Source of the DNA: Acidobacteriota bacterium
GTDB taxonomy: Bacteria; Acidobacteriota; Thermoanaerobaculia; Gp7-AA8
Direction: 5' to 3'
DNA: 64,000 bases
Assembly: GCA_019244185.1 (NCBI GenBank)
Contig: JAFATB010000006.1
Coordinates: 544,001-608,000 of the forward strand
Shown here: positions 1 to 64,000 of the stretch, in pieces
Position numbering within the stretch: the stretch's first letter is position 1
How the letters are laid out: each line of letters begins with the position of its first letter
The notes under the pieces: model-generated
Databases searched by the model: none
Seen by the model: only the letters and a program-made list of their open reading frames with translations
Told to the model about the DNA's origin: nothing
Position numbers and translations under genes: made by a program

Positions 1-482
1 CCGAGCACGCCGCTCACGCCCCAGCTGAGCGGCGCGCCGTCGGCCGTGCCGAACAGCACGAAGTCATTGAGCGAGGGGACGAACACGGGCACGGGCGCGC
101 CCGCGGTGCCGAAGAGGTCGGCCTGCACGCCGGCGGCGAGAGGCGCGCCGCTGACGTTGTAGTAGCGGCGCTCGCCGGTGGTGCGGTTCTCGTTGTAGAG
201 ATACATCGTCACCGGCGCGCCGAAGCCGTTCGGGTCGACGGTGACGCGCAGCTGCAGCGGCTCGCCGGGGTTGAAGGTGTAGTAGTTGGTCTCGAGCAGC
301 GCGATCGGACGCGCGCCGGTCGTGTCGGTGGCATTCGCCTCCACGATGGCGCGGTCGAACGACGCGGCCGACACCGGCGCGCGGCGCACCCACTGCGTGG
401 CCCGATCGATGCGCGCGATCTCGCGCGCCTGCGCGGCCGCGCCGAGCAGGCCGATGGCCAGAATCACCAGGATCCTCTTCAT
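1..482 (-). CDS. Secreted/surface protein, partial (runs off the window start); downstream partner of the TonB receptor
   Basis: Read manually: ATG at 482 with AGGAGG RBS; MKRILVILAIGLLGAAAQA signal peptide followed by an open frame (...LETNYYTFNPGEPLQLRVTVDP...) to the window edge. Confidence 0.8.
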   Translation of the reverse strand, partial: MKRILVILAIGLLGAAAQAREIARIDRATQWVRRAPVSAASFDRAIVEANATDTTGARPIALLETNYYTFNPGEPLQLRVTVDPNGFGAPVTMYLYNENRTTGERRYYNVSGAPLAAGVQADLFGTAGAPVPVFVPSLNDFVLFGTADGAPLSWGVSGVL

Positions 483-520
483 GAACTTCCTCCTATTGGT
501 CGTTACGTGAAACGGTGGGA

Positions 521-3298
521 CTAGAACGGCGTGTAGCTGAGGCTGAGGGAGACTTTGCGGCCGGGGTCGAAGCTGCGCTGGATCTGCCCGCCCTGCACGA
601 ACTCGCGCTTCGCGTCCAGCAGGTTCGTCGCGGCGAGTTTCACTTCCAGACCCCGCGCGAGCGCGCCGAAGCTCTGCGAGAGCACGACGTCGAACGTCGT
701 CGACGCCGACTCGTACGTGTCCGGCAGGCCGAACGCGCCGACTTCCGTCAGACGCTTGCCGCCGTACGCGCCGAGGATGCGGAACATCGTGCCCCACTGC
801 GGGTGATAGAACTGGAGCGCGAGGTTGGCGACGTCGTCCGACTGCCCTTCGAGCGGACGATTCGTGTTCGTGACGACGGAGAACTGATGCTCGCCGACGT
901 CGACTTGCGACTGGATGTGCGCGTAGTTCGCGTTGACGGACCAGAGCCGCAGCGCCGGCAGGAGCGATTCGAGCGACCGGCGGAACTCGAGCTCGACGCC
1001 GTAGAGGTTCGCGCTGTCGGCGTTGACGAACGACTGGCGGAAGTCGCTGGTCGGCTGCACGATGCGCTCGATCGGCGAGTCGATGCGCTTGTAGAACGCG
1101 CTCGCCGCGACCACTTCGCCCGGCGTCGGGAACGCTTCCCAACGCACGTCGTAGCTGTCGAGGATGGCCTGCTGCAGATCCGGATTGCCGGAGATCGAGC
1201 GGCCGCCCGCGACTTCCGTGAACGTGAACGGGCTGAGCTCGCGGAACTCCGGACGATTCACCGAACGCCCGTACGCGAAGCGCAGATTCATCCGCTCCGC
1301 GAGCTCGTACACGACGTTGAGCGACGGCAGGATGTTGTTGTTGTCGTGGATCGAGTCGACGGTCGAGTCGACCGCGAACGGATCGAAGGTCGAGACGCGC
1401 TGCTTCGAGCTCTCGTAGCGCGCGCCGCCGATGACGCGCCATTTGCCGAACGTGAAGTCTTCCATCGCGTACGCGGCGTCGACGGTGTGCTCGGCGTCGT
1501 AGGCGTCGTTGACGCCGGTGGTCTCGCGGATCTCGAAGCCGTTCGGACGGATGTTCGCGGCGGTGTAGATCTCGTCCGGCGTCTGCGTGAGATCGAACTG
1601 CTGGAAGTTCGACGTGACGAAGCGAAAGCGCCGCGCCGCGAAGTCGCGCGTCCGCTTCTGCCAGTCGATGCCGCCCTTCACGCTGCCGGACCAGCTGCCT
1701 TCGGGCTTGGCGAAGAAGACCGAGTACGCGGCGCCCGCCTGATTCACCTCATCGTCGAGGTTGAAGTACTCGAGCTTGCCGGAGTCCGCGAAGCCGGTCT
1801 GCATCTGGAAGACGCCGGGATCGGACTCGCGGTAGATGTTCTCGCGCAGGTCGGAGTCGTTCGATGCCGTCGAATGCGCGACGCTCCACTCGACCAGGCT
1901 GCCCATGCCCGGGCCGCCGAGGTTGTGGTCGCCGCGCAGGCGCGTCGAGAGCACCTGCTCGAGCTGGTAGCGCACGCGGAAGTCCTGGATGTCGCCGCCG
2001 GAGTTCGTCTGCAGGCCTTCCTGGAAACGATCTTCGGACGCCGCGTCGCGCGTGAGCACGGAGCTGAGGTAGATGCGGTTCTGATCGTTGAGGCGGTACG
2101 AGAGATTGCCGACGAAGCCGCTGGTCGCGCTCTCGCGGTTCGTGGTGAGGTCGTAGTCGTTGAACGCGACGAGCTCGTTGTTCGCGTCGAGGCCGAAGTA
2201 GCGCTGCTGTTCGTCGATCGTGTTGTAGCCGTGGTTCGAGACGCCGGAGACGACCACGCCGAGCCGGCCGAACGTGTTGCCGTACGTCAGCGCGTAATCG
2301 GTCGCGGGCGGCGCGGACTTCGTGTCGCTGCCGGTCCACTGTCCGACGAAGAGCTGGCCGATCTGCTGCAGCTCCTGCGGCGTGAAGCCGTTCGGATTGA
2401 GGATGCTCGCGCGCTGCAGGAACTCCGACGGCACGCCGGCGGGCAGTTCCTGTCCGCCGTTGCCGAGGCGCGAGAGGCCGCCCGCGTACGTGCGGAAATG
2501 CTCGCCCGTCGTGCCGCTCTGGTAGCCGGTGCCGACAGTGAACTTGAGCGACTGCGCGCCGGGGAACTGCGTGGTGACCATCTCGACGACGCCGCTGCCG
2601 AAGTCGCCCGGCTTGTCGGGCGTGTACGTCTTGACGACGTTGACGGAGTCGAGGAGCTTCGCCGGAAAGAGATCGAGCGGCACGACGCGCTTTTCCGTTT
2701 CGGTGGTCGGCACGGTCGAGCCGTTGATGGTCGTGCCGCTGTAACGCTCGCCGAGTCCGCGCACGAAGACGTACTTGTCGCCGAGGAGCGTGACGCCGGT
2801 GAGGCGCTCGACGACGCCGGCGGCGCTGGAGTCGGGCGTCTTCTTGATCTCTTCCGCGGAGATCGAGTCGCTCACGACGGGCGCTTCGCGGCGGCTCTCG
2901 AGGATCGCCACCTCGCCGGTCTTCTCGCCCTGCGCGACGACTTCGACGGTCTCGCCGAACGCCGGCACGACCGTGAACGCGACGTCGAGTTTCTGGCCGG
3001 TGGTGAGCTTGAGATGCTTCGACACCGGCTTGAAGCCGTCGAGCGCGGTCTCGATGACGTAGTCCCCCGGCGCGAGGTTGGCGATGCGGAACTCGCCGTG
3101 CGCGCCGCTGACCTCCACTTTCGCCGACGACGCGTCGCCCGCTTTCGTCGCCGTGACGGTCACGCCCGGGACGGCCGCGCCGTCGGAATCACGCACCACG
3201 CCCGCCACCACCGCACCCCCGCCGGCTTGCGCAAACAGTGAGGTCGGAATCAGAAACACGACGAGCAGCAGGAGCGAACGAAAGCGCGAAACGAACAT
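521..3298 (-). CDS. TonB-dependent receptor with N-terminal carboxypeptidase-regulatory-like domain
   Basis: Signal peptide, GVVRDSDGAAVPGVTV domain, plug motif VRGLGERY, GNPDL motif, C-terminal aromatic residue; start taken at ATG 3298 within ORF 521..3373. Confidence 0.92.
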   Translation of the reverse strand: MFVSRFRSLLLLVVFLIPTSLFAQAGGGAVVAGVVRDSDGAAVPGVTVTATKAGDASSAKVEVSGAHGEFRIANLAPGDYVIETALDGFKPVSKHLKLTTGQKLDVAFTVVPAFGETVEVVAQGEKTGEVAILESRREAPVVSDSISAEEIKKTPDSSAAGVVERLTGVTLLGDKYVFVRGLGERYSGTTINGSTVPTTETEKRVVPLDLFPAKLLDSVNVVKTYTPDKPGDFGSGVVEMVTTQFPGAQSLKFTVGTGYQSGTTGEHFRTYAGGLSRLGNGGQELPAGVPSEFLQRASILNPNGFTPQELQQIGQLFVGQWTGSDTKSAPPATDYALTYGNTFGRLGVVVSGVSNHGYNTIDEQQRYFGLDANNELVAFNDYDLTTNRESATSGFVGNLSYRLNDQNRIYLSSVLTRDAASEDRFQEGLQTNSGGDIQDFRVRYQLEQVLSTRLRGDHNLGGPGMGSLVEWSVAHSTASNDSDLRENIYRESDPGVFQMQTGFADSGKLEYFNLDDEVNQAGAAYSVFFAKPEGSWSGSVKGGIDWQKRTRDFAARRFRFVTSNFQQFDLTQTPDEIYTAANIRPNGFEIRETTGVNDAYDAEHTVDAAYAMEDFTFGKWRVIGGARYESSKQRVSTFDPFAVDSTVDSIHDNNNILPSLNVVYELAERMNLRFAYGRSVNRPEFRELSPFTFTEVAGGRSISGNPDLQQAILDSYDVRWEAFPTPGEVVAASAFYKRIDSPIERIVQPTSDFRQSFVNADSANLYGVELEFRRSLESLLPALRLWSVNANYAHIQSQVDVGEHQFSVVTNTNRPLEGQSDDVANLALQFYHPQWGTMFRILGAYGGKRLTEVGAFGLPDTYESASTTFDVVLSQSFGALARGLEVKLAATNLLDAKREFVQGGQIQRSFDPGRKVSLSLSYTPF

Positions 3299-3433
3299 GC
3301 GCGGACTATAGAAACCGCGCGAAAACCGGTCCGCCGCGTGCCGTGAAGTCGACGTAAAGTTCTCGTGCAGCACCGAGCGGCCTCACGACCTGCGCCCTTG
3401 TGAGAATGGCCGCACGCTCCGATACTGCGGCAT

Positions 3434-4138
3434 ATGAAACGACTCCTCGTGCTCGTGGTCCTCGCGGCGGCGCTCCCGCTCGCCGCCGCCGAACCGCCGC
3501 TGACGAATCAGGACATCGTCGAGATGACGAAAGCGGGACTCTCGGCCGAGACGATCGTCGCGAAGATCCGCCACAGCGAGGTCGCCTTTCACACCGACTC
3601 GCAGATGCTGATCGAGCTCGTCGGCGACGGCGTGGCCGACGCGGTGATCCGCGCGATGATCGAGCAGCAGGACGCGCAGTCGCACGCGTCGACGCACATC
3701 GCGACGACGCCTGCGCAGCCGCAGCCGGCGACGCCAGCCGCATCGCCCGCGAAACCCATGACGGCGCCGGCGCCAGTCACCACCGCGACGCCCGCGTCCG
3801 CGCCCGCGCCGGCGCCGGCGCCGCGCACCCGCAAGAAGCACAAACGCATCGACGAGGTCTCCGTCGCCACCGACGGAGGCGGACGCTGCGATCACGCGAC
3901 GCTCGATCTGTCGTCGACCGGCCTCAAGACCACCGGCTGCCACGAGACGGACGTCGACGTGGCGTGGAAGGACGTGCAGTCCGTCTGCTACGTCTACTCG
4001 TTCCGCAGCACGCTCGTCATCGGCACCGCGAACGGCGAGCGCCGCATCTACACGAGCAGCCCCGCGGAGCTGAAAGCGCTGCACGATTCGATTCGCGCGT
4101 TCGCGCCTGGCACGCGTGAGGAATCATCGTGTCACTGA
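3434..4138 (+). CDS. Secreted hypothetical protein with Pro/Ala-rich linker
   Basis: MKRLLVLVVLAAALPLAAA signal peptide; LTNQDIVEMTKAGLSAETIVAKI helical domain; PA-rich linker; Cys-containing C-terminal domain. Confidence 0.75.
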   Translation: MKRLLVLVVLAAALPLAAAEPPLTNQDIVEMTKAGLSAETIVAKIRHSEVAFHTDSQMLIELVGDGVADAVIRAMIEQQDAQSHASTHIATTPAQPQPATPAASPAKPMTAPAPVTTATPASAPAPAPAPRTRKKHKRIDEVSVATDGGGRCDHATLDLSSTGLKTTGCHETDVDVAWKDVQSVCYVYSFRSTLVIGTANGERRIYTSSPAELKALHDSIRAFAPGTREESSCH

Positions 4139-4139
4139 C

Positions 4140-5672
4140 ATGACCGACCGACCGAAGAAGCTCGCCGCGATCGACGTCGGGACGAACTCGATCCACATGA
4201 TCGTGGCCGAGGCGCGCGAAGGCGCGAGGTATCGCGTCGTCGACCGCGAGAAGGAGATGGTGCAGCTCGGCCTGGCCAGCCTCGGCGGACAACCGCTCAC
4301 CGACGCCGCCATGGACCGCGCCGTCACCGCGCTCGCGCGCATGAGCGGCATCGCCAAGCGCTGGAGCGTCGACGAGCTGCACGCCGTCGCCACGAGCGCC
4401 GTGCGCGAAGCGCCGAACCGGCGCGACTTTCTGAAGCGCGTCCGCGACGAGACCGGCATCAAGCTGCGCGTCATTTCCGGCGAGGAAGAAGCGGACTACA
4501 TCTACCGCGCCGTGCGCGGCGCCGTCGACATCGGCGAGAGCACCGCGCTCTGCATCGACATCGGCGGCGGCAGCACGGAGTTCATCGTCGGCACCGAAGA
4601 CGAGGTGTTCTTCACCGCGAGCGAACGACTCGGCTCGCTGCGCCTCGCGCAGCAGTTCTCGCTCATCGACCGCGTGCCGCAGGCATCGATCGACGCGTGC
4701 CGCCGCCACGTGCACGAGCGCGCCGCGCGCATCGCCAAACGCATCCGGCGCATCGGCATCGACATGACCATCGGCACGTCCGGCACGATCCAGGCGCTGG
4801 CCGCGATCTGCTGCGGCGACGCGGACGCGGGCGCGCACGGACTCAAGCCACTCTCGCACGCGCGCCTCGCCGCGATCCTTCCAGAGCTCGCGCCGATGAC
4901 CGCCGCCGAACGCGCCGCGCGCTTCAATGTCGACGAGAAACGCGCGGCCACACTCGTCGGCGGCGCGATCGCCATCGACGAGTTCCTCACGCTTCTCGGC
5001 GTGCCGTCGCTGCTCGCCTGTCCCGTCGCCATGCGCGAGGGCATCATCGAGAGCCGCGTCTCGCAGCTCGCGCGCACGTCGAAGGCGGGCGGCTCGCTGC
5101 GCCGGCGTTCCGTGCTGACGATGGCGCAGCGCACCGAATGCGACCTTCGCCACGCGAACCACGTCGCGCGCCTAGCGCTGCGCATCTTCGATCAGCTCCC
5201 CGCCGTGCACGGTCTCAACGGCGACGCGCGCGAGCTCCTGCAGTACGCGGCGCTGCTGCACGAGAGCGGCCTGCACATCAGCGACCGCGGTCACCACAAG
5301 CACACCTACTATTTGATTCGTCACGGCGACCTGCGCGGCTTCACGGACGAGCAGCTGATCGTGCTCGCGAACGTCGCGCGCTACTACCGCAAGGCACCGC
5401 CGCGCGGCGCCGACGCGAACTTCCTCGAGCTGAGCGACGAGCAGCGCCAGCGCGTGCAGCGCCTCGCCGCCATCCTGCGCATCGCCGAAGGTCTCGACCG
5501 CGGCCACCGGCAGCGCGTGCGCGACGTCGCCGTCGAGGTGCGCAAGCAGGCCGTGCGCTTCACCGCGCGCACGCGCGCCAGCGCCGACGTCGAGCTGACC
5601 AGCGCCGAGAAACGCGCGAAGTATTTCGCGTCGCTCTTCGAGAAACGCGTCGAATTCGACACGGTCGCGTAA
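4140..5672 (+). CDS. ppx: Exopolyphosphatase / Ppx-GppA family phosphatase with HD domain
   Basis: AAIDVGTNSIH, ATSAVREAPN, ISGEEEA, DIGGGSTE, MREG motifs; C-terminal HHKHTYYLI domain. Confidence 0.93.
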   Translation: MTDRPKKLAAIDVGTNSIHMIVAEAREGARYRVVDREKEMVQLGLASLGGQPLTDAAMDRAVTALARMSGIAKRWSVDELHAVATSAVREAPNRRDFLKRVRDETGIKLRVISGEEEADYIYRAVRGAVDIGESTALCIDIGGGSTEFIVGTEDEVFFTASERLGSLRLAQQFSLIDRVPQASIDACRRHVHERAARIAKRIRRIGIDMTIGTSGTIQALAAICCGDADAGAHGLKPLSHARLAAILPELAPMTAAERAARFNVDEKRAATLVGGAIAIDEFLTLLGVPSLLACPVAMREGIIESRVSQLARTSKAGGSLRRRSVLTMAQRTECDLRHANHVARLALRIFDQLPAVHGLNGDARELLQYAALLHESGLHISDRGHHKHTYYLIRHGDLRGFTDEQLIVLANVARYYRKAPPRGADANFLELSDEQRQRVQRLAAILRIAEGLDRGHRQRVRDVAVEVRKQAVRFTARTRASADVELTSAEKRAKYFASLFEKRVEFDTVA

Positions 5673-5782
5673 ATCCTTTCCCCACCTTTTGCCGATCTTC
5701 TCCGCGTTGCGCACGCGTCCTTCACCTCCGCCGCGCAGGTGCATCAACTCGGCCTTCTATAGTCGCGAGCCGGAGGTTCCGC

Positions 5783-7501
5783 ATGCCGCTTTCCATCGCC
5801 GCGAACCCGGTCGTCGACCATCTCACCGGCGTCCACACGCTCTCGCGCTTCTACGACACGCTGCCGCGCGAACAGGCCACGCCGTTTCTCGAGACCGTGC
5901 GCCGCGAGCTCGGCCTGGCCTGCACGGTTTCCGATGACGACCTCGCGCGCATTCCGCGCACTGGACCGGTCGTCGTCGTGGCGAACCATCCGTTCGGCGC
6001 GGCGGAAGGGATCGTCCTCGCCCGCATCCTCGGCAGCGTTCGCACCGACGTGCGCGTGCTCGCGAATCAACTGCTCGGCCGCATCCCCGAACTGCGCGAC
6101 GACTTCATCCTCGTCGATCCGTTTCACGCGACGCCGAACGCGACCAACATCCGCGGCCTGCGCCACGCGCTCGCGCACGTCGCGCGCGGCGGCATGCTGG
6201 CCGTCTTTCCCGCCGGCACCGTCTCGCATCTGCAGCTCGACCGCATGACCGTCGACGATGCGCGCTGGTCGCCGAACATCGCGCGGCTCGTGCGCCGCAC
6301 GAAAGCCACGGTCTTGCCGGTCTACTTCCCGGGCACGAACGGCCCGCTGTTCCAGCTCGCCGGGCTGCTGCATCCCGCGCTGCGCACCGCGCTCCTGCCG
6401 CACGCGCTGCTCGACCGCCGGCACACGCGCATGGAGATGCGCATCGGGCGGCCGATCGAATGGTCGCGGCTCGCGCATCTCGACGATGACGACGCGCTCA
6501 TCCTCCACCTGCGCCGCCGCACGTACGTGCTGCGCCATCGCGACGCCCACGCGCCGCACAACGCCGCCGCGCAGCACGACGCCGTGCCGAAGCCGCGCGG
6601 CCCGCGCGCGCCGATCGCGCCTCCGCGTCCGTCGCGGATGCTCGCGCGCGAAGTCTCGGCGCTGCCGGCGCTCGCATCGAGCGGCGCGCTCGACGTCTTC
6701 GTCGCCAGCGCCGATCGCATCCCGAACGTACTGCAGGAAATCGGACGCCTGCGCGAGCTCACGTTCCGCGACGCCGGCGAAGGCACCGGCAACGCGAGCG
6801 ATCTCGACGCTTTCGACAGCTACTACCAGCATCTCTTCCTCTGGAACCGCGACCGCGAGGAAGTCGCCGGCGCGTATCGCCTCGGCGTGGTCGCGCCGAT
6901 CCTCGGCAAGTACGGCATCGGCGGCCTCTACACCTCCACGCTCTTCCGCTACAAGGCGGAGTTCTTCCGGCAGCTCGGCCGCAACGCCGTGGAGCTCGGC
7001 CGGTCGTGGATCCGCGCCGAATACCAGAAGAGCTACGCGCCGCTGCTGCTGCTCTGGAAAGGCATCGGCGCGTTCGTCGTCGCCAATCCCGACGCGTGCG
7101 TCCTCTTCGGTCCGGCGAGCATCTCGAACGAATACGAGGCGTCGTCGCGCGCGCTCATGGCGCGCTATCTCACCGACGACGTGCACGCGCGCGACCTCGC
7201 CGCGCACGTGCGGCCGCGCGCGCCGTTCCGCCTGCCCGCCTGCGAGCGCGCCGCCGACTTCGACGAGCTGCAGGAGCTCCTGCTCGAGATCGAGAACGGA
7301 CGCCGCGGCGTGCCCGTGCTGCTGCGCCAGTATCTGAACATCGGCGCGCGCGTGGCCGCGCTGAACGTCGACCGCAACTTCAGCGACGTCCTCGACGCGC
7401 TCGTCGTCGTCGACCTGCGCACGACGCCCGACAAAACGCTCGCCCGCTATCTCACCGCCGAAGGAGCGCGTGCGTTTCGCGCGCACCACCAGCGGTCATG
7501 A
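5783..7501 (+). CDS. Bifunctional PlsC-type + GNAT acyltransferase (OlsF-like ornithine/aminolipid synthase)
   Basis: N-terminal VVVANHPFGAAEG and FPAGTVS acyltransferase motifs; C-terminal EIGRLRELTFR, DLDAFD, VELGRS, PVLLRQYL GNAT domain; GGAGG RBS before ATG 5783. Confidence 0.82.
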   Translation: MPLSIAANPVVDHLTGVHTLSRFYDTLPREQATPFLETVRRELGLACTVSDDDLARIPRTGPVVVVANHPFGAAEGIVLARILGSVRTDVRVLANQLLGRIPELRDDFILVDPFHATPNATNIRGLRHALAHVARGGMLAVFPAGTVSHLQLDRMTVDDARWSPNIARLVRRTKATVLPVYFPGTNGPLFQLAGLLHPALRTALLPHALLDRRHTRMEMRIGRPIEWSRLAHLDDDDALILHLRRRTYVLRHRDAHAPHNAAAQHDAVPKPRGPRAPIAPPRPSRMLAREVSALPALASSGALDVFVASADRIPNVLQEIGRLRELTFRDAGEGTGNASDLDAFDSYYQHLFLWNRDREEVAGAYRLGVVAPILGKYGIGGLYTSTLFRYKAEFFRQLGRNAVELGRSWIRAEYQKSYAPLLLLWKGIGAFVVANPDACVLFGPASISNEYEASSRALMARYLTDDVHARDLAAHVRPRAPFRLPACERAADFDELQELLLEIENGRRGVPVLLRQYLNIGARVAALNVDRNFSDVLDALVVVDLRTTPDKTLARYLTAEGARAFRAHHQRS

Positions 7502-8337
7502 ACACCACCATGACCACGTCCGACATCCAGGCCGGCCTCAAGGCCTTCGAAGGCGACATCGCCGAGCTGCCGATTCCGGAGCTGCTGCAGTTCATCCACA
7601 TCAGCGGCCGCGACGGCGTGCTCGTGGTCAGCGACGTCGCCGGCAAGCCGCGCGCGGTGCTGCACTACGCGGACGCGAACATCATCCACGCCACGTGCGA
7701 CGGCATCACCGGCCGCGACGCGGTCTTCGCGTCGATCGCGTTCACGACCGGGCGCTTCGAGTTCTATCGCGGCAAGGCCTCGTACATCGAACGCACGATC
7801 GAAGAGAACGTGCAGAACCTCATCCTCGAAGGATTGCGGCGGATGGACGAGCTCTCGCACGTCGCCTCGCTCCTGCCGAAGGATCACGAGCCGCTCTTCC
7901 TCGCGCCCGAGCCGCCGCACGACGACATCCGCCTGACCGCGAAAGAGTGGCGCGTGCTGTCGCTCGTCAACGGCAAGCGCAGCATTCGCCAGATCCTCGA
8001 CGCCGCGCAGCGCGAGGAGTCGGAAGTGCGCGGCATCCTCGTCGGACTGCTCGCGGCCGATCTCATCGTCGACCGCCGCGACGACTCGTATCTCGACGCG
8101 ATCGTCCCGCGCCAGCTGCGCCAGAGCGAGCTGCGCGAGACGCGCTACGCGCCGCCGACGCTCATCGCGAACCTGCTGCTCAAGTCGTGCGACGGCCGCC
8201 GCAACGCGCGCGAGCTCATGCTGGAGATGAAGCTCGACGAACGTCAGCTCGTCGAAGAACTGAAGCTCCTCGTGCGCACGCACTGGATCGTGATCACCGC
8301 CGGCGAGGAGCAGTTCCGCCGCCTCGCGCAGGAATGA
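7498..8337 (+). CDS. DUF4388 (PatA N-terminal-like) domain protein
   Basis: FEGDIAELPIPELLQFI...G, LILEGLRRMDE, LTAKEWRVLSLVNGKRSI; ATG overlaps the upstream stop. Confidence 0.75.
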   Translation: MNTTMTTSDIQAGLKAFEGDIAELPIPELLQFIHISGRDGVLVVSDVAGKPRAVLHYADANIIHATCDGITGRDAVFASIAFTTGRFEFYRGKASYIERTIEENVQNLILEGLRRMDELSHVASLLPKDHEPLFLAPEPPHDDIRLTAKEWRVLSLVNGKRSIRQILDAAQREESEVRGILVGLLAADLIVDRRDDSYLDAIVPRQLRQSELRETRYAPPTLIANLLLKSCDGRRNARELMLEMKLDERQLVEELKLLVRTHWIVITAGEEQFRRLAQE

Positions 8338-8377
8338 CGCGCGCACGGAACGTGCTTCGTTCGCGGGCACGACGGCC

Positions 8378-9022
8378 ATGCGGCGGCACATCTTCATCGG
8401 CGACATCCACGGTTGCCTCGACGAGGTGCACGACCTCCTCGCGAAGATCGGCGTCACCGACTCCGACCGCGTCGTCTCCCTCGGCGACCTGACGCGCAAG
8501 GGTCCCAAGGTCGCCGGCGTGATCGATCTCTGGATCGCGCGCGGCTACGACGCCGTGCTCGGCAACAACGACGTCAAGCTCACCGCGCGCGCGACGCTCG
8601 TGGCCAGTCCGCGCCGCATCAAGTTCCTCCGCCGCCTGCCGCTCCATCTCGACTTTCCGAAGCTCGGCGTCGTGGCCGTACACGGGGGCGTGCTGCCGAA
8701 CTCCCGTTCGTTCGACGCGTCGCTCGTGCCGCGCCATGCCGCGCTCTCGCTCCGCCACATCCGCCGCGACGGCTCCGGAAAGTGGTCCAGCGTTCCGAAG
8801 GAAAAACAGGCGGATTCCGATCCATTCTGGGCCGACGTCTGGGACGGCGATCGCCTCGTCGTCTACGGCCACACGCCGCGGCGCGAGCCGCGCGTGCACA
8901 AGCGCGCCCTCGGACTCGACACCGGCTGCGTCTACGGCGGCAAGCTCACCGCCGCCGTCTTCGCAGGGCCCGAACGCTGGACGCTCGTCAGCGTGCCCGC
9001 GCGCCGCAAGTACGCCGACTGA
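8378..9022 (+). CDS. Metallophosphoesterase (ApaH/PrpE-like calcineurin fold)
   Basis: GDIHG, GDLTRKGP, LGNND, HGG, YGHTP, LDTGCVYGGKLTA motifs. Confidence 0.9.
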   Translation: MRRHIFIGDIHGCLDEVHDLLAKIGVTDSDRVVSLGDLTRKGPKVAGVIDLWIARGYDAVLGNNDVKLTARATLVASPRRIKFLRRLPLHLDFPKLGVVAVHGGVLPNSRSFDASLVPRHAALSLRHIRRDGSGKWSSVPKEKQADSDPFWADVWDGDRLVVYGHTPRREPRVHKRALGLDTGCVYGGKLTAAVFAGPERWTLVSVPARRKYAD

Positions 9023-9034
9023 AGCATCGCGCGC

Positions 9035-11269
9035 TCAGTGCTGTTGCTGCTGCTTCTTCCGCTTCTTCGCCTTGCGGCGGAACGAGCCCGGCCTGCGGAT
9101 GATCTCGTCGTACGGTCCGAGCCGCACCGCCTCGGCACGCGCGATCTTGATGAACGCCTCCTGGCTGCGCAGCGGCTCGTCACCCGGCACGCGGCGGCGA
9201 TACGTGCCGTCCGGCTCGAGCGTCCAGCCCTTGACGTTGTCGCCGAGGGAGATCGGGAGGATTTGGGACTCGATGCGGTGCACGAGCTCGGGATCGAGAA
9301 TCGGGAACGTCAACTCGATGCGGCGGATGAAGTTGCGCGGCATCCAGTCGCCGCTCGACACGTAGACCTCGGACGCGCCGCCGTTCGCGAAGCGGAAGAT
9401 GCGCGCGTGCTCGAGGAAGCGGTCGATCACCGACGTCACCCGGATGTTCTCGCTGTAGCCGCGCAGTCCCGGCACGAGACAGCACGTGCCGCGCACGAGG
9501 AGATCGATCTGCACGCCGGCGCGGCTGGCGCGGTACAGCGCCTCGATCACCGTCGGATCGACGAGCGCGTTCATCTTCGCCACGATCGACGCGGGGCGTC
9601 CCGCCGACGCGTGCTCGATCTCGCGCTCGATCATGCGGATCGTCCACGCGAGGTACTCCATCGGCGAGACGATGAACCGCTTCGGCTGCAGCGCCGGCTT
9701 CTTCGACGCGATGAGCTCCTGCACGCCGGCGACGCTGAAGCCGGTCAGCAAATTCATGAGCTGCGCCGCGTCCGCGCCAAACTCCGCGTCGCACGTGAAG
9801 AGATCGATGTCCGTGTACAAACGTCCCGTGATGGCGTTGTAGTTGCCGGTCGACACGTGCAGATAGCGCCGCAGCGCGCGCCCTTCACGCCGCACGACGA
9901 GGCACAGCTTGCAGTGCGTCTTGATGCCGACCAGGCCGTACACGACCTGCACGCCGGCCTGCTCGAGATGCCGCGCCCACGTGATGTTCTTCTTCTCGTC
10001 GAAGCGCGCCTGCAGCTCCACGACCGCGGTGACTTCCTTGCCGCGCTCCGCCGCATTCGCGAGCGCCTCGACGATCGGTGAGCCGGGGTCGGTGCGGTAG
10101 AGCGTCTGCTTGATCGCCACCACGTCCGGATCCTCCGCCGCCGCCTGCACGAACTCCACGACCGCGGTGAACGAGTCGTACGGGCGGTGCAGCAGGATGT
10201 CGCCGCGGCGGATGATCGAGAAGATGTCTTCCGACGTCGCCAGCTCGGTCGGGATGCGCGGGTTGAACGGCGGCTCGAGCAGTGCGGGATCGGGATTCTC
10301 GCGATAGATCTGCATGAGATCGCGCAGCCGCAGCGGCCCGTTCGCGATGAACACGTCCTCGGCTTCGAGCCCAGTCGCCAACACGATGACGTTCGGCAGC
10401 GCTTCGAGCGAGTCGCTCTCGACTTCCAGCCACACCACTTCGCGGCGCTCGCGGCGGCGCAGTTCCGTCTCGACCGACTTCAACAGATCCTGGACGTCGT
10501 CTTCCTTGATCGCGAAATCGGAGTTGCGGATCACGCGGAACGGCACCGTGCGCCGCAGCCGCAATCCGGGGAAGAAGCGGATCGCGTGCGAGGCGATGAC
10601 GTCCTCGATCGGCACGTAACGGCGCGAGTCGCCGAGGCGCACGAAACGCGGGAGCGTCTCGGGGATGCGCAGGACGACGACGATCTGCGTGTCGCCGCGC
10701 TCCGATTCGAGGACCAGCGCGAGGTTCAGCGCGAGGTTCGCGAGCAGCGGAAACGGATGACCGGGATCGATGGCCAGCGGCGTGAGGATCGGCTCGAGCT
10801 CGCGCCCGAAGTACTCGCTCACGAACGCGAGATCTTTCTTGCCGAGTTCCGCGACGCGCTCGATACGGATGCCGGAGTTGCGCAGCTCGGGGAGGAGCTG
10901 CTCGTTGAGACACGCGTACATGCGGCCGAGGAGATCGCGGCAGTGCGTGCGCACGGCGTCGAGACGTTCGGCCGGCGCAACCGTCTCGTGCCGCACGTCG
11001 GCGGCGATGAGGTCGCGGATCTCGCCGACGCGGATCATGAAGAACTCGTCGAGGTTCGACGCGGAGATGCTGAGGAACTTGAGGCGCTCGAGCAGCGGCA
11101 CGGAGCTGCTCTTCGCTTCGGCGACGACGCGGCGGTTGAATTCGAGCCAGCTCAACTCGCGGTCGAACAGCGGCAGCGGCGGCGTGGGGGCGTTCTCGCG
11201 CGCGGCGCGCACCGCGTCCGCGGCCACTGCCGCAACGGCGGCTTTATTTCCTTCCGGCACAGCCGTCAT
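9035..11269 (-). CDS. ppk1: Polyphosphate kinase 1
   Basis: RELSWLEFNRRV, SNLDEFFMIRV, LHRPYDSF, IKQTLYR, KTHCK (phospho-His), STGNYN, RFLEHARI, DWMPRN. Confidence 0.96.
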   Translation of the reverse strand: MTAVPEGNKAAVAAVAADAVRAARENAPTPPLPLFDRELSWLEFNRRVVAEAKSSSVPLLERLKFLSISASNLDEFFMIRVGEIRDLIAADVRHETVAPAERLDAVRTHCRDLLGRMYACLNEQLLPELRNSGIRIERVAELGKKDLAFVSEYFGRELEPILTPLAIDPGHPFPLLANLALNLALVLESERGDTQIVVVLRIPETLPRFVRLGDSRRYVPIEDVIASHAIRFFPGLRLRRTVPFRVIRNSDFAIKEDDVQDLLKSVETELRRRERREVVWLEVESDSLEALPNVIVLATGLEAEDVFIANGPLRLRDLMQIYRENPDPALLEPPFNPRIPTELATSEDIFSIIRRGDILLHRPYDSFTAVVEFVQAAAEDPDVVAIKQTLYRTDPGSPIVEALANAAERGKEVTAVVELQARFDEKKNITWARHLEQAGVQVVYGLVGIKTHCKLCLVVRREGRALRRYLHVSTGNYNAITGRLYTDIDLFTCDAEFGADAAQLMNLLTGFSVAGVQELIASKKPALQPKRFIVSPMEYLAWTIRMIEREIEHASAGRPASIVAKMNALVDPTVIEALYRASRAGVQIDLLVRGTCCLVPGLRGYSENIRVTSVIDRFLEHARIFRFANGGASEVYVSSGDWMPRNFIRRIELTFPILDPELVHRIESQILPISLGDNVKGWTLEPDGTYRRRVPGDEPLRSQEAFIKIARAEAVRLGPYDEIIRRPGSFRRKAKKRKKQQQQH

Positions 11270-11401
11270 CCCTCGCATTATGGCCCACGGCGCGTACAGC
11301 GCGTGTAAAGCGGACCTGGAGCGCGTGTCATTTCGGAATGCATGCCGATCTTTCGGTTCCCTTAACGACCTTGCGCCGCGATTCGTGTTATCGGTGTACG
11401 G

Positions 11402-12889
11402 ATGACTTCGCGCCGCATGCTCGCAGGCATCGCGCCGTGGCTGCTCGCCCTCGGCGGCACGGCGCTCGTGACGGCCGCCGGCCGCGCGATGGACGTCAAC
11501 GCGAACGCCGCCGGCTTCGCGTTCCTCATCGTCGTGCTCGTGGCTTCAGTCCGCGGCAGTCTCCTCGGCGGCATGGTCGCCTCGATCGCGGCGACGCTCT
11601 GCTACAACTACTTCTTCTTCCCGCCGCTCTACACGTTCACGATTCACGAGGCGGCGAACTGGGTCGCGCTCGCGGCGTTCCTCGTGACGTCGGTGACGGT
11701 GAGCCGGCTCGTCATCGCCGCGCGCGTGCAGGCCGAGCGCGCCGAGCAACGGCGCAACGAGGTCGCGACGCTGTACGGCCTCAGCGTCGAGCTCTTCACG
11801 GCGACCAATCGCGTCGGCGCGCTCGGCGAAGCGGCCGGCCGCGCGCTCTCGCTCTTCGGCGCGCGCGAGGGCGGGCTCGTGCTGTTCGAAGGCACGCCGT
11901 ACCGTCAGAACGTCATCTGGTGGCTCGGCGACAAACCGGACGAGATGGAAGACCTCATCGCCGGCGTGGGCCGTCATCAGGAGCCGCTCGAGTTTCCCTC
12001 GCCCCTCGGCCGCGACGTGCATCTTCCGCTGCTCGTCGGCGGCAAGACCGCCGGCGCGCTCGTCGCGCGCGGCACGGAAGCGTCGCTCCCCGCGCTCGTC
12101 TCCGCCGCGCGTCTCGTCGCACTCGCCGTCGAACGCGAGCGCTTCATCGAAGAGCACGCGCACATCGAGGCGCTGCGCGAGAGCGAAACGCTGAAAACCT
12201 CGCTCCTGCGCGCGATCTCGCACGACCTCACGACGCCGCTGACCGCGATCACGATTCAGACGGAGGGGCTGCGAAGGCGCGCGGCGAACGACGCGGAGCT
12301 GCGCGTGGCGGTGGCGGGGATCTCTGACGAGACCGCGCGCCTGCACCGCCGCATCGACAACCTCCTCGCGATGGCGCGCCTCGAAGCCGGCAAGTCGCGC
12401 CCGCGCCGCGAGCCGACGCCGCCCGCGGACCTCTTCCACGCCGTTCGCGAGAACCTGCCGCTCGTCTTTCAATCGCGTCCCGTGACGATCCGCGTCGACG
12501 ATGACTGTCCCGACGCGAACGTCGATCCCGCGCTCGCGCTGGAGATCCTCGTGAATCTCATCGAAAATGCACACCGCGTCTCGCCGCCCGACGCGCCGCT
12601 CGAGCTGACCGCGCGGACGCATCCGCTCGATCGCGCGATGGTGCGCATCGAGGTGCTCGACCGCGGCCCCGGCGTCCCCGCCGGACTCGCCGACGCGGAC
12701 GGCAACCTCGTCGCCGGTGCCACGAGCGACGTCGCGCAACGCGGACTCGGACTCGAGATCGCCCGCAGCCTCGCCGCCGCGAATGGAGGCAGCATCGGCA
12801 TCGCCCCGCGGGCGGGCGGAGGGGCGGTGGCGCGGCTGGACGTGCCGTCCGCGCCGCTGCCGGTGGTGGCGGAGGAAGAAGCGTCATGA
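11402..12889 (+). CDS. KdpD-type membrane sensor histidine kinase lacking the N-terminal KdpD/USP domains
   Basis: Four-TM DUF4118-like region (YNYFFFPPLYTFTI), GAF-like region, ISHDLTTPLT H-box, NLIENA, DRGPG, GLGLEIA. Confidence 0.88.
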   Translation: MTSRRMLAGIAPWLLALGGTALVTAAGRAMDVNANAAGFAFLIVVLVASVRGSLLGGMVASIAATLCYNYFFFPPLYTFTIHEAANWVALAAFLVTSVTVSRLVIAARVQAERAEQRRNEVATLYGLSVELFTATNRVGALGEAAGRALSLFGAREGGLVLFEGTPYRQNVIWWLGDKPDEMEDLIAGVGRHQEPLEFPSPLGRDVHLPLLVGGKTAGALVARGTEASLPALVSAARLVALAVERERFIEEHAHIEALRESETLKTSLLRAISHDLTTPLTAITIQTEGLRRRAANDAELRVAVAGISDETARLHRRIDNLLAMARLEAGKSRPRREPTPPADLFHAVRENLPLVFQSRPVTIRVDDDCPDANVDPALALEILVNLIENAHRVSPPDAPLELTARTHPLDRAMVRIEVLDRGPGVPAGLADADGNLVAGATSDVAQRGLGLEIARSLAAANGGSIGIAPRAGGGAVARLDVPSAPLPVVAEEEAS

Positions 12890-13572
12890 CTCTCGCGCCT
12901 CTCGTCCTCGTCGTCGACGACGACCCATCCATCCGCCAGTCGCTCCAGCGCGAGCTGCACGAGCGCGGCTACACGACCGTCGCGGGAAGCGACGGGCTCG
13001 AAGGCATTCGGGCGTTCGACACGCATGCGCCCGATCTCGTGCTCACCGATCTCTCCATGCCGCGCGCCGACGGCTTCGCGCTCATCAGCGCGATCCGCGC
13101 GAAGGCGCGCACGCCGGTCATCGTGCTCTCCGTGCGCGGCGAGGACGCGGACAAGATCCGCGCGCTCGATCTCGGCGCGGATGATTTCGTGACGAAGCCC
13201 TTCTCCGTCGCCGAATTGCTCGCACGCGTCCGCGCGCAGCTGCGACGCACCGCCGCCGCGGCGAAGACGCTCGCGTTCGACGGCCTCTCCATCGATTTGG
13301 AACGCCGTCGCGTCGTGCAGCACGAGCGCGAGATTCACCTCACGCCCACCGAGTACTCGCTGCTCGAGCTGCTGGCGACGAACGCGGGACGCCCGCTCTT
13401 CACCGACCACATCATCGGCCGCATCTGGCACGACGCGCCCGGCACGACTGCCGACACGGTGCGCGTGCACATGAGCTCTCTGCGCAAGAAGATCGAGCCC
13501 GATCCGTCGTCGCCGCGCTACATCGTGACCGAGCCGTGGGTCGGCTACCGCTTCATCGCCGAGCCGGTGTAG
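12886..13572 (+). CDS. kdpE: KdpE-like OmpR-family response regulator
   Basis: VVDDD, LTDLSMP, GADDFVTKPF, RKKIEPDPSSPRYIVTEPWVGYRF; overlaps the kinase stop. Confidence 0.88.
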   Translation: MTLAPLVLVVDDDPSIRQSLQRELHERGYTTVAGSDGLEGIRAFDTHAPDLVLTDLSMPRADGFALISAIRAKARTPVIVLSVRGEDADKIRALDLGADDFVTKPFSVAELLARVRAQLRRTAAAAKTLAFDGLSIDLERRRVVQHEREIHLTPTEYSLLELLATNAGRPLFTDHIIGRIWHDAPGTTADTVRVHMSSLRKKIEPDPSSPRYIVTEPWVGYRFIAEPV

Positions 13573-13623
13573 GCGTCCCCACGCCTAGGCACGATCCGGC
13601 GAGAGCGCGGCCGGCATCGGACC

Positions 13624-13781
13624 TCATTCTCATTCTGCGTTCTGCGTTCTGCGTTCTTCCTTCGCTTTTCCTCGTACCGACACCTCCCATCCACGCGGCG
13701 GCGCGCGAGTGCGAGTCGAGGCTCAGTCGGCGCGCACGGGCCGGAATGAAGAACGCAGAACGCAGAATGAAGAATTGAGAA
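13624..13781. repeat. Heptamer-based inverted-repeat element (TTCTGCG arm and CGCAGAA arm), REP-like
   Basis: TCATTCTGCGTTCTGCGTTCTGCGTTCTTC near 13630 and GAATGAAGAACGCAGAACGCAGAATGAAGAATTGAGA at 13744-13780; the same unit recurs at 56830-56930. Confidence 0.75.
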
Positions 13782-13860
13782 GCCCGCCCTGAAGAGACGC
13801 CGCGCCTCGGTGCTCCTCCAATCCTTCATTCCCGCATGCACACCACGCGTTCGGGTCTTT

Positions 13861-14133
13861 TCAATAGTGATAACGCGCCTGGAGAAAGTCGATGCGATCG
13901 TTTGTGACGAGATACACGATGCGGTGCTCCTGCGTCAGCCGTCGCGACCATGTGCCCGACGCGAGGTACTTCAGTGGTTCCGGTTTGCCGATGCCGGTGA
14001 AAGGCTCGCGAAGAACGGCCTCGACGATTTCCAGAGCGCGCAACGCCACTCTGCGGTCGGTCTCGACCCAATAGCGGAGGTCCTCGCGGAACTCGGACTG
14101 GAACACCGCCACGCGAGTGCGCTTCGCCGCCAC
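13861..14133 (-). CDS. yoeB: Txe/YoeB family mRNA interferase toxin
   Basis: EDLRYWV, PFTGIGKPEPLKY, WSRRLTQEHRIVY, QARYHY. Confidence 0.93.
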   Translation of the reverse strand: MAAKRTRVAVFQSEFREDLRYWVETDRRVALRALEIVEAVLREPFTGIGKPEPLKYLASGTWSRRLTQEHRIVYLVTNDRIDFLQARYHY

Positions 14134-14136
14134 CGG

Positions 14137-14424
14137 TTACTCTGCAGCGTCAAGACCCAAGTCTGCGCGGAGCTTCTCGAGAGCGTCGGCCCGCCCCCCT
14201 CCGGCCTGGGCACGGCGAAGGGCCGCGAGAAGCCGTTGGGCATTCCTGGGAGATCTGAGGAGATGGGCGGTCTCGATCAATCCGCGCAGCTCGTCAGCCG
14301 CGATGAGCGCCACGTCTGCGCCTTCGCGACGATGAATGATGACCTGCTCGCGGTTCTCCGCGACCTCGTCAAGCAGTGTCTTCAGGTTCGCTCGCGCTTG
14401 GGTGTAAGTGGTTTCGATCGCCAT
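14137..14424 (-). CDS. yefM: Phd/YefM family antitoxin
   Basis: TYTQARANLKTLLDEV, VIIHR, ETAHLLRSPRNAQRL; directly upstream of yoeB. Confidence 0.92.
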   Translation of the reverse strand: MAIETTYTQARANLKTLLDEVAENREQVIIHRREGADVALIAADELRGLIETAHLLRSPRNAQRLLAALRRAQAGGGRADALEKLRADLGLDAAE

Positions 14425-14442
14425 GTCGATTCTCTCGCTCAC

Positions 14443-14462
14443 CTGTACAGGCGGACTGTACG
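14443..14462. promoter_or_regulatory. Putative YefM-YoeB operator (TGTACA-type palindromes)
   Basis: CTGTACAG at 14443-14450 and TGTACG at 14457-14462, just upstream of the antitoxin start; TGTACA is the core of known yefM-yoeB operators. Confidence 0.6.
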
Positions 14463-14537
14463 CCATATTCCGGTTGCACACAATTGGAGGTCGCCACGTT
14501 GTCCGCTTGACATGCGCATTCACACCACGCATTCGGC

Positions 14538-14915
14538 TTCACGCGACGCATTCCGGCTTTTACGCGTCCAATTCCCGGATTCATCCGACGCGTTCTGGTT
14601 TTCGCGCGTCCAATTCCCGGATTCACGCGACGCGTTCTGGTTTTCATGCGACCGATTCCGACTTTCACGCGTCGCGTTCTGGCTTTCACGCGTCCAATTC
14701 CCGGATTCACGCGACGCGTTCTGGTTTTCACGCGACGCGTTCTGGTTTTCACGCGACCGATTCCGGCTTTCATGCGTCGCGTTCTGGTTTTCATGCGTCG
14801 CGTTCTGGCTTTCACGCGTCGCGTTCTGGCTTTCACGCGACCGGTTCTGGTTTTCATGCGACTGATTCCGGCTTTCATGCGTCGCGTTCTGGCTTTCACG
14901 CGACCGATTCCCGCC
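14538..14915. repeat. 21-bp degenerate tandem repeat, 18 units
   Basis: Contiguous units such as TTCACGCGACGCGTTCTGGTT, TTCACGCGTCCAATTCCCGGA and TTCACGCGACCGATTCCGGCT, with no spacers. Confidence 0.92.
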
Positions 14916-15156
14916 TCGCCGCCCCCGCGTGACAGGAGGATGCGGCCTCGGCCCGGCCGCGCTCAGCTGCGCGGCGCCACGCGATGAGAAGTCCATGCAT
15001 GGCAGCGATGTGACGGCGCCGTGTCAGCTGCAGCCCGGCGCCGCTTCGCATCTTCACGATTTCTTCCGAAACCATTTCGCGTTTCCGCGCGCGATCCTTC
15101 GCATTCCTTAGCGACCGCGCGGCGACGCCGCTGTTGCGATGAGTCAGGAGGCCGCC

Positions 15157-15576
15157 ATGACGACCCTGACTCACGCACCGGTACCGTTCGCGGACGTCCG
15201 CCATCACCCGCTCACGACCGCCGGGCTCGTGCTGCTCTTCTGGCTTTTCGCGGCGATGCTCGCCGCGACGTGTCATCGCCTGCTCGACGCGCGCTCGCTC
15301 TCCGGCAGCGCCGTCGCGACGATCTTCGCGGTGGCCGGCGTCGCGTACGCGTACACGCGACTCTGCGCGCGCTGCGCCGGCATCGCGCACGCGCTCGGCG
15401 TCGGCAGCGCGTGGCTCGTGCTGGCCATCGCCGCCGAGCTCGCGATCACGAGCCGCACCGGCCACGGCTGGTACGCGCTCCTCGGCACGCCCGCGCATCC
15501 ACTGCTGCGCAACGTCTTTCTCTTCTTATGGGTCTTCGCGCCGGCGCTGTTCGCGGGACGGGAGCGCGACGCATGA
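15157..15576 (+). CDS. Four-TM membrane protein, first gene of the kdp operon
   Basis: AGGAGG RBS before ATG 15157; hydrophobic segments; stop overlaps the next ATG. Confidence 0.7.
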   Translation: MTTLTHAPVPFADVRHHPLTTAGLVLLFWLFAAMLAATCHRLLDARSLSGSAVATIFAVAGVAYAYTRLCARCAGIAHALGVGSAWLVLAIAAELAITSRTGHGWYALLGTPAHPLLRNVFLFLWVFAPALFAGRERDA

Positions 15577-16601
15577 AACGTCTCGCCTTTCTGCTGTTCG
15601 CGTGCTGCGCCGCGTTGCGAGCGCACGCCGAAGACGCGCCCACGTTCTCCGGATTCGTCGACGTCGCGGCGGTCTACAACGCCAACGCGCCGGCGAGTCA
15701 CGAGAACTTCATCCCCGGCACCGGGACTTCGGCGAAGCGGGCGAACGAGCTCGCGCTCAACCTCGCCGAACTGCAGTGGACGCGCGCGGTGAGCGCCGAG
15801 CAGCCGGTCGGCTTCACGCTCTCGGTCGTCGCCGGCGACGGGGAAACCGTCGTGCACGGCAGCGACTCGCTGCGCTACGTCTACCAGGCGTCGGTCGCAT
15901 ACCGGCTGCCGGACGGCGTCGTGCTCGAAGCGGGCGTCTATCCGTCGCACATCGGCTTCGAGAGCCTCTTCTCGAAAGACAACTGGAACTACACGCGCTC
16001 GTGGCTCGGCGAGCTCTCGCCGTATTACCAGACCGGAATCAAAGCGAGCTACGCGTTCAACGCGCACTGGTCGGCGCAGCTGCACGTGCTCAACGGCTGG
16101 CAGCTCGTGCACGACAACAACGACGCGCGCGCGTTCGGGACGCAGCTCGCGTACACGAGCGACCGCCTGACCGCGTCGCTGAACACGTTCATCGGTCCCG
16201 AGCTCGCGGATGACAACAAATCACTGCGCACGCTCGGGGACGTCGTCGCCATCTATCGACTGACACCGCGACTCCAACTCGGCGGCTCGTACGACCGCGG
16301 CTCGCAGCAGCTGCCTGAGACGCGGGCCGCGCGCTGGCGAGGGCTCGCCATGTATGCGCGCTACACGCTGAATGCGCGTCACGCATTCGCACTGCGCGCG
16401 GAGCAATTCCGCGACGACGAAGGCGCGATCAGCGGAACGGGACAGACGCTGCGCGAAGCGACGCTGACGTGGGAAATGCGTCCACGCGACGCGCTCGTGC
16501 TCAAGCTCGAAACGCGCTACGACGATTCGAACACGCGCGTCTTCGCCGAGGACGCACGTGGCCGGTTCCTCGCGCTCATCGGCGCGGTGGTGACCTTCTG
16601 A
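15573..16601 (+). CDS. Outer-membrane beta-barrel porin (BBP2/OmpL-like)
   Basis: Signal peptide MKRLAFLLFACCAALRAHA; SHIGFES, NWNYTRS, PYYQTG, NGW, DNN motifs; C-terminal Phe. Confidence 0.8.
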   Translation: MKRLAFLLFACCAALRAHAEDAPTFSGFVDVAAVYNANAPASHENFIPGTGTSAKRANELALNLAELQWTRAVSAEQPVGFTLSVVAGDGETVVHGSDSLRYVYQASVAYRLPDGVVLEAGVYPSHIGFESLFSKDNWNYTRSWLGELSPYYQTGIKASYAFNAHWSAQLHVLNGWQLVHDNNDARAFGTQLAYTSDRLTASLNTFIGPELADDNKSLRTLGDVVAIYRLTPRLQLGGSYDRGSQQLPETRAARWRGLAMYARYTLNARHAFALRAEQFRDDEGAISGTGQTLREATLTWEMRPRDALVLKLETRYDDSNTRVFAEDARGRFLALIGAVVTF

Positions 16602-16684
16602 TGCTCGACCTTCTCTTTCTCGCGCTGACCCTCGCGCTCTTCGCCGTCGCCGCGGCGTACGTGCGCGCCTGTGAACACCTATGA
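16601..16684 (+). CDS. 27-aa single-TM peptide upstream of kdpF
   Basis: [27 protein letters not shown]; start and stop both overlap the neighbouring genes. Confidence 0.7.
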   Translation: MLDLLFLALTLALFAVAAAYVRACEHL

Positions 16685-16770
16685 ACTTCGAATCGCTCGC
16701 CGGACTCCTGCTCGCACTCGCCGCACTCGTCTATCTCCTCTTCGCGCTGCTGAAACCGGAGAAGCTGTGA
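16681..16770 (+). CDS. kdpF: K+-transporting ATPase subunit F
   Basis: Manual translation [29 protein letters not shown] (YLxxALxxPE motif); coupled to the kdpA ATG. Confidence 0.88.
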
Positions 16771-18451
16771 TGGCGTTCACCAAAGTCGCGCTCTTCTTCC
16801 TGCTCGTCGCGGTGACCACGAAGCCGATCGGTCTCTACATGCGCCGCGTCTTCTGCGGCGAACGGACGTTTCTCGACCCGCTCGCCGCGCCGCTCGAACG
16901 CCTCATCCATCGCCTGGCCGGCATCGACGCGAAACGCGAGCAGTCGTGGCAGGCGTACGCGCTGGCCATGCTCGCGTTCAGCATGATCGGCCTCGTGCTG
17001 ACGTACGCGCTGCTGCGTCTGCAGCACGTCCTGCCGCTGAATCCCGATCACCTCGGCGCGGTCGGGCCCGACCTCGCGTGGAACACCGCGGTCTCGTTCA
17101 CGACGAACACCGACTGGCAGGCCTACGTGGGCGAGTCGACGATGTCGCAGCTCTCGCAGATGGCGGCGCTCGCGTTCCACAACTTCGCGTCCGCCGCGAC
17201 CGGTATCGCCGTCGCCATCGCCGTCATCCGCGGCGTCGCGCGCCAGCGCGCCGCGACGCTCGGCAACTTCTGGGTCGATCTCGTTCGCGCGACGCTCTGG
17301 ATCCTCCTGCCGCTGTCGCTCGTTGCCGCGATCGTGCTGCTCTCGCAGGGCGTCGTGCAGAACTTCGACACGAGCACGCGCGTGCGCACACTCGAAGGCG
17401 CGACGCAAGCGATCGCGCAGGGACCGGTCGCGTCGCAGGAAGCGATCAAGGAGCTCGGCACGAACGGCGGCGGCTTCTTCAACGCGAACTCCGCGCATCC
17501 GTACGAGAACCCGACGCCGTTCACGAATCTCTTCGAGATGTTTCTCATCCTCTGGATCGCGGCCGGGCTCACGTACACGCTCGGCTCGATGACCGGAAAG
17601 CCGCGCCACGGCTGGGCGGTCTTCGCCGCGATGTCGCTGCTGTTTCTCGCGATGACGTCGCTCGGCGTCGCGGCGGAAATCCGCGGCAATCCGCTGCATC
17701 ACCTCGGCCCGAATCTCGAAGGCAAGGAAACGCGCTTCGGCGCCGCCGACTCCGCGCTCTTCGCGTCCGTCACCACCGCCGCGTCGTGCGGCGCCGTGAA
17801 CGCGATGCACGACTCCTTCACGCCGCTCGGCGGCTTCGTTCCGCTGGCGAACATCCTCCTCGGCGAAGTGGTCTTCGGCGGCGCGGGCGCGGGCCTCTAC
17901 GGCATCTTCGTCTTCATCATCCTCGCGGTCTTCATCGCCGGCCTCATGGTCGGCCGCACGCCGGAATACCTCGGCAAGAAGATCGAGGCGAAGGACGTGA
18001 AGCTGGCCATGCTCACGGTGCTGATCTTCGCCTTGTTCGTGCTCGCCGGCAGCGCGCTCGCGACCGCGACGAATGCCGGCCGATCGTCGATCAGCAACGC
18101 CGGACCGCACGGTCTCTCGCAGATGGCGTACGCGTACACGAGCGCCGCGGGCAACAACGGCAGCGCCTTCGCGGGGCTCAACGCGAACACGCGCTTCTAC
18201 AACATCGGACTCGGACTGGCGATGTTCTTCGGCCGCTTCTTCATGATCATTCCGGTCCTCGGCATCGCCGGCTCGCTCGCGGCGAAGAAGCGCATCGCCG
18301 AATCGGCGGGAACGTTTCCCGTCGACGGCGCGCTGTTCGCGATCCTCCTCGCCGGCGTCATCGTCATCGTCGGCGCGCTCACGTACTTCCCGATGCTCTC
18401 GCTCGGCCCCGTCGTCGAGCATTTCGTCATGCAGAGCGGAAAGGTGTTCGG

Positions 18452-18455
<4 letters not shown>
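16770..18455 (+). CDS. kdpA: K+-transporting ATPase subunit A
   Basis: [50 protein letters not shown]. Confidence 0.97.
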
Positions 18456-20448
<1,993 letters not shown>

Positions 20449-20452
<4 letters not shown>

Positions 20453-21027
20453 AAGAGCATCTCGTCATCGCCACGCGCACGACGCTCGTGCTGCTCGTGC
20501 TGGTCAGCGGCATCTATCCCGCGATCGTGTGGGGAATCGGCCAGCTCGCGTTTCGCGACGCCGCGAACGGCTCGCTCATCGTGCGCGACGGCCGCGTCGT
20601 CGGCTCGTCGCTCATCGCGCAGCCGTTCACGAGCGCGCGCTACTTTCATCCGCGACCATCCGCCGTCGATTACAACGCGCAGGGTTCCGGCGGAAGCAAC
20701 CTCGGTCCGACGTCGCAGAAACTGCGCGACCGCATCGTCGCGGACGTGCGCGCACTGCAGACGACGACGCGCGCGACGAACATCCCGCCCGACGCCGTCA
20801 CGACGTCCGCGTCCGGACTCGATCCGCACATCTCGCCCGAATACGCGCTGCTGCAAGTGCCGCGCGTCGCGCGTGCGCGGCATCTCGACGAAGCCAACCT
20901 CCGCGCGCTCGTGCGCGGTCACACCGAGGGACGCTTTCTCGGCGTGTACGGCGAGCCGCGCGTCAACGTGTTGCAGCTCAACCTCGCGCTCGACGCGCTG
21001 GTCTCCCGCGATGGCGCGCGCGAGTGA
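20449..21027 (+). CDS. kdpC: K+-transporting ATPase subunit C
   Basis: [47 protein letters not shown]. Confidence 0.96.
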
Positions 21028-22153
21028 GCCGCGCCGGCCCGACCCCGACGAGCTGCTGCGTCTCGCCGGCACGAGTCGCGATGGGCGCGGGCGCCTCGCC
21101 GTGTACCTCGGCATGGCCGCGGGTGTCGGCAAGACCGTGCGCATGCTCGACGATGCGCACGCCGCGCGCCGCGCCGGCATCGACGTCGTGCTCGGCTTCG
21201 TCGAAACGCACGGCCGCATCGAGACCGCGCAACGCATCGGCGAGCTCGAACAGATCGCGCGCCGGACCGTCGTGCATCGCGGCGTGACCATCGACGAAAT
21301 GGATGTCGACGCGATCCTCGCGCGGCACGCCGATCTCGTCGTCGTCGACGAGCTGCCGCATACGAACGCGCCGGCGTCGCGCAACGAAAAGCGCTGGCAG
21401 GACGTCGAGGAGATCCTCGCCAGCGGCGCGTCGGTGATGACCGCGCTCAACGTGCAGCATCTCGAAGGCGTGCAGGACGTCGTCCGCTCCGCCACCGGCA
21501 TCGACATCCGCGAGCGCGTTCCGGATCGCATCCTTCGCGACGCGCACTCCGTCGTGCTCGTCGACATCCCGGTGCCGGAACTGCTCGAGCGACTGCGCGC
21601 GGGAAAGATCTATCCGCCGGAGCAGGCCGCGCGCGCGCTCGGCAACTTCTTTCGCGCGGAGCTGCTCACGCGTTTGCGCGAGCTCGCGCTGCTGCAGACG
21701 GCGACGTTCAGCGGCGCCGCGCAGAACGGCGACGTCACGAGCGAAGTGCGGCTGGCGGTCGCGGTGCCGTTCGATCCCGAGATCGCGCGTCCGCTGCTCT
21801 TGCGCGCGTCGCGGATCGCGGGACGGATGAACACGCGCTGGTTCGCGCTGTACGTGCGGCAGGAGCGCGAACATCCGCGGAACATCACCGCCGAGGAGCA
21901 TCGGAAGCTCAGCGAGAACGTGCAGCTCGCGATCGCGCTCGGCGCGACCGTCGTCACGCGCGAATCGGAAGACATCGCCGGCGCGATCTGCGCGTTCGCG
22001 GCGGAAGCGCGCATCAACCTGCTCGTCGTCGGCAAGCCGACGCGCCCCGGCTTCTTCAGCCGCTTCGTGCCGAGCATCGTGCACAAGCTGCTCGACCGCG
22101 GCGGCGGCTTCGATCTGGTGATCGTCGACACCGCCCGCGCCGAGCGACCTTAA
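21011..22153 (+). CDS. kdpD: Stand-alone KdpD N-terminal domain + USP domain (no TM or kinase)
   Basis: [47 protein letters not shown]; C-terminal USP-like region. Confidence 0.9.
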
Positions 22154-22206
22154 GAAACCATTAAGATCCATCGTATCAACGACTTCCGGCGTTAGACTCG
22201 AAGTCG

Positions 22207-24225
22207 ATGTCGAGCGCACAGAGACACGAAGAACCCTCGGATTCCCTCCTTCCCGGCGAGTCGTTCGCCGACCGCGTGCAGCGCAGGATTCTCGGCGAAC
22301 GGCGCGACCTCACCGATCCGCACGCGCTGCACAAGATCTCGCTGATCGCGTTTCTGGCGTGGGTCGGCCTCGGCGCCGACGGGCTCTCCTCGTCCGCGTA
22401 CGGTCCGGAAGAAGCGTTCCGCGCGCTCGGCGAACATCACTACCTCGCGCTCGGCCTGGCGCTGGCCACCGGCATCACGGTGCTCATTCTCTCCGCGTCG
22501 TACTCGAGCATCATCGAACAGTTCCCGACCGGCGGCGGCGGCTACGTCGTCGCGTCGCGCTTGCTCGGGCCGCGCATCGGCGTCATTTCCGGTTGCGCGC
22601 TCGTCGTCGACTACATCCTCACGATCACGGTCTCGATCGCGTCGGGCGGCAACGCCATCTTCAGCTTTCTGCCGGCGTCGTGGCACGCGTGGAAGATGGC
22701 GATCGAAGTCGCGGCGATCGTGCTGCTCATCGCGCTCAATCTGCGCGGCGTGAAAGAGTCGGTGAAAGTGCTGACGCCGATCTTTCTCGTGTTCCTGGCG
22801 ACGCACGCGCTGCTCATCGGCTGGGCGATCTTCACGCACGCGGGCGCGATCCCGGAAGTCTCGCATCGCTTGTCGACGGAGTACGCGGGCGGACTGGCGA
22901 CGCTCGGCGCGGGCGGCATGCTGCTGCTGTTCCTGCGCGCGTACTCGCTCGGCGGCGGCACGTACACCGGCATCGAGGCGGTGTCGAACGGCCTTCAGAT
23001 CATGCGCGAGCCGCGCGTGCACACCGGAAAAAAGACGATGGTCTACATGGCCGTCTCGCTCGCGCTGACCGCGTCCGGAATCCTCATCGCGTATCTGCTG
23101 CTGCAGACGCGGCCGCTCGAAGGCAAGACCATGAACGCGGTGCTCTCCGAGACCGCGTTCGGCGCGTGGCACCTCGGCGCATTACCGGTCGGCTACTGGC
23201 TCGTGCTCGTGACGCTGATCTCCGAGGGGTTGCTGCTCTTCGTCGCGGCGCAGGCAGGCTTCATCGACGGACCGCGCGTCATGGCCAACATGGCCGTCGA
23301 CTCGTTCTTCCCGCACCGTTTCGCCGCGCTGTCGGAACAGCTGTCGATGCACAACGGCGTGATGCTGATGGGCGGCGCGGCGCTGGCGATGCTCTTCTAC
23401 ACGAAGGGCAACATCCACGTGCTCGTGGTGATGTACTCGATCAACGTCTTCCTGACGTTCACGCTCTCGCAGCTCGGCATGTGGCGCTTCTGGTGGCCGC
23501 GCCGCGGCGATGGTCAACGTGCGTACCACATCTTCATTCACGGTCTGGCGCTGGCGATGTGCGCGGCCATTCTGGTCGTCACGATCTTCGAGAAATTCGG
23601 CCACGGCGGCTGGGTCACGGCGGTCATCACCGCGCTCTTCGTGCTGCTCTGCCTGCGCGTGCGCAGGCACTACGACTCGATCCGCGCCGGCCTGCGCCAG
23701 CTCGACGACATCCTCGGCAGCATTCCGACGAGCGGCACGCCGAACGACCAGCCGCTCGCGCCGAACGCGCCGACCGCGGTGATCCTCGTCAGCGGCTTCA
23801 ACGGCCTCGGCGTGCACACGATCCTCTCGACGCTGCGCTTCTTCCCCGGCCTGTACAAGCAGTTCATCTTCGTCTCGATCGCCGTCGTCGACTCGGGCCA
23901 CTTCAAAGGCCGCGAAGAGATCGAAGCGCTGCAGCGCGAGACGGACGAGCAGGTGCAGCGCTACGTCAGTCTCACGCGGCGCCTCGGCTTCCCCGCCGAA
24001 GGCGTGACCGACATCGGCACCGAGGTCGTGGCGGAGGCGACGATCGTGTGCGAGCGCGTCGCGCGCGACTATCCGAAAGCGACGATCATCTCGGGCAAGC
24101 TCGTCTTCCGGCAGGAGCGGATGTTCAACCGCCTGCTCCACAACGAAACGCCGACGCTCATTCAGCGCCGCCTGCAATGGCTCGGCGTGCCGATGGTCGT
24201 GCTGCCGGTGCGCGCGAGCGTCTGA
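22207..24225 (+). CDS. APC-family permease, KimA-like potassium transporter
   Basis: DGLSSSAYGPEE, FPTGGGGYVVA, VDYILT, LNLRGVKES, TGIEAVSNG, C-terminal LLHNET. Confidence 0.85.
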   Translation: MSSAQRHEEPSDSLLPGESFADRVQRRILGERRDLTDPHALHKISLIAFLAWVGLGADGLSSSAYGPEEAFRALGEHHYLALGLALATGITVLILSASYSSIIEQFPTGGGGYVVASRLLGPRIGVISGCALVVDYILTITVSIASGGNAIFSFLPASWHAWKMAIEVAAIVLLIALNLRGVKESVKVLTPIFLVFLATHALLIGWAIFTHAGAIPEVSHRLSTEYAGGLATLGAGGMLLLFLRAYSLGGGTYTGIEAVSNGLQIMREPRVHTGKKTMVYMAVSLALTASGILIAYLLLQTRPLEGKTMNAVLSETAFGAWHLGALPVGYWLVLVTLISEGLLLFVAAQAGFIDGPRVMANMAVDSFFPHRFAALSEQLSMHNGVMLMGGAALAMLFYTKGNIHVLVVMYSINVFLTFTLSQLGMWRFWWPRRGDGQRAYHIFIHGLALAMCAAILVVTIFEKFGHGGWVTAVITALFVLLCLRVRRHYDSIRAGLRQLDDILGSIPTSGTPNDQPLAPNAPTAVILVSGFNGLGVHTILSTLRFFPGLYKQFIFVSIAVVDSGHFKGREEIEALQRETDEQVQRYVSLTRRLGFPAEGVTDIGTEVVAEATIVCERVARDYPKATIISGKLVFRQERMFNRLLHNETPTLIQRRLQWLGVPMVVLPVRASV

Positions 24226-24242
24226 CGCGCGTCACGGCGTTC

Positions 24243-25328
24243 TCATGGCGTCAGCAGGGTCACCTGCTGCGTGTCGTTGTTCGTGACGGAGACATACGCC
24301 CAGAACGGCGCGTCGCCGTCGAGCGGCTCGATCTGCACCTGCACGTGTGGCGTGCTCGCCGGAACGACCGGGAGCGCGAGCGTCGCGAACGCCACGTCCC
24401 ACACCGAGCCTTCAAAGAGCGGATCGAGCTCCGTCGTCACCGGCAGCTCGAGCAGCGTGTCGACCGGAAGCGGCGTCGTGTATCCCTCGAACGCCGGCAC
24501 GAAGACGTCGGCCTGGGTCAGCACGCGCACGCGGTACGGATGCGCGTGGCCGTCGACGCTGAACACGCGCACGTTCGCGCGGAAGCGGCTGCCCATGGGC
24601 ACGCCGGGAATCGTGGTCGCGCCGTGGCGGAAGTCCGCCTCGCGCACCGCCGGCACGCGCGTGCCGAACGTCTGGTCGTCGCGCGAGGCATCGTAGAGGC
24701 GCGTCTCGAACGTGAGCTGCGACGCGAGCGCCTTCGGCACCATGACGCGCACGGGAGCGTGCGCGTTCGCGAGCTCGAGATTGACGGTCGCGTGCGGCGC
24801 CACCGTGAGGAACTCGACGAACGACGGCGAGATCAGCACGTTGTACGGGAACAGCGGCAGATCGAAGCGCATCGACCACGCCGAGTCGTTGCGGATGAAG
24901 CTCTCCGCGCGCCACACCGAGCCGTTCGCGCCGAACACGTCCTCGCCTCCGCCGGCATGCGGAAGCAGGATCGTCTCGAAGTCGGAAGGAGCGACGAACA
25001 GCATCGCGTCTTCGACCGCGGCATTGCCCTGCGCGGTGTGCACTTCGAGATTCGCAACGCCCGGCGGCATGTCGTCCGGAACGCTGATGAGGAGCTTCGA
25101 TCCGTTCCCGAAGAAGGGCACCGCTTCGCCGCCGACCAGCACCGAAACACCCGGACAGTTCGTCCCGCAGATGCCGAGATCGACGCCGGTCAGGACGACG
25201 CGCGCGTAACGGTTCCCGCCCTGCGTGGCGAAGACCGCCGGGTCGATCGCCTGAATCGCCGGCGCGGCGAATGCCGCGGTCGAGAGCGCGAATGCGAGAG
25301 CGAGAGAGAAGCCAAACATGCGGCGCAT
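24243..25328 (-). CDS. Secreted protein with IPT/TIG-like N-terminal domain
   Basis: Signal peptide; PAIQAIDP...GG IPT-like start; GANGSVW and WAYVSVTNNDTQQVT motifs. Confidence 0.75.
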   Translation of the reverse strand: MRRMFGFSLALAFALSTAAFAAPAIQAIDPAVFATQGGNRYARVVLTGVDLGICGTNCPGVSVLVGGEAVPFFGNGSKLLISVPDDMPPGVANLEVHTAQGNAAVEDAMLFVAPSDFETILLPHAGGGEDVFGANGSVWRAESFIRNDSAWSMRFDLPLFPYNVLISPSFVEFLTVAPHATVNLELANAHAPVRVMVPKALASQLTFETRLYDASRDDQTFGTRVPAVREADFRHGATTIPGVPMGSRFRANVRVFSVDGHAHPYRVRVLTQADVFVPAFEGYTTPLPVDTLLELPVTTELDPLFEGSVWDVAFATLALPVVPASTPHVQVQIEPLDGDAPFWAYVSVTNNDTQQVTLLTP

Positions 25329-25380
25329 GTGCGCATTTTATGGCGTTACAGCATGACCGTCAAACGGCGCTTCCGCGCGA

Positions 25381-25785
25381 TCACGATTCAGAGTCGGACA
25401 CGGTCTGAATGTCCGGCCACTGCGCGCGCGCACTGCAGTACGCGGCGACCGTCGCCTGCAGCTCCGCGAGATGAAACGGCTTGAGGAGAATGGCGTCGGC
25501 ATCGGGCGCATACCGCGCCGCATTCGGCGTGGTGGTGAGGATGATCTTCGGACGCTGCGGCGGCGGCGCGTGGCGGAACTCGCGCAGCAGCGCGTCGAGC
25601 TCCGGCGTATCGCTCGACACGATCACCGCGGCGTAACCGCCGAACCGCAGCGCATCGGCGGCTTCGAGCGCGTCGCTGCTCGCGGTGACCTGGAGCGCGC
25701 AGCGCCGCAGGACGGCGACGAGCAACGCGCGGATCGAAGGATCGGGATCGAGGACGAGGACGTGGGCGAGCGATCGGCTGGTCAT
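25381..25785 (-). CDS. Degenerate single-domain response regulator
   Basis: VLVLDPDPSIRALL...LLKPF; the phosphoacceptor position reads AVIVS (no Asp). Confidence 0.7.
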   Translation of the reverse strand: MTSRSLAHVLVLDPDPSIRALLVAVLRRCALQVTASSDALEAADALRFGGYAAVIVSSDTPELDALLREFRHAPPPQRPKIILTTTPNAARYAPDADAILLKPFHLAELQATVAAYCSARAQWPDIQTVSDSES

Positions 25786-25906
25786 GAGCGCGTTCCGCGG
25801 TCGAGCGGGACGATCAAGATAGGGTCGCCGGTGCAAACGCAATATCGGGAGAGATGCGCAGCGGTCGGGTGAAACCCCTACACGAGCTGGAGCGTGCGAT
25901 GCGCCG

Positions 25907-26917
25907 TCACGCCCCGGCGCCGCTCGCTTTCGCGTGTTCGTCGAACACCGCCTGCCGCACGATGTCGGCGCGGCGTTGCGTCTCCTCGGCGAACTCGAGC
26001 AGCGCACGCGCGTCTCCGGCGTGCGCCTCGCGCGCGTGCGCGGCCGCCTGCCGCATCAGCATGGCGCGCTCCTCGAGCGCGCGAATGGCGCTCCACAGCG
26101 AGTCTTCGATCACGTCGTCCATGTCCGCGAGGAGACTCTCGAGCGTGTAGGCGTGACCCGTGTGGCAGCGGAAGCGCAGCGGATTCGCGTCTTTCATCTG
26201 CAGCAGAACGCCGTGACACTCCGGGCAGGCGTACATCGACGGCGTGCCGAGCTTCTGCACGCCCACCGTGGTCGCTTTGTCTTCCTTCGCGATCTTCACC
26301 TCGATCTCGATGTCCTCGGGCACAGCCAGTTCTCCTTCCCGCGCGTCGGCGCGCGTCGCGGCGAGCCGCACGAGCAGCGGTGCGAGCTCCGCGACGCGGA
26401 CCTTGTAGTCGACGCGCACGTAGGTCAGCGCGCTCAACGGCATCGACGGCGCGAGCGCTTCGTCGGGATCCTGAACGACCGTCGTGCCGCCGAGCTGCTT
26501 GATCGTCCACAAACCGTTCACTCCGTCGTCGAGCCCGCCGCTGAGAATCACGCCCACCACGCGCGGTCCATACGTCTGGGCGGCAGAGCGGAACAAAGGA
26601 TCGATGGCAGGGCGGAAACGGTTCTCGCGCGGGCCGCGGGTGAGCTCGATCTTTCCGGGAGCGACCAGCATGTGATGGTCCGCGCGCGCGACGTAGATCC
26701 ATCCCGGCTCGATGCGCTCACCGTGCACCGCGTACTTCACCGGCAGCGGACCGGCCTCAGCGAAGATGTGCGCGAGCACGCCGGGCGAGTCGGGCGAAGT
26801 GTGCAGGACGACGAAGATGGATGCCGGAAAGTCGGCCGGCAGGCTGCCGAACACGCTCCGCAGCGCCTCGATGCCACCGGCGGAAGCGCCGATGACGATG
26901 ATGTCTTTCCCGGGCAT
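25907..26917 (-). CDS. Stand-alone CheB-type methylesterase with C-terminal Cys/His domain
   Basis: IGASAGG, VLH, RFRPAIDPLF, LSGGLDDG; C-terminal CPECHG...FRCHTGH. Confidence 0.88.
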   Translation of the reverse strand: MPGKDIIVIGASAGGIEALRSVFGSLPADFPASIFVVLHTSPDSPGVLAHIFAEAGPLPVKYAVHGERIEPGWIYVARADHHMLVAPGKIELTRGPRENRFRPAIDPLFRSAAQTYGPRVVGVILSGGLDDGVNGLWTIKQLGGTTVVQDPDEALAPSMPLSALTYVRVDYKVRVAELAPLLVRLAATRADAREGELAVPEDIEIEVKIAKEDKATTVGVQKLGTPSMYACPECHGVLLQMKDANPLRFRCHTGHAYTLESLLADMDDVIEDSLWSAIRALEERAMLMRQAAAHAREAHAGDARALLEFAEETQRRADIVRQAVFDEHAKASGAGA

Positions 26918-26989
26918 GGGGAACGGCCCCGCACGATCGGTACCACCGTGGCGGCCAACATGCATGATCCGCGCTGCTACCATCGCGTC

Positions 26990-29900
26990 ATGAGCGAACG
27001 CGAGACGATCGGAACCGAGCCGGGCGAGGACACCGCGCAGAAGAAGTTTCTCGTCGTCGGCGTCGGCGGTTCGGCCGGCGCGATCGCATCGTTCCGCGAG
27101 TTCTTCCGCCACGTCCCGTCGACGAGCGGGATGGCCTACGTCGTCATCCTGCATCTCTCTCCTGAATACGACAGCCATCTCGCCGAGGTGCTGCAGGCGG
27201 TGGCGAGGATCCCCGTGGTGCAGGTGCGCACGTCGGTGCACGTCGAGCCCGATCGCGTGTACGTGATTCCGCCGAACAAGAGTCTGGAGATGAACGACGG
27301 CCAGCTGATCGTGTCGAGCGTGACCAGCTACGAGGAGCGGCGCGCGCCGATCGACATCTTCTTCCGCACGCTGGCCGACACGCACGACTCGAGCGCGGTG
27401 TGCGTGGTGATGTCCGGCAGCGGCTCGGACGGCTCGATGGGGCTGCGGCGCGTCAAGGAGTACAACGGTCTCGTGCTGGTGCAGGACCCCGCCGAAGCGG
27501 CCTTCGGCGAGATGCCGCGCAACTGCATCGCCACCGGCCTCGTCGACTTCGTCGTCCCGGTCGCGGACATGCCGCAGCGCATCCTGCACTACCGCGATCA
27601 GCTGCGCACGCTGAGCGTGCCGGACGACACGAAAGAACGCCCCGAGGACGACGAGCAGGCGCTGACGGAGGTCTTCACGTTGCTGCGTCTGCGGACCGGC
27701 CACGACTTCACGAACTACAAGCGGCCGACGGTGCTGCGGCGCATCGAACGCCGCATGGCCGTGCGCGACGTCGACACGCTGCCGGCATACGCCGCGTTCC
27801 TGCGCGAGCGGCACGAGGAAGCGCATGCGCTGCTCGCCGAGCTGCTCATCAGCGTCACGAACTTCTTCCGCGACCGCGAGGTGTGGGAGAAGGTCGAGCT
27901 GAACATCCTCCCGAAGCTGCTGGCGTCGAAGCGCGCCGAAGACCATCTGCGCGTGTGGGTGCCCGGCTGTGCGACCGGCGAAGAGGCGTACTCGATCGCC
28001 ATGCTGCTGGCGGAGAAAGCGCCGCCGAATCTGCAGATCTTCGCCACCGATCTCGACGAGCACGCCATCGCCCGCGCGCGCGACGGCTGGTACAGCGACA
28101 CCGAGGTCGCGGACGTGCCGCCCGAGCGCCTGCGCCGCTTCTTCCTCAAAGACGGCGCCGGCTATCGCGTGCGGCGCGAGCTGCGCGAGATCGTGCTCTT
28201 CGCGCACCACAACCTGATCAAGGACCCGCCGTTCTCGCACCTCGATTTCATCTCGTGCCGCAACCTCCTCATCTATCTCAATCGCGGCGCGCAGCAGCGT
28301 GCGCTCGAGGTGATGCACTTTGCGCTCGAGCCGGACGGCTATCTGCTCCTCGGCACCGCCGAGGCGGTCGACGGCTCGCCGTCGCTCTATTCGCTCGTCG
28401 ACAAGGAAGCGCACGTCTATCGCGCGCGTGCGGTCGAGCGGGCCATGCTGCTCCCGCCGCTCCCGCGCGCGATCGCGCCCATCGATACGCCCGCGCTGCT
28501 CGCCACGGACGTCACGCCGCCGGAGCTCAAGGCGCGGGACCGCTTCGCGCCGATCGATCTGCATCACCGGCTGCTCGAGGAGTACGCCGCGCCGTCGGTC
28601 GTCGTCGACGACCAGTACAACATCGTGCATCTCTCCGAGCGTGCCGGCCGCTATCTGCAGTTCCCGCGCGGCGAGGCGACGTCGAACGTGTTGAACGTCG
28701 TCCGCCAGGAGCTGCGCATCGATCTGCGCTCCGCGCTCTTCCAGGCCGCGCAGAAGCGAACCATCGTCGCGGCGCGCAACGTCGTGGCGCATACCAGCGA
28801 CCGCGAGGAGCGCATCGACCTCGTCGTTCGTCCCGCGCTCACCGCCGACGATCCGGCGCGCGGCTTCTTTCTCATTCTCTTCGAGGAAGCGAACCGCGGG
28901 ACGGAGATGCCGGCGCACGAGGCCACGGCCGTCGAGCCGGGCACGCGCCAGCTCGATGAAGAGCTGCTGCGCGTGAAGGCGCAGATGCGCGCCACCATCG
29001 AGCAGTACGAGGTGCAGGCGGAAGAGGCACGCGCCGCGAACGAAGAGCTGCAGGCGATGAACGAGGAGCTGCGCTCGACCGCCGAGGAGCTCGAGACCAG
29101 CCAGGAGGAACTGCAGTCCGTCAACGAAGAGCTGCAGACGGTCAATCAGGAGCTGAAGGTCAAGATCGACGAGATCTCGCACGCCAGCGACGACCTGCGC
29201 AATCTCATGAGCTCGACCGACATCGGCACGATCTTCGTCGATCGTGCGCTGCGCGTGAAGCTCTTCACGCCGGGCGCGCGAGAGGTCTTCAACCTCATCT
29301 CCGCCGACGTCGGCCGTCCGCTCTCCGACATCACGCACAAGCTCGACATTGACGGGCTGGGCGACGCGATGGCGCGCGTGCTCGAACGCCTGCAGACCAT
29401 CGAGCAGGAAGTGCAGACGCGCGACGGCGCCTGGTACCTGATGCGCCTCCTTCCGTACCGCACATCCGAGGACCGCATCGACGGCGTGGTGCTCACCTTC
29501 CTCGACATCACCGAACGGCACAAGGCCGAAGCCGCGCTACGCCGCACCGAAGAGCGCTATCGCACGCTGTTCGTCTCGATGGACGAAGGCTACGCCGTCG
29601 TCGAGGTGATGGCGAACGCCGACGGCGCGTGGAGCGACTTCCGCTTCCTCGAGGTCAATCCGGCATTCGAGAAGCAAAGCGGAATGCACAACGCCGCCGG
29701 ACGGACCGCGACGGAGATCCTCGGCACGCCCAATCCGCGCTGGGCGCAGATCTACGGCAAGGTCGCCGAAAGCGGCGAGCCGTCGCGCTTCGAGGAAACG
29801 GAGCCGGTCCTCGGCCGCACGTTCGATCTCTACGCCTTTCGCCTCGGCGACCCGCACAACCATCGCGTGGCCGTGCTCTTCATGGACATCACGCGGCGCA

Positions 29901-31000
29901 AGCGCGATGAAGCGGCGCTGCGCGAATCGCAGGCGCAGTTCCACGCCATCGCCAACGTCGTTCCCGATCTGCTCTGGATGAGCGAGCCGTCCGGCGAGAC
30001 GACCTGGTACAACGACCGCTGGCTCGCGTACACCGGGCAGAGCCGCGAACAGGCGCGAGGCTGGGGCTGGACGGAGGCGATCCATCCCGAGGATCGCGCG
30101 CGCTCGGTCGAGCAGTACGCGCGTGCCGTCGCCGAGGCGCGGCCGCTGCAGCAGGAGCATCGCATCCGCGGCGCATCGGGCGAGTACCGCTGGTTCCTCA
30201 TCAACGCCGCGCCGCTGCGCGATCACCAGGGACGCGTGATCCGCTACTACGCCGCCGCGACCGACCTGCACGCGCAACGCATGGCGCGCGAGGAGCTCGA
30301 GGAGCGCGTCCGCGAGCGAACGCAGGCGCTGCTCGATCTCAGCTTGAACCGCCAGCAACTCCTCGAACGGCTCGTCACGGCGGCCGAGGAAGAGCGGCAG
30401 CGCATCGCGCGCGAGCTGCACGACGAGATGGGCCAGCACATCACCGCGCTGCGTGTCGGGCTCGAGTCGCTGAAGCCGCGCGACGAACGCATCACGGAGC
30501 TGAAAGCGATCATCACGCGCATCGATCAGAGCATCGACCGGCTCACGCTGGAACTGCGTCCGCCGGCGCTCGATCAGCTCGGACTGCACGGCGCGATCTC
30601 TTCGCTGGCGGACGAGTTCTCCGCCGCGAGCGGCATTCGCGTCGCCGTCCACCTCGGCATCGGCGACGGCGACCGCTTCTCCGACGCGATCGAGAGCACG
30701 CTCTACCGCGTCGTGCAGGAGTCGCTCACGAACGTCTGGAAGCACGCCGCGGCGACGACCGTCAGCGTGATTCTCGAGCGCGAGCGCGACATCCTGCGGC
30801 TCATCGTCGAAGACAACGGACGCGGGTTCGACGCGGCGCCTTCCGGTGATGGCGTCGCGCCGCGCGGACGCTTCGGACTGCTCGGCATCCGCGAGCGTCT
30901 GGCGCTCGTGCGCGGCACGCTCGACCTCGAGTCGCAGCCCGGCAGCGGCACGACGATGTTCGCGCGCGTGCCGCTCCCGGAAACGGAGAGCGCGGGATGA
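26990..31000 (+). CDS. CheB-CheR-PAS-HisKA_3 hybrid sensor histidine kinase
   Basis: GGSAGA/ILH/GSDG CheB; ISVTNFFRD, WVPGCATGEEAYS, SCRNLLIY CheR; NEEL coiled coil; PAS domains; RIARELHDEMGQ, DNGRGF, FGLLGIRER. Confidence 0.92.
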   Translation: MSERETIGTEPGEDTAQKKFLVVGVGGSAGAIASFREFFRHVPSTSGMAYVVILHLSPEYDSHLAEVLQAVARIPVVQVRTSVHVEPDRVYVIPPNKSLEMNDGQLIVSSVTSYEERRAPIDIFFRTLADTHDSSAVCVVMSGSGSDGSMGLRRVKEYNGLVLVQDPAEAAFGEMPRNCIATGLVDFVVPVADMPQRILHYRDQLRTLSVPDDTKERPEDDEQALTEVFTLLRLRTGHDFTNYKRPTVLRRIERRMAVRDVDTLPAYAAFLRERHEEAHALLAELLISVTNFFRDREVWEKVELNILPKLLASKRAEDHLRVWVPGCATGEEAYSIAMLLAEKAPPNLQIFATDLDEHAIARARDGWYSDTEVADVPPERLRRFFLKDGAGYRVRRELREIVLFAHHNLIKDPPFSHLDFISCRNLLIYLNRGAQQRALEVMHFALEPDGYLLLGTAEAVDGSPSLYSLVDKEAHVYRARAVERAMLLPPLPRAIAPIDTPALLATDVTPPELKARDRFAPIDLHHRLLEEYAAPSVVVDDQYNIVHLSERAGRYLQFPRGEATSNVLNVVRQELRIDLRSALFQAAQKRTIVAARNVVAHTSDREERIDLVVRPALTADDPARGFFLILFEEANRGTEMPAHEATAVEPGTRQLDEELLRVKAQMRATIEQYEVQAEEARAANEELQAMNEELRSTAEELETSQEELQSVNEELQTVNQELKVKIDEISHASDDLRNLMSSTDIGTIFVDRALRVKLFTPGAREVFNLISADVGRPLSDITHKLDIDGLGDAMARVLERLQTIEQEVQTRDGAWYLMRLLPYRTSEDRIDGVVLTFLDITERHKAEAALRRTEERYRTLFVSMDEGYAVVEVMANADGAWSDFRFLEVNPAFEKQSGMHNAAGRTATEILGTPNPRWAQIYGKVAESGEPSRFEETEPVLGRTFDLYAFRLGDPHNHRVAVLFMDITRRKRDEAALRESQAQFHAIANVVPDLLWMSEPSGETTWYNDRWLAYTGQSREQARGWGWTEAIHPEDRARSVEQYARAVAEARPLQQEHRIRGASGEYRWFLINAAPLRDHQGRVIRYYAAATDLHAQRMAREELEERVRERTQALLDLSLNRQQLLERLVTAAEEERQRIARELHDEMGQHITALRVGLESLKPRDERITELKAIITRIDQSIDRLTLELRPPALDQLGLHGAISSLADEFSAASGIRVAVHLGIGDGDRFSDAIESTLYRVVQESLTNVWKHAAATTVSVILERERDILRLIVEDNGRGFDAAPSGDGVAPRGRFGLLGIRERLALVRGTLDLESQPGSGTTMFARVPLPETESAG

Positions 31001-31644
31001 CGAAGACCCGCGTGTTTCTTCTGGACGACCACGCGGTCCTGCGCCAGGGCTTGCGCCTCTTGATCGATGCGCAGGCGGACATGCAGGTGATCGGCGAGGC
31101 CGCGCGCGGACGCGGCGCGGCGGATGCCGTCACGCGCGCCGGCGGTGCCGACGTCGTCGTGCTCGACCTCTCGCTCCCCGATGCGAGCGGACCGGCCGTG
31201 GCCGCCGAGCTGCGCGCGGCGTTGCCGGAGACGAAGGTCGTCGTGCTCACGCGTCACGCGGAGAAGGCGTACGTCCAACAGGTCCTGCAGAACGGCGCGA
31301 GCGGCTACGTGCTCAAGCAGACCGCCGGCGACGAGCTCGTCTCCGCGATCCGCACCGTGCTCTCCGGCGGCACGTATCTCGACCCGACCGTGGCGGGCAA
31401 GATGTTCGAGTCGGGAACGGCGATCCGCGGTGCGGCGAGCGACGAGCTCACCGCGCGCGAGCGCGAGGTGCTGACGATGGTGGCGTACGGACATACGAAC
31501 AAGGAGATCGCCGCCGTCCTCGGTATCACCGTCAAGACCGTCGAGACGCACAAGGCCAACGGTATGCAGAAGCTCGACATCGGAAGCCGCGCCGATCTCG
31601 TGCGCTACGCGCTGAGCCAGGGCTGGCTCGAGCGGCCGGCCTGA
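30997..31644 (+). CDS. NarL/LuxR-family response regulator
   Basis: LLDDH, VLDLSLP, GYVLK, LTAREREVL...KTVETHK HTH. Confidence 0.92.
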   Translation: MTKTRVFLLDDHAVLRQGLRLLIDAQADMQVIGEAARGRGAADAVTRAGGADVVVLDLSLPDASGPAVAAELRAALPETKVVVLTRHAEKAYVQQVLQNGASGYVLKQTAGDELVSAIRTVLSGGTYLDPTVAGKMFESGTAIRGAASDELTAREREVLTMVAYGHTNKEIAAVLGITVKTVETHKANGMQKLDIGSRADLVRYALSQGWLERPA

Positions 31645-31646
31645 CG

Positions 31647-32360
31647 TCAGTGACTGCGCGCGTAGGCCGGCAGCGGCGCGGGCGCGCCTGCGAGCTCCGC
31701 CGCCGCGCGCGCGGCACCGAGCAGCACCGCCGCGCGCTTGCGGTCGCGCTCGAGCTGCGCCGCCGCATACAACACGTTCGCGAGCTCGAGCGTCGTGCGC
31801 CGCATCTCGTTTCCGAGCAGCAGCTCGTGCATCGTGCGCGACTCGCTTCCCAGCAACGCGCGCAGCTTCGGCACGCTGCGGAGGAAACGCTCCACGCGCG
31901 CGACGTTCACCGTCGCCGCGCTTCCCTCTTCGAGATCGGCGCCGCGGTGGCTTCCGCGCACGCGATGCTGCCGCGACTGCTCGCTGCAACGGCGCACCGC
32001 GTCGACGAGCGCGCTGACCTCGAACGGCTTCCGCACCACCGCGAATGCCTTCGCGAGTGCCGCGTTCTTCACGACCGCAGCCGGCGCCGTGGTCATGATC
32101 ACCGTCCGCCGCAACACCTCGGCCGGCACGCGCTCGATCTCCTCCAGCGCCGCCGCGCGATTGCGCGCGGAGAGATCGACGTCGCGCACGATCGCGGCCG
32201 CGGTCTGCTCGGCGTCCGCGCCGATCGCATCGCAATCCGCGTAACCGCGAGTGGTGAAGCCGGCGCGGCGCAGCAAGGCGGCGACCATCGTGCGCACGGC
32301 CTCGTCGCGGTCGACGATCAGCACGACGCCGCGATTGCCTTTCTGCGGGATTTCCGCCAT
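31647..32360 (-). CDS. Atypical receiver-domain protein with helical C-terminal extension
   Basis: VLIVDRDEAVR, IVRDVDL, VRKPF. Confidence 0.65.
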   Translation of the reverse strand: MAEIPQKGNRGVVLIVDRDEAVRTMVAALLRRAGFTTRGYADCDAIGADAEQTAAAIVRDVDLSARNRAAALEEIERVPAEVLRRTVIMTTAPAAVVKNAALAKAFAVVRKPFEVSALVDAVRRCSEQSRQHRVRGSHRGADLEEGSAATVNVARVERFLRSVPKLRALLGSESRTMHELLLGNEMRRTTLELANVLYAAAQLERDRKRAAVLLGAARAAAELAGAPAPLPAYARSH

Positions 32361-32455
32361 GCGTGCAGAATGTCGCACGCGGCGTTTGGTGTCCCTCAGG
32401 GAAATGCCTGACAAACGCGCAGTCGAGGCAGACGCAAGCGCACGTTCATGAGATG

Positions 32456-32489
32456 AAAAACTCTCCCCGCCCGCGCGGGGAGAGTTTTT
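32456..32489. terminator. Intrinsic terminator (symmetric) downstream of the subtilisin gene
   Basis: AAAAACTCTCCCCGC-CCGC-GCGGGGAGAGTTTTT. Confidence 0.85.
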
Positions 32490-32505
32490 GCGAGAACGCC
32501 TGAAG

Positions 32506-33897
32506 TTACTGCAGACCGAGGGCGCGGGGCGCGTTGATCTTCCCCTTGCCGTAGAACGGATCGGTGCCCGGCTGGCCGAGGTCGTCGGCCGACTGCTGCA
32601 GGCGCGCCTTCACCTGCGACGGCTTGTCCTTGCCGACGTTCTCGACGATGAGCGCGGCCAGACCGGTGACGTGCGGCGCGGCCATCGACGTGCCGTTCGC
32701 GCCGACGATGAAGTTGCCGGTGCGGCAGATCGTCAGGCCGACGGACGCCGCGCTGCGCGAGCACGCGGAGTAGACGAAGCCGCCCGGGTTCGTGGCGCCG
32801 CTGCCGGTGCCGCCCGGCGCGGAGACGTTGATCGACGAGCGGCCGAAGTTCGTGTAGCCGGCGATGGCGTCGTAGCCGTTCGGCCACGGGCCGTTCACGC
32901 TGCCCGACGCCGAAGGTCCGAGCGCGGAGACGCAGACGGTGTTCGGCGCGTCGCAGTACGTCGTCTCGATGTTGCCGTCGTGGTCGAGATCGCGGCCGTC
33001 GTTGCCCGCGGCCACCACGATGAGTGTGCCCTTGCGATGCGCGTAGTTGAAGACGCGGTTGATCATGCCGATGAAGCGGCCGTTGCCCGCCTTCGTGAAA
33101 CCGCCGCCGAGGCTCATGTTCGCGACGTCGGCGTCGATGTCGGCGGCATACAGAACGCCGCTGAGCACGGAGCCGAACGAGCCGCTGCCGGCGGTGCACT
33201 GTCCGAACTGATCGGTCGTGAGTCCGAGCACCTTCACCGGCACGAGGCGCACGCGCGAGGTGACGCCAGCGGTCGCGCGCGCGTTGCTGGAGACCGTCGC
33301 GGCGACGTGGGTGCCGTGGAAGACGAGATCGTCCGTCGCACCGAACGTGAACGGCGCGCCCGGCACGCAGGCCGGGTTGTCGAGCTGGAACTGCGCGCCG
33401 AGCGAGTAGTCGACGAGGCCGGCCAGATCGACGTGCGGGCTCGCGCTGCGGTCGATGCCAGTGTCGAGGATGGCCACGCGGACGTTCGGCGAGCCGATGC
33501 GGCCCGCGGCCCACGCGACGTCCGCACCGATGGAGCGCATGTTCCACTGGCGCGCGAAGAACGCGGCCGTCGACGGCACGGCCGTGCTGGTGGCATCGGC
33601 GAACGACTGCTCGGCCGAGGCCACTTCGATCTGATCGTCGAGGACGAAGTTCTCGTCCGCCTGTACTTCAGCGACACCGGAGAGCGCGCCGAGACGGGCC
33701 GCGCCGTTCGCGTCGATACCGGACACGATGGCCATGACCTCGTGCTGGAACGCGACCCGGCCGCCCACGCTGGCCACCGTCGACGAGAAATTCGCCGGCG
33801 AGCCGTTCTTGAAGGCGACGATGTAGTCACCGGCGAACGCGCCGGCAGCCACGGAGAGCAAACACACTACGAACGCACCGCGCATCAGATTCTTCAT
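32506..33897 (-). CDS. Secreted S8 subtilisin-like serine peptidase with propeptide
   Basis: Signal peptide; catalytic ILDTG, HGTHVA, GTSMAAPHV; AAGN oxyanion motif. Confidence 0.93.
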   Translation of the reverse strand: MKNLMRGAFVVCLLSVAAGAFAGDYIVAFKNGSPANFSSTVASVGGRVAFQHEVMAIVSGIDANGAARLGALSGVAEVQADENFVLDDQIEVASAEQSFADATSTAVPSTAAFFARQWNMRSIGADVAWAAGRIGSPNVRVAILDTGIDRSASPHVDLAGLVDYSLGAQFQLDNPACVPGAPFTFGATDDLVFHGTHVAATVSSNARATAGVTSRVRLVPVKVLGLTTDQFGQCTAGSGSFGSVLSGVLYAADIDADVANMSLGGGFTKAGNGRFIGMINRVFNYAHRKGTLIVVAAGNDGRDLDHDGNIETTYCDAPNTVCVSALGPSASGSVNGPWPNGYDAIAGYTNFGRSSINVSAPGGTGSGATNPGGFVYSACSRSAASVGLTICRTGNFIVGANGTSMAAPHVTGLAALIVENVGKDKPSQVKARLQQSADDLGQPGTDPFYGKGKINAPRALGLQ

Positions 33898-33990
33898 ATG
33901 CACCTGGACCGATCCTTTCGTGATGTGGGAAAGAGCGGCCGTAGTGTAGTGCGGGATCGCGGGATGTCAAGCAGTACTTACGGACGGCCG

Positions 33991-35472
33991 TCAGCTGTTC
34001 GGGGTGAGGATATACGTCACCAGTCCGCCGTGGCGCCGCGTGGGATCGGCGACGAGGTGGAACTCCTTCCCGCTGACGTGTTTGATGCCGATGCTCAGAT
34101 GGGTACAGGTGCCGTTGATCTTGAGCTCATTTCCGTTGCCGGGAGTGAGTTTGCAGTCGATCTTGTCCCACAGGCTGTAGTAGTCGGCTTTGGCCATCGG
34201 GTCGTAATACTTCTTGAGAAGCTTGACCAGCACCGCGGCGTGGCTCGTAAAGACGAAGAACCCGTCTTTCTTGATGCCGTTGTATTCGATATTGCTCTTG
34301 ATCTGCGGATCGATGAACGTAGGGACTCTCACAATCGCCGACTGGTTCTGCGGGAGTACATAATCCGTCTCGGCGTCCACGCCGTACTTCTGGAGAATCG
34401 TGGCGAACGCATTCGCGAGCGTAATGCAGCTTCCGTAGCGGTCCAGTGAATTCGGGTTCTCCATGAAATCCTCGGCCTGGTCGTCGGTGCCGATGAACGC
34501 CGTCCCATTGACCAGCGCGGACGCAGAGTACCGGAAGCCATAGTTCGTGAATTCTTTGAACAGCCTGTCGACGAACAGCCGCAGGCTGGCCTTGTCGTTT
34601 ACATGGACGGCCGTGGATCCGTAATAGAGCTCGCCCTTCTTGCCTTTGGTCACGCTACGCGTGATGTACCCCATCGGATCGCGCTGCTGCCATTGAATAT
34701 TGCTCCAGCCAAGGCGCAGGTGCGTCAATCGCGTATCGAGCGTGGTGAGGTCGTTTTCGAGCGCGTTGTACTGCCCTTCGTTGTACGCGGCCCGATCGAG
34801 ATTGTTGAATCGCTGCTGGATCTGGACCAATACGGTCGGCGGCCGCATCCAGGAACGGTTCGTCGCAAAGTCATTGAGCGTATTCGCGATTTTCGTGCGC
34901 AGATTGTCGCGCAGCGTATTGATGCGCGTCTCCTGTTCGTTGTAGCCCTGCATGAAGCCGAGCAGCCAATTGAAGCGGTTGTATGTGAGCGGCTGGGCCG
35001 TACCCGGCGGGAGCCGCCGCGGCGGCGCGGCATCCACGCGCTGCACGGCCTGAATCGCCATCCGCTCCGCCTCCGCTTCCAGCATCGCATCCTGCACGAC
35101 CGCCACGCCGCTGCCGCTTACATTCCGCACGCGTCCCGTCCGCTGCTGCACGACGTGCGCGAGCTCGTGCGCGAGCGTATGCCGCCCATGCGGCGTGGCC
35201 GGATCGTACTGGCCGGCCGCGAAATGAATGTGCGAGCCGTGCGTGAACGCCTGCGCGCGGATCGCCTGCGCCACCGCGCTCGACGGATGGACGCGCACGT
35301 GATCGAACCGCTGCCCGAACGCCGCTTCCATCCGCTGCCGTACATCGGCCGCCAATGGCTGCCCACCCTGCACCGGCAACCGCGCCGCCTCCTGCGGCGA
35401 GAGCCGCGCCGGAACCTGTGCCCCGCGAGGAAACCGCCCTTGAATCACCGAGCCGTTCATCGGATGAGCCAT
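33991..35472 (-). CDS. DUF4157 (eCIS core domain) protein with putative Cys-His-Asp effector domain
   Basis: GQPL...RMEAAFG...VRVH...AQAFTHGSHIHF...LAHELAHVVQQ...LEAEAE; C-terminal GSCITLA...SHA...YDP; C-terminal half is more AT-rich. Confidence 0.8.
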   Translation of the reverse strand: MAHPMNGSVIQGRFPRGAQVPARLSPQEAARLPVQGGQPLAADVRQRMEAAFGQRFDHVRVHPSSAVAQAIRAQAFTHGSHIHFAAGQYDPATPHGRHTLAHELAHVVQQRTGRVRNVSGSGVAVVQDAMLEAEAERMAIQAVQRVDAAPPRRLPPGTAQPLTYNRFNWLLGFMQGYNEQETRINTLRDNLRTKIANTLNDFATNRSWMRPPTVLVQIQQRFNNLDRAAYNEGQYNALENDLTTLDTRLTHLRLGWSNIQWQQRDPMGYITRSVTKGKKGELYYGSTAVHVNDKASLRLFVDRLFKEFTNYGFRYSASALVNGTAFIGTDDQAEDFMENPNSLDRYGSCITLANAFATILQKYGVDAETDYVLPQNQSAIVRVPTFIDPQIKSNIEYNGIKKDGFFVFTSHAAVLVKLLKKYYDPMAKADYYSLWDKIDCKLTPGNGNELKINGTCTHLSIGIKHVSGKEFHLVADPTRRHGGLVTYILTPNS

Positions 35473-35535
35473 GATCCCTCGTCTCCGTCGTTCAGCGTCT
35501 CGGGAAGTAAGGAGATTTTACGACAGGGGGAGTTT

Positions 35536-35611
35536 TGGCTGTGGCGGGAGGGCTCGAACCTCCGACCACCGGATTAACAATCCGGCGCTCTACCAACTGA
35601 GCTACACCACA
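35536..35611 (-). tRNA. tRNA-Asn (GTT)
   Basis: Reverse complement TGTGGTG TA GCTCAGTTGGTAGAGC G CCGGA TTGTTAA TCCGG TGGTC GGAGG TTCGAGC CCTCC CGCCACA GCCA folds as a cloverleaf with encoded CCA. Confidence 0.96.
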
Positions 35612-35645
35612 GTACGTGCGCGGCGGGAGGGGGATGGTGGCGCGG

Positions 35646-36353
35646 TCAGCGGGGGGTTGTCAAGGCGGTGCGGATGGCGCGCAGGCGCTCCAGCGCTTGC
35701 GGCATGTCGGCGTGGATGCAGATCGTGTCGAAGGCGATCGGGATGCGGGTGCCGTCGCGGGCGATGACGGCGCGTTCGTTCGCGAGCATTACGGCCTGCG
35801 CGGCGGCTTCTTCGATCGTGAGCGTGGAGCCGGTGATGCTGCGCGGGACAAGCGAGCCGTCGGGCTCGTAGCGGCGGTCGGCGAAGGCCTCGCGGATGAC
35901 GCGCGTGCCGGCGGCTTGGGCGGCGGCGGCCATCTGCGAGCGATCGGGCGCGACGATGGCGATGGTGGGATCGACGGCACACATTGCGTCGACGATCGTG
36001 TCCGCGCGCGTGCGGTCTTTGTGCGCGTCGTTGTACAGCGCGCCGTGCGGCTTCACGTGCTCCACGCGCGCGAACGCGCGCAGCGCGGAGATCTGCGCGA
36101 TGAGCGACGCGCGCAGCGCGTCGGCGTCGAGATCGAGCGAGCGGCGGCCGAAGTGCTCGCGATCGGGATAGGACGGATGTGCGCCGAACGCGACGCCGTA
36201 GCGCGCGGCGAAGGCCGCGGCCTCGCGCATCGAGGTCTCGTCGCCGACGTGACCGCCGCACGCGACGTTCGCGGACGTGATCAGCGGCCAGATCCCGTCT
36301 TCGTCCGGCGAACCTTCGCCGAGGTCGGCGCTGAGATCGAGATCGAGAGTCAC
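35646..36353 (-). CDS. pxpA: LamB/YcsF family protein (5-oxoprolinase subunit A)
   Basis: DLGEG, SANVACGGH, GAHPSYPD, HVKPHGALYN, EAFADRRY, TICIHAD; GTG start overlaps the MFS stop. Confidence 0.9.
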   Translation of the reverse strand: MTLDLDLSADLGEGSPDEDGIWPLITSANVACGGHVGDETSMREAAAFAARYGVAFGAHPSYPDREHFGRRSLDLDADALRASLIAQISALRAFARVEHVKPHGALYNDAHKDRTRADTIVDAMCAVDPTIAIVAPDRSQMAAAAQAAGTRVIREAFADRRYEPDGSLVPRSITGSTLTIEEAAAQAVMLANERAVIARDGTRIPIAFDTICIHADMPQALERLRAIRTALTTPR

Positions 36354-37549
36354 AGCTCGGTTCCTTTCGTTTCGGGTAGGAGCCAGATGAGGACCCCGCC
36401 GAGCGCGAAGAACGCGGCGTCGGCGGCGAGGGAGAAGCGGAAGCCGTACGTCGCCGCCGCGGCGCCGATCGCGTACGGCGCGGCCGCGGACGCGAGGCGG
36501 CCGCCGTTGTAGCAGAAGCCCTGCGCGCTCGCGCGGATGCGCGTCGGAAAGAGCTCGGCGAGCATCGCGCCGAACAGCGAGAAATAGCCGTGCGCGAAGT
36601 AGCCTACCAGCGGGCCGATGAGCAGGAGCGTCAGCTTCGAGCGCGCGCCGAATGCGAACAGCGGCACCACCGCGGTCGCGGCGATCATGAAGAAGGTGAA
36701 CGCGGGACGGCGTCCGATGCGGTCGGCAATCCAGCCGAAGCTCACATAGCCGAAGAACGCTCCGATCTGCAGCACGATCAGCCACGCGGCCGACTTCGTC
36801 AGCGTCAGCCCCGCGCCGCCCTGCGCCACAGGCGTCGCCAGAAACGCGGGCAGCCACGACGTCACGCCCCAGAATGCGACGAGCACGCTGCTCGCGAGGA
36901 GCGTCGCCAGCACGACGCGCGCGCGGAATGCGGGGCCGAACAGCTCGAGCCAGCGCGACGGCTCGCGCGCGCGCCACACCTCCGGCTCTTCGACGTTGCG
37001 GCGAATCGCGAACGCGAGCACCGCCGGCAGCGCGCCGATGAGAAACAGCACGCGCCAGCCGAAGCGCTCGAGGACGAGCGCGGAAATGCCCGCGGCGAAG
37101 AGCGCGCCGATCGCCCACCCCGCCTGCATGATCCCCATCGCCTTCGCGCGATGTTGCGCAGGCCACGTCTCCGCGACGAGTACCGAGCCGCAGGACCACT
37201 CGCCGCCCATGCCGAGGCCGACCAGCACGCGCCACGCGATGAGCTGCCAGAGCGCGGACGACGTCGCGAGGCCCGCGGTCGCGGCGGAGTACAGCAGGAT
37301 GCTGAACGTCATCGCGCGCACGCGGCCGATGCGATCGGCGAGACGTCCGAAGCCGATGCCGCCGATCGCGCTCGCGATGAGCGCCACCGACGTGAGGCCG
37401 CCCATCGTCGACTTGGCGAGGCCGAACTCCTGCTGGATCGGCACGACGGCGAAGGTGAAGAGGAGGAAGTCCATCGCGTCGAGCATCCAGCCGAGCTGCG
37501 CGGCGAACAATGCGCGCCACGCGCGGCGGTCGACGTCGATGAAGGACAT
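36350..37549 (-). CDS. MFS transporter
   Basis: LDAMD, GRLADRIGR motif A, GLGMGGEW, AELFPTRIRA. Confidence 0.92.
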   Translation of the reverse strand: MSFIDVDRRAWRALFAAQLGWMLDAMDFLLFTFAVVPIQQEFGLAKSTMGGLTSVALIASAIGGIGFGRLADRIGRVRAMTFSILLYSAATAGLATSSALWQLIAWRVLVGLGMGGEWSCGSVLVAETWPAQHRAKAMGIMQAGWAIGALFAAGISALVLERFGWRVLFLIGALPAVLAFAIRRNVEEPEVWRAREPSRWLELFGPAFRARVVLATLLASSVLVAFWGVTSWLPAFLATPVAQGGAGLTLTKSAAWLIVLQIGAFFGYVSFGWIADRIGRRPAFTFFMIAATAVVPLFAFGARSKLTLLLIGPLVGYFAHGYFSLFGAMLAELFPTRIRASAQGFCYNGGRLASAAAPYAIGAAAATYGFRFSLAADAAFFALGGVLIWLLPETKGTEL

Positions 37550-37598
37550 CGCGGCGGAGTGTACAACGCCGCCGCGATGCCGGTTCAACGCGAGAGAT

Positions 37599-38011
37599 TC
37601 ATCAGGACGAAAGGGCCGCGATCATGGCAACCGCTCACAAGCGCCGGATTCAGGGACTGCACCGGCGGCATCTCAATTTGCATTCGAAGTCGGTTTAAAG
37701 CCGGAACATCGACAGCGGACCGCCGTGCGATCCGCCGAACAGCGCCGAATCTTACGCGCCGCCGCAGAGAACCGCGACAGCGATCAGGGCGCCGACCGCA
37801 AAACCATTCCAGAAGTCCGTGGCGGCTTCGCTGATGGGGGCGACGACGTTTTCCATTTCTTCGATCATGAGCATGTGAGTGATCTCCTTTTCCATGTAGT
37901 GGGCGATTCGATTGGGGGTGTAACTGCCGGGGACATGACAACCGGACGCCGAGGGGCTACTGCATCGTGGCGCTGAGGGTTGCCGTGATCGCGGCTCTCT
38001 CCTCCTGATGA
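37599..38011. repeat. 34-bp inverted-repeat pair (37599-37632 / 37978-38011) enclosing precursor gene A2
   Basis: TCATCAGGACGAAAGGGCCGCGATCATGGCAACC versus the reverse complement of the right arm TCATCAGGAGGAGAGAGCCGCGATCACGGCAACC (30/34 identical). Confidence 0.85.
37752..37874 (-). CDS. RiPP precursor peptide type A (copy 2): MLMIEEMENVVAPISEAATDFWNGFAVGALIAVAVLCGGA
   Basis: Manual translation; AAAGGAG RBS; paralogue of 39857..39979. Confidence 0.88.
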   Translation of the reverse strand: MLMIEEMENVVAPISEAATDFWNGFAVGALIAVAVLCGGA

Positions 38012-38015
38012 CTCC

Positions 38016-39242
38016 TTATTCGTAACGAAGACATTCGATCGGATCGAGCATGGAGGCTTTCCACGCCGGATACAGACCGAAAAGAATTCCGATGGCCGCG
38101 GGGACGAGGAACGCGCTGCTGACGGCCCACAACGGAATGGGACTGAACGAGCCGAAGAATCCGTGGCTGATCGCGCCGCCGGCCGCATAGCCGAGCGCAA
38201 CGCCGGCCGCTCCGCCGAGGAGCGATAAGAGCGACGCTTCAATGAGGAACTGCACCAGGATGTCGCGCGGCTTGGCGCCGACGGATTTCCGGATGCCGAT
38301 CTCACGCGTGCGCTCGGTGACCGTGACGAGCATGATGTTCATGATGCCGACGCCGCCGACGAGCAGCGCGATCGACACCATGCCGCCGGCCACGGCGCCG
38401 ATGAAGCGCGTAATGCCGGAGACGATGGAGACGAACTGCCGCTGGCTGAAGACGCGGAAGCCTTCCTGCTCTTTCGGTTTGAGGCCTTTGACGCGGCGTA
38501 ATGCGGCGGTGACGAGCTCCGCACCGTCATCCGCGCTGACCTTCGAGTCGATGCGCACCTGAAAGAACAGCTGATGGCGCTGCTCTTCGGTGAGCATCGG
38601 CAGGCCGGTGCGCAGCGGGATGAGGATCATGCTGTCGGGATCGGCGCCGAGGGTTGCGCCGCGTTCCTCCAGCACGCCGATGATCTCGAGTCCGAGAGAC
38701 GGCGTCTGAATGATCTTGCCGATGGGATTGCCTTTGATGGCGAGCTTCTCGAGCACCTTCGGGCCGACGATGACCACTTTGCTGCCGAGGCGGATCTCCG
38801 CCGGGACGAAATTGCGTCCGGTCTTGACGTTGATGTCGTTGAGCTCGAGATAGGTCTCGTCCGACATCAGCATGTTGACGGAGGTGGTGTGGCCGTTGGC
38901 CTTGAGATCGGTGCTCGTCAATGCGAGGGGTGTGACCTGGGTGACCTGGCGCACGAGGCGTTGCACGGCCTTCATGTCGTCTGCGGTCAGGTCGCGATTG
39001 CGGACTTTCCCATATTCCTCGAGCGGAACGTCGCCCGGCAGGAGAGGGCGGACGAGCAGCGTCTGGCTGCCGGCGCGCTCGATTTCCTGCAGGATGCTGC
39101 GCTCCATTCCCTGGACGAGGCTGACCACGGCGATGACGCTGGTCACGCCGATGACGATGCCCAGGGAGGTGAGGATCGAGCGCATTTTGTTCGCTTGGAG
39201 CGATTTGAGCGCCGCACGCAATGGCTCGATGAGGCCGAACAT
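38016..39242 (-). CDS. MacB/FtsX-family ABC transporter permease (YknZ-like)
   Basis: NKMRSILTSLGIVIGV, LLVGGVGIMNIMLVTVTERTREIGIRK, FLIEA, LDPIECLRYE; AAAGGA RBS before ATG 39242. Confidence 0.92.
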   Translation of the reverse strand: MFGLIEPLRAALKSLQANKMRSILTSLGIVIGVTSVIAVVSLVQGMERSILQEIERAGSQTLLVRPLLPGDVPLEEYGKVRNRDLTADDMKAVQRLVRQVTQVTPLALTSTDLKANGHTTSVNMLMSDETYLELNDINVKTGRNFVPAEIRLGSKVVIVGPKVLEKLAIKGNPIGKIIQTPSLGLEIIGVLEERGATLGADPDSMILIPLRTGLPMLTEEQRHQLFFQVRIDSKVSADDGAELVTAALRRVKGLKPKEQEGFRVFSQRQFVSIVSGITRFIGAVAGGMVSIALLVGGVGIMNIMLVTVTERTREIGIRKSVGAKPRDILVQFLIEASLLSLLGGAAGVALGYAAGGAISHGFFGSFSPIPLWAVSSAFLVPAAIGILFGLYPAWKASMLDPIECLRYE

Positions 39243-39291
39243 GGGATGAGGTCCTTTCTGTAAATTAATTGAGCGTTTGTGAACCCGAGGC

Positions 39292-39325
39292 CCCATTACG
39301 GCCTTCCGGAGAAGGCCGTAATGGG
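39292..39325 (-). other. Perfect 15-bp hairpin with C-UCCG-G (UNCG) tetraloop on the coding strand
   Basis: CCCATTACGGCCTTC-CGGA-GAAGGCCGTAATGGG; no U-tract follows. Confidence 0.75.
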
Positions 39326-39450
39326 ATGGCCGGAACTGCATGGCGATCCGCAGAAAAGAGCCGCGACCACGGCGATCAGCAACCCGTCAGCTTCACACCC
39401 ACAGCAAAACTGACGACGACTCGCCAAGGGACTCTTTCAGCCGAAGCCGA

Positions 39451-39573
39451 TTACGACGAGAGAGCCGCGATGATGATGATCGTCGCCGCGCCGGCGCCAG
39501 CACCCGCGAGCCACGTTCCGACGCTGGGGGCAACCACTTCTTCCATCTCTTCGATCATGAGCACGTTGTTCAT
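39451..39573 (-). CDS. RiPP precursor peptide type B (copy 2): MNNVLMIEEMEEVVAPSVGTWLAGAGAGAATIIIIAALSS
   Basis: Manual translation; AAGGA RBS; near-identical to 39647..39769 with mostly synonymous differences. Confidence 0.88.
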   Translation of the reverse strand: MNNVLMIEEMEEVVAPSVGTWLAGAGAGAATIIIIAALSS

Positions 39574-39646
39574 TGGAGTCTTTCCTTTTCTCTGAAGTTG
39601 GTGAAACGTTGTTGTTTAGGGACCGGGTCTGTTGGTGGACGACGGA

Positions 39647-39769
39647 CTACGAGGAGAGCGCCGCGATGATGATGATCGTCGCCGCGCCGGCGCCAGCGCC
39701 CGCGAGCCACGTTCCGACGCTGGGGGCAACCACTTCTTCCATCTCTTCGATCATGAGCATGTTGTTCAT
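39647..39769 (-). CDS. RiPP precursor peptide type B (copy 1): MNNMLMIEEMEEVVAPSVGTWLAGAGAGAATIIIIAALSS
   Basis: Manual translation; AAGGA RBS; core identical to copy 2. Confidence 0.88.
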   Translation of the reverse strand: MNNMLMIEEMEEVVAPSVGTWLAGAGAGAATIIIIAALSS

Positions 39770-39856
39770 TGGAGTCTTCCTTTTCTTTCTTTTAGTTAGT
39801 TTGTGAAAGGGCCCGAAATGAATCAATGCCCGTACTGCGTGTGAAGCAGAGGCGTC

Positions 39857-39979
39857 TTATGCGCCGCCGCAGAGGATCGCGCCCGCGATGAGCGCGCCGA
39901 TGGCGAAGCCCTGCCAGAAGTCGTTCGCGGCCTCGCTGATCGGGGCAACGATGGTTTCCATCTCTTCGATCATGACCAT
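39857..39979 (-). CDS. RiPP precursor peptide type A (copy 1): MVMIEEMETIVAPISEAANDFWQGFAIGALIAGAILCGGA
   Basis: Manual translation; AAAGGAG RBS; shared MIEEMExxVAP leader. Confidence 0.88.
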   Translation of the reverse strand: MVMIEEMETIVAPISEAANDFWQGFAIGALIAGAILCGGA

Positions 39980-51190: not shown

Positions 51191-51508
51191 TTACAGTTTG
51201 ATGCTGTCGATGCGGACTTCGACGACGTCCTGACGGTGGCCGTGGGTCCGCTTCGTGTGGTTCTTGCGGCGCTTCTTCTTGAAGACGATGATCTTGCTGC
51301 CGCGGGTCTCGCGGATCACGGTGGCAAGCACGGACGCGCCCGAGACGGTGGGGCTGCCGACCTTCGGCTGATCGCCACCGACCATCAACACTTCACTGAA
51401 CGTGACCTTGTCCTGATCGGCAGAGCCGAGAACATCACGCTCGACCTGAAGGCGGTCGCCTTCGGCAACGCGATACTGCTTCCCACCGGAACGAATGATG
51501 GCGTACAC
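51191..51508 (-). CDS. rplU: 50S ribosomal protein L21
   Basis: [28 protein letters not shown]; GGAGGA RBS before GTG 51508. Confidence 0.97.
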
Positions 51509-51624
51509 AACGTCCTCCACGAAAAGTGCTGCTGCGTGTAACACACGTCGACCGGGCCGGTCAACGCGCGCGGATCGTCTTCAACTCACTGAGGTGGAAC
51601 GGAATTCCCCTCCGTTCCGCGTCC

Positions 51625-51655
51625 AAAAAGAAAGGCGGCCGAAGCCGCCTTTCTT
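51625..51655 (-). terminator. Intrinsic terminator after the TonB receptor
   Basis: Minus strand AAGAAAGGCGGC-TTCG-GCCGCCTTTCTTTTT. Confidence 0.88.
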
Positions 51656-51676
51656 CCCACAGATGAGGGTTGGAGA

Positions 51677-54598
51677 CTAGAAGCGGAACCGAACGCCGAG
51701 CTGCGCGAGGCGCTGTTCGCCCTGCAGCGGATCGCCGGCGAAGATCGTCGGCTGGCCGAAGTTCGGATTCGGGGTAATGGTGCCGCCGGCGTTCACGAAC
51801 GCCGAGCCGTCGGGACGGGTCGGGTTGCGCGAGTTGAAGAGGTTGAAGATCTCGCCGATCAGCTCCACGCCGTACGAGCCGCCGAAGGTGAACTCCTTCG
51901 ACAGGCGCAGGTCGAACTGCGAGAACGAGTCGCCGCGCTCGGTGTTGACGTGCGCGACGCCCGGCGCGAGCTCGTTGTTGTACCCGTCGCCGTTGAGGTC
52001 GTTGCCGGCCACATAGAACGCGGTGAACGGGATGCCCGAGCGATAGCGGAAGATGCCGGAGACGTTGAGGCCGAGCGGCGCGCGGTAGGTGGTGCTGAGG
52101 GTCACGCGATGGCGCGCGTCGGTGTACAGCGGTCCGAAGTTCTGCGAGGAGCCGAGATCGTAGATGTTGATGAGGGCGTTGGTCTGCGCGCCGGTCTGCA
52201 GCGTGCCGTCCCAGAGGCGGAACTCGTCGGCGCCGGTGAGGACGTCGCCGTTCGCCTTCGAGAGCGTGTAGAAGCCCTGCGCCTCGAACTTGTTGCCGCG
52301 CGCGTGGAAGCCGAGGTTGAAGCCCTTGTAGGTCGCGGAACCGTCATCGGTCCAGACGCGGACGCTGGCCGCGGCCGTCGGCAGGATGCGGACGCCGTTG
52401 ACCTTCGGGTTGGCGCGGAAGCGGTACGGGATGTTCGAGTAGTCGATGTGCACGGCGTCGAACGTGAGGCCGAGCCAGTTGGTGGCCTGCCAGGAGTAGC
52501 CGAGCGAGATCTGCTCGGACTCCGGCGTGTCCCACGAGCCGCGCGCGATTTCCGTCGCGGTGTTCGCCTCGCCGCCCTGGTTGGGCGGGAGCGGATCGAT
52601 GCCGGGGCGGAAGAACGAGCCGTTCGCGTTCCGGATGCCGTTCGGATCTTCGTTGAAGTAGACGACGCCGTAGTTCGACTGCACCGACGACGCCGGGAAG
52701 AGGATCGTGGCGTTCGTGTACGGGAAGTCGTAGTAGATGCCGTAGCCGCCGCGGAGGATGTGGCGCGAGTCGCCCTTGAGGTCGTAGGTGAAGCCGAGGC
52801 GCGGGGCGAAGTTGTTCTTGTCGTCCTTCAGCTTGTCGGCGTCGCCGTTCGCGAACGACTGGAGCCAGTCGATCTGCGGGTTCGCGGCCGCCGCGGCCTT
52901 GTAGAGCGGCAGCAGCGAGTTGCTGCGCTGGTCGAGATCGAAGCCGCTCCAGAGGTCGTAACGCACGCCGAGGTTGAGCGTGAAGCGGTTGTTCACCGCC
53001 CAGTCGTCCTGCAGGTAGACGTTGTACTGATCGACGGGCGTCTTGTCGCCGAAGAAGCCGCCGAAGACGGTGATGCTGCCGACCGGCGAGTCGGGACGAT
53101 CCTCCAGCAACTGGTACTGGCCGGACGTACCGGTGGTGAAGTCGCCGCCGAGAATCGGCTCGTGAATCCAGTTCACGCCGGTCTTGAAGTCGTGGCGGCC
53201 GCCGCCGATGCTCGAAGACCAGGAGAAGTCATCCTTGAACTGCGACTTTTCCTGCGTGGTCGTCTGCGGCGTGTTGAAGTTCTGGCCGCTGGTGACGCCG
53301 GAGGGGAAGAGCAGGTTCGGATCGTCGGAGACCGGCAGGATCGAGTTCTCGAAGCGCGTCCACTGGTAGACGAACTCGTTGAGCTTGTTGTTGCCGATGG
53401 TCCAGGAGTGGCTGCCGAGGATCGACTTGTAATTGTTCGCGATCGTGCCCTGGTTGCTGGGCATGTAGTTCGGTGCGGCGCCGTAGATGTCGGTGTTTTT
53501 CTGGTAGCCGTAGCGAACCTGAATGAGCTGCTTGGCGGTGGCGTTCCACGTCGCCTTCGCGGTTCCGAGCTCGTCGCGGAACGGCAGGCCGACGGACTGT
53601 CCCTGGAACTCGGGGAAGATCGGGCCGAGTCCGCCCGGGCCGTCCGGATCGCTGTCGATGGAGACGGTGGTGTCGCGGTCGGTCTTCTCGTAGGTGGCGA
53701 AGAAGTGCGCGTAGTCCTTGACGATCGGGCCGCCGAGCGACGCGCCGTACTGCTTGCGCTTGTAGTCGCCCTTCGGCAGGTCGTTGTCTTCTTCGCGCGG
53801 CGTCTTCTCGTTGAGGCTCTTGTCGCGGAAGAAGCCGTACGCGCTGCCGGAGAGATCGTTCGTGCCGGTCTTGGTGACGACGCTCAGGACGCCGCCGGAC
53901 GAACGGCCGTACTCGGCCTTGTACTGCATCGTCTGGATCTTGAATTCCTGCACCGCTTCGAGGTTGAAGTTCTGCAGCGCGCCGCCGATCGTGTCGTCGG
54001 TGTTGTCGCCGCCGTCGATGAGGAAGTTCACGTTGCGGCCGCTGCCGCCGTTGAGCGCGACCGTGAGCTGGCCCGGCTTGGTCGGGTCGGCGTTCACGGA
54101 GAGCTGCGTGCCCGGCGCGAGCGAGGCGAGGTTCGCGAACTGCCGGCCGTTGAGCGGCAGGTTCTCGAGTTCCTGCTGGCTGACGACCGTGCCCACCGCG
54201 GGCGTCGTCGCCACGAGAGGCGCTTCGGCCGTGACGGTGATCGCCTCGCTGACCGCCGCCTGCTTGAGCGTGACGTTGACCTCACGCGGCGTGGCGACGT
54301 TGAGCTGCACGTTCTCGGTCTTCACCGTGGCGAAGCCGCTCAGCTCCGCGGTGACGGTGTAGATGCCGACGGGCAGCGACGGGAAGCGATACGAGCCGTC
54401 GGACTCCGTGACGGTCGTGCGCGTGAGACCCGTCTGCGCGTTGCTCGCGGTGATCGTGACGCCCGGCACGGCGCCGCCGGACGAGTCGCTGACACGACCG
54501 GACAACTGAGAACCGGTCGACTGCGCCAGCAGCATGACAGGGACGAGTAGGGTCAGGGCCATGAAAATGGCGGCCCACCTGAAAGTGCGACTATTCAT
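51677..54598 (-). CDS. TonB-dependent receptor (Oar-like) with carboxypeptidase-regulatory-like domain
   Basis: Signal peptide, LPLNGRQF, IDGGDN, AEYGRSSGG, DKNNFAPRLGF, QLGVRFRF terminus. Confidence 0.94.
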   Translation of the reverse strand: MNSRTFRWAAIFMALTLLVPVMLLAQSTGSQLSGRVSDSSGGAVPGVTITASNAQTGLTRTTVTESDGSYRFPSLPVGIYTVTAELSGFATVKTENVQLNVATPREVNVTLKQAAVSEAITVTAEAPLVATTPAVGTVVSQQELENLPLNGRQFANLASLAPGTQLSVNADPTKPGQLTVALNGGSGRNVNFLIDGGDNTDDTIGGALQNFNLEAVQEFKIQTMQYKAEYGRSSGGVLSVVTKTGTNDLSGSAYGFFRDKSLNEKTPREEDNDLPKGDYKRKQYGASLGGPIVKDYAHFFATYEKTDRDTTVSIDSDPDGPGGLGPIFPEFQGQSVGLPFRDELGTAKATWNATAKQLIQVRYGYQKNTDIYGAAPNYMPSNQGTIANNYKSILGSHSWTIGNNKLNEFVYQWTRFENSILPVSDDPNLLFPSGVTSGQNFNTPQTTTQEKSQFKDDFSWSSSIGGGRHDFKTGVNWIHEPILGGDFTTGTSGQYQLLEDRPDSPVGSITVFGGFFGDKTPVDQYNVYLQDDWAVNNRFTLNLGVRYDLWSGFDLDQRSNSLLPLYKAAAAANPQIDWLQSFANGDADKLKDDKNNFAPRLGFTYDLKGDSRHILRGGYGIYYDFPYTNATILFPASSVQSNYGVVYFNEDPNGIRNANGSFFRPGIDPLPPNQGGEANTATEIARGSWDTPESEQISLGYSWQATNWLGLTFDAVHIDYSNIPYRFRANPKVNGVRILPTAAASVRVWTDDGSATYKGFNLGFHARGNKFEAQGFYTLSKANGDVLTGADEFRLWDGTLQTGAQTNALINIYDLGSSQNFGPLYTDARHRVTLSTTYRAPLGLNVSGIFRYRSGIPFTAFYVAGNDLNGDGYNNELAPGVAHVNTERGDSFSQFDLRLSKEFTFGGSYGVELIGEIFNLFNSRNPTRPDGSAFVNAGGTITPNPNFGQPTIFAGDPLQGEQRLAQLGVRFRF

Positions 54599-54760
54599 GC
54601 GTGACCTTCCTTGAATTGTGTTCCGTTTTGGAGAACTTCCGAGATCGTACTAGCAACGGCAGCGGCTTTACAACGACTTTCCGGCCTGTTTACGGCGGTT
54701 TTCGCGGTTCGTTTTTCCGGCGCGCCGATCCGGATTTGTGAATGCCGTCCGCGACGCGCG

Positions 54761-56932
54761 TCAGCGCGCGGACGTTTCGAGCCGCGCGAGCATGGCCGAC
54801 ACACCCTGCCGCTGCGCCGCGAACGCGGGCGCGTTCTTCGTCCGCGCGAGGAACGTGCGGTACTCCGCGACCGCGCCGCGCACGTCGCCGCTGAGCTGCA
54901 ACGCGACGGCGCGATTGAGCCGCGCCTCGTGGTAGTCGGGCGCGATGCGCAGCGCGCGATCGAAGCAGTGAATCGCGTCGGCGTAGCGGTTGCGGTCGAT
55001 GTCGAGCGCGCCGAGTCCGTTCAGCGGATCGGCGTACGCGGGCGCGAGCGCGATCGCTTTCTGAAACGCCGCCTCCGCGTCCGCATCGCGATGCATCGCC
55101 CGCGCGACGTTGCCGATGTTGTTGTACGCGCGCGCATTCCGCGGGTCGGCGGCGATGGCGCGCTGGAACTCGTCGAGCGCGCCGGCGGGATTGCGCACGC
55201 CGAGCTGCACGATGCCGAGCACGTTGTGCGCGTCGGCATGTTGCGGATCGCGGCGCAGCACTTCGCGCGCGGCGTCGGCCGCGTGCGCGAGATCGCCCGT
55301 CTCCTCGAGCGCGCTGGCGAGGTTGTACCAGCTCTGCGCGTCGTCGGGCGCGTACGCGACGGCGTCGCGATAGAGCTCGATCGCGCGCCGCTCGTGTCCG
55401 CGCTGGCGCTCGACTTTCGCCAATGCCCCTCGAAAAATCGGATTCGGCGGATCCTCGCCCACTAGCGGCTCGAGCATCGCCGCCGCGTCGTCGAAGCGTT
55501 TGTCGTTGATCGCCCAGCTCGCGGTTTCAAACTTGCGGAAGAGCGGCACCATCTGCTTCGGATCGGGACGCTGCGCATCGGGACGCGCGGCCGCGGTGCC
55601 GCCGACGTAGCCGAGGCTGGCCAGCTTCGCGAGCGTCTCCGCGTCGAGTCCTGACTTCGGCGGCGCGACCGCGTGCGCGCGCAGCGCGCGGAGGCTCGCG
55701 TCGAGCGCGCGCATCACGCGCCGCTGATCGTCGAGCACATTGTGCGTCTCGTGCGGATCGCGCGCGAGCTCGTACAGCTCCGGCGACGGCGCGGCGATGT
55801 ATTTGAAGGTGCCGCGCCGCATCGCCGCGAGCGGACTCCAGCCGTACAGCGCCGGATACTCCGTCTCCGAATACAAATCCGCGGCCGGCGGCTCTTTGTG
55901 ATCTTTCAATGCCGGCGACAGGTCGCGTCCGTCGAGCGTGCCGCCGAGGGCGACGCCGGCGAGTCCGGCGACGGTCGGCGCGAGGTCGGCGAGACTCACC
56001 GGCGTGGCGATGACGTTCTTCTCCACGCCGGGCGCGGAGATGACGAGCGGCACGCGCAGCGTCGGCTCGTAGAGCAGCATGCCGTGCGTCAGCTCGCCGT
56101 GCTCGCCGAGCGCCTCGCCGTGATCGCCGGTGATCACGACGATCGTGCGCTCGCGCTGTCCGAGCCGCGCGAGCGAGGTGAGAATGCGCTGCACCTGCGC
56201 GTCGACGAACGCGATCTCACCGTCGTACGGCGACGCCGCGAAGCGCGTGCGATACGGCTCCGGCGGCACGTACGGAAAATGCGCGTCGTACAGATGCACC
56301 CACGCGAAGAACGGCCGCGCGTCGCCCTGCCCGAGCCACGTCAGCGCGCGGTCGACGACGAGATCGCCGCGCCGCTCCGCCTCGAGTCGATCGCCGACGT
56401 TCGGATCGCGCGGGATCTCGTCGTCATAAACATCGAAGCCGCGATTCAATCCGAACTTGTGATCGAGCACGAACGCCGCGGTGAACGCGGCCGTGCGATA
56501 GCCGTTCGCGGAGAAGAGCGTGGCCAGCGTCGCGCGATCCGCCGGAAACGCCCCCTCGCCGTTGTTGCGCAACCCGTGATGCGGCGGCAGCACGCCCGAG
56601 AGAATCGTCGCGTGCGACGGCAACGTCAGCGGCACCGCGCTCACCGCGTGCTCGAAGCGCACGCCGCCCGCCGCCAGCGCATCGATCGAAGGCGTCGCGC
56701 CGCTACGGCTGCCGTACGCGCCGACGTGATCCGCGCGAAGGGTGTCGAGGGTGATGAGGAGGACGTTGGGGCGGGAGGGGGGCTCTTTGCGGGTGCAGGA
56801 GAGAGTCAGAGCAAGAAGAATCAAAAGCTGAATGCAGAACGCAGAACGCAGAATGAAGAATTGAGAAAAGAGACCGGGCTGCGCGTTCCTGTTTCTCAAT
56901 TCTGCGTTCTGCGTTCTGCGTTCTTCATTCAA
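54761..56932 (-). CDS. Sulfatase-like hydrolase with C-terminal TPR repeats (lipoprotein-like; start uncertain)
   Basis: LTLSC lipobox-like, NVLLITLDTLRADH, PLTLPSHATILSG, DAHFPY, GDHGE, LASLGY, TPR array. Confidence 0.88.
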   Translation of the reverse strand: MNEERRTQNAELRNRNAQPGLFSQFFILRSAFCIQLLILLALTLSCTRKEPPSRPNVLLITLDTLRADHVGAYGSRSGATPSIDALAAGGVRFEHAVSAVPLTLPSHATILSGVLPPHHGLRNNGEGAFPADRATLATLFSANGYRTAAFTAAFVLDHKFGLNRGFDVYDDEIPRDPNVGDRLEAERRGDLVVDRALTWLGQGDARPFFAWVHLYDAHFPYVPPEPYRTRFAASPYDGEIAFVDAQVQRILTSLARLGQRERTIVVITGDHGEALGEHGELTHGMLLYEPTLRVPLVISAPGVEKNVIATPVSLADLAPTVAGLAGVALGGTLDGRDLSPALKDHKEPPAADLYSETEYPALYGWSPLAAMRRGTFKYIAAPSPELYELARDPHETHNVLDDQRRVMRALDASLRALRAHAVAPPKSGLDAETLAKLASLGYVGGTAAARPDAQRPDPKQMVPLFRKFETASWAINDKRFDDAAAMLEPLVGEDPPNPIFRGALAKVERQRGHERRAIELYRDAVAYAPDDAQSWYNLASALEETGDLAHAADAAREVLRRDPQHADAHNVLGIVQLGVRNPAGALDEFQRAIAADPRNARAYNNIGNVARAMHRDADAEAAFQKAIALAPAYADPLNGLGALDIDRNRYADAIHCFDRALRIAPDYHEARLNRAVALQLSGDVRGAVAEYRTFLARTKNAPAFAAQRQGVSAMLARLETSAR
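56830..56930. repeat. Heptamer-based palindromic element, same family as 13624-13781
   Basis: GAATGCAGAACGCAGAACGCAGAATGAAGAATTGAGAAA ... TTTCTCAATTCTGCGTTCTGCGTTCTGCGTTCTTCATTC. Confidence 0.8.
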
Positions 56933-56953
56933 GGCGGCGCGACCGCGCCGCCG

Positions 56954-58483
56954 CTATAAAGGTATGTTCCCATGCTTCTTCGGCGGGTTCCGATCGCGCT
57001 TGTTGCGCAGCATGGCGAAGGCGGTGATGAGCTTGCGGCGGGTGAAGCGCGGCTCGATGATCTCGTCGATGTAGCCGCGCTCCGCCGCGATGTACGGGTT
57101 CGCGAACTTCTCCTTGAACTCCGCCACCTTCTCTTCGCGGTTGCCCGGCGCGTTGCGATAGAGGATGTTCACCGCGCCTTCCGCGCCCATCACCGCGATC
57201 TCCGCCGTCGGGTACGCGTAGTTCATGTCCGCGCGGATGTGCTTCGAGTTCATGACGCAGTACGCGCCGCCGTACGCCTTGCGCGTGATGACCGTGACTT
57301 TCGGCACCGTCGCCTCCGCGAGCGCGTAGAGCAGCTTCGCGCCATGAATGATGATGCCGCCGTACTCCTGCCCGACGCCCGGCAAAAATCCCGGCACGTC
57401 TTCGAGGACGAGCAGCGGGATGTTGAACGAGTCGCAGAAGCGCACGAAGCGCGCGCCCTTGCGCGAGGCATCGATGTCGAGGACGCCGGCGAGAAATGCG
57501 GGCTGGTTCGCGACGACGCCGACCGAGTAGCCGTTGAGGCGGATGAAGCCGACCACGAGATTGCGCGCGTAGTGCTGGTGCACCTCGAAGAAGTGCCCTT
57601 CGTCGGCGATGGTCTTGATCAGCTCGCGCATCTCGTACGGCTGGTTCGGACTCTCCGGGATGAACGCGTCGAGCTGCGCGTCGACGCGGTTCACGTCGTC
57701 GTTCGTCGCGACGCGCGGCGCCTCTTCCATGTTGTTCGACGGCACGTACGAGAGCAACTCGCGGATGAGCGCGAGGCAGTCTTCATCCGACTCCGCCGCG
57801 AAGTGCGCCACGCCGGAGACCTGGTTGTGCGTCTCCGCGCCGCCGAGCTTCTCCTTCGTCACTTCCTCGTGCGTCACCGTGCGGATGACGTCGGGTCCGG
57901 TGACGAACATGTAGCTCGTGTTCTTCACCATGAGGATGAAGTCGGTGATCGCGGGCGAATACACCGCACCGCCGGCGCACGGCCCCATGATCGCGGAGAT
58001 CTGCGGCACGACGCCCGATGCGAGCGTGTTGCGGAGGAAGATGTCCGCGTAGCCGCCGAGGGAGACCACGCCTTCCTGGATGCGCGCGCCGCCGGAGTCG
58101 TTGAGACCGATCACCGGCGCGCCGTTCTTCATCGCCAGATCCATGATCTTCACGATCTTCGCGGCGTGCGTCTCGGAGAGCGATCCGCCGAAGACGGTGA
58201 AGTCCTGCGCGAAGGCGTAGACCAGCCGCCCCTGCACGGTGCCGTAGCCCGTGACGACGCCGTCGCCGGCCACGCGCTGCTTGTCCATGCCGAAGTCCTG
58301 CGAGCGGTGGACGACGAGCTGGTCGAGCTCCTGGAACGAGCCGGGATCGAACAGCAGTGCGATGCGCTCGCGCGCGGTGAGCTTTCCTTCGCTGTGCTGG
58401 CGGTCGATGCGCTGCTGGCCGCCGCCCAATTCGCTCTCGCGGCGGCGCCGCTCGAGCTCTTCGACGTTTTGTTCGAATGCCAT
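56954..58483 (-). CDS. pccB: Acyl-CoA (propionyl-CoA) carboxylase carboxyltransferase beta subunit
   Basis: [65 protein letters not shown]. Confidence 0.94.
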
Positions 58484-58734
58484 CAGAGGATGAAGTTCCG
58501 TTGCGCCGCAATCCGGCGCATCTCGTTCTCGACATCCGCCTCGGATGCCTTGTCGCCGAGGCGTTGCCGCGCTTCGTGTTCGATCAGCTCCGCGGCGGCG
58601 AAATTGTCGCCGAGCGCTTTGGCCACCACGCTGATCCCCGTCTCCGCGTCGCGGAACTCGACCAGCCCGCGATCCTCGAGGCGGTTCACGATGGCCCGCG
58701 CGAGGAACTCGATGCGTTTGGCGGTGGCGCTCAC
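58483..58734 (-). CDS. Small hypothetical protein (DUF507-like)
   Basis: 83-aa helical ORF translationally coupled to pccB; [11 protein letters not shown] terminus. Confidence 0.6.
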
Positions 58735-58744
58735 GACGCGGGCA

Positions 58745-59569
58745 TTAAAGCATCATCTCCGCGCCGAAGGAACCGGCGCCGTACGGATACCACGCGGCGG
58801 GCGGCGCGACCGCGTCGATCCGCACGAGACGCACCGTCGCCGGGTAGACGCGCGCGGCGTCTTCGACGAGCACGTGCAGCGTGAGACCGTCGATCGGCGC
58901 GAGCAGCGCGATCGCGCGCGGACGCGTTTCGTCGATGTCCGCGACGGCGCAGCGAAGCTGCAGGTTCAGCGGCACGCGGACCGGACGCATGCGATACGTC
59001 GGACGATAGACGTTCGGATACGGCGGCGCGGCGATGCGTTGCTCGAGGATCGCTTCCCCGTTGCCGTCAATGCCGCCGCCCGTCTGCCACAGCTCGACGT
59101 TCGGCGGCGCGAGGCCGGCGAGCGACGGCAGCAGCGCGGCGGTGACGTTCGGCGCGAGCCGCAGCCGCGCGGGAGCCTCGCGACTGCTCGTCGTGCAGCG
59201 CGCGAGCGCGTCCGCGATCGGCGCGATCTCGCTCGTGTCAAAGGTTGCGAGATCGACGAGCGCCCGCAACCCGCGATGCGCGAGCGCGACATGCACGCGC
59301 CACGTTTCGTCGGACCACATCCGGCCGTCGCATTCGTGCTCCGCGATTCCGGCGCTGACGATGAGGCGCTCGACGGCGACCTCGCGCGCGAGCGTTTCGA
59401 TCTGCCGCGCGACGGCGACGACGTCGGCGTCCGGCCACGGCAGCGCGTCGCGCGCTTCCGGCTCGCAGGAGAAGAGGTCGTGCTCCTCGGTCACGATGCC
59501 CGCTTCGGACACGCTTACGAGCACGCCGTTCTCCCACCGCACGCTGCTGCCGCGTTTGCGGTAGATCAT
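58745..59569 (-). CDS. Hypothetical protein, possible shortened TldE/PmbA-like partner
   Basis: Coupled to the TldD-like gene; LRLAPNVTAALL, DGNG, RPTYRMRP resemble Tld C-domain features; no HExxH. Confidence 0.55.
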   Translation of the reverse strand: MIYRKRGSSVRWENGVLVSVSEAGIVTEEHDLFSCEPEARDALPWPDADVVAVARQIETLAREVAVERLIVSAGIAEHECDGRMWSDETWRVHVALAHRGLRALVDLATFDTSEIAPIADALARCTTSSREAPARLRLAPNVTAALLPSLAGLAPPNVELWQTGGGIDGNGEAILEQRIAAPPYPNVYRPTYRMRPVRVPLNLQLRCAVADIDETRPRAIALLAPIDGLTLHVLVEDAARVYPATVRLVRIDAVAPPAAWYPYGAGSFGAEMML

Positions 59570-60441
59570 GCGAACACCGTCAACATGATCGGCGCGTGCG
59601 AGCCGACGACGAGCTCCTGCCCTTCGCGCGAGCAGATCACGCCCGGATAGCGCAGCGGCGCGCCGGTCGCGCCGCGGAGCGCGCGCGCGACGTCCTCGCG
59701 CGTGCGTTCGATCGTGAACGGCGCGAGCGGCGTCACTTCATCGGCACGTACATGTCGCGCGGCGGCGATGCGCACAGTCACCGTCTGCGTCAGCGGCTCG
59801 TACGCGCCGCCGTCGACGAGCAGCACTTCGATGCGCTCCTCCGGCCACGCGAACGGCGCACCTTCCTGACGCGCGACGAGGTTCGTCATGCGCGGCAGCG
59901 GCACGTCGCGGAACGTCGCGCGGCGCAGACGCGGCGGCGGCGCGCCGTGCAGCAGATCCGCGCCCTCGTCGTCGACGCGCAGCCACGACGGCCACGCGAC
60001 CGGCGCGTGTCCGTGCTCGGCGGCGTGTCCAACCGCCTCGTGCAGCAGCACGCTCGCGGAGCCGTGCAGCCAGATCAGCGGCAGCCGCGCGTCCGCGACT
60101 TCGCCGCGATCGAACGACGCCTCGCGCAACAGCGCCAGATCGTGCGCGACATGCTCCGGCGTCGTCACGATCGACCGCGCCCCGAGGCGAACGGTCATGG
60201 TCGATGTCACCCCTTCTTCCGTCGCCTCCGCGACGAGGCGCACGCGCGCATCCTCCACGACATGCGCGCGCAGACGCTCCATCGCCGCGTCGCAGGCCGC
60301 GACGAGCGCGTCGTCGCGCGCATCGCTGGCGACGATTCCGCGCTCGTCTTCGACGGCGATCCCGTGCGCGAGGCGGCGTTCGAGCAGGCGGCCGTGCGAC
60401 CAGAGCTCGTCGCGCGTGGCGATGGCGAAGCGCGCGGTCAA
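59566..60441 (-). CDS. Shortened TldD-like metalloprotease
   Basis: VLLHEAVGHAAE, PLPRMTNL, GVICSREGQELVVG...P; TTG start overlaps the kinase stop. Confidence 0.72.
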   Translation of the reverse strand: MTARFAIATRDELWSHGRLLERRLAHGIAVEDERGIVASDARDDALVAACDAAMERLRAHVVEDARVRLVAEATEEGVTSTMTVRLGARSIVTTPEHVAHDLALLREASFDRGEVADARLPLIWLHGSASVLLHEAVGHAAEHGHAPVAWPSWLRVDDEGADLLHGAPPPRLRRATFRDVPLPRMTNLVARQEGAPFAWPEERIEVLLVDGGAYEPLTQTVTVRIAAARHVRADEVTPLAPFTIERTREDVARALRGATGAPLRYPGVICSREGQELVVGSHAPIMLTVFA

Positions 60442-62600
60442 TTCAGCTCGTACGTGAATTTCTTGCCCGCGGCGTCGTAGTGCACGACCAGCCGGTGCGC
60501 GGCGCCGGGGAGGAAGCGCACGGCGGGAATCGTGTGCCGCTCCTGCACGCCCGCCGTCGGGACGCTGATCCAGATCTGCACGTCGGCGTTCTTCGACGGG
60601 AACGAATGCGTGACGCTGATCGCGCGCGGCACGCGCGTCTTGCGGCGGAGGATGCGCGTCTGCCGCTCCTCGAAGAGCGTCTCGTTCGCGACGACGTCGC
60701 CGCCGGCGCGCACGATGATCTGCCCGTCGGTGAACGGATGCGTGAAGACGGTCGTGAGCTGCGCGGGCTCGGTCGACACCGGGACGGCCGCGACGGGCGG
60801 CGCGGCGGACGCCGTCACCGCGGGGAGCGCGTGCGCCTGCTGCTGTTGCGCGCGGCGGGCGGCGCGCGCGTCGTCGATCTTCTGCTGTTCCTGCTGCGCG
60901 AGCCGCACGTATTCGGCCGCGGTCGGATCGGTCGGATTGATGGCCAGCGATTCCTGGAAGCGCGCGATCGCCTCCGGATACTTTTTCTGGCCGTAGAACG
61001 CCATCGCCTCGTCGAACTTCTGCTTCGCCTGCGCGAGCTGCTGCTTGCCGAGCTCCTCCTGCGTGCGGATGGCGTTGAGCTTCTCCATCATGCCGGTGGC
61101 GTACGGCGAGCGCGGCGCGAGGCGCGCGAGCTCGTCGAACTTCGCGTAGGCGTCGGTGACGCGTCCCTGCCGCAGCAGCGCGTTGCCGTCGCGGCGGAGC
61201 GCCTGCTCGCGCGCGACGCGCGCCGCGGCCGCGGCATCGACCGCCGGTACCGCCGCACGTTGCGCGCGCAGCGCCACGACCGCGCCCGCGAGCCCGACGA
61301 TGAGCAGCGCCACGATGGCGATGAACGCGATCGGCGGAATGCGCGTGCGCCACAGCGGCATCGCGCGCACGTTGGCGAGCGTCTTGTGCAGCTGCGGCGA
61401 GGCCGGCTGCGCGGCGGGCGCCGGAGTCTTCGTGCCCGTCTTCGCGGAGGCTGGAGCATTCGCGGCAGCGATCGCGCCGGTCGCCTTCGACAGCGGACGC
61501 GTGCTGCCGCCGACTTCCGCCGGTGGCGCATCCGCCTCGGGGAACGGCACTTCCATCGTCGGCACCCGATCGCCTGCCGCGCCGGGACTCGTGGATGGAT
61601 GCGCGACCGGGTGCGCCCCGCTCTGCCGCGCGAGATCCGCCGCGCGGTCCCGCGTCACGATCGTCTCCTCCGCCAGCATCGGATCGGAGACGCGCAGCGG
61701 CTTCTCGCCGCGGATCACCATGCGCAGCGCGCTGGCGACGTCGCGCGCGCGCTGGTAGCGCTTCGCCGGGTCTTTGGCGAGGCAGTTCGCGACCACTTCC
61801 TCGTAGCCGTCGGGGATCTGCGGATTGATCTCGTGCAGCGGCGGGAACGGCTCGTGGACGATCTTGTACGAGATCGACGTCAGCGAGTCGCCGCCGAACG
61901 GCTTGCGCCGCGTGAGGCATTCGTAGAGACAGATGCCGAGGGAGAAGATGTCCGTGCGGCCGTCGACGGGAGCGCCTTTGATCTGCTCGGGCGCCATGTA
62001 GTTCGGCGTGCCGAGGAACTGGCCGGTGGAAGTGAGGTTCGCGCCGCCGGAGGCGATCTTGGCGATGCCGAAGTCGGTGATTTTCGCGCGCGTGCCGTCG
62101 AGGAGGATCACGTTCGCGGGCTTCACGTCGCGGTGGACGATGCCTTTCGCGTGCGCGAAGTCGAGCGCGTCGGCGACCTGGGCGATGATGTCGCCCATCT
62201 GCTCGAAGCTGAGCGTGCGTCCCTGCGCGAGCGCTTCCTTGAGGTTGTGGCCCTCGACGTACTCCATCGCGATGAAGGAGATGCCGCTGGCCTCGTCCTG
62301 TCCGATGTCATGCACCGTGACGATGGACGGATGATTGAGGATGCCGGCCGCCTGCGCCTCGCGGATGAAGCGCTGCTGGAACTCCTTGGTCTCCTCGTCG
62401 TCGACGTGCGCGACGGCGCGGATGGTCTTGAGCGCGACGAGCCGGCCGATGAGCGGGTCTTTCGCGAGGTAGACCACTCCCATCGCGCCCTTGCCCAACT
62501 CGCGAACGACTTCGTAGCGCCCGAGCTTCAAGTGAGGCGGCTCTCCGGAGGCAGATCGCTCGCGGGCTCCGGGGTCAGTGGGAGTCCCATAAGCCGTCAA
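60438..62600 (-). CDS. Membrane Ser/Thr protein kinase with extracellular TPR-like region
   Basis: LGKGAMGVVY, VALK, HRDVKPAN, DFG, GTPNYMAPEQ; TM segment; TPR-like helices. Confidence 0.94.
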   Translation of the reverse strand: MTAYGTPTDPGARERSASGEPPHLKLGRYEVVRELGKGAMGVVYLAKDPLIGRLVALKTIRAVAHVDDEETKEFQQRFIREAQAAGILNHPSIVTVHDIGQDEASGISFIAMEYVEGHNLKEALAQGRTLSFEQMGDIIAQVADALDFAHAKGIVHRDVKPANVILLDGTRAKITDFGIAKIASGGANLTSTGQFLGTPNYMAPEQIKGAPVDGRTDIFSLGICLYECLTRRKPFGGDSLTSISYKIVHEPFPPLHEINPQIPDGYEEVVANCLAKDPAKRYQRARDVASALRMVIRGEKPLRVSDPMLAEETIVTRDRAADLARQSGAHPVAHPSTSPGAAGDRVPTMEVPFPEADAPPAEVGGSTRPLSKATGAIAAANAPASAKTGTKTPAPAAQPASPQLHKTLANVRAMPLWRTRIPPIAFIAIVALLIVGLAGAVVALRAQRAAVPAVDAAAAARVAREQALRRDGNALLRQGRVTDAYAKFDELARLAPRSPYATGMMEKLNAIRTQEELGKQQLAQAKQKFDEAMAFYGQKKYPEAIARFQESLAINPTDPTAAEYVRLAQQEQQKIDDARAARRAQQQQAHALPAVTASAAPPVAAVPVSTEPAQLTTVFTHPFTDGQIIVRAGGDVVANETLFEERQTRILRRKTRVPRAISVTHSFPSKNADVQIWISVPTAGVQERHTIPAVRFLPGAAHRLVVHYDAAGKKFTYELN

Positions 62601-62712
62601 TCATAACTCCTGTACCTGCAACGAACCCGCCTTCGCGACCGCCGCGCCGGGTGCGTCATTTTAGCTTTATGATGTCCGTCCTGTTTCGAAATCGCTTGAC
62701 GGAGTCGTGCTG

Positions 62713-64000
62713 ATGAAGGTCTATTCCGGATCGGACATTCGCAACGTCGCGGTAGTCGGACACAACGACACGGGCAAGACCACGCTCGTTTCCCAGCTCC
62801 TCTTCGATGCCGGCGCGCTCACGCGCCAGGGACGCGTGGAAGACGGCACGACCGTCACCGACTTCGATCCCGACGAGATCGAGCGCAAGCACTCCATCTC
62901 CGCCGCGCTCGCGTTCGCGGAGTGGAAAGACACGAAGATCAATCTCATCGACACGCCGGGCTTCGGCATCTTCGTCATGGAAGCGCGCGGGGCGCTGCGC
63001 GTCGCCGACGCGGCGGCGGTGGTCGTCAGCGGCGTGACGGGCGTCGAGGTGACGACCGAGAAGGTCTGGAAATTCGCCGAGGAGTACGCGCTGCCGCGCA
63101 TCCTCATCGTCAACAAGATGGACCGCGACCGCGCGTCCGCCGCGCGCACGCTCGAGGCGCTGCAGAAGAAGTTCGGCAAGAACGTCGTGCCCATCCAGCT
63201 GCCGATCGGCGAGGAGAAGGACTTCTCCGGCATCGTCGACCTCGTGGCGATGAAGGCCTACCGCTATCACGCCGACGGCTCCGGCAAGTTCGACGCCATC
63301 GACATTCCGGCGGAGCTCAAAGCCGACGCCGACGCGTGGCGCGAGCGGCTCATCGAGAAGGTCGCCGAGGGCGACGACACGCTGATGGAGCGCTTCTTCG
63401 AACAGGGCGGCCTGTCGCAGGAAGAGCTGCTCGACGGTCTGCGGCGCGAGGTCGCGCATCATCAGATCTATCCGGTGCTGTTCACGTCCGCCTCGCACAA
63501 CATGGGCGGCCACGCGGTGCTCGACGCGTTCGTGTCGATGCTGCCGTCGGCGGCGGAGGCGAAGACGATCGAGGGCAAGGACCGCAAGGGGGAGACGATC
63601 ACGTTCGACCGGCGCCCCGAGGCGTTCCCCGGCGCGCTCGTGTTCAAGACGTTCTCCGATCCGTTCTCCGGACGCGTGTCGCTGTTCCGCATCTATTCGG
63701 GCACGCTGCAGTCCGACCACGCGTACTGGAACACGGCCCGCGATCACGAGGAGCGGGTCGGCAAGCTGCAGGTGCTGCAGGGCAAGCAGCAGATCCCGGT
63801 GCCGGAGCTGCGCGCGGGCGACATCGGCGCGGTGGCGAAGCTCAAAGACACGTTCACCGGCGACACGCTCGCGGCCAAAGACCACGCCATCGTCTTCGAG
63901 CACATCCGCTATCCGGAGGCGGCGATCGCGTTCGCCGTCGAGCCGAAGGCGCGCGGCGACGAGGACAAGCTCGGCGCGGCCATCCACCGCATCATCGAAG
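62713..64000 (+). CDS. fusA: Elongation factor G-like protein (EF-G2 type), partial
   Basis: Manual translation MKVYSGSDIRNVAVVGHNDTGKTTL...DFDPDEIERKHSI...INLIDTPGF...NKMDR; frame is open to the window end. Confidence 0.9.
   Translation, partial: MKVYSGSDIRNVAVVGHNDTGKTTLVSQLLFDAGALTRQGRVEDGTTVTDFDPDEIERKHSISAALAFAEWKDTKINLIDTPGFGIFVMEARGALRVADAAAVVVSGVTGVEVTTEKVWKFAEEYALPRILIVNKMDRDRASAARTLEALQKKFGKNVVPIQLPIGEEKDFSGIVDLVAMKAYRYHADGSGKFDAIDIPAELKADADAWRERLIEKVAEGDDTLMERFFEQGGLSQEELLDGLRREVAHHQIYPVLFTSASHNMGGHAVLDAFVSMLPSAAEAKTIEGKDRKGETITFDRRPEAFPGALVFKTFSDPFSGRVSLFRIYSGTLQSDHAYWNTARDHEERVGKLQVLQGKQQIPVPELRAGDIGAVAKLKDTFTGDTLAAKDHAIVFEHIRYPEAAIAFAVEPKARGDEDKLGAAIHRIIE

What the first reader, a model, noticed from the sequence alone, without database searches (positions are those of the whole stretch)
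37752..39979. Two precursor types in 2:2 gene dosage with different C-termini (-LCGGA and -ALSS)
Seen: type A cores ISEAA(N/T)DFW(Q/N)GFA(I/V)GALIAxA(I/V)LCGGA and type B core SVGTWLAGAGAGAATIIIIAALSS (core boundary after AP is inferred). Both are hydrophobic with GxxxG motifs (GFAIG, GAGAG). The two B genes encode identical cores despite synonymous changes and different stop codons, which indicates purifying selection. Inference: a two-component membrane-active peptide. The type A Cys four residues from the end could close a thiolactone on the adenylated C-terminus or accept the activated partner. The GG-A ending also echoes ubiquitin-like GG termini.
Basis: partly seen in the sequence, partly recalled or inferred. 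Interest (0 to 1): 0.82.

Follow-up and report, generated by a model that had tools for sequence, protein, structure and literature searches.

The report
Daptide-like two-peptide RiPP with ThiF enzyme
Four tiny genes encode two kinds of hydrophobic peptide that are probably processed by an unusual enzyme, a membrane protease fused to an ATP-using activating domain; this peptide system has not been characterised and occurs in at least three bacterial phyla.

Summary
They lie in one operon-like cluster with a 789-aa protein. That protein combines an RRE plus M50 intramembrane protease (closest family: the daptide leader protease MpaP, below its cut-off) with an MccB-like RRE-ThiF adenylating half. 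A 4-TM protein and a YknW/HlyD/MacB-permease set complete the cluster.

In 32 of the 37 related loci with readable upstream DNA (Acidobacteriota, Bacillota, Actinomycetota), one B-type gene then at least one A-type gene sit just upstream of the M50 and ThiF genes. A GxxxG motif is at least 90% conserved. C-terminal tails are fixed within each clade.

A Cys in the last four residues is common (A 19 of 21, B 31 of 39 distinct peptides). Its distance from the end varies from 0 to 3 residues, and the window's B clade lacks it.

This is not a daptide: no C-terminal Thr and no MpaBCDM genes.

Best reading: a two-peptide, daptide-related RiPP whose C-terminus is ATP-activated by the ThiF domain. The final chemistry is unknown, and thiolactone is one option among several. 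I found no paper describing this pairing. Verdict: new variant of a known kind, interest about 0.6.

The parts
39857..39979 (-). Precursor A1, 40 aa: leader MVMIEEMETIVAP, core ISEAANDFWQGFAIGALIAGAILCGGA
   Evidence: RBS shared with A2. Weak hit to NF041806 daptide_Mpa2, E 0.008, below cut-off. Four further distinct relatives (P0090, P0093, P0095, P0106) also end LCGGA.
39647..39769 (-). Precursor B1, 40 aa: leader MNNMLMIEEMEEVVAP, core SVGTWLAGAGAGAATIIIIAALSS
   Evidence: Four further distinct relatives (P0098, P0117, P0119, P0122) also end AALSS.
39451..39573 (-). Precursor B2, 40 aa: core identical to B1, leader differs by V4M
37752..37874 (-). Precursor A2, 40 aa (ORF listing gives a 47-aa form from 37895): core ISEAATDFWNGFAVGALIAVAVLCGGA
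   Evidence: NF041806 E 0.002, below cut-off.
42637..45006 (-). 789-aa fusion enzyme: RRE1 (about residues 27-81), M50 site-2-type intramembrane metalloprotease (about 126-419; HExxH at 194-198; NxxPxxxxDG at 287-296), linker, RRE2/peptide clamp (about 436-524), ThiF/E1-like adenylating domain (about 532-770)
   Evidence: NF041824 daptide_HExxH 228 bits vs cut-off 300 over residues 23-407, plus ThiF/MoeB families. PF00899 and PF02163. Invariant motifs. AF2 model pLDDT 79. Foldseek top hits MccB and PaaA. phmmer against PDB: top hit MccB, E 7.5e-36.
42209..42637 (-). Roughly 142-aa predicted multi-pass membrane protein with no family. It follows the enzyme gene in L001, L002, L004, L005 and in the fused metagenome loci L090-L099. 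Candidate immunity protein or membrane partner.
   Evidence: No Pfam or NCBIfam hit. Synteny. Atlas search gave nothing at 0.9 or above.
41407..42174 (-). Yip1/YknW-like membrane protein
   Evidence: PF04893 29 bits vs cut-off 28.6. NF052650 YknW_fam 32 bits, below cut-off 110.
40139..41410 (-). HlyD/MacA-type periplasmic adaptor
   Evidence: TIGR01730 172.7 bits vs cut-off 94.9. HlyD Pfam domains.
38016..39242 (-). MacB-type permease (MacB_PCD + FtsX) without an ATPase domain. The ORF runs to 39341, but the likely start is M34 at 39242, behind an RBS.
   Evidence: (aligns to MacB residues 254-646 of 648). No ABC ATPase in the window.
39287..39427 (-). Two strong RNA hairpins between B2 and the permease gene: a 15-bp perfect stem at 39287-39322 and a stem followed by a T-run around 39410-39427. 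Candidate attenuator or processing site after the precursor genes.
   Evidence: Fold z-score -3.77, with 0 of 200 shuffles as stable. Terminator-like hits.

Best explanation
The four ORFs are precursor peptides of a two-peptide (A + B) ribosomally synthesised, post-translationally modified peptide system. It is an evolutionary relative of the daptides but uses different tailoring chemistry.

Proposed mechanism:
1. The acidic leader (I/V)EE(M/L)ExxVAP docks on the RRE domains of the 789-aa membrane enzyme.
2. The MccB-like ThiF domain uses ATP to adenylate a carboxylate of the peptide. This is most likely the C-terminal alpha-carboxylate, which sits on a short tail of small residues (GGA, LSS).
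3. AMP is displaced by a nucleophile that is not yet known. The net effect would be to remove or mask the C-terminal negative charge.
4. The M50 domain cuts off the leader after Ala-Pro.
5. The hydrophobic helical cores are exported by the YknW/HlyD/MacB-permease set.
6. A and B act together in a membrane through their GxxxG motifs.

Shown here: the ORFs, their RBS, the domain make-up, the intact catalytic motifs, the conserved B+A pairing and the clade-fixed tails.

Inferred: translation, the cleavage site, which carboxylate is activated, the nucleophile, export, and the activity.
For: Precursors:
- Four ORFs with shared leader and RBS. They are unique in the genome.
- Homologues with an RBS-like motif in 29 of 30 cases.
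- B then A lie directly upstream of the M50 and ThiF genes in 32 of 37 loci with readable upstream DNA. These give about 25 distinct peptide pairs by my own reading of the output, from Acidobacteriota, Bacillota and Actinomycetota.

Link to daptides:
- The protease half is closest to NF041824.
- Clostridial precursors of this family pass the NF041808 'daptide-type RiPP' cut-off, 31.8 and 29.5 bits vs 25.
- The leader resembles the published daptide motif ELExMEAP, and the daptide protease is likewise an RRE fused to a site-2 protease (10.1101/2023.03.08.531785, section 5).

Enzyme competence, invariant in 30 relatives:
- HExxH and the DG motif.
- GxGGxG at 570-575, R605, D594/D596, K618, D663.
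- Four Cys (706, 709, 777, 780). They align with MccB's CxxC pairs.

MccB-like architecture, clamp plus ThiF: Foldseek E 4.8e-21, TM 0.83 normalised to the target; phmmer E 7.5e-36. MccB, IndF and EnfB act on the C-terminal carboxylate (PMC12596934, PMC12150305, PMC11256085: the sections and passages I read).

Tails are made of small residues and are fixed within clades: CGGA 6 of 6, ALSS 5 of 5, ACSS 6 of 6, IALC 10 of 11, CGGC 4 of 4, (A/L/M)CD 8 of 8.

Two-peptide action:
- GxxxG is at least 90% conserved.
- Daptides from multi-precursor clusters act synergistically on membranes (10.1101/2023.03.08.531785, section 7).
Against: - There is no expression or mass-spectrometry evidence.
- The cores carry no Lys, Arg or His. 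The A core has one Glu and one Asp; the B core has no charged residue. That is unlike typical cationic membrane-active peptides and unlike daptides.
- One ThiF domain would have to accept two different tails (GGA and LSS).
- The near-universal Cys is not explained by simple C-terminal activation.
- GrcB and PaaA show that ThiF-like enzymes can instead activate side-chain carboxylates (PMC12596934 section 14).
- The MacB-type permease has no ATPase in the window or in L001, so the export step is incomplete as encoded.
- Three divergent loci (L034, L046, L158) carry a single, different precursor type ending GGE or GVGD, without Cys. L095 shows one peptide and L138 only a B peptide.
Confidence: 0.6

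Rival explanations
1. The ThiF domain adenylates the C-terminal carboxylate of the A peptide, and the Cys four residues from the end attacks it. This gives a small C-terminal thiolactone ring (Cys-Gly-Gly-Ala).
For: - Cys lies in the last four residues in 19 of 21 distinct A-type peptides.
- LCGGA is invariant in 6 of 6 distinct peptides of the window's clade.
- A ThiF-like enzyme that makes a peptide thiolactone (GrcB) is known (PMC12596934 section 14; PMC12250964 section 14).
Against: - The Cys-to-end distance varies from 0 to 3 residues between clades. In the many peptides that end in Cys itself (IALC, FFC, GIC, GGC), that ring is not feasible.
- The window's B peptides (ALSS) and the L001 B peptide (IFTS) have no Cys yet share the same enzyme.
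- GrcB is proposed to join a Glu side chain to a terminal Cys, not a Cys to the terminal carboxylate.
Confidence: 0.15
2. Head-to-tail macrocyclisation. The M50 domain frees the core's alpha-amine, and that amine attacks the ThiF-made C-terminal acyl-adenylate. The products are small circular hydrophobic peptides. This would explain why protease and activating enzyme are always adjacent or fused.
For: - The M50 and ThiF genes are fused (L001-L005 and the fused metagenome loci L090-L099) or directly adjacent or overlapping (11 further genome loci).
- The alpha-amine is the only nucleophile common to every precursor, including those without Cys, Trp or acidic residues.
Against: - No known ThiF-like RiPP enzyme does this, in the reviews I read (PMC12596934, PMC12250964).
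- It does not explain the conserved Cys or the clade-fixed tails.
- In daptides the homologous protease is simply a leader peptidase.
Confidence: 0.1
3. Side-chain activation, as in GrcB or PaaA. The ThiF domain adenylates the conserved Asp or Glu near the start of the core (xDFxxG in A, SEEAxW in B relatives). The C-terminal Cys closes a large thiolactone ring.
For: - Most cores carry Asp or Glu within the first 8 residues and a Cys at the end.
- GrcB precedent (PMC12596934 section 14).
Against: - The window's B core has neither an acidic residue nor a Cys.
- P0117, P0131 and the L001 B peptide have acidic residues but no Cys.
- The ring would span about 20 residues of a predicted helix.
Confidence: 0.08
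4. The ThiF half is only a docking scaffold, as E1-like domains are in YcaO cyclodehydratase systems. The peptides would then be unmodified two-peptide bacteriocins that are merely cleaved and exported.
For: - ThiF-like domains that only bind peptide are known (PMC12150305 passage on YcaO clusters; I saw only the heading of section 3.6 of PMC12596934 in its outline).
- No other tailoring gene is in the cluster.
Against: - All nucleotide-binding and catalytic motifs are invariant across 30 relatives at 43-71% identity.
- No YcaO gene lies in the window's cluster or beside the acidobacterial relatives.
Confidence: 0.07

Closest known systems
Daptides (MpaA1-3 with MpaBCDM and MpaP; hominicin)
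   Same: - Several short precursors per cluster.
- An acidic leader ending in Ala-Pro; the published motif is ELExMEAP.
- Hydrophobic helical cores.
- A leader protease made of an RRE fused to a site-2-type intramembrane metalloprotease.
- ABC-type transporters.
- A tailoring step aimed at the C-terminus.
- The protease half here is closest to NF041824, and clostridial relatives' precursors pass NF041808.
   Different: - No C-terminal Thr: 0 of 60 distinct peptides end in Thr.
- No MpaB, C, D or M genes in the cluster.
- A ThiF-like adenylating domain takes their place.
- The cores have no cationic residue, and no Dmp terminus can be made.
- The protease scores below the family cut-off (228 bits vs 300).
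ThiF-like adenylyltransferase RiPP enzymes (MccB, PaaA, GrcB, EnfB, IndF)
   Same: - RRE or peptide clamp plus ThiF architecture.
- MccB is the best solved-structure match by fold and by sequence.
- ATP-binding motifs and the zinc Cys pairs are kept.
   Different: - Fused or adjacent to an M50 intramembrane protease, and membrane-bound.
- Substrates are 21-27-residue hydrophobic helices of two types.
- None of the substrate hallmarks is present: terminal Asn (MccB), EEN (PaaA), Glu four residues before a terminal Cys (GrcB), or the WWIII/NWYFI tails (EnfB, IndF).
- Wang et al. 2024 mention an uncharacterised 'CxxxC type' with a 'TLAT-peptidase fusion' in Streptococcus (PMC11256085 section 14). 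I could not see their figure or tables, so I cannot say whether it overlaps this family.
Class IIb two-peptide bacteriocins such as lactococcin G and the plantaricins (features recalled, not taken from a call)
   Same: - Two different small peptides encoded side by side.
- GxxxG helix-packing motifs.
- A small membrane protein encoded nearby.
   Different: - The leader is not of the double-glycine type.
- No C39-peptidase ABC exporter.
- A tailoring enzyme is present.
- The cores are not cationic.
YknWXYZ of Bacillus subtilis (role in resistance to the SDP toxin is recalled, not taken from a call)
   Same: - A Yip1/YknW-like protein, an HlyD-type adaptor and a MacB/FtsX-type permease in the same order.
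   Different: - The ATPase (the YknY equivalent) is missing from the window and from L001.
- Three precursor genes sit where it would be.
- The YknW model score is far below its cut-off.

Membership tests
Daptide RiPP class | Invariant C-terminal Thr on the precursor, which is converted to Dmp | tested here: not met
   The window peptides end in Ala and Ser. 0 of 60 distinct relatives end in Thr. The Thr requirement is stated in 10.1101/2023.03.08.531785, sections 5 and 9.
Daptide RiPP class | MpaB (DUF-RRE), MpaC oxidoreductase, MpaD aminotransferase and MpaM methyltransferase encoded in the cluster | tested here: not met
   Every ORF between 37752 and 45006 is accounted for and none is of these kinds. 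The upstream flank is housekeeping genes; downstream lie an MFS transporter, tRNA-Asn and an eCIS_core protein.
Daptide RiPP class | RRE fused to a site-2-type intramembrane protease (MpaP), and an ELExMEAP-like leader | tested here: inconclusive
   NF041824 is the best match but scores below its cut-off, 228 bits vs 300. The leader IEEMExxVAP is similar. Window precursors hit NF041806 only at E 0.002-0.008. Clostridial relatives pass NF041808.
ThiF-like adenylyltransferase (TLAT) RiPP enzymes | RRE or clamp followed by a ThiF fold with an intact nucleotide-binding site | tested here: met
   PF00899 at 172 bits. AF2 model with the clamp at 436-524 and ThiF at 532-770. MccB and PaaA are the top Foldseek hits. 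Motifs are invariant.
ThiF-like adenylyltransferase (TLAT) RiPP enzymes | ATP-dependent nucleotidylation of a peptide carboxylate | not testable with these tools
   This needs an enzyme assay.
Microcin C type (MccB) | Precursor ends in Asn | tested here: not met
   No peptide of the 60 ends in Asn.
GRC type (GrcB thiolactone) | C-terminal Cys with a Glu four residues upstream | tested here: not met
   The window A peptides end CGGA and have no acidic residue in the last 20 residues. The B peptides have no Cys.
Class IIb two-peptide bacteriocins | Two different peptides encoded together, each with GxxxG motifs | tested here: met
   B+A pair in 32 of 37 loci. G24 and G28 are at least 90% conserved.
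Class IIb two-peptide bacteriocins | Double-glycine leader removed by a C39-peptidase ABC exporter; peptides unmodified (definition recalled) | tested here: not met
   The leader ends in Ala-Pro. There is no C39 domain or ABC ATPase in the cluster.
Ubiquitin-like protein / E1 pair | Substrate ends in Gly-Gly, and the E1 has a catalytic Cys for a thioester (definition recalled) | tested here: not met
   GG is never terminal and occurs in only some A clades. The Cys invariant or nearly so in the ThiF half are the four zinc-site Cys plus C585 and C676. I did not map any of them to the E1 catalytic-Cys position.

The most novel reading that the evidence does not exclude
The M50-ThiF machine performs a reaction not among the five described for ThiF-like RiPP enzymes. 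The candidates are a Cys-dependent thioester cross-link within or between the A and B helices, a head-to-tail closure coupled to leader removal, or transfer of the activated C-terminus to a membrane amine. Any of these would define a new RiPP class of paired hydrophobic peptides found in Acidobacteriota, Bacillota and Actinomycetota.
Probability: 0.3. Interest if true: 0.8.

Novelty: new variant of a known kind. Interest (0 to 1): 0.62.

Why it matters
Daptides showed that bacteria rebuild the C-terminus of hydrophobic helical peptides to make them membrane-active. This family keeps the daptide-style leader, protease and precursor layout but replaces the whole C-terminal tailoring pathway with one ATP-dependent ThiF-like domain.

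It gives a defined, compact target for finding a new peptide C-terminal chemistry: two 40-aa peptides plus one enzyme. A Cys near the C-terminus, kept in about five of every six distinct peptides, points to where to look.

It also shows that current annotation rules can misname members of this family. Two clostridial precursors pass the 'daptide-type RiPP' model, although neither ends in the Thr that daptide chemistry requires and no daptide tailoring gene was seen in the 12 kb read around them.

Two-peptide systems from Acidobacteriota, a poorly explored soil phylum, are rarely described.

Tried and rejected
- Complex prediction. I submitted the ThiF half (residues 430-789, two copies) with precursor A1, ATP and Mg. 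The result was no verdict (score 0.03, mark 0.32). It counts neither for nor against binding.
- RNA runs: no RNA holder was listed.
- A single-protein scan of genome contigs found nothing. The alignment-based scan did.
- I tested whether the 142-aa membrane protein corresponds to the C-terminal membrane tail of the ThiF proteins in the loci where M50 and ThiF are separate genes. hhalign gave probability 0.5%, so no homology is detectable. An Atlas search of that protein gave no hit at 0.9 or above.
- Sigma-54 promoter search, prompted by the sigma-54 activator gene at 47829-48761: 5 matches in the window against 18 expected, and none near the cluster. The sigma-70 scan found none between 37400 and 45400.
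- ABC ATPase for the MacB-type permease: none in the window or in L001. The nearest on the contig is about 50 kb away.
- Sampling 400 other genomes of the same phylum gave no full-length fused homologue. The 5 genomes with hits matched only one half.
- A strict link between loss of Cys and loss of acidic residues was rejected, because P0117, P0131 and the L001 B peptide keep acidic residues without Cys.
- In one search, I disregarded six weak extra hits with E above 1: one each in L001, L099, L106, L123 and L125, plus the E 14 hit on the L034 peptide. That peptide was already found and is counted there as a single-type precursor, not as part of a pair.
- One search used coordinates that dropped the start codon of the window peptides. 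It was redone.
- Supplements are closed. Figure 2 and Table S1 of PMC11256085 and the daptide supplementary datasets might show whether this family has already been catalogued.
Full report
**1. What is there**

On the minus strand between 37752 and 39979 lie four small ORFs. In transcription order they are A1 (39979-39857), B1 (39769-39647), B2 (39573-39451) and, after a permease gene, A2 (37874-37752).

A1 and A2 share the ribosome-binding site AAAGGAGAT just before the ATG of M(V/L)MIEEME. B1 and B2 share theirs. All four are therefore most likely 40 aa, rather than the 47 and 59 aa that the longest-ORF rule gives for A2 and B1.

B1 and B2 differ by one leader substitution (V4M), three synonymous codons and the stop codon, and similarity ends at the ORF borders. 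A1 and A2 differ at 12 synonymous and 8 non-synonymous codons. An HMM of the four peptides finds only these four among 71,336 six-frame peptides of the 5.3-Mb genome.

**2. The surrounding cluster**

All genes from 45006 down to 37752 are on the minus strand and tightly packed.

- *Fusion enzyme, 789 aa (42637-45006).* Residues 23-407 match the NCBIfam model for the daptide intramembrane metalloprotease (NF041824, 228 bits, cut-off 300). Residues from about 532 to 782 match ThiF/MoeB/E1 families (Pfam PF02163 and PF00899).
- *Structure.* An AlphaFold2 model (mean pLDDT 79) shows five parts:
  - a winged-helix RRE at about residues 27-81;
  - the M50 membrane domain at 126-419;
  - a disordered linker;
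  - a second strand-plus-helix clamp at 436-524;
  - the ThiF fold at 532-770.
- *Best structural matches.* Foldseek against the PDB ranks microcin C7 MccB first (E 4.8e-21, TM 0.83 normalised to the target, about 350 columns, clamp included), then PaaA, then ThiF and MoeB. By sequence too, MccB is the best solved relative of residues 430-789 (E 7.5e-36).
- *Downstream genes.* In order:
  - a membrane protein of about 142 aa with no family;
  - a Yip1/YknW-like protein;
  - an HlyD/MacA adaptor;
  - the three precursors A1, B1, B2;
  - a MacB_PCD+FtsX permease without an ATPase domain;
  - A2.
- *Hairpins.* Two strong hairpins lie between B2 and the permease (z -3.77).
- *Flanks.* Upstream of 45006 are housekeeping genes (holA-like, rlmH, a sigma-54 activator, rsfS, nadD, obg). 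Downstream are an MFS transporter, tRNA-Asn and an eCIS_core protein.
- There is no room for another tailoring enzyme.

**3. Relatives of the enzyme**

The protein database holds 45 other clusters of the fused protein or its fragments at 44-72% identity. The few that are named come from Thermoanaerobaculia and Bryobacteraceae metagenome bins.

In an alignment of 30 of them, the following are invariant:
- the HExxH and N..P....DG motifs of the protease;
- the GxGGxG loop, D594/D596, R605, K618 and D663;
- four Cys.

The four Cys align with MccB's CxxC pairs. Both halves therefore look catalytically competent.

Scans of one genome per species and of metagenome contigs, using this alignment, gave 42 loci that hold both halves. 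The two halves are fused in Acidobacteriota. They are separate but adjacent or overlapping genes in clostridial, lactococcal, Actinomyces and other loci.

The system is sparse. It is single-copy in this genome. None of 400 other sampled genomes of the phylum has a full-length fused homologue.

**4. Relatives of the peptides**

Of the 42 loci, 37 have at least 600 nt upstream of the protease gene. In 32 of these 37, a B-type gene and then at least one A-type gene lie directly upstream on the same strand; one locus, L002, has two A genes (weak extra hits with E above 1 disregarded).

Many of these loci are near-duplicates. They amount to about 25 distinct peptide pairs by my own reading of that output.

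The five exceptions:
- L034, L046 and L158 carry a single, different peptide type ending GVGD or GGE.
- L095 has one peptide ending in Cys.
- L138 shows only a B peptide.

The window itself is rearranged, with precursors downstream of the enzyme and both types duplicated. The 2:2 dosage is therefore local.

A profile search of the protein database added 46 small proteins. Pooled and made non-redundant on the last 30 residues, there are 60 distinct peptides.

Their shared features:
- a leader (I/V)xE(hydrophobic)E...(A/E)AP;
- a GxxxG pair conserved in at least 90%;
- clade-fixed tails: LCGGA 6 of 6, AALSS 5 of 5, ACSS 6 of 6, IALC 10 of 11, CGGC 4 of 4, (A/L/M)CD 8 of 8, ICAC 3 of 3.

A Cys lies in the last four residues in 19 of 21 A-type and 31 of 39 B-type peptides. 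Its distance from the end is 0, 1, 2 or 3 residues depending on the clade. The window's B clade (ALSS), the L001 B peptide (IFTS), P0131 (LLAS) and P0101 (ISLW) lack it.

**5. Relation to what is known**

The daptide paper describes the following (10.1101/2023.03.08.531785, sections 3, 5, 7, 9 and 10 as read):
- 2.3 precursors per cluster on average;
- an RRE fused to a site-2 protease;
- tailoring by MpaB, C, D and M;
- synergistic haemolysis.

The family studied here shares the leader style, the protease type and the multi-precursor layout. Two clostridial precursors even pass NCBI's 'daptide-type RiPP' model. But no peptide ends in Thr, and the Mpa tailoring genes are absent. It fails the defining tests for a daptide.

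Reviews and primary papers on ThiF-like RiPP enzymes list five reaction types (PMC12596934 sections 14 and 24; PMC12250964 section 14; PMC11256085 sections 13 and 14; PMC12150305 passages):
- phosphoramidate (MccB);
- indolizidinone (PaaA);
- Glu-Cys thiolactone (GrcB);
- cyclic imide or C-terminal amidation (EnfB);
- Trp indolylamide (IndF).

None is described with an M50 protease or with daptide-like substrates. The three daptide papers I opened contain no occurrence of 'ThiF'.

Library searches gave no relevant paper:
- 'daptide' + 'ThiF': 0 papers;
- 'ThiF-like' + 'intramembrane' + 'precursor peptide': 0 papers;
- 'ThiF' + 'M50' + 'RiPP': nothing relevant in the 9 listed records, judged from titles and abstract openings.

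One caveat remains. Wang et al. mention an uncharacterised 'CxxxC type' with a 'TLAT-peptidase fusion' in Streptococcus. Their figure and tables were not visible to me.

**6. How it most likely works**

Shown:
- ORFs with ribosome-binding sites;
- the two-type pairing;
- conserved tails and GxxxG;
- an enzyme with two RRE-like domains and intact protease and adenylation motifs;
- an export-type gene set.

Inferred:
- The leader binds an RRE.
- The ThiF domain adenylates the C-terminal carboxylate. The grounds are that its nearest solved relative MccB, and also IndF and EnfB, act there; that the tails are short, small-residue and clade-fixed; and that the window's B core offers no other carboxylate.
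- A nucleophile replaces AMP.
- The M50 domain cuts after Ala-Pro.
- The peptides are exported and act as an A+B pair in a membrane.

The nucleophile is open. A Cys-to-terminus thiolactone fits CGGA but not the many relatives that end in Cys or lack it. Head-to-tail closure would fit all peptides and would explain the protease-ThiF coupling, but it has no precedent. Side-chain activation fails for the window's B peptide.

Against a classical antimicrobial role, the cores have no cationic residue. A signalling role or a receptor-dependent role is not excluded.

**7. Verdict**

The system is an uncharacterised, daptide-related, ThiF-tailored two-peptide RiPP family. I rate it a new variant of a known kind, interest 0.62.

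Not obtained:
- expression data (none listed);
- a binding prediction (no verdict);
- the supplementary files of the cited papers.

Noticed in passing
window 38016-39341 and locus L001 14928-16187: The MacB-type permease (MacB_PCD + FtsX) and its HlyD and Yip1 partners have no ABC ATPase gene in the window or in the syntenic locus L001. The nearest ATPase-like ORF on the contig is about 50 kb away. In the window, three of the precursor genes occupy the position where YknY sits in yknWXYZ (that gene order is recalled).
   Followed up: partly
window 33991-35472 (minus strand): A 493-aa protein with an N-terminal eCIS_core/DUF4157 domain (PF13699, 93 bits) and an HExxH-like motif, followed by a long C-terminal region with no family. 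It lies just beyond tRNA-Asn (35536-35611).
   Followed up: no
loci L085, L087, L088, L089 (same phylum): ORFs of 770-820 aa whose N-terminal 300-376 residues match the RRE-M50 half of the profile but whose C-terminal halves are not ThiF. One search likewise lists M50 relatives fused to cNMP-binding or HlyD-like domains (P0047, P0049, P0057, P0066). The RRE-M50 module seems to be combined with several different partners.
   Followed up: no
locus L079 12108-15817: About 2 kb downstream of the M50/ThiF/ABC genes in the Lachnoclostridium locus lie three ORFs that I judged by eye, without a family search, to resemble a PqqD-like protein, a B12-binding radical SAM enzyme and a YcaO protein. They could be a second RiPP cluster or extra tailoring for the same peptides.
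   Followed up: no
loci L034, L046, L158: Divergent M50 and ThiF loci from uncultured Clostridiales carry a different, single precursor type, duplicated in L046 and L158. It has a short Ala/Val-rich core ending GGE or GVGD and no Cys.
   Followed up: partly
loci L129, L136, L149 and similar: In the Actinomyces-like loci, a 70-aa predicted membrane protein (MNPEPAP...) is encoded between the A precursor and the M50 gene. It may be an immunity candidate that differs from the window's 142-aa protein.
   Followed up: no
window 45310-45520 (plus strand): Read by eye from the reverse-strand sequence, not from a tool translation: a small ORF of about 67 aa, apparently hydrophobic and membrane-like, diverging from the cluster in the 560-nt gap upstream of the fusion gene. 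It was not analysed.
   Followed up: no
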